Source: Desulfobacterales bacterium
GTDB taxonomy: Bacteria; Desulfobacterota; Desulfobacteria; Desulfobacterales; ETH-SRB1
Direction of reading: 5' to 3'
Length of the DNA: 26,738 nt
NCBI GenBank assembly: GCA_030017395.1
Contig: JASEIZ010000001.1
Span: 1-26,738, forward strand
Of this stretch, positions 1-26,738 are shown one piece after another. The notes below the pieces were generated by a model that was not told the origin of the DNA, searched no databases, and worked only from the letters and a program-made list of their open reading frames with translations. Positions within the stretch are counted from its first letter, which is position 1, and each line of letters starts with the position of its first letter. Position numbers and translations under genes: made by a program.

Positions 1-371
1 CTCCAGAGTGCGCCGGTCGTCTGTTTTAACACCATAAATACCAACGTGCTGTTTACTATATGAAAAATCAGACCAACCGTATGATGCATTCCTGGGATTA
101 ATCCATAGATATGGCAATCAAGCATATGAGAAAGCCAGACCACAGGATGCCAATATGTTGAGCTCTTAAAACTGAAAGCCCACGATATGCCTTCCCAAGT
201 TAGTCCTTTTTGTACAAAATGATTTTTCAGGATATAGGAATCATCATCAAAGTTAATAAACGGATAATTCATCACCTGCCAATAGGCGGTCAGTGTAGCT
301 ATGACGAGAAGCAGACAGATCAAAATATCATAGCGGGTATTAAATATTCTATGTTTATCAGTATTGTTCAT
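1..371 (-). CDS. TMTC-like GT-C membrane glycosyltransferase (paralog 2), 5' part only; runs off the window edge
   Basis: Not in the ORF track; I translated it by hand from ATG at 371: MNNTDKHRIFNTRYDILICLLLVIATLTAYWQVMNYPFINFDDDSYILKNHFVQKGLTWEGISWAFS...YWHPVVWLSHMLDCHIYGL..GMHH. It aligns end to end with the N-terminus of 1201-2382 (FDD, WHP.xWLSHMLD, G.HH). Confidence 0.85.
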   Translation of the reverse strand, partial: MNNTDKHRIFNTRYDILICLLLVIATLTAYWQVMNYPFINFDDDSYILKNHFVQKGLTWEGISWAFSFKSSTYWHPVVWLSHMLDCHIYGLIPGMHHTVGLIFHIVNSTLVFMVLKQTTGALW

Positions 372-412
372 ATCTTCTCGTAGAATATTACGGTTAATTT
401 TTTACAAGTTCG

Positions 413-1261
413 TCACTTTTGTCTATATGGAATGCCAGCTTGATATAATTGCAATCTTTTTGTTAAACCACGGGCAAGTTCTTTAGGGCATTGCGTTAAA
501 GACATATTAAGTCCTTGTTGAGCTGCTTTAACCGCCTTGTCAAATTTACCTGCTTCCGCATAAGCCGCTGCAAGCGCATCCAGAGACAAAGGATGACTAT
601 AGTTTTGTAGCCTGCATAGTTTCTCAGCAAGTTTAACCGCTTCTTTGCCGTTTATAAATTTATTATCTTTATGTGTGGCATATATCCAGGATAGATTATA
701 TAAAGCCTCTGCCATATTCGGACTGATTTGCAATGTTTTTTTGTAAAAGAGAATTGCGTTTTCGATATCTCCTTTATTTGCATAGATCTTCCCCAGGTTA
801 TAGTATGCTCCGCCATACTTGGGGTTTATCCGCAAAGCTTCTTTGTAATGATAAATCGCATCATTAACTTTCTCCTTGCCGGCAAGAAGAACTCCAAGAT
901 TATTGTGAGCTTTGGCATTGTTCGGATTTATCAGCAATGCTTTATTATAATGATAACTCGCATCACTTATCTTTCCTTGACGGGCCAGCGTACAACCCAG
1001 GTTGGCGTGAGCCTCCTCGTAGTTCGGATTAATTTTTAATGCTTTGTAAAATTGAACAACCGCATCATCAAGCTTTCCATTTCTCATTAAAGCATGTCCC
1101 AGTTCGCAATTGGCAACACAGTTATCTTTTGTCACATTAAGAGTATGCTTAAAAATAGTAATTCCGTTTTGCCAGTGTTCTACCTGAAACCATGTGCATA
1201 TCATAAAAAAACAAGCACTATGCCTGAAAATGTCGGCAGTAAAATCCTCCGGCTTTGCCAT
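413..1261 (-). CDS. TPR-repeat C-terminal part of a frameshifted TMTC-like glycosyltransferase (homologous part about 413-1204)
   Basis: It has multiple TPR units (AHANLGCTLARQGK, AHNNLGVLLAG, AYYNLGKIY, ALYNLSWIY). FMICTWFQVEHWQN is the expected last TM helix of the upstream ORF. The first ~17 aa of the ORF call are probably not real. Confidence 0.8.
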   Translation of the reverse strand: MAKPEDFTADIFRHSACFFMICTWFQVEHWQNGITIFKHTLNVTKDNCVANCELGHALMRNGKLDDAVVQFYKALKINPNYEEAHANLGCTLARQGKISDASYHYNKALLINPNNAKAHNNLGVLLAGKEKVNDAIYHYKEALRINPKYGGAYYNLGKIYANKGDIENAILFYKKTLQISPNMAEALYNLSWIYATHKDNKFINGKEAVKLAEKLCRLQNYSHPLSLDALAAAYAEAGKFDKAVKAAQQGLNMSLTQCPKELARGLTKRLQLYQAGIPYRQK

Positions 1262-2382
1262 TTTGTCAATATATCACGCATTCCCCATGCAATTATAATA
1301 AAAATACCAATCAGCGGCACATACGTATATCTGTCAGCCATGCTTTGGCAACCTGTCTGAATCAGCCCGATTACAGGAACAAGCGTACCAAGGTACCAAA
1401 GCCATCCAGTAACAAGATAAGGGAGCCTGCGCGCTGCAAAGATTATTAGGGCCGATACACATAAAAGTAAAATTCCTGCTAACAGCACATTCCAAATCAG
1501 TAACTTATGATATGGATAAAAAAAAGCCAGGTTTATCGGCCAGAACATCTTTATAATATAACCAATATAAGACACAAGCGCATTTGAAATGCGCATCATC
1601 AATGGGATAGATTCCAGAGATGCAACCGCACCACCATGCTGCTGAATAGAAAAAGTAATAATGCTCGAAATTGCTGATAAAGCAAACAGGGGGATCTTTT
1701 CCCAAATTAAAGCGATAAGGATTCGGCAGGCAGAGGTTTGTGTTTTATAAGTCTTTTGTTTGAAACGTGAAAGAGGCCAGAAATCAAGCAAGAGCAGTGT
1801 AAAAGGCAGGGTCACTATCATCGGCTTTGACATCAGCCCAAAAACAAACAAAACAACAAGCAATAAATAATTCGTTTTCGACTCATTCCTGGTATATCTC
1901 ACATATGCCAATATGCTGAGGATCCAAAAAAAGGCACATAATACATCCTTTCGTTCAGCAACCCATGCTACCGATTCCACGTGCAGGGGATGCAATGCAA
2001 AAAGGGCAGCCACAAAACCGCTCGGCCAGACAGCCCCTGTCATCCAATTAAGAAGAATAAATAATAAGATTGTATTGGCTATATGGATCTGCAAGCTTGT
2101 CAGGTGATGCCCCATAGGGCTCAAGCCATAAAGCTCAACATCAAGCATGTGAGAAAGCCATGTAAGAGGATGCCAGTTGCCTGCATAATCAGCGGAAAAG
2201 GCCCAGATGATGCTTTCGCGGTTTAATCCGGCCTTAACGTTTGGATTGTCAATAACGTAAAGTTCATCATCAAAATAAACAAAATCATAATTTATTACCT
2301 GTAAATATACAGAAAGGGTTGCTGCGACAAGAAACAGGCAGATAATTATTTCTTTGCGTCTTATTTTGAAAAAATTATCCAT
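1201..2382 (-). CDS. GT-C (TMTC/protein O-mannosyltransferase-like) multi-TM N-terminal part; ends early at the frameshift
   Basis: Polytopic membrane protein with YFDDELYV, WHPLTWLSHMLD, FALHPLHVESVAWVAERKD, LMSKPM and ADRYTY motifs, typical of bacterial TMTC-like TPR glycosyltransferases. The TGA falls inside a TM segment. Confidence 0.8.
   Translation of the reverse strand: MDNFFKIRRKEIIICLFLVAATLSVYLQVINYDFVYFDDELYVIDNPNVKAGLNRESIIWAFSADYAGNWHPLTWLSHMLDVELYGLSPMGHHLTSLQIHIANTILLFILLNWMTGAVWPSGFVAALFALHPLHVESVAWVAERKDVLCAFFWILSILAYVRYTRNESKTNYLLLVVLFVFGLMSKPMIVTLPFTLLLLDFWPLSRFKQKTYKTQTSACRILIALIWEKIPLFALSAISSIITFSIQQHGGAVASLESIPLMMRISNALVSYIGYIIKMFWPINLAFFYPYHKLLIWNVLLAGILLLCVSALIIFAARRLPYLVTGWLWYLGTLVPVIGLIQTGCQSMADRYTYVPLIGIFIIIAWGMRDILTKWQSRRILLPTFSGIVLVFL
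1205..1211 (-). repeat. T7 homopolymer at the frameshift point
   Basis: The minus strand reads GTT TTT TTA TGA. With one more T it reads GTT TTT TTT ATG ATA TGC (VFFMIC) and joins the two ORFs into 656 aa. Confidence 0.85.
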
Positions 2383-2554
2383 TATTGATTATTTTGAATC
2401 GGCTCTTACTTAAATTTTAAAGGCCGCAGTTAGAACTGTTCAGATAGTTGGGGCTGTCACATAATCGGTCTTAATACAATTTTCCTCCCTACACGCAAAA
2501 CCTGAGCCTGAAATAAAAATTGAACAAAAGACGGCTTTTTTCAGAGGCCTCAAC

Positions 2555-2590
2555 ATAAAAAAGGGAGGTGATTAATCCTCCCTTTTTTAT
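2555..2590 (-). terminator. Intrinsic terminator after pilA (bidirectional form)
   Basis: ATAAAAAAGGGAGG-tgattaat-CCTCCCTTTTTTAT is a perfect 14-bp inverted repeat with A/T tails, about 20 nt past the pilA stop. Confidence 0.85.
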
Positions 2591-2611
2591 TAAATAAATA
2601 TAAATGATAAG

Positions 2612-2989
2612 TTAGCTTAAATTACCAGCGGAGTCAAGTGTATAGGTTGTGGTGGAACCGGTGTGGCTGAATGTCGCATTAGTAGAAATTACGCCGCCGG
2701 TTTCGGAAATACCTGTACCGCCAATAGCAACGTTAGGATCTACAGAGTAAGACGGTGCTCCTGCTGTGCCTAAAGAGGTGCCGGTAGTTGACGTATCGGC
2801 AAAATAAGCCATGGCTGTATTGTAATAATTCTTTCCTGCGGATTGAGCGGCTGAATTTTGGCCTCTTGTTCTGTATGACAGGAAGTTCGGGATGGCGATG
2901 GCTGCCAGGATACCGATGATCGCAATAACAATCATCAGCTCGATGAGTGTAAAACCTTTTTGGTTGTTGCCTCTTAGTTTTTGTAACAT
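2612..2989 (-). CDS. pilA: Type IVa major pilin (125 aa precursor, 113 aa mature)
   Basis: [12 protein letters not shown]|[24 protein letters not shown] is a class III signal peptide with E5. SD AGGAGG precedes ATG 2989, so the track's 3160 start is too long. It lies next to pilSR. Confidence 0.95.
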
Positions 2990-3020
2990 GTTAAATCCTC
3001 CTTTTTTGTTTGTTTTAATT

Positions 3021-3101
3021 GAGACCTTTGCAAAATTACAGGCGATTTGATATTGCTTAACATTCGTTCGCAATGACAATATAATTTTTTTCAAAGGTCT
3101 C
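3021..3101. repeat. 81-bp inverted-repeat element in the pilA leader; a third arm copy is at 3164-3173
   Basis: GAGACCTTTG at 3021, its reverse complement CAAAGGTCTC ending at 3101, and GAGACCTTTG again at 3164. The arms resemble IS5-type terminal repeats (from memory); no transposase is present. Confidence 0.6.
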
Positions 3102-3138
3102 GCATTATCTGAATTACCTGACTTTTGATAAGTATAAA

Positions 3139-3154
3139 AGCAATTAATATGCCA
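3139..3154 (-). promoter_or_regulatory. Sigma54 (-24/-12) promoter of pilA
   Basis: The minus strand reads TGGCATATTAATTGCT, matching TGGCAC-N5-TTGCW with exact GG-N10-GC spacing. This fits activation by the neighbouring PilR. Confidence 0.85.
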
Positions 3155-3198
3155 TATCATTTTGAGACCTTTGAATTTTGCTGTAAATAGCCTGAATA

Positions 3199-3291
3199 GT
3201 CATTCCGGTGCAAACGGAAATCAATGTATTTTCAAGTCGTTATGGATTCCCGCCCCCCGATAGGATCGAGGACAAGCTTCGCGGGAATGAC
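3199..3291. repeat. REP-like palindrome doublet (GTCATTCC...GGAATC family)
   Basis: GTCATTCCGGTGCAAACGGAAATC (3199) faces TGGATTCCCGC...GCGGGAATGAC (3243-3291). Confidence 0.7.
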
Positions 3292-3454
3292 AAACGGGGG
3301 GGATGACTGTAATAATAAAACCAGCGATTTTCACCAAAGGCATGTTGTATTCACCACTGGCCGAACAGCAAAGAAATTTCTTTTTTTTGAGGAGACCGAG
3401 CAATTTTCCAACGTTCAACCAAATAATTGGGAATGAGTTCCGAGGCGTGTTGGC

Positions 3455-3563
3455 CGGTTCTATGTGACATTCTCGGAAATCCCGCCACACTCCCTTGAGT
3501 TTATGGTCTTTAAATGGTTGTGGCAAAGGTTCAGGTCTGGGTAGTAGGGCGAATTGGAAGCAT
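3455..3563 (-). pseudogene. YafQ/RelE-family toxin remnant
   Basis: MLPIRPTTQ (ATG 3563) is followed, after a frame break, by PEPLPQPFKDHKLKGVWRDFRECHIEP, matching the YafQ DH.LKG.W..FRECHI.P motif. The middle and the C-terminus are missing. Confidence 0.7.
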
Positions 3564-3701
3564 CAAATACGCACATTGTTTAGAGCGCTCATGGTTTGAA
3601 TCTTAACAATTTCCCCACTAATCCGCAGTGAACCTTTATATTTTTGTGCCGTTTGTGCCTTTTTGCGGCCATCACAAATTCTTCGAGCCAGAGATTTATT
3701 G

Positions 3702-3732
3702 TTGACGATATTATACAAAGCTGTATACTATC
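3702..3732 (+). promoter_or_regulatory. Sigma70 promoter of the AbiE operon with an overlapping inverted-repeat operator
   Basis: TTGACG-16 nt-TATACT. GATATTATACA-aagc-TGTATACTATC (3707-3732) is an 11-bp inverted repeat with 1 mismatch across the spacer and -10. Confidence 0.7.
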
Positions 3733-3745
3733 GCAATCAATTATA

Positions 3746-3772
3746 CTGGATTCCGGCTTTCGCCGGAATGAC
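3746..3772. repeat. REP-like hairpin in the toxin 5' leader
   Basis: CTGGATTCCGGCTTTCGCCGGAATGAC is the exact reverse complement of 10528-10554. Confidence 0.8.
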
Positions 3773-3794
3773 AGAAAGGTGGACGGTGTCGTCT

Positions 3795-4673
3795 ATGTAT
3801 AACGAAATAAAGACAAAAAAATCTGAGTTGTTGCAGTTGATTTTACTGGACAACCTTTACGCTCAATCCGGATCAGATCGTATCATTTTTCAGGGCGGAA
3901 CTGCATTAAGATGGGTCTATGGCGGAATGAGGTTTTCGGAAGATCTCGATTTTGTAACCGACTTGCCCAAGGAAGATGTGGAAAACATCTTAGCCGGAAC
4001 ATTTCAAAAAACTCAAAAGGCATGTATCGCCCAGTTTGGTCAGGGGAAATCAGAGCATAATCGTAAAAGCGGTCGGAAAGAAGCGATCAGGATGTTTTTT
4101 ATATATCGACCTGAAACTCACCGTGAAAGAATTGCTGTAAAGTTAGAGTTCGAATTTTTAGCGCCCGGCCAAAAACCGCAGTTTCGAAAATTTATTCTGA
4201 AGGATCTGCCGTCAGTTGCAGGACTGGTCACCAGCGGAAAGCTGATAATTCCATACTCAAGCAGTATCATTTTAGCAGAAACTCCCGAGGAAATCCTGTC
4301 TGATAAAATCAGAGCTCTCTATGAAAGAAGATACCTCAAAGGGAGGGATATTTATGATATCTGGTGGATAAAAAAACAACTAAAAGCATCCCCAACGTGG
4401 ATCAAGGTCAGGGAAAAACTTGTTATGTATCAAGCTCCTTTTGTTCCGGCCAGAGGAGCATCTTACTTTCAACAGGGGGAATCCACCTCAAGCATCATAG
4501 AGGCCTTAAAAAGAGATTTACCCCGTTTTTTGCCACAAAATATCATCGCCATGTATCAGGAAGCAAATTTTAGCTATTTCATCGCTACCCTGAGGGAAGT
4601 CACCTCAGACCTTTTAAATCAGGGAATGGCCGAAAATTTTAAAGATTATGAAAGAAGAAAGATCAACCCTTAA
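3795..4673 (+). CDS. abiEii: AbiEii-family nucleotidyltransferase toxin (type IV TA), 292 aa
   Basis: IIFQGGTALRWVYGGMRFSEDLDF and EEILSDKIRAL..R....RDIYDIWW motifs. The start was moved to ATG 3795 (GTG 3786 is possible) because the longer call runs through the promoter and REP. Confidence 0.85.
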   Translation: MYNEIKTKKSELLQLILLDNLYAQSGSDRIIFQGGTALRWVYGGMRFSEDLDFVTDLPKEDVENILAGTFQKTQKACIAQFGQGKSEHNRKSGRKEAIRMFFIYRPETHRERIAVKLEFEFLAPGQKPQFRKFILKDLPSVAGLVTSGKLIIPYSSSIILAETPEEILSDKIRALYERRYLKGRDIYDIWWIKKQLKASPTWIKVREKLVMYQAPFVPARGASYFQQGESTSSIIEALKRDLPRFLPQNIIAMYQEANFSYFIATLREVTSDLLNQGMAENFKDYERRKINP

Positions 4674-5235
4674 GCGTTTGAAACTCCTTCCCGTCCTTTT
4701 TCGCAAGCAGGATGCGGAAAAATTGACTCCTCATACGGGTATGTTTTTATCACGGGCAGTTAAAAAAGGATTGATCTATCGTATTAATAGGGGAAACTAT
4801 ATCAATTCCTTTCTCTGCGGCCTTCCAGGCGTGGAGGAGACAGCATGTTTTTTAAAACCTCCGGCCTACATCTCCTGCGAATGGGCATTGAATTATCATG
4901 GTATCACCCTGCAGTCTCCCATGGTATGCACCGTTGTAACTCTAAGCACCTCTGTCGGCAAGAAACGAAATATTCAGTATCAGGGAATCACCATTGAATT
5001 TTCAAGGATCACCCCTTCGCTCTTTTTCGGGTTTACTTACAGGGACAGGTTTTATATGGCTTCGCCTGAAAAAGCCATTCTGGACACCCTCTATTACCGC
5101 GGAATGATTCCAGTCCAGGATGAGTTGGAACTGGATAAGGTGGACTTTAATCTCCTTTCAAAAATGGCCAGCAGATATCCTTTATCCGTCTCCCGTTCAA
5201 TAGTTAATTTAAGAGATCAAGTTTCGCACCCTTGA
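4648..5235 (+). CDS. abiEi: AbiEi-family antitoxin / transcriptional regulator
   Basis: N-terminal wHTH-like segment (LSRAVKKGLIYRINRGNY), then PAYISCEWALNYHG, TVVT and MASPEKAILDTLY. It overlaps the toxin stop by 26 nt. Confidence 0.8.
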   Translation: MKEERSTLKRLKLLPVLFRKQDAEKLTPHTGMFLSRAVKKGLIYRINRGNYINSFLCGLPGVEETACFLKPPAYISCEWALNYHGITLQSPMVCTVVTLSTSVGKKRNIQYQGITIEFSRITPSLFFGFTYRDRFYMASPEKAILDTLYYRGMIPVQDELELDKVDFNLLSKMASRYPLSVSRSIVNLRDQVSHP

Positions 5236-5269
5236 TTGCCAAGCCACTGCCATTTCGGCAAGGCAGCTC

Positions 5270-6634
5270 TTAAGTATCGAGTTTTTCAAGCCTGTAGCGT
5301 AGCGAATCAAAGCTTATATTGAGAAGTTTAGCGGCCTTTGTCTTTGAACCATTTGTTTTTTGAAGAGCTTTTTTTATCAAAAGCCTCTCGACCGTTGCCA
5401 GTTCCTCATTAAGATTAATACCTTTCTCAGGAATATCGACATTTAAAGCATTATCCTGATCATGTCCGCTGTCTTCGGGCATAATAAGGTTTTCCGGCAG
5501 GATTATATTAGTAGTCTCAAGCGCCACACTTCTTTCAATAATATTTTCCAGCTCTCTTACATTTCCTGGAAAAGGATGCTGCATAAGAAGCTGAAGCGCA
5601 TAAGGAGAGATCTTTTTAATCTCCTTTTTAAATTCTTTTGAATACTTTTCTATAAAATAGCTTGTCAGCAGGGGAATGTCTTCATTTCTTTCTCTTAAAG
5701 GCGGAATCTCAACGGGAATTACGTTGAGCCTGTAATAGAGATCTTCTCTAAAACCGCCACTTTTAACTTTCTGCGCCAAATCCTGATTTGTGGCGGATAT
5801 AATCCTTACATCCACCTTGATATCTTCTGCCCCGCCTATCCTTCTGAACGTTTTTTCCTGCACCACTCGAAGAAGTTTTACCTGAAGAAACGGCGGCAAC
5901 TCACCGATCTCGTCAAGAAAAACCGTTCCCTTGTGGGCAACCTCAAAAAGCCCGGCCTTATCAGCAGCAGCTCCGCTGAATGACCCCTTCATGTAACCGA
6001 ACAGTTCGCTTTCAAGGAGGTTTTCCGGTATGCCCCCGCAGTTTATAACAACAAATGATTTATCTTTTCTGGAACTGTTTTCATGAATGGCCATGGCGAC
6101 CAGCTCTTTACCTGTGCCGCTTTCTCCGGTAATAAGAATGTTGGTGGCAGTATCCGCCACTTTTTTAACAAGTGAATAGACCTTCAGCATCCCCTTGCTT
6201 TTCCCAATCATATTTCCAAAAGAAAGGCTTTTCTCCACATCCTTCATAAAAACCGCATCTTCCTTTTTAACGTCCTTCCTGCTGAGCGCATCACTTATTA
6301 CAGCCTTGAAATCTTCAACATCGAAATTCTTCTCAAGATAGTCGTATGCGCCTTCCCTCATTGCGGCAACGGCTGTCTCTCCGGAAGCATAAGCCGTGAT
6401 TAATATGACCATTGTTTCCGGTGAAATCTCTTTGATAGCTTTCAAAACATCGATTCCATCGACCTTGGGCATCTTCAAATCGGTAATTGCCAGGTCAAAT
6501 TTATGCTTTTTGCAAAAGCCCAGCGCCTCTTTGCCTCCTGAAGCAGAGGTAACTTCATGCCCTTCTCTGGCAAGCAGGATCTCTAAAAATTCTCTCATGC
6601 CCCGATCATCATCAACAACGAGAATCTTCGCCAT
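5270..6634 (-). CDS. pilR: Sigma54-dependent response regulator PilR
   Basis: REC + AAA+ (GESGTGKE, ESELFGYMKGSFSGA, LDEIGE, PGNVRELEN) + Fis HTH. pilS-pilR-pilA synteny. Confidence 0.85.
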   Translation of the reverse strand: MAKILVVDDDRGMREFLEILLAREGHEVTSASGGKEALGFCKKHKFDLAITDLKMPKVDGIDVLKAIKEISPETMVILITAYASGETAVAAMREGAYDYLEKNFDVEDFKAVISDALSRKDVKKEDAVFMKDVEKSLSFGNMIGKSKGMLKVYSLVKKVADTATNILITGESGTGKELVAMAIHENSSRKDKSFVVINCGGIPENLLESELFGYMKGSFSGAAADKAGLFEVAHKGTVFLDEIGELPPFLQVKLLRVVQEKTFRRIGGAEDIKVDVRIISATNQDLAQKVKSGGFREDLYYRLNVIPVEIPPLRERNEDIPLLTSYFIEKYSKEFKKEIKKISPYALQLLMQHPFPGNVRELENIIERSVALETTNIILPENLIMPEDSGHDQDNALNVDIPEKGINLNEELATVERLLIKKALQKTNGSKTKAAKLLNISFDSLRYRLEKLDT

Positions 6635-8264
6635 CTAAAATCTCCTCTTGCGGCAGCAAAACTACACAATCCGTGCCTTTTCCCTGTTCGCTTTTGATTG
6701 TGATTTTGCCCATGTGGCTTTCCACGATACTGTTTACGATTGCCATTCCAAGGCCTGTGCCGTTTTTCTTTGTTGTGTAAAAAGGTTCAAACACTTTGTC
6801 TTGATTTTTTGCTTCGATTCCACATCCATTATCACTTATCAATATCTCAAGATATTTTTTCCCGTCATTAAAAACCTGTCTTGTTTCTATTTTCAGTATG
6901 CCTTTTTCAGGCATGGCCTGAACAGCATTTAAAATCAGGTTCAATATTACCTGCCTTATCTCCGCCTTGTTGCCATATATATTGTTATGATCGCACAAGT
7001 TGCTATTTACTTCAATATCTTCACTCCATTCAGGGCTAAATCGAAGAGATTCAAGGACATCATCTATAACGGCTTTAACGTCAATATTTTTTCGCTCAGA
7101 CTGCTTGGGCCGCGCCAGAAGAAGGAAGTCTTTAACAAAACCTTCAAGTCGATCCTTTCCGCTTAAAATGATCTGCATGAGCCTTCTGTCTGTTTCGTCC
7201 AGATTTAAATCTTTACTCAACATCTGAATCGGCCCGCTGATTGATGCAAGAGGGTTCCTTATTTCATGGGCAAGGCCTGCGGCCATTTCACCAACAAATG
7301 CAAGTCTTTTGTTTCTTTCAATATTGGCTTCCATTTCTTTAATAACCGTTAAATCCTGAAAGATCAGGATATCACCTATTTTTTCTTTGTTACCGTCAAC
7401 AAGAGGAGAAATGGAACAACCCATTATCTTTCCTGAATCTGCGACTTCGAGTCTGCTACCATTCTTCAATTGGACTTCTTTGTCCAGCATTTTTGAAAGA
7501 ACAGGAAAGACATCATAGATTTTTTTGTTTATAATTTCGGAATGCAAAAAACCGGTGATCTTTTCAGCTTCGGTGTTAAAGGATTTTATGTTTCTATGAA
7601 GATCGACTGTTAAAATACCTGTATTTACAGACTCGATTATACTTTTGTGCAGCAGGTCAAGCTGATCAAAAGCGCTTTCCTTTTCCGCAAGAAGCTCTCT
7701 GGTCTTTTGCTCCTGTTTAACAGCATAACTTGTCAATAATGCAATAATATAAAAAGATATAATATGGACAAAAATTCTCGAAAAAACATAACCTGCATCG
7801 CAGTCGTAATTATAGTCCCACTGGTATATGGGTCGAATAATACCGTAGTATTCCAGATCAAGCAGCATCCCGTAAAATATGCTGCAGGCCGAGGCTGAAA
7901 TTAAGCCGCCTCTGCCGGCCAAAAAAAGCGCTGAATATATAATAACAAGTGGGTACAAAACAGAATAGATGCTTTCAATTCCGCCTGTTACATATACAAG
8001 TCCGGTTATCAATAAAACATCTAAAAAGCTTTGCAGGTATATGTTTACTCTGTTGTTTTTTATTATCTTTGGGATAAAAAGGCAGGTAAAAGAAAAAAGA
8101 TAGGTTAATGCTACAATGAAATATATTGGCGCATACGCTGTCTGCGAAGAAGATTCTCCTGCTTTAATCCGTATAAAAGTTGCAATACCGAGCAGGAAGG
8201 TTGCAATTACGACCCTTAACAACATCAACCATCGAATTCTTCTCTTCAAAGAATTATCTTTCAA
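6612..8264 (-). CDS. pilS: Membrane sensor histidine kinase PilS
   Basis: About 6 TM N-terminus ([14 protein letters not shown]), a PAS-like segment, H-box LAHEIRNPL, and N/G boxes ([21 protein letters not shown]). Confidence 0.85.
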
Positions 8265-9534
8265 ACACGACCTTCCCGCCCACCATGGTAAGAACAGCCC
8301 TTCCCTTCATATTCCAGCCGTCAAATGGGGTGTTGCGACTTAAAGATTGAAAGCCGGCGGCATCCACCTTATAGGTTATGTCGGTGTCTATAATGGTTAT
8401 ATCGGCAGGCTTGCCTTTTTTTATGCCGTGATCAAGCCTCAAAATACCGGCAGGATTTGTTGACATCTTTGCTATAAGATCAATGATTGTTATTACACCC
8501 TTTTCAACCAGCTTTAAACCCAGAGAAAGCGATGTCTCAAGCCCTATTATTCCGTTTGCCGCGATATCAAATTCAACACCTTTTTCAATGGAAGAATGGG
8601 GTGCATGATCTGTGGCGATAACGTCAATAGTTCCATCGGACAATCCTTCAAGCACCGCTTCCCTGTCCCGGTCCGAACGCAGGGGGGGATTCATCTTTGC
8701 ATTTGTGTTATAACCCGTCACCGCATCCTCTGTCAGCGTAAAATAGTGCGGCGCTGTTTCAGCGGTCACACGAACGCCTCTGGTTTTTGCATCTCTTATC
8801 GCGCGCACAGATTCAAGCGTACTTACATGGGCAATATGAAGAGGAGCCCCTGTTAATTCACAAAGCGCTATGTCACGCATGACCATAATGCTTTCAGCGG
8901 CATTTGGTATTCCGCTAAGCCCCATTCGCGCCGCAACCGCCCCTTCATTCATAACTCCGTTTGCGGTAAGATCAAGATTCTCGCAGTGGGATATTACAAG
9001 AAGACCGAATCCCTTTGCATATTCCAGAGCCCTGCGCATCAGCCGGCTGTCTGTTACAGGGTTTCCGTCATCGGAAACAGCCACAGCTCCGGCATTCTTC
9101 AAATCTCCATATTCGCAAAGGCCTTTCCCTTGAAGCCCGGGGCTTATTGCGGCAACAGGATAAACACGAACCGTGTCCGCAAGGCCGGCTTTTTTTAATA
9201 TATATTCGGTAACCTGGCTGTTGTCGTTTACAGGGTTTGTGTTCGGCATTGTACAAACCGCCGTAAAACCGCCAAAGGCCGCCGCCATGCAGCCTGTTTC
9301 TATAGTTTCTTTATATTCATGCCCTGGTTCACGAAAATGTACATGCATATCAATCAGCCCGGGTGTCACTATTTTGCCTGAAGCATCAATGACTTTGAAC
9401 CCTGAACCCTGAACCCTGAACCCTGAACCCTGCTCTTTTATTTCAACTATTTTCCCATCTTCAATCAAAATATCCATGATGCCGTCTAAATTGCCTGGAT
9501 CAATTACTCTTCCGCCCTTAATCAGTATCAACAT
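8254..9534 (-). CDS. pyrC: Dihydroorotase (type I)
   Basis: [26 protein letters not shown] and ATDHAPH motifs. The start was set at ATG 9534 behind SD AGGAGG. Confidence 0.95.
9396..9430. repeat. Five perfect TGAACCC heptamers inside pyrC
   Basis: Counted directly; they encode [12 protein letters not shown] in the enzyme's N-terminal region. Confidence 0.95.
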
Positions 9535-10456
9535 TGCGCACACCTCCTGCAGTCAGATATAAAAGAGCCATACGAACGGCAACGCCGTTTGTTACCTGAT
9601 CAATAATTATCGAGTATGGTCCATCCGCGACCTCCGGAGCTATTTCAACGCCCCGATTAACCGGACCTGGATGCATGACAAGCACATCTTTTTTAGCGCC
9701 TTTCATTCTTTCCATTGTTAACCCATACTCTTTTGAATACTCGCGTTCAGTAGAAAACAAAAAACCTTTTTGCCGCTCCTTTTGTATCCTGAGCATCATT
9801 ATAATATCAGCATTACAAACAGCATCATTCACATTATACGTAACAGAAGCCCCGAGGGTTTCAATTCCTTTTGGAATCATGGTCGGTGGGCCGGCCAGCA
9901 CAACATCTGCTCCCATTTTTGCAAACCCGATTATATTTGATCTTGCTACTCTGCTGTGGGATATATCGCCGATTATCGCGATACGCAGCCCTGAAATTCT
10001 TCCCTTGTTTTCTCTGACAGTCATAAGATCAAGCAGCGACTGGGTTGGATGCGAATGCATGCCGTCACCTGCATTGATAACGGATGTCCTGATGATTTTT
10101 GCCAGCATATGTGAAGCGCCTGCCATAGAATGACGCATAACAATCACATCAGGGTTCATGGCTTCAAGATTCCGGGCTGTATCTATAAGTGTTTCCCCTT
10201 TTACTAAACTGCTGGCGCTTCCGGATATTGAAATACTGTCGGCGCTGAGCCGCTTTGCCGCAATATCAAAAGATGTTCGTGTACGAGTGCTGGGTTCATA
10301 GAAAAAAAGCACTATTGTCTTACCTCGCAAAGTCGGAACCTTTTTGACAGGTCTTTTTGAAATTTCCTTCATTTGTTGTGCAGTATTAAGAATCAAGGTA
10401 ATTTCATCAACAGAAAGCGATTCCATGTCCAGAATATCTTTTTTTGAAAACTGCAT
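9518..10456 (-). CDS. pyrB: Aspartate carbamoyltransferase catalytic subunit
   Basis: [31 protein letters not shown] and MHPGPVNRG motifs. Confidence 0.97.
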
Positions 10457-10468
10457 AATCCACCTGTT

Positions 10469-10722
10469 AGGGTTTACGGTTCAAAGTTCAGGGTTTTCAC
10501 AGGAATGACAATCTCGTCTAATCGTCAGTCATTCCGGCGAAAGCCGGAATCCAGTGCTTTGTCAGTTTGGGTTCAAAGGTTCACAGTTCCAAGTTCAGGG
10601 TTAATCGCATTGCGATTTTTTTATCTGCCTGTGCGTTGCGCGCAGACAGGTGCCATTGATTTCACCAGGCAAGCATTATGAATCTGTCAACCTCTGAACC
10701 TCTGAACCTCTGAACGGTTACG
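10469..10722. repeat. Composite intergenic repeat: GGTTCA-type arms, REP core, further palindrome, CTGAACCT arm
   Basis: The core 10494-10561 is 64/68 identical to 21853-21920 by manual alignment. It also contains CCTGTGCGTTGCGCGCAGACAGG and three AACCTCTG-type units. Confidence 0.8.
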
Positions 10723-10724
10723 TT

Positions 10725-11369
10725 TCATTTCAATAAATGCCCAATCCTGTTCCACCTGACTCCAAAACTTCCATTATCCCATGACCAGTAAACAATAAAT
10801 GCTTTTCCTTTTACAGCTTTTAAATCAACAAAACCCCAAAACCTGCTGTCATAGCTGTGGTCTCTGTTATCCCCCATCACAAAAAGAGAAGCAGGAGGCA
10901 CAGTAACAGGTCCAAAATTGTCCCTTTTTTGAAAAACTCCGGGAATTATATGTGGGTCCGTGTAAATACCATGATCCTGATTAAGACGCATGTTGTTAAT
11001 ATATACCTGTTTATTACGTATCTCAACCACGTCTCCGGAAATACCGACAACCCTTTTTATAAAATCCTTGTTTGGATCCTCTGGGAACTTGAAAACTACG
11101 ATGTCCCCACGCTTTGGATTTTTAATATGGATAAGCGTAATATCTGAAAATGGAATCTTAACCCCGTAAATAAACTTATTTACCAGTATATGATCGCCTA
11201 TTAAAAGCGTCTGCTTCATTGAGCCTGATGGGATTTTAAATGCCTGAACAATAAAGGTTCGTATAAATAAAGCTATTAATATTGCAACAACTATCGCTTC
11301 AATGTTCTCCCGAAGAGCGCTTCTTTTTGTAGCAAAAATTTCTGTTTTAGAAGAATCTTTTGATTTCAA
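10725..11369 (-). CDS. lepB: Signal peptidase I
   Basis: AFKIPSGSM (catalytic Ser), GDHILVNK, FIKRVVG (catalytic Lys) and GDNRDHSYDSR. Confidence 0.97.
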   Translation of the reverse strand: MKSKDSSKTEIFATKRSALRENIEAIVVAILIALFIRTFIVQAFKIPSGSMKQTLLIGDHILVNKFIYGVKIPFSDITLIHIKNPKRGDIVVFKFPEDPNKDFIKRVVGISGDVVEIRNKQVYINNMRLNQDHGIYTDPHIIPGVFQKRDNFGPVTVPPASLFVMGDNRDHSYDSRFWGFVDLKAVKGKAFIVYWSWDNGSFGVRWNRIGHLLK

Positions 11370-11500
11370 GATATTCTGTTGCCTTTCTTTTTTTGTATTA
11401 GTTCAGCCACAAATGCACTAAGGCGCTAACGTACCGTTGGCATTTTGCACAGTTCTCGATCAATATTCATGCTTTGTGTTTTTGTGCCTTAGTAACCTGG

Positions 11501-11962
11501 TTATTGCGATAAATACAAAATAATTCTTAATACCAAATTGCTGTAAATTCCCGCCGCCACATCATCCATAACAATTGCTGTCCCGCCTGATAATTTTCTT
11601 TCAATTAAACGTATCGGAAAAGGCTTCAGAATATCAAAAAATCTGAACATCACAAATCCAACCAGTACATAGACGGCATTGAAGGGCAAATTAAGTATTG
11701 TTATCATAAATCCTGCAATTTCATCAATAACAATAAGCCCGGGATCATTTTTTTTTAATATTTTTTCAGCATGATGAGCTATGAATATAGCAAAAATAAT
11801 AAATATCCCTGTCAAAAGGACGGCAAGCAAAAAATTTGTTCTTGACAGAAAAAAACAAAAAGGAAGCCCCAGGATGGTTCCAAAGGTGCCGGGAGCAAAG
11901 GGAATGTTACCGATAAAACAGCCGGTCGCAAAAAACATGACCGATTTTTCTCGAAAATTCAT
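11501..11962 (-). CDS. pgpA: Phosphatidylglycerophosphatase A
   Basis: PFAPGTFGT, DPGLIVIDEIAG, FRFFDILKPFPI and MDDVAAG. Confidence 0.93.
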   Translation of the reverse strand: MNFREKSVMFFATGCFIGNIPFAPGTFGTILGLPFCFFLSRTNFLLAVLLTGIFIIFAIFIAHHAEKILKKNDPGLIVIDEIAGFMITILNLPFNAVYVLVGFVMFRFFDILKPFPIRLIERKLSGGTAIVMDDVAAGIYSNLVLRIILYLSQ

Positions 11963-11978
11963 GGGTATTTTCTATAGT

Positions 11979-13172
11979 CTAGGCATGTTTTTTGTCAAGG
12001 GATAGTTGCGTACCATCTCTCGCTATTATATCATACACAATTCGTATCGGGATGCTTTTTTCAAAAGCAATCTTTTTGCAGGCTTCATACTCCGGAACGA
12101 TTCTCATGCTGCCGGCAGGGTCTGTAATACGTTTAGCCTTAATCATCCCGTATCTGGTTTTAACGATTATTTCTTCGCGGGCAAGTATTACCCTTTCAAC
12201 ATTATAGTATCTTACGCCCAACGAGGTAGTTTCAGACAAAATACGCTTTATTATTATATCCTTCCGAATATTCCGGCACAAGACCTGCATCATTGTCCCC
12301 GGCCTGTTTTTCTTCATAAAAACCGGAATCCAGTAAACATCGAGAGCTCCGTCTTCAAACAAACGATCCATGACAAATCCGAAGATTTCAGGATTCATAT
12401 CGTCAATACAGGCTTCTATAACAACTATTGTCTCTTGTTGACAAATGGCTTCATGATTTGGCAATGTTCCGGCAATGATCCGCAAAAGATTAGGCTTTGG
12501 TTCAATGTCTTGTTTACCGGCGCCATAACCTGTTTTTTTAATAACCATATCAGGTATTGGCCCATAAGATTCGGCGAGTGTGGCTATAATTGCAGCTCCT
12601 GTAGGAGTTACAAGTTCGCAGGAAATTCCCGAGCCAACTATCGGAACCCCTTTTAAAATTTCAAGTGTGGCAGGAGCCGGCACGGGTAATGTGCCGTGAC
12701 GGCATGATACAAAACCAGTTCCAAGAACCAGGCTTGAGGAGATTATCTTCTTAATGCCGAGATGCTCGATGCAAAGAGCCGCTCCTACAATATCCGCTAT
12801 GGCATCAATACCGCCGACCTCATGAAAATGAACCTTTTCTGCAGGACATCCGTGTATTTTTGATTCAGCCTTTGCAAGCCTTTCGAAAATCTTAAGGCTT
12901 TTTTCTTTAACCACGACAGATAAAGCGCTTTTTTCAATTAAAGATTTTATCTCGGTATAATCCCTTGACTGGACTTTATCTCCTGAATAAACATGAACAC
13001 TCTTAGCCGTTATCCCATGCCTGACAACAGATGAAACAGCCATGTCAAAACCTGTCAATGGGATAGAACAAAGAGATTCTTTCAGCCATTTTACAGGCAC
13101 TCCAAGATCGATAAGGGCGCCTAAGGTCATGTCGCCGCTTATACCCGAGAAACAGTCAAAATAGACTATCAT
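11979..13172 (-). CDS. larC: Nickel-pincer cofactor biosynthesis protein LarC
   Basis: YFDCFSGISGDM, HFHEVGGIDAIADIV, PVPAPAT, ELVTPTGAA, IDDMNPE, MKKNRPG and PEYE. The start was set at ATG 13172 (SD AAGGAG). Confidence 0.93.
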   Translation of the reverse strand: MIVYFDCFSGISGDMTLGALIDLGVPVKWLKESLCSIPLTGFDMAVSSVVRHGITAKSVHVYSGDKVQSRDYTEIKSLIEKSALSVVVKEKSLKIFERLAKAESKIHGCPAEKVHFHEVGGIDAIADIVGAALCIEHLGIKKIISSSLVLGTGFVSCRHGTLPVPAPATLEILKGVPIVGSGISCELVTPTGAAIIATLAESYGPIPDMVIKKTGYGAGKQDIEPKPNLLRIIAGTLPNHEAICQQETIVVIEACIDDMNPEIFGFVMDRLFEDGALDVYWIPVFMKKNRPGTMMQVLCRNIRKDIIIKRILSETTSLGVRYYNVERVILAREEIIVKTRYGMIKAKRITDPAGSMRIVPEYEACKKIAFEKSIPIRIVYDIIARDGTQLSLDKKHA

Positions 13173-13342
13173 ACAATACAACTCTCCTTGTTTATCCTTT
13201 TTTCTTTGTTAAAAACCTGTTTAAGCCTTTTACCACAAAGTTTACATAGTTTACAGAGATTTTCTATAAAAAAAGAACGGTTTCCTCCGAAGTCTTTGTC
13301 TGCCTTGTGGTGAAAAACCCTAACTTTACAAATGAAAAATTA

Positions 13343-13370
13343 TTGACAAAAAAAAATATGTCAATATGAT
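13343..13370 (+). promoter_or_regulatory. Sigma70 promoter of selC
   Basis: TTGACA-16 nt-TATGAT, 21 nt before the tRNA. Confidence 0.65.
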
Positions 13371-13391
13371 GACAGGGTTTCCAATAAATAT

Positions 13392-13489
13392 GGAAGTGCA
13401 CAGCTCGCTGGTGGGGCTCCCGGACTTCAAATCCGGTGTGGGGCGCTAAAACCGTCCCGGGTGGGTTCGATTCCCATGCACTTCCGCCA
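13392..13489 (+). tRNA. selC: tRNA-Sec (TCA)
   Basis: 8-bp acceptor stem GGAAGTGC/GCACTTCC, anticodon arm GGAC-TTCAAA-TCC, long variable arm, GGTTCGATTCC T-loop, and G discriminator plus encoded CCA; 98 nt. Confidence 0.97.
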
Positions 13490-13615
13490 TTTCCAATTAA
13501 TCTTATCGAAATTCCCTGCAGCGCCTTACAGGCGGGATATCCGCTTTGCCGCGACAAAGATTACGGGTAATGCGCTTATTACTGAGATTCATGAGGGTCA
13601 GACAAATGAGTTACT

Positions 13616-14992
13616 ATGAAAAAGATTAAAATATTAATTGTAGAAGATAATGATCTTAACAGAGAAAATCTGACAGAATTGTTATCTGAAAACGGTTATG
13701 AGGTTAAGGCTGTCAGTAACGGGAAAGAGGCAATCGATGTCCTTCCTTATGACAACTACGATCTGGTAATAACGGATATGAAAATGCCTTATGTGGATGG
13801 CATGCAGTTGCTTAAATTTATAAAAAAGGGGTATCCTGAAAAGGCCGTTATCATGATCACCGGTTATGCCAGCATAAAAAGCGCTATTAATGCCATGAAA
13901 ATGGGGGCATTTGATTATATAACAAAACCTTTAAAAAAAGACGTCGTCGATCTGGCTGTTGCAAGAGCACTGTCCCATGCAAAACTCAAGGACGAAAACA
14001 TCGCTCTCAGGAAGCATTTGGAGGAAAAATATGATTTTGGCAAATTAACGGCTTACAGCGATAGCATGAAGCAGGTTCTTGAAAAAATTAAAAAGGTGGC
14101 CTCATCAGACAGCACCATTGCCATATACGGCGAAAGTGGAACAGGCAAGGAACTGGTGGCCAGAGCGCTGCATTTCAATAGCAAAAGAAAAGCCCGTCCT
14201 CTTGTTACGGTAAACTGCGGCGCAATTCCTGAAGAGCTTCTTGAAAGCGAACTGTTTGGGCATGAAAAAGGGGCGTTTACCGGAGCTTTACGGAGCAGGG
14301 TGGGACGGTTTGAATTAGCGCATGGGGGAACGATCTTTCTCGATGAAATAGGCGACATGAGCCCTTCATTGCAGGTAAAATTGTTGAGAGTAATACAGGA
14401 AAGGCGGTTCGAAAGGATTGGAGGCATAAAGACTATAAATGTTGACGTAAGGATTATTACCGCTACAAACCAGGATCTGGAAAAGTTCGTGGCAGAAAAA
14501 AGGTTCAGGGAAGATCTCTTTTACCGCATCAATGTAATACCCATCCATCTTCCACCTCTCAGAGCAAGGAAAACGGATATACCTGCCATGGCTAATATTT
14601 TCCTGAAAACATTTAATAGGTTAAAAGAAAAAAATGTAGATGGATTAACGCCTGAAGCCATGAATTACCTTACAAATTATCACTGGCCAGGCAATGTAAG
14701 AGAGTTGCAAAATCTTATTGAAATGCTTGTTGTCATGAAGGAATGCGGCAAGATAGAGGTAAATGATTTGCCTGATAAGATAAGACTGAATTCAGGAAGA
14801 GTTGAAGGAGTTATAAGCGATGTTGAGATCGCTGACGAAGGTCTGGATCTAAACGAATTAATCTGTCAATTTGAAAAAGATTTGCTCCAAAAGGCCCTGC
14901 AGAAATCGGGGAAGATAAAAACCAAGGCCGCAAAGTTGTTGAACCTGAATAGAACGACCTTTGTAGAAAAATTAAAGCGATATAAAATGTAA
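13616..14992 (+). CDS. Sigma54-dependent response regulator (NtrC family; FleQ/FlrA-like HTH)
   Basis: REC with phosphoacceptor Asp (ITDMKMP), AAA+ with intact GAFTGA, and C-terminal LNRTTFVEKLKR. Confidence 0.9.
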   Translation: MKKIKILIVEDNDLNRENLTELLSENGYEVKAVSNGKEAIDVLPYDNYDLVITDMKMPYVDGMQLLKFIKKGYPEKAVIMITGYASIKSAINAMKMGAFDYITKPLKKDVVDLAVARALSHAKLKDENIALRKHLEEKYDFGKLTAYSDSMKQVLEKIKKVASSDSTIAIYGESGTGKELVARALHFNSKRKARPLVTVNCGAIPEELLESELFGHEKGAFTGALRSRVGRFELAHGGTIFLDEIGDMSPSLQVKLLRVIQERRFERIGGIKTINVDVRIITATNQDLEKFVAEKRFREDLFYRINVIPIHLPPLRARKTDIPAMANIFLKTFNRLKEKNVDGLTPEAMNYLTNYHWPGNVRELQNLIEMLVVMKECGKIEVNDLPDKIRLNSGRVEGVISDVEIADEGLDLNELICQFEKDLLQKALQKSGKIKTKAAKLLNLNRTTFVEKLKRYKM

Positions 14993-14996
14993 GCGC

Positions 14997-15437
14997 TCAT
15001 CTTCTATCTAACATCTCTCTTACTTTCTTTACCATATCAATTAACCGATATGGTTTGCCGATAAAACCGGCAGCGCCGGCTTCAAGCGTCTCTTTCACCT
15101 GCCCGTCGGCAAAATAACCTGTAGCAACAAGAACTTTTATCTCCGGATTGATTTTAAGAAGCTCCTTAAAACACCTGTGGCCATCCATACCGGGCATCCC
15201 TATGTCCAGAATTACAAGATCGATCTGATTCTCTTTTCTCACATAAATCTCAACGGCATCTTCCCCGTTTTCCGCAGTAATAGTCGTATAACCATACTGA
15301 TCCAGTATATCGCATGCTGTATCAAGAGCAAACTTATGATCATCTACTAAAAGAATGGTCTCATTATCAGCATACAGCGTCCTCAATTCTTTATGCGCTA
15401 ATGGTTGCTCTACCTTCTCAAGAACCCCATCTAACAC
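14997..15437 (-). CDS. Stand-alone receiver-domain protein
   Basis: ETILLVDD..., LVILDIGMPGMDG, ATGY and GKPY. It resembles the terminal REC of hybrid kinases. GTG start with SD AGGAG. Confidence 0.85.
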   Translation of the reverse strand: MLDGVLEKVEQPLAHKELRTLYADNETILLVDDHKFALDTACDILDQYGYTTITAENGEDAVEIYVRKENQIDLVILDIGMPGMDGHRCFKELLKINPEIKVLVATGYFADGQVKETLEAGAAGFIGKPYRLIDMVKKVREMLDRR

Positions 15438-15486
15438 CTTGTTCTCCTGCCAAAGATTAAAATTGGTTTTTTCACTTTTCTTTCCA

Positions 15487-15951
15487 TTACATCAAGTTTA
15501 TACAAAAATCTACAACAAAAGGACCATCCTTTGTTTCAAATGGAATAATAATACTTGGCCCTCCTAAAACATGTTTGATCGAATGCTCTTTGCCGGAAAC
15601 CACGGTAGGAATCGCCGCCAAAACATTTAAGCCTAATGGTTCCAATTTCTTCCTCGCCGCCCCTGAAATCATATTTGTAATTTCGCCCACGGCATCCGTA
15701 ATTTCGCCGTTGACCTCCTTTATCTCTTCTCCTAACATGTTTGATGCGATCTTAAGTATAGATTCCTCAGAAAAGCTCAGAGCCATCGAGCCGGTTGCAG
15801 ATCCCGTAAGGCCTATTATCCCTGAAACATCGCCGGTGGCTAAACTATTTTTCTTAAGATAGGGCTTGCCGGGTTTCGGTTCGACAAAAGCCATCATCTT
15901 CAGTACGTCAATCGTTCCCTCTAAAAAGGCATTTATAAATCTAACGTCCAC
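15487..15951 (-). CDS. cheX: Chemotaxis phosphatase CheX
   Basis: FINAFL, GDVSGIIGLTG and DAVGEITNMISG (E-x-x-N motif). Confidence 0.92.
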   Translation of the reverse strand: MDVRFINAFLEGTIDVLKMMAFVEPKPGKPYLKKNSLATGDVSGIIGLTGSATGSMALSFSEESILKIASNMLGEEIKEVNGEITDAVGEITNMISGAARKKLEPLGLNVLAAIPTVVSGKEHSIKHVLGGPSIIIPFETKDGPFVVDFCINLM

Positions 15952-16043
15952 GCTTTCCTCCTTAAGATCTTGTTGTTTGGTCGAGTAGTAACTAAAATTT
16001 TCAGTTTTGACCTTTCAGCCTTCATCCTAAACAACCTGAATAG

Positions 16044-16430
16044 CTACATCTTCTCTAAAATTTTTACTATCTTTTCATCCAGGGTCTTGGCGGTAAAGGG
16101 TTTCACAACATAATTGCTTACACCCGCCTTAACTGCCGCCACAACATTTTCTTTAAGCCCTTCAGACGTAACCATCAAGAATGGCAAACCACTAAATTTA
16201 TTGTCCGCCCTCACAGCTTTAAGGAGCTCAATGCCAGTCATATTGGGCATATTCCAGTCAGAGATGATAAAATCTATTTCTTGCGATTTTAATACCATCA
16301 AAGCTGCCACACCATCTTCGGCCTCGGTAACGTTTTGATACCCAGCCTGTTTTAAAAGATTTTTAATCACCCTTCTCATCGTGGCGAAATCGTCAACTAC
16401 CAGTATTTTTATGTTTTTGTCAATATTCAT
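16044..16430 (-). CDS. cheY: Chemotaxis response regulator CheY
   Basis: [28 protein letters not shown] and YVVKPF. Confidence 0.93.
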
Positions 16431-16443
16431 GACCGCACTCCCT

Positions 16444-18615
16444 TTATCCTAAACTCTCACTCAATTCAAACAACCCTTCCGTATCTAATATCAACCCCAC
16501 ATTACCACCACCCATGATAGCACCGCCGGAAACCCCCTTGACACTTTTCAAACCTTTGCCAAGGTTCTTGATCACCACTTCCTCTCCACCAATAATTTCA
16601 TCTACCAGCAGGCATTTAGATCTGTTCTGACCCTCCACCACCACTATTACAGCATCCCAGGGGTCTTTATATTCAGGTTCTATGCCAAAAAGATTATATA
16701 ACCTTACCAACGGCAAAAGCTTGCCCATTATATTTATAGTTTCACCCTTATCGATTACCTTGTTGTATAATTCTCGTGCGGGGCGTAATAATTTTCTGAT
16801 GGCAGTAGTAGGAATAATATATTTTTCATTTCCTATCCGTACAACCATCCCGTTAATAATGGCCATTGTAAGAGGGAATCTGGCTGAAACAGTGGTGCCC
16901 TTGCCATACACACTATTAATTTCTATCTTTCCCCGTAATTTTTCAACAGCCTGCCGCACAACATCCATACCGACTCCACGGCCGGAAATATCTGTTACCT
17001 TTTTGGCGGTTGAAAGACCTGGGTGAAAAACAAGTCTGTAAATATCCTGATCCGGGAGGTCGTGCGAACCGTCAACAATCCCCTTTTCAACAGCTTTTTT
17101 CAGTATACTGTCCTTATCAAGCCCTTTGCCGTTATCTGATATTTCAATGACAATATTACCGCCTCTGTGGTATGCTCGAAGCTGTATTATACCTTTCTCG
17201 GTTTTTCCCAGTTTTACCTGTTCTTCCGGGAACTCTATGCCGTGATCCACTGCATTTCTTATCATGTGGACAAGGGGGTTATATATTTCATCCACCATAT
17301 TCCTGTCTATTTCCGTATCTTCGCCTTCCATAATCACACTAACTGTTTTCCCTGCATCCTTCGCCAGATCTCTTACAAGACGGGACATTCTTTGAAAGGT
17401 CTGCTTGATTGGCACCATCCTCAAGCTGGTGGATGTTCTCTGGAGCTCTGATGTAATGCTGGACAGCTGGGCAATATTTTTAGTTAGTTTACTGTCGCTG
17501 TTTGATTGAACAATCCTATTTTGCCTGATCATAGACTGTGTAATAACCATCTCACCGACCATATCGATTAGATCATCCAGTTTCTTGATATTCACTCTTA
17601 TTGCGGCAGTATCCATAACCTGATCCGCCTGTTTCCTCAGAGCCTGCGACACCTGCTTTGGAGTAGCCTTGCCTCCGGCAATCAGGATTTCTCCTATCTT
17701 CTTTGGCGGAATCGTCTGCTTTGCAACATCCAGCTCTTGTTCCAGAACTTTCTCTGTTACAACACCTTCTTCGACCAGTATCTCCCCCACTTTTTTTCTT
17801 TCCTGGACATCAGGTTCCCCATCACTAACGCTTTCTATTCGTGCTATCAAGGCAGGCAGATCAACCTTTAAAGGCTTAGCAGGGTTGCCTTCAAGATCAT
17901 CTCTCAACTTAACTATCATTGCCTTAAGGCTATCAGCTCCGTCAAGGATCACGTCTATAAGATGGGAAGTCACAACTAATTCACCACTCCTTGCTCTATC
18001 AAGCAGGGTTTCCAGGCTGTGGGCAAGTCCGCGGATCTGCTCCAGGTTCAGGAAGCTTGCCACCCCCTTTATAGAATGAAATGGCCTGAAAATATTATTG
18101 ATATAATCTTTGTTCTCGGGGGCCTGTTCCAGATTCAATATATTTATCTCGATCTCGTCAATATATTCGATGCCTTCAATAATAAAATCTCTTAACAATG
18201 ATTCATCCTGCGCATCAACCACGCTGGTTGCCGGTTGCTCGTTGCCGGCTGCCGGCTGCTCTCCCATAAGCGTGGGAATCAACTCCTCAAAAACCTCAAT
18301 ACCCCCTTCATAACCGCCTGTATTTTTAAAGCTCTCGCTAATATTCTGCATCAGGATGATCCCTTTCTCAAAGGCATTAAAACCCGCTTCTTCATCATCA
18401 ATCTCATTAAGAACCATTTTTTCTAAAAGCGAGTTCAAGCCGACGGCAACATTCTTTAACTGGAATATCTTACGGCTGTCCGCTTCTTTTATCAACTCAT
18501 TCAACTTATTAAAAAACTTCCCGGCATCAGGCACATCTATCTTTTTGCCGTCAATAAATAAAAAATCAGAAGCCATGCTGTCAGTCAAACTTATTAAAGA
18601 ATCATATTCTTCCAT
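16444..18615 (-). CDS. cheA: Chemotaxis histidine kinase CheA with an extra N-terminal domain and no recognisable P2
   Basis: Hpt FRPFHSIKG, dimerisation [35 protein letters not shown], and a C-terminal CheW domain. Confidence 0.95.
18226..18260. repeat. Five degenerate GGTTGCC/CGTTGCT-type heptamers inside cheA
   Basis: GGTTGCC GGTTGCT CGTTGCC GGCTGCC GGCTGCT encodes the linker [12 protein letters not shown]. It is the same unit as the intergenic array at about 18671-18706. Confidence 0.8.
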
Positions 18616-18647
18616 AATTTCAGACCTCGTAAATCTTTGCTAATGAG

Positions 18648-18770
18648 AGGTTCAAAGGTTCAGGGTTCAGGGTTGCTCGTTGCTCGTTGCTGGTTGCTCG
18701 TTGCTGTCTAACCTTCTAACCTTCTAACCTTCTAACCTTCTGAACTGTGAACCGTGGAACTGTGAACCTG
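18648..18770. repeat. Intergenic mosaic of short tandem repeats with inverted arms
   Basis: Three GGTTCAR units, five [GC]GTTGCT units, four CTAACCTT units, then GAACT/GAACC units complementary to the first arm. Confidence 0.9.
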
Positions 18771-18776
18771 AGTAGT

Positions 18777-20368
<1,592 letters not shown>

Positions 20369-20384
20369 TAAATATTTTGTCTTA

Positions 20385-20819
20385 TCAATCCGACAGAGTT
20401 GCCATCATGCCAACTCTTCCGGCATCTGAGTCAAAATCCATCCTGCAGGCATTTTTACCCAATTCAATGTCCCGTGGTTGCTTTCTAAATATCGGCGTTG
20501 ATAGATGAAAAACTTTTTTGCTGTTAAGTTTGCCAAGAAAATTCCCGCAGATCATATTGACCGCTTCTTTTGAGCAATCTTCCATACTCTGCGTGGTGAT
20601 TTCATGTTCCTGCAAGCTCAGCATGTTCTGAACCATGGTTTCCGCAACACCCGTAGAAAGAAATATACTGACATTCCCGTTTGCGGCTCCTTCAAACCTT
20701 ATGGCAGCCTCCATATCATATTCATTGTTTTCATCGTCCAGAGGCTCGAGAAATATAAAAAACATCTTTTCAAAGACCTCAAAAATCGAAATCCTTATCA
20801 TCTCCTCTATCTTCTTCAT
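20385..20819 (-). CDS. CheX/CheC-like phosphatase-family protein
   Basis: EVFEKMFF, IRFEG...G, MVQNML and CSKEAVNMICGNFL (E-x-x-N). Confidence 0.8.
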   Translation of the reverse strand: MKKIEEMIRISIFEVFEKMFFIFLEPLDDENNEYDMEAAIRFEGAANGNVSIFLSTGVAETMVQNMLSLQEHEITTQSMEDCSKEAVNMICGNFLGKLNSKKVFHLSTPIFRKQPRDIELGKNACRMDFDSDAGRVGMMATLSD

Positions 20820-21210
20820 ACTCTCCTTTATCGCTCATACCTACGACTTCATAAAGAATTTTTTTGATCTCTTCGGGCTGGAAAGGTTTTTTTATAAAAC
20901 CCTTTACTCCCAGATTAAAAGCATCCCGCATGCGTTCCTCACTGCTTTCCGCAGTTATCATTATGACGGGAATATCCTTGAAGAGATTGTCCTTCTTCAG
21001 ACTTACCAACAAATCAAAACCATTCATTACCGGCATATTTATATCCGATAAAATCACATCCACCCAATTGCCTGCCAGCACTGCCAGCGCCTCTTTACCA
21101 TTTTCGGCTTCAACACATTGATCCATCTTGAAACCTGAAATTGAAACAATCTTTTTTATAACGGCGCGCATCGAGTTTGAATCATCCACAATCATTACAT
21201 TTAAAGACAT
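20779..21210 (-). CDS. CheY-like receiver protein with acidic tail
   Basis: VMIVDDS, ILSDINMPVMNG, MITAE and FIKKPF; it overlaps the next gene by 41 nt. Confidence 0.88.
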   Translation of the reverse strand: MSLNVMIVDDSNSMRAVIKKIVSISGFKMDQCVEAENGKEALAVLAGNWVDVILSDINMPVMNGFDLLVSLKKDNLFKDIPVIMITAESSEERMRDAFNLGVKGFIKKPFQPEEIKKILYEVVGMSDKGEYEEDRGDDKDFDF

Positions 21211-21219
21211 GTTACCCCC

Positions 21220-21702
21220 TTACAACTCCCGCAGAGTTCTGTTGGACTCCTTAACAACAACTTTGCCGGTAGAAATATCCAGAAGAACTGTCCGGTTGTG
21301 AGATCCGCCGGTATCCTCGTTATCTATCATGACATTGTTCTTCCAGAAGATCTTTCTCAAAGCAGTTATGTTTTTCTGGCCGATCCGGAAGTGGTCTGAA
21401 ACATCCATGATGTTTGAACCGCCTGCAATCTTTACGATCATACGCCTTTTTTCAGATCCCAACATGTAACACGATTTGAACAAAAAAGGTATGCCGGTAT
21501 CGGCAAACATTGCCGGTTTCTTTAAAGCCTTATTTAAATCGAGCGATGAATCAGGAAGCATAAAATGCAAAAGTCCCCCTACCTTTACCACAGGATCATA
21601 AACAGCAACACCAATACATGAACCAAGGGCGTAGGCAATCAGAACATCCTCAACGTCTCTGCTCGCCTTCATATCTGAAATTCCAACTACAATACGGTTC
21701 AT
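21220..21702 (-). CDS. cheD: Chemoreceptor glutamine deamidase CheD (canonical motifs)
   Basis: VVGISD, ALGSCIGV, GGLLHFMLP, FADTGI, KIAGG, IGQKN and DTGG...RT. The start was set at ATG 21702; the track's extension lies in the repeat arm. Confidence 0.92.
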   Translation of the reverse strand: MNRIVVGISDMKASRDVEDVLIAYALGSCIGVAVYDPVVKVGGLLHFMLPDSSLDLNKALKKPAMFADTGIPFLFKSCYMLGSEKRRMIVKIAGGSNIMDVSDHFRIGQKNITALRKIFWKNNVMIDNEDTGGSHNRTVLLDISTGKVVVKESNRTLREL

Positions 21703-21715
21703 AAAGTTACCACAC

Positions 21716-21982
21716 GGTTCAAGGTTCAAAGGTTCTGGGTTCTGGGTTCACGGTTCAAGGTTCAAAGGTTCTGGGTTCTGGGTTCTGGGTTCACGGTTCA
21801 AGGTTCAAAGGTTCTGGGTTCAAGGTTCTGGGTTCTGGGTTCTGGGTTCCCGTTTTCACGGGAATGACAATCTCGTCTAATCGCCCGTCATTCCGGCGAA
21901 AGCCGGAATCCACTGCTTTGTTGGTCTGGGTTTTAAGTCAACCTCTGAACCCCTGAACCTCTGAACCTTTGAACCTTGAACC
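21716..21982. repeat. Composite intergenic repeat: long GGTTCAA/GGTTCTG array, REP core, GAACC inverted arm
   Basis: About 135 bp of 7-8 bp units (21716-21850), a core shared with 10494-10561, then CTGAACC units up to the cheR stop. Confidence 0.9.
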
Positions 21983-22816
21983 TCATTTACGATAAACACT
22001 CGGCTCGACATACTTAAACTGGTGCCTTAAACCTGTCAGGCTTTCGGAATGACCGGCAAAGAAATAACCCCCTTTTTTTAAGCAATCATAAAACCTCTCA
22101 ACCAGGCTCTTTTGCGTCTCTTTATCAAAATATATCATAACATTTCTGCAAAAAATTATGTCAAAGGTATTATTAAAAGAGGGCTTTTCCATAAGATTGA
22201 ATCTCCTGAACGTTATAACGTCTTTAAGCTCATTCTTCACCCGATAATAACCGCTCCAGTTTTTCTGCCCGATCTGAAAATATTTTTTTAGCAGCGAATC
22301 AGGAATATTTTTTGTCTTTTCCTTCGGATATACGCCGGCTACGGCGGTTTTGAGCGTCCGTGTTGAAATATCGGTGCCCAGTATCCGGAGATCACAATTT
22401 TTTTTACCAAAGATCTCGAGCGCAGCAATGGCAAGCGAATAGGGTTCCTCACCGGTTGAACAGCCAGCGCTCCATATCCTTAATTTTGGTATATTGCGCT
22501 CATTACAAGTCGCCTTTATCATTTTAGGCACAATCTCGTAAAGTTTGTTAAAATGGCTGTTTTCCCTGAAAAAGCTCGTCAGATTTGTGGAAATGGAATC
22601 AATCATGATAACAAGCTCATTAATCCCTTTTTCGGTGGTTACATAACGATAATAATCACTGAAAGACTTGAATTTTCCTTCTCTCAGGCGTTTGCTCAAT
22701 CTTGCCTTTACCAGCTCCTTCTTATTCTCTTGCAGATTGATGCCGCTATGTTCATAAATAAGACGGCTTATCTTTTCGAAATCAATATCCCTTAGTTCAT
22801 GTGCCATATTCGCCAA
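21983..22816 (-). CDS. cheR: Chemotaxis methyltransferase CheR
   Basis: STNLTSFFRE, RIWSAGCSTGEEPYSLA, GTDIS, FCRNVMIYFD and GHSESL. TTG start (ATG 22807 is an alternative). Confidence 0.95.
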   Translation of the reverse strand: MANMAHELRDIDFEKISRLIYEHSGINLQENKKELVKARLSKRLREGKFKSFSDYYRYVTTEKGINELVIMIDSISTNLTSFFRENSHFNKLYEIVPKMIKATCNERNIPKLRIWSAGCSTGEEPYSLAIAALEIFGKKNCDLRILGTDISTRTLKTAVAGVYPKEKTKNIPDSLLKKYFQIGQKNWSGYYRVKNELKDVITFRRFNLMEKPSFNNTFDIIFCRNVMIYFDKETQKSLVERFYDCLKKGGYFFAGHSESLTGLRHQFKYVEPSVYRK

Positions 22817-22854
22817 GATAGTCTCTCTTTCAATATTCAGATTGTTTAGAATAT

Positions 22855-22905
22855 AGGCTGAAGACCGTGGGTTTTTACAACATACAGCTTAAATAACTTC
22901 AGCCT
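22855..22905. repeat. Short inverted-arm element
   Basis: AGGCTGAAG ... CTTCAGCCT, perfect 9-bp arms. Confidence 0.55.
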
Positions 22906-22929
22906 GTCTACATGAACGCCTAAAAATGC

Positions 22930-24801
22930 TTAAAATTCCCTTCCTTTTATGGAAACAACCTGATCATGACCGACTTCTTTTGTGCTATAAACAGCTAACT
23001 CTTTATAAGCAGCCCTCTTCTCAGGAGCTCGATAGTCTTTTCGGGAAACAGGCACTACAATATGGCCTGTAGAAGCTGATGCCCTCATCGTCCCAATATC
23101 CTCCCTGCTCCCCAGTCCTTTCCCGCTTCCGCCGACTAAGACTGACAGATCTTCTACAACCTCCATTATCTGATCTGCCTGTACACTCATCTCTGCAGAA
23201 GCAGACGCCGACTCTTCGGCATTGGCGGCATTCTGCTGGGTTACCTTGTCCATCTCGGCTACGGCGATGTTTACCTGCTCAATACCCTGAGACTGCTCAT
23301 CTGAAGCAGCGGCAATCTCGCCGATGAGCTCTCCTACCTTGGAAGAGCTTTCCGCAACCTTTTTAAATACACCGCTGGTTTGCGCTACCAACCCGGATCC
23401 GCCTTTGACCTTTTTCACCGTTCCTTCTATCAGCACAGCCGTGTTTCTGGCTGCTTCGGCAGAGCGAAGCGCAAGATTCCTGACCTCTTCGGCCACTACC
23501 GCAAACCCTGCTCCTGCCTCGCCTGCGCGGGCCGCTTCTACTGCCGCGTTTAACGCAAGCAGATTGGTTTGAAATGCGATCTCATCGATTGTCTTGACAA
23601 CCTTCTGGGTTTCATCGCTGGCGCTGGAAATTTCTTCCATTGCTTTGGTAAGTTCAGTCATTGAAGACCCGGCATCTGATACCACCTGGCTGGTTTCTTT
23701 CATAAGCTTATCCGCCTGACCCGCATTATCCGCATTCTGTTTGGTCATGGAGGACATCTCTTCAAGTGATGATGATGTCTCTTCGATCGAGGCTGCCTGC
23801 TCGGACGCCCCCTCTGCCAGAGACTGGCTGGATGAAGATATCTCCCCGGACGCTGAGGATACATGGTCGGCGCCCACGGTCAATTTCTGCACAATTTTGT
23901 TAATAGGCATGCTTATAGACCTGGCAAAAAAGATGGTAATGATAAGGACCAACAGGGCAAAGATACCGGTAATAATTATGCCGCCCTTGATAACACCGCT
24001 GACATTCATTACTTCATCCTGGTAGGCATCGATGGCCACAATCCAATCCCATGGTTTATAATACTTGTAAAAGACGATCTTGTCCCGCCCTTCCTGCTTA
24101 TAGACAAGATAGCCCTCCCTGGCCTGGCAGATTTTCCTGGCAAAATCGTAATTTAACAGGTTCTTGCCTTCCAGCTTTGGGTGCCCGACCAATGTGCCGT
24201 CCGGTTTAATAAAGAATATATGGCCGGATGCTCCGATCTTGATCCCTTTTGACAAATCACGCGCGCCACCCGCTATCCTGGGGCCAATGACCTTAGACCT
24301 TATAGCTTCCTGGTACTCGTTGGTTTGTACTACCTTTACCCACTTTCTGATCTGAGTCTCCAGCGCCGCTCCTGCCCTGGTCAACTCACCAAAGTCGGCC
24401 AACATACCCTTGGTAAATTTATCAAAAACAGCCTCATAATCTTTCAGGGCCGCAGGCACGTCTCCCACATATACGGTGGAATTCTTGATCCCTCCAATAA
24501 TTTCATGCCATTTTTTGACGCTTTTCTCGTCCTCTGAGATGACAAAATTCTTCTCCTGCTCCCGCGCCTGTAGAATCCACATAACCTCTTCGCCGATCTC
24601 AGCCTCTTTAACCAATGCCTCGTAAGCATCCAGTATCTCCCAGACAAACCCGATCATATTGGTAAAATCCTGTCGAACCAACATACCCAGCTCTTTCTTC
24701 GAGGTCCTGAGGTTAAGACCGGTTACAATAAGGATAGGAACCAAAGACAAAACAAGTGTCAGCATTATAATCTTAGTCCCGAGCTTCAAATTAAACTTCA
24801 T
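22930..24801 (-). CDS. Methyl-accepting chemotaxis protein, 2 TM, Cache-type sensor, no obvious HAMP
   Basis: [40 protein letters not shown] hairpin tip and methylation helices [16 protein letters not shown]. The start was set at ATG 24801 (SD AAGGAGG). Confidence 0.95.
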
Positions 24802-24818
24802 GGCAACCCTCCTTATAT

Positions 24819-24906
24819 GGTTGTTGGTCAAGTAGTCGAGTAGTCAAGTGGTTAACTGTTTTACTATTCAACAACTCGACTACCCGACTAATTAACGACT
24901 CAACCT
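24819..24906. repeat. Inverted-arm octamer repeat element
   Basis: GGTCAAGT AGTCGAGT AGTCAAGT faces ACTCGACT ACCCGACT. Confidence 0.7.
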
Positions 24907-24915
24907 AATCCATTC

Positions 24916-25722
24916 TTATTGGGCTGGAACCATCCCGTTTTTCTGGATAATCGCTTTGCCGGCGCCGGTTAAAAAATAATCCACATATGCCTTGACATCA
25001 CCTGCGGGCTGGCCTTTTGTCACAAGATACAACTCTTGTATAACGGGATATCCAGGGTCAACAGGGTTTTTGCCGTTCACCTTTATCGCCTTGAGCGCCG
25101 GATGGCTGACAACAGCGCCATAAGAGATGAACGATACCGCCATGATGTTTCCTTTAACCTTTTCGATCGTATCGCTGGCTGTTGGGGTAATAACAGCCGA
25201 CCCGACAAAACCCAGATCACCCATAACCGCTTTTTTAAAGTTCTTGTTACAGGCAGTCTTGGTCTGGGGAATGGCAACCTGAATGGAACCGGCTGCCCCG
25301 CCAACATTTTTCCAGTCCGTGATCTGCCCGGTAAACACCTTCTGTACATCTGCGAGCGATAACTGGTTGATTGGATTATTTTTATCCACGTACACCGCAA
25401 TGGGGTCTTTGGCCACGAAAGTCTCAACCAGGGTTTTATCCTGCGCCTTTTCACCAAGCTTTAACTTGCGGGCCACCGTAGCTATGGTACATGTCCCCTT
25501 AATGATGGCCTTTACGCCTGCCCCTGATGTATCGTAAGCTGCCACGGCCTTTATTCCTGTATCCTTAATAAATGCCTTTGTCCCCTCCGCGATAAACGCA
25601 GAATCCATTTGTGCTGAACCATAAACATTAATATCCTGCGCAACCGCACATGGGACTCCTCCAATCATACTAACTAAAACCATGGAAATTATTGCCGTAC
25701 TGATTAACATATACCTTTTCAC
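24916..25722 (-). CDS. Exported PstS-fold (PBP_like_2) substrate-binding protein
   Basis: Signal peptide, AKDPIAVYVDKNNPINQLSLADVQKVFTGQITDWKNVGG, and YPVIQELYLVT..P.G.VK.YVDYFL...GK.II.K.G. GTG start with SD AAAGGAGG. Confidence 0.85.
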   Translation of the reverse strand: MKRYMLISTAIISMVLVSMIGGVPCAVAQDINVYGSAQMDSAFIAEGTKAFIKDTGIKAVAAYDTSGAGVKAIIKGTCTIATVARKLKLGEKAQDKTLVETFVAKDPIAVYVDKNNPINQLSLADVQKVFTGQITDWKNVGGAAGSIQVAIPQTKTACNKNFKKAVMGDLGFVGSAVITPTASDTIEKVKGNIMAVSFISYGAVVSHPALKAIKVNGKNPVDPGYPVIQELYLVTKGQPAGDVKAYVDYFLTGAGKAIIQKNGMVPAQ

Positions 25723-25771
25723 GATAAACCTCCTTTATTTGTTGTTTGTAAATTCAATTTAAATAATCTTT

Positions 25772-26284
25772 CTACGCTGTTTCATCTAAAACAGCCATTT
25801 CTTTAGCACTCAGCACCCGATCGATATCAAGCAGTATTTTAACCCCTCCTTCCATCTTGGCCATACCGAGAATATATGCTGTATCCAACCTGGTTCCGAA
25901 TACCGGCGTATCTTCAATATCCTCTGCTTTGATGTTTAAGACTTCTGAAACGGAATCGACTACTATGCCGATCAGGATATTTGCTGCCCGGCTCTTGAGT
26001 TCGACCACGATTATGCAGGTACGTTCGGTATACTCACTCTTTTCTATGGAAAATCTCAGCCTTAAATCAAGCACAGGGATGACCTTGCCGCGAAGGTTTA
26101 TCACCCCTTTCACAAACTCCGGCGTCTGCGGCACAATAGTAATCGGCATCATCCCAATGATTTCTTTGATCTTCAGGATGCCTATGCCATACTCTTCGCC
26201 TGCCAGAGAAAAGGTAAGATATTTTCCTTCTTTGTCTTTAATAACCTTTACGGCCTGATCCATTGTTTCCGTTAATTCCGTCAT
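25772..26284 (-). CDS. cheW: Chemotaxis coupling protein CheW
   Basis: KYLTFSLAGEEYGI, VKGVINLRGKVIPVLDLRLRF, GIVVDSVSEV and KILLDID. Confidence 0.96.
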   Translation of the reverse strand: MTELTETMDQAVKVIKDKEGKYLTFSLAGEEYGIGILKIKEIIGMMPITIVPQTPEFVKGVINLRGKVIPVLDLRLRFSIEKSEYTERTCIIVVELKSRAANILIGIVVDSVSEVLNIKAEDIEDTPVFGTRLDTAYILGMAKMEGGVKILLDIDRVLSAKEMAVLDETA

Positions 26285-26317
26285 TTTTTATATCTCCTTT
26301 TTATTTAAACGTCTTAA

Positions 26318-26518
26318 TCATCCACAAAGATCATGAATCGCTGATTCTGAAAAACCGAACTCTTTCAACAATCTCATCACCTCAGAAACAGAAATCTTAT
26401 GATGTTCGCCTATCTTATAGGCACTAATCTTCCCGTTTTTTATCCATCGATAAATTGTCACCCGATTAACATTAAACATTATGGCTACTTCTGAAGTAGA
26501 ATAGAGTGTTTCCGTCAT
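26318..26518 (-). CDS. Small excisionase/MerR-like HTH_17 DNA-binding protein
   Basis: LYSTSEVAIMFNVNRVTIYRWIKNGKISAYKIGEHHKI; SD AGGTGG. Confidence 0.85.
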   Translation of the reverse strand: MTETLYSTSEVAIMFNVNRVTIYRWIKNGKISAYKIGEHHKISVSEVMRLLKEFGFSESAIHDLCG

Positions 26519-26533
26519 TTAACCACCTTTTAC

Positions 26534-26575
26534 ATGCAAAAATTATGCAACATGCAACGATTTTATCCAATGCAA
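26534..26575. repeat. Four direct ATGCAA copies in the operon leader
   Basis: Copies at 26534, 26545, 26552 and 26570. Confidence 0.6.
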
Positions 26576-26586
26576 CTGTTGTATAT

Positions 26587-26613
26587 TAATCGGTAAAAAA
26601 TAAAAAAACTTTA
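26587..26613 (-). promoter_or_regulatory. Probable sigma28 (FliA) promoter of the chemosensory operon
   Basis: The minus strand reads TAAAGTTT-N11-ACCGATTA; the consensus is TAAAGTTT-N11-GCCGATAA. Spacing is exact, with 2 mismatches. Confidence 0.7.
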
Positions 26614-26670
26614 TAGATTATTTGCGGCAGGCTTAATAAAAAGTCTTTTTTGTTACCCTGAATACATTTG

Positions 26671-26698
26671 AAGCTCCCAGCCGCAAGCAGCGGGGAAT
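26671..26698. repeat. Imperfect palindrome resembling IS200/IS605-type end or REP hairpins
   Basis: AAGCTCCCAGCCGCAAGCAGCGGGGAAT at the window edge; no transposase is visible. Confidence 0.3.
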
Positions 26699-26738
26699 GT
26701 TCTGCCTGACGGCAGTGCTTCGCAGCGACCGTAAGGAA

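Follow-up and report, generated by a model that had tools for sequence, protein, structure and literature searches.

Tandem GT-C/TPR genes behind pilA in an uncultured Desulfobacterales bacterium form a candidate TfpW-type pilin glycosylation array

The window, a 26,738-nucleotide stretch of DNA (assembly GCA_030017395.1, JASEIZ010000001.1), is the entire contig C111 of a fragmented metagenome-assembled genome from an uncultured cold-seep bacterium of the sulfate-reducer type. Its minus strand carries, in order, pilS, pilR, an inserted AbiE pair, a sigma-54 type promoter element, pilA, a terminator-like hairpin, a glycosyltransferase-like gene named here GT1, and the start of a second one, GT2 (Table 1). 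The promoter element was read by eye from the sequence and was counted as a one-mismatch match because a promoter scan with the strict sigma-54 pattern TGGCAC-N4-6-TTGC returned no match; the element would fit PilR-dependent expression of pilA. The pilA product is a pre-pilin of 125 residues with a class III signal (10 residues, not shown), predicted to yield a mature pilin of 113 residues; its N-terminus matches the NCBIfam model PilA_Myxo (2.3e-17), and orthologues in related genomes are 44-75% identical. The mature pilin has no Cys, contains 24 Ser/Thr among its last 60 residues, and ends in AGNLS, with Ser as the final residue. The hairpin downstream of pilA was overlooked by a simple terminator scan and was found by separate folding. 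Genes beyond this terminator would be transcribed by read-through or from a promoter of their own.

Table 1. Positions of the genes and sequence elements at the pilA locus within the window
Feature	Position	Strand	Evidence or remark
pilS, sensor kinase	6612..8264	-	Pfam 6TM_PilS 7.7e-23, HisKA, HATPase_c, PAS
pilR, sigma-54 response regulator	5270..6634	-	Pfam Response_reg, Sigma54_activat 3.9e-71, HTH_8
Sigma-54 type promoter element TGGCAT-N5-TTGCT	3139..3154	-	roughly 150 nt 5' of the pilA start codon
pilA, major type IVa pilin	2612..2989	-	N_methyl E 6e-12
Terminator-like hairpin 3' of pilA, 14-bp stem and U run	2555..2590	-	RNA fold -19.6 kcal/mol, z -4.6
GT1 membrane (GT-C) part, 393 aa	1201..2382	-	weak PMT_2 4.6e-5; invariant D38 D39; TfpW profile match; GT-C fold matches
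T7 run splitting GT1	1205..1211	-	T8 would restore one 656-aa protein
GT1 TPR part, 282-aa ORF, frame different from that of the membrane part	413..1261	-	TPR_1 3.9e-34, plus numerous further TPR families
GT2, N-terminal 123 aa up to the contig end (TM1, FDD loop, TM2-3)	3..371	-	51% identity to GT1

GT1 starts 229 nt past the pilA stop codon on the same strand and is not a single open frame: its T7 run gives V-F-L-stop through the loss of one base, and a T8 run would read V-F-F-M-I-C-T-W, matching the intact paralogue on contig C246. The TPR part of GT1 is 53% identical to that of the same paralogue. GT2 is incomplete because the window is the whole contig, which stops inside the gene. Its first 123 residues and a fragment on contig C136 that begins at about residue 133 have the same orthologues as best matches; judging from these matches, the remainder of GT2, including its TPR part, probably lies on contig C136, where the array probably extends with a third copy. 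No contig end overlaps that could join the array contigs were found. Just past TM1 the two paralogues carry an acidic motif, F-V-Y-F-D-D-E in GT1 and F-I-N-F-D-D-D in GT2, of which F34, D38, and D39 are invariant across 49 homologues. Other invariant positions include an HP.H.ES..W..ERKD block, K186, an ADRYTY block, Y275, P282, and P290. Conservation in these proteins is highest in the membrane domain, at 47-57% identity across phyla. The first-pass annotation had described co-directional multi-TM and TPR paralogues behind pilA, an FDD motif after TM1 in both, and a Ser/Thr-rich pilin, and all of these observations held.

Structural comparison likewise agreed with its assignment of a TMTC-like GT-C/TPR fold. 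An AF2 model (pLDDT 84.7) was searched against Swiss-Prot AFDB structures, and the top 14 matches were all TMTC1-4, the eukaryotic protein O-mannosyltransferases, aligned over the full length at E-values of 1e-23 to 4e-19, with TM-scores of 0.58-0.72 and 15-22% sequence identity. Residues 4-430 of the model align with AglB, Pmt4, Pmt1/2, ALG12, STT3, ArnT, PglB, AftA, and AftB at Z-scores of 13.5-17. A model of the membrane part by itself was poor (pLDDT 68.6), with top matches that were still GT-C enzymes only, at weak E-values; TPR proteins dominated the matches of the whole model in a Foldseek search against PDB, and neither the single sequence nor a profile of the membrane domain had a match among PDB sequences. 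The models identify the array proteins as GT-C fold enzymes with a C-terminal TPR domain, and from homology we infer that this domain is periplasmic. Like TMTC1-4, they combine a GT-C domain with a following lumenal or periplasmic TPR domain and a DD motif in loop 1, and the sequence A-L-F-A-L-H-P-L-H-V-E-S here resembles L-L-F-A-V-H-P-I-H-T in human TMTC3 (PMC7801869). The earlier label "TMTC-type" stands for the full-length fold and fails for the Pfam signature: DUF1736, a TM7-TM8 loop segment found in all human TMTCs at E<1e-30, had no match in GT1 at E<=0.01 and none in the C246 and C249 paralogues at E<=1. Two further differences are that a bacterial host would be expected to use undecaprenyl-phosphate or another polyprenyl-phosphate as carrier rather than dolichyl-phosphate, and that the proposed acceptor here is pilin, whereas it is cadherin domains for TMTCs.

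Similarity to PMT and ArnT enzymes, members of the same GT-C subclass, extends over approximately 330-350 residues (Pmt4 and Pmt1/2, Z 16.7-16.8; ArnT, Z 14.3), with the TPR domain replacing the periplasmic domains of PMT or ArnT. The PMT_2 signal in Pfam is weak, at 24.1-33.4 bits against a cut-off of 26.1, and neither PF02366 PMT nor MIR domains were found in the Pfam scans. TfpO/PilO and PglL transfer preassembled undecaprenyl-pyrophosphate-linked oligosaccharides; they resemble the array in modifying Ser/Thr of pilin in the periplasm, and tfpO lies directly after pilA, but they belong to the unrelated Wzy_C family and have no TPR domain. No Wzy_C domain was detected in Pfam scans of GT1 or the C246 and C249 paralogues, in agreement with the first-pass view that the array is not TfpO/PglL-like.

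TfpW is the D-arabinofuranosyl transferase of pilin in P. aeruginosa group IV (Pa5196) and P. paraeruginosa (PA7, ATCC 9027). Pfam and NCBIfam have no model for it, and the pilB/pilA/tfpW locus of P. paraeruginosa ATCC 9027 was used as the reference. A profile of the array's membrane domain matched TfpW at an E-value of 1e-11 (hmmsearch), BLASTP aligned 104 residues at 32% identity (E 7e-10), and hhalign aligned 387 columns, the whole membrane domain, with a probability of 95.8% and an E-value of 6.6e-9. By sequence, the array enzymes are distant but detectable homologues of TfpW. The first-pass annotation had taken the array for a pathway separate from the known pilin enzymes and knew of no bacterial homologue characterised on pilin; this part of its proposal is not supported, since TfpW is such a homologue with the same architecture and gene position. 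TfpW has 646 residues, 11 TM segments, a DDX motif in periplasmic loop 1, and a C-terminal TPR domain, and is encoded directly after pilA (10.1101/2020.04.19.049825). The array genes likewise sit directly after pilA on the same strand and encode polytopic GT-C proteins of about 640-660 residues with a C-terminal TPR domain; they place Asp-Asp in the first periplasmic loop, where TfpW has W-D-D-S at the aligned place, and the proposed target pilin here, like that of TfpW, is Ser/Thr-rich. A Tyr/Pro-rich late-loop motif reads Y275-x6-P282-x7-P290 here compared to Y-x6-P-F-x7-P in TfpW, being one residue shorter and lacking the Phe. Identity over the membrane domain is only about 23%, compared to 30-47% for the TfpW homologues named in the preprint (10.1101/2020.04.19.049825). 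Unlike the single tfpW gene, the paralogues form tandem arrays of at least two copies and are part of a very large family, spread over many phyla, whose members mostly lack a link to pilin, and no tfpX was seen here, the array being cut by the contig end.

Among genomes of the same order, 12 of 20 pilA loci have one or two close copies of these genes in the same orientation and no more than about 2.4 kb away, usually directly behind pilA, and three more have a distant copy; these counts are inflated by the relatedness of the genomes. Six of the genomes (G003, G004, G009, G015, G036, and G039) have all their copies (E<1e-20) within about 2.4 kb of pilA. The adjacency of pilA and the glycosyltransferase genes is not due to chance, as it recurs in most related genomes. 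In the family tree, an 18-leaf clade (support 0.95) contains every pilA-linked copy of the window's family, and its six unlinked leaves all lie on short contigs or at contig starts. Further pilA-linked copies are placed elsewhere in the tree, which suggests that the linkage arose by repeated recruitment. The wider family is a different matter: it comprises 97,468 cluster representatives at E<=0.001 from many phyla, and a pilin lies within 5 kb at just 1 of the 80 loci sampled, which means that the majority of the family must act on something else. Co-occurrence with pilA is strong in the window's lineage and mostly lacking in the family at large. A comparison of pilin Ser/Thr content gave a weak trend only, with 15-24 Ser/Thr in the last 60 residues where the enzyme is present versus 11-21 in relatives without it.

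These distributions bear directly on whether the enzymes serve pilin in particular. They might instead be general O-glycosyltransferases of periplasmic or surface proteins, of the TMTC/PMT type, with pilin at most one substrate of many and the position beside pilA reflecting shared regulation or a convenient insertion site. The size of the family, its spread over many phyla, and its usual distance from pilins favor such a role, as do the tandem arrays frequent in Planctomycetota and Verrucomicrobiota, the placement of C249 and some relatives' copies in a clade without pilA linkage, and the fact that TMTCs, the best structural matches, serve a class of proteins rather than one. Against it, the six genomes above have their sole copies within about 2.4 kb of pilA, the well-supported clade is pilA-linked throughout wherever linkage can be judged, pilA linkage has several origins in the tree, and the characterised homologue, TfpW, is dedicated to pilin. 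We regard a general role as unlikely, although it deserves to be taken seriously.

The genes that accompany the arrays offer some indication of the sugar. A DprE1-like gene (PF04030) was not found in the window's genome, G000 (90% complete), nor in G001, G009, and G013, while PF04030 is present in the P. paraeruginosa control; therefore, D-arabinofuranose, which TfpW transfers, is probably not the sugar in use here. In G001, G006, G039, and G036, the array is followed by a gene for a Dpm1/AglJ-like family GT2 glycosyltransferase, resembling dolichyl- or polyprenyl-phosphate hexose synthases, and in G009 and G013 by a methyltransferase gene, which also occurs on contig C96 of the window's genome. 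No donor synthase of this GT2 type was found adjoining the array in the window's genome, where only a fragment lies on contig C273. Such GT2 and methyltransferase genes are also typical of polysaccharide loci, and ArnT, AftA, and AftB are among the enzymes to which the membrane domain aligns; the acceptor could accordingly be something other than protein (lipid A or LPS core, an exopolysaccharide, or a cell-wall glycan), as for ArnT and Emb/Aft, with the TPR domain organising a complex. We give this little credence: protein O-mannosyltransferases and oligosaccharyltransferases match best, the characterised TPR-bearing GT-C proteins (TMTC, TfpW) act on proteins, no polysaccharide export or polymerase genes were found within the window, and the tight linkage to pilA would be left unexplained. 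Least credible of all, and next to dismissed, is the view of these proteins as non-catalytic TPR membrane proteins that aid pilus assembly like PilF, PilW, or Tgl, with the GT-C-like domain a mere anchor, since the superposition of the TPR part on PilF and PilW (Z 16.7 and 16.3) and the sub-threshold NCBIfam matches to Tgl and PilW are generic TPR matches, conservation peaks in the membrane domain, the positions that GT-C enzymes use for catalysis and donor binding carry invariant acidic and basic residues, and PilF, PilW, and Tgl are outer-membrane lipoproteins, not polytopic inner-membrane proteins.

Because the array enzymes are distant relatives of TfpW, the array probably sugar-coats the pilus, and on balance we think it probable, with considerable reserve, that the locus is a TfpW-type pilin glycosylation cassette, in which catalysis, acceptor, donor, and benefit are inferred. 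PilS and PilR would drive pilA via the upstream sigma-54-like element, and the genes beyond the pilA terminator would encode tandem inner-membrane GT-C glycosyltransferases with periplasmic TPR domains. Each enzyme would draw its sugar, at the periplasmic face, from a polyprenyl-phosphate-linked donor by means of the invariant Asp-Asp of the first loop and would transfer it to Ser/Thr hydroxyls in the exposed C-terminal half of the pilin before it enters the fibre, while the TPR domain may grip the pilin or a partner. A Dpm1/AglJ-like GT2 enzyme probably supplies the donor, a hexose-type polyprenyl-phosphate sugar that is perhaps methylated. A prediction of the complex between P0001, an intact paralogue, and the mature pilin scored 0.00 and weighs neither way. 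Counting against the cassette are the strong terminator between pilA and GT1, the frameshift in GT1, the truncation of GT2 by the contig end, the low identity to TfpW, the family's mostly unlinked members, and the failure to find a donor synthase adjoining the array in this genome. Judging by TfpW and TfpO, which glycosylate pilin and protect against pilus phages (PMC11841053), the cassette would likely mask the pilus from pilus-specific phages or alter its surface properties.

So read, the array is a fresh variant of the known TfpW system, with architecture, gene position, and role as in TfpW and no new principle. Type IV pili of sediment Desulfobacterota are discussed in connection with attachment and cell-cell contacts, and the cassette would add these anaerobic sediment bacteria to the few Gammaproteobacteria and Neisseriaceae with TfpW-type pilin glycosylation; literature searches turned up no publication on these enzymes from Desulfobacterota. 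It would also show that such enzymes can form arrays with a donor that is, by inference, not arabinose, and would supply a candidate substrate for one clade of the bacterial TMTC-like family, for whose tens of thousands of members we know of no function.

A bolder extension, which we hold to be decidedly doubtful, is that the array belongs to one pilin-dedicated clade of a vast bacterial TMTC-like family, that its paralogues differ in the sugar or the Ser/Thr sites they use, and that slippage in short homopolymer runs, such as T7/T8 in GT1, toggles individual copies; if so, a population would display shifting pilus glycoforms to pilus-specific phages. GT1 is off in this assembly by the loss of one base, whether as an artefact of assembly or as a genuine off state. 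Contigs of related strains from three cold-seep runs, approximately 94% identical to the window, carry one extra base at the T7 site of GT1; no reads of the source sample turned up, and the best-matching read runs, in which only a fifth of the sampled words occurred, represent related strains.

The window is the whole of the longest contig (C111) in a 2.24-Mb MAG of 372 contigs that is 90% complete, and its nearest public matches come from cold-seep, marine-sediment and similar metagenomes. On the minus strand, pilS and pilR are followed by a sigma-54-like element, pilA, a terminator hairpin, the glycosyltransferase gene GT1 and the start of a second such gene, GT2; the remaining genes are pyrC, pyrB, lepB, pgpA, larC and a chemotaxis cluster, and no sugar genes were found in the window outside the pil and glycosyltransferase locus. 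The AbiEii/AbiEi pair separates pilR from pilA, which neighbour each other in several relatives (e.g., G022, G040 and G029). The last 41 bases of the right end are a dispersed repeat, present within at least five further contigs (C7, C33, C44, C54 and C91) of this MAG, and probably broke the assembly.

Features of the pil and glycosyltransferase locus, in window positions
Feature	Position	Strand	Remark
pilS	6612-8264	-	
pilR	5270-6634	-	
AbiEii/AbiEi pair	3663-5235	+	AbiEii toxin Pfam 2.8e-25; AbiEi-like antitoxin weak
sigma-54-like element	3139-3154	-	TGGCAT-N5-TTGCT
pilA	2612-2989	-	
terminator hairpin	2555-2590	-	14-bp; -19.6 kcal/mol, z -4.6
GT1	2382 down to 413	-	
GT1 membrane part	1201-2382	-	
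T7 run in GT1	1205-1211	-	
GT1 TPR part	413-1261	-	another frame
GT2, first 123 codons	371-3	-	

GT1 occupies two frames rather than one, its membrane part ending V-F-L-stop within the T7 run. With one T added, the sequence reads V-F-F-M-I-C-T-W-F-Q, comparable to F-V-S-F-M-V-C-T-W-L-Q of the intact 615-aa paralogue on C246, another contig of the MAG. All related-strain contigs (approximately 94% identical, from three cold-seep runs) carry the extra base (T8, intact gene), indicating that the fused GT1 is the normal state; the T7 of this assembly may reflect either an error or a genuine off state. Both GT1 and GT2 retain F-x-x-F-D-D after TM1, as the first-pass annotation had noted for the acidic FDD motif, and F34, D38 and D39 are invariant across 49 homologues.

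Besides TPR repeats, Pfam scans of the glycosyltransferase proteins returned no more than a weak PMT_2 signal, with no match to DUF1736 or Wzy_C, and NCBIfam gave no match for the membrane part. When the mended GT1 was modelled with AF2 (pLDDT 84.7, pTM 0.75), the model's 14 best Swiss-Prot AFDB matches were all to TMTC1-4 and spanned the full length (15-22% identity, E 1e-23 to 4e-19, TM-score 0.58-0.72). In an exhaustive structural comparison, residues 4-430 aligned with the solved GT-C enzymes AglB (Z 17.0), Pmt4 (16.8), Pmt1/2 (16.7), ALG12 (16.3), STT3 (16.1), ArnT (14.3), PglB (14.2), AftA (13.6) and AftB (13.5), values of 13.5-17 being readily reached by helical proteins. The non-TPR matches were all GT-C enzymes and covered most of the domain, and a membrane-only model gave an identical list of them. 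Together, the matches show that the original description of the products as TMTC-like GT-C enzymes with TPR repeats is right.

A separate pathway of this type had also been proposed; this was not borne out, as TfpW, the Pseudomonas pilin D-arabinofuranosyl transferase, is a known, overlooked relative that is detectably homologous and shares both architecture and gene position. The 646 aa of TfpW comprise 11 TM segments and, at the C terminus, a periplasmic TPR domain; its first periplasmic loop carries a DDX motif and a later one is marked by a proline-rich motif. The tfpW gene directly follows pilA, pilin arabinosylation requires it, and homologues adjoin pilA in Azotobacter, Acinetobacter, Teredinibacter, P. 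indica and Kingella (10.1101/2020.04.19.049825). When a P. paraeruginosa genome was searched with our membrane-domain profile, the single match (E 1e-11) was tfpW, a gene of 641 aa that immediately follows pilA and lies opposite pilB. BLASTP aligned a core of 104 residues at 32% identity (E 7e-10), and hhalign covered the whole membrane domain over 387 columns (probability 95.8%, E 6.6e-9). The invariant Y275-x6-P282-x7-P290 of the window's proteins resembles the TfpW motif Y-x6-P-F-x7-P. These matches, together with the shared architecture and gene position, identify the window's proteins as distant homologues of TfpW.

Homologues with names come from MAGs of Desulfobacterales, Syntrophobacterales and other Thermodesulfobacteriota. 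Among 20 pilA loci in genomes of the same order, which are kin rather than independent and are counted without a P value, 12 have, on the strand of pilA and within approximately 2.4 kb of it, one close copy or two (49-62% identical), mostly directly behind it, and three more have a distant copy. All copies at E<1e-20 lie within that distance in six genomes (G003, G004, G009, G015, G036 and G039). On a tree built from 158 membrane domains, the pilA-linked copies of the window's family, GT1, the C246 copy and one from contig C136 among them, all fall in one clade of 18 leaves (support 0.95); each of its six unlinked leaves is on a short contig or at a contig start. Further pilA-linked copies elsewhere in the tree (G010/G015 with G022, G039, G036, G029 and a Verrucomicrobia MAG) indicate that linkage arose more than once. 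The proposal of a candidate pilin O-glycosylation system is reasonable and is now backed by fold, homology and synteny; the candidate is a TfpW-type variant and not a pathway without precedent. Two loci of relatives also show signs of decay of the cassette: G008 (L163) retains a truncated remnant behind pilA, made up of the TPR part and the last 65 membrane-part residues, and G012 (L166) has pilA followed by a partial methyltransferase gene, without a glycosyltransferase.

The family at large is enormous: at E≤0.001 it comprises 97,468 representatives of 50% clusters, and at E≤1e-30 there are 26,618. A pilin-like gene was present within 5 kb at 1 of 80 sampled loci (L179-L258; Planctomycetota, Verrucomicrobiota, Acidobacteriota, Nitrospinota and other phyla), so the pilin link is a property of certain clades and not of the whole family. 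Membrane-domain identity in this sample was 46-57%, a range that also spans Desulfobacterota and the sampled phyla and is unusually high for an uncharacterised membrane enzyme; tandem arrays are frequent, with up to five copies.

Within the window's MAG, further copies lie on short contigs: one on C246, two in tandem on C136 (both cut) and one on C249, the last grouping in a clade without pilA linkage in relatives. Orthologues in G015 and G022 are the best matches both of the GT2 fragment, which spans residues 1-123, and of the C136 copy starting at about residue 133, so the window probably continues into C136 in the order pilA-GT1-GT2-GT3; no contig-end overlaps joining the array contigs were found.

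As for the sugar, the DprE1-type ALO domain was detected in the Pseudomonas control and not in the window's MAG or three cassette-carrying relatives, making D-arabinofuranose unlikely. Behind the array in G001, G006, G039 and G036 is a GT2-family gene of 247-249 aa; a fragment of a similar gene is present on C273 of the window's MAG. For the gene behind the array, the best solved match is an archaeal dolichyl-phosphate mannose synthase (E 1e-7), and the closest NCBIfam models, none of which reached threshold, are AglJ, a dolichyl-phosphate hexose transferase and the polyprenyl-phospho-GalNAc synthase PpgS. In G009 and G013, a methyltransferase gene comes after the array; one is also present on C96 of the window's MAG, and G015 encodes a methyltransferase-GT2 fusion. 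Our best guess is a donor of the polyprenyl-phosphate hexose type, possibly methylated. G015 (L168) also has a PMT-type GT-C gene at 9423-11000 (PF02366, 3.2e-12), approximately 1.5 kb past its pilA-linked GT-TPR gene. The C96 methyltransferase (L280) shares 85% identity with the one behind the G009 array, and its flanking AAA_14/DUF4143 ATPase genes resemble those located upstream of G009 pilA; C96 probably forms the far end of the window's locus.

PilA itself carries a class III signal (G-F-T-L-I-E), and its mature form of 113 residues has the composition first described, with no Cys, Ser or Thr at 24 of the last 60 positions and a C-terminal Ser. Many organisms contribute to a very deep coverage of its conserved N-terminal part, whereas the variable C-terminal half (2600-2860) is poorly covered by contigs of related strains, which points to pilin hypervariability. 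In the pilA-GT1 spacer, related strains have 91 additional bases at 2487/2488.
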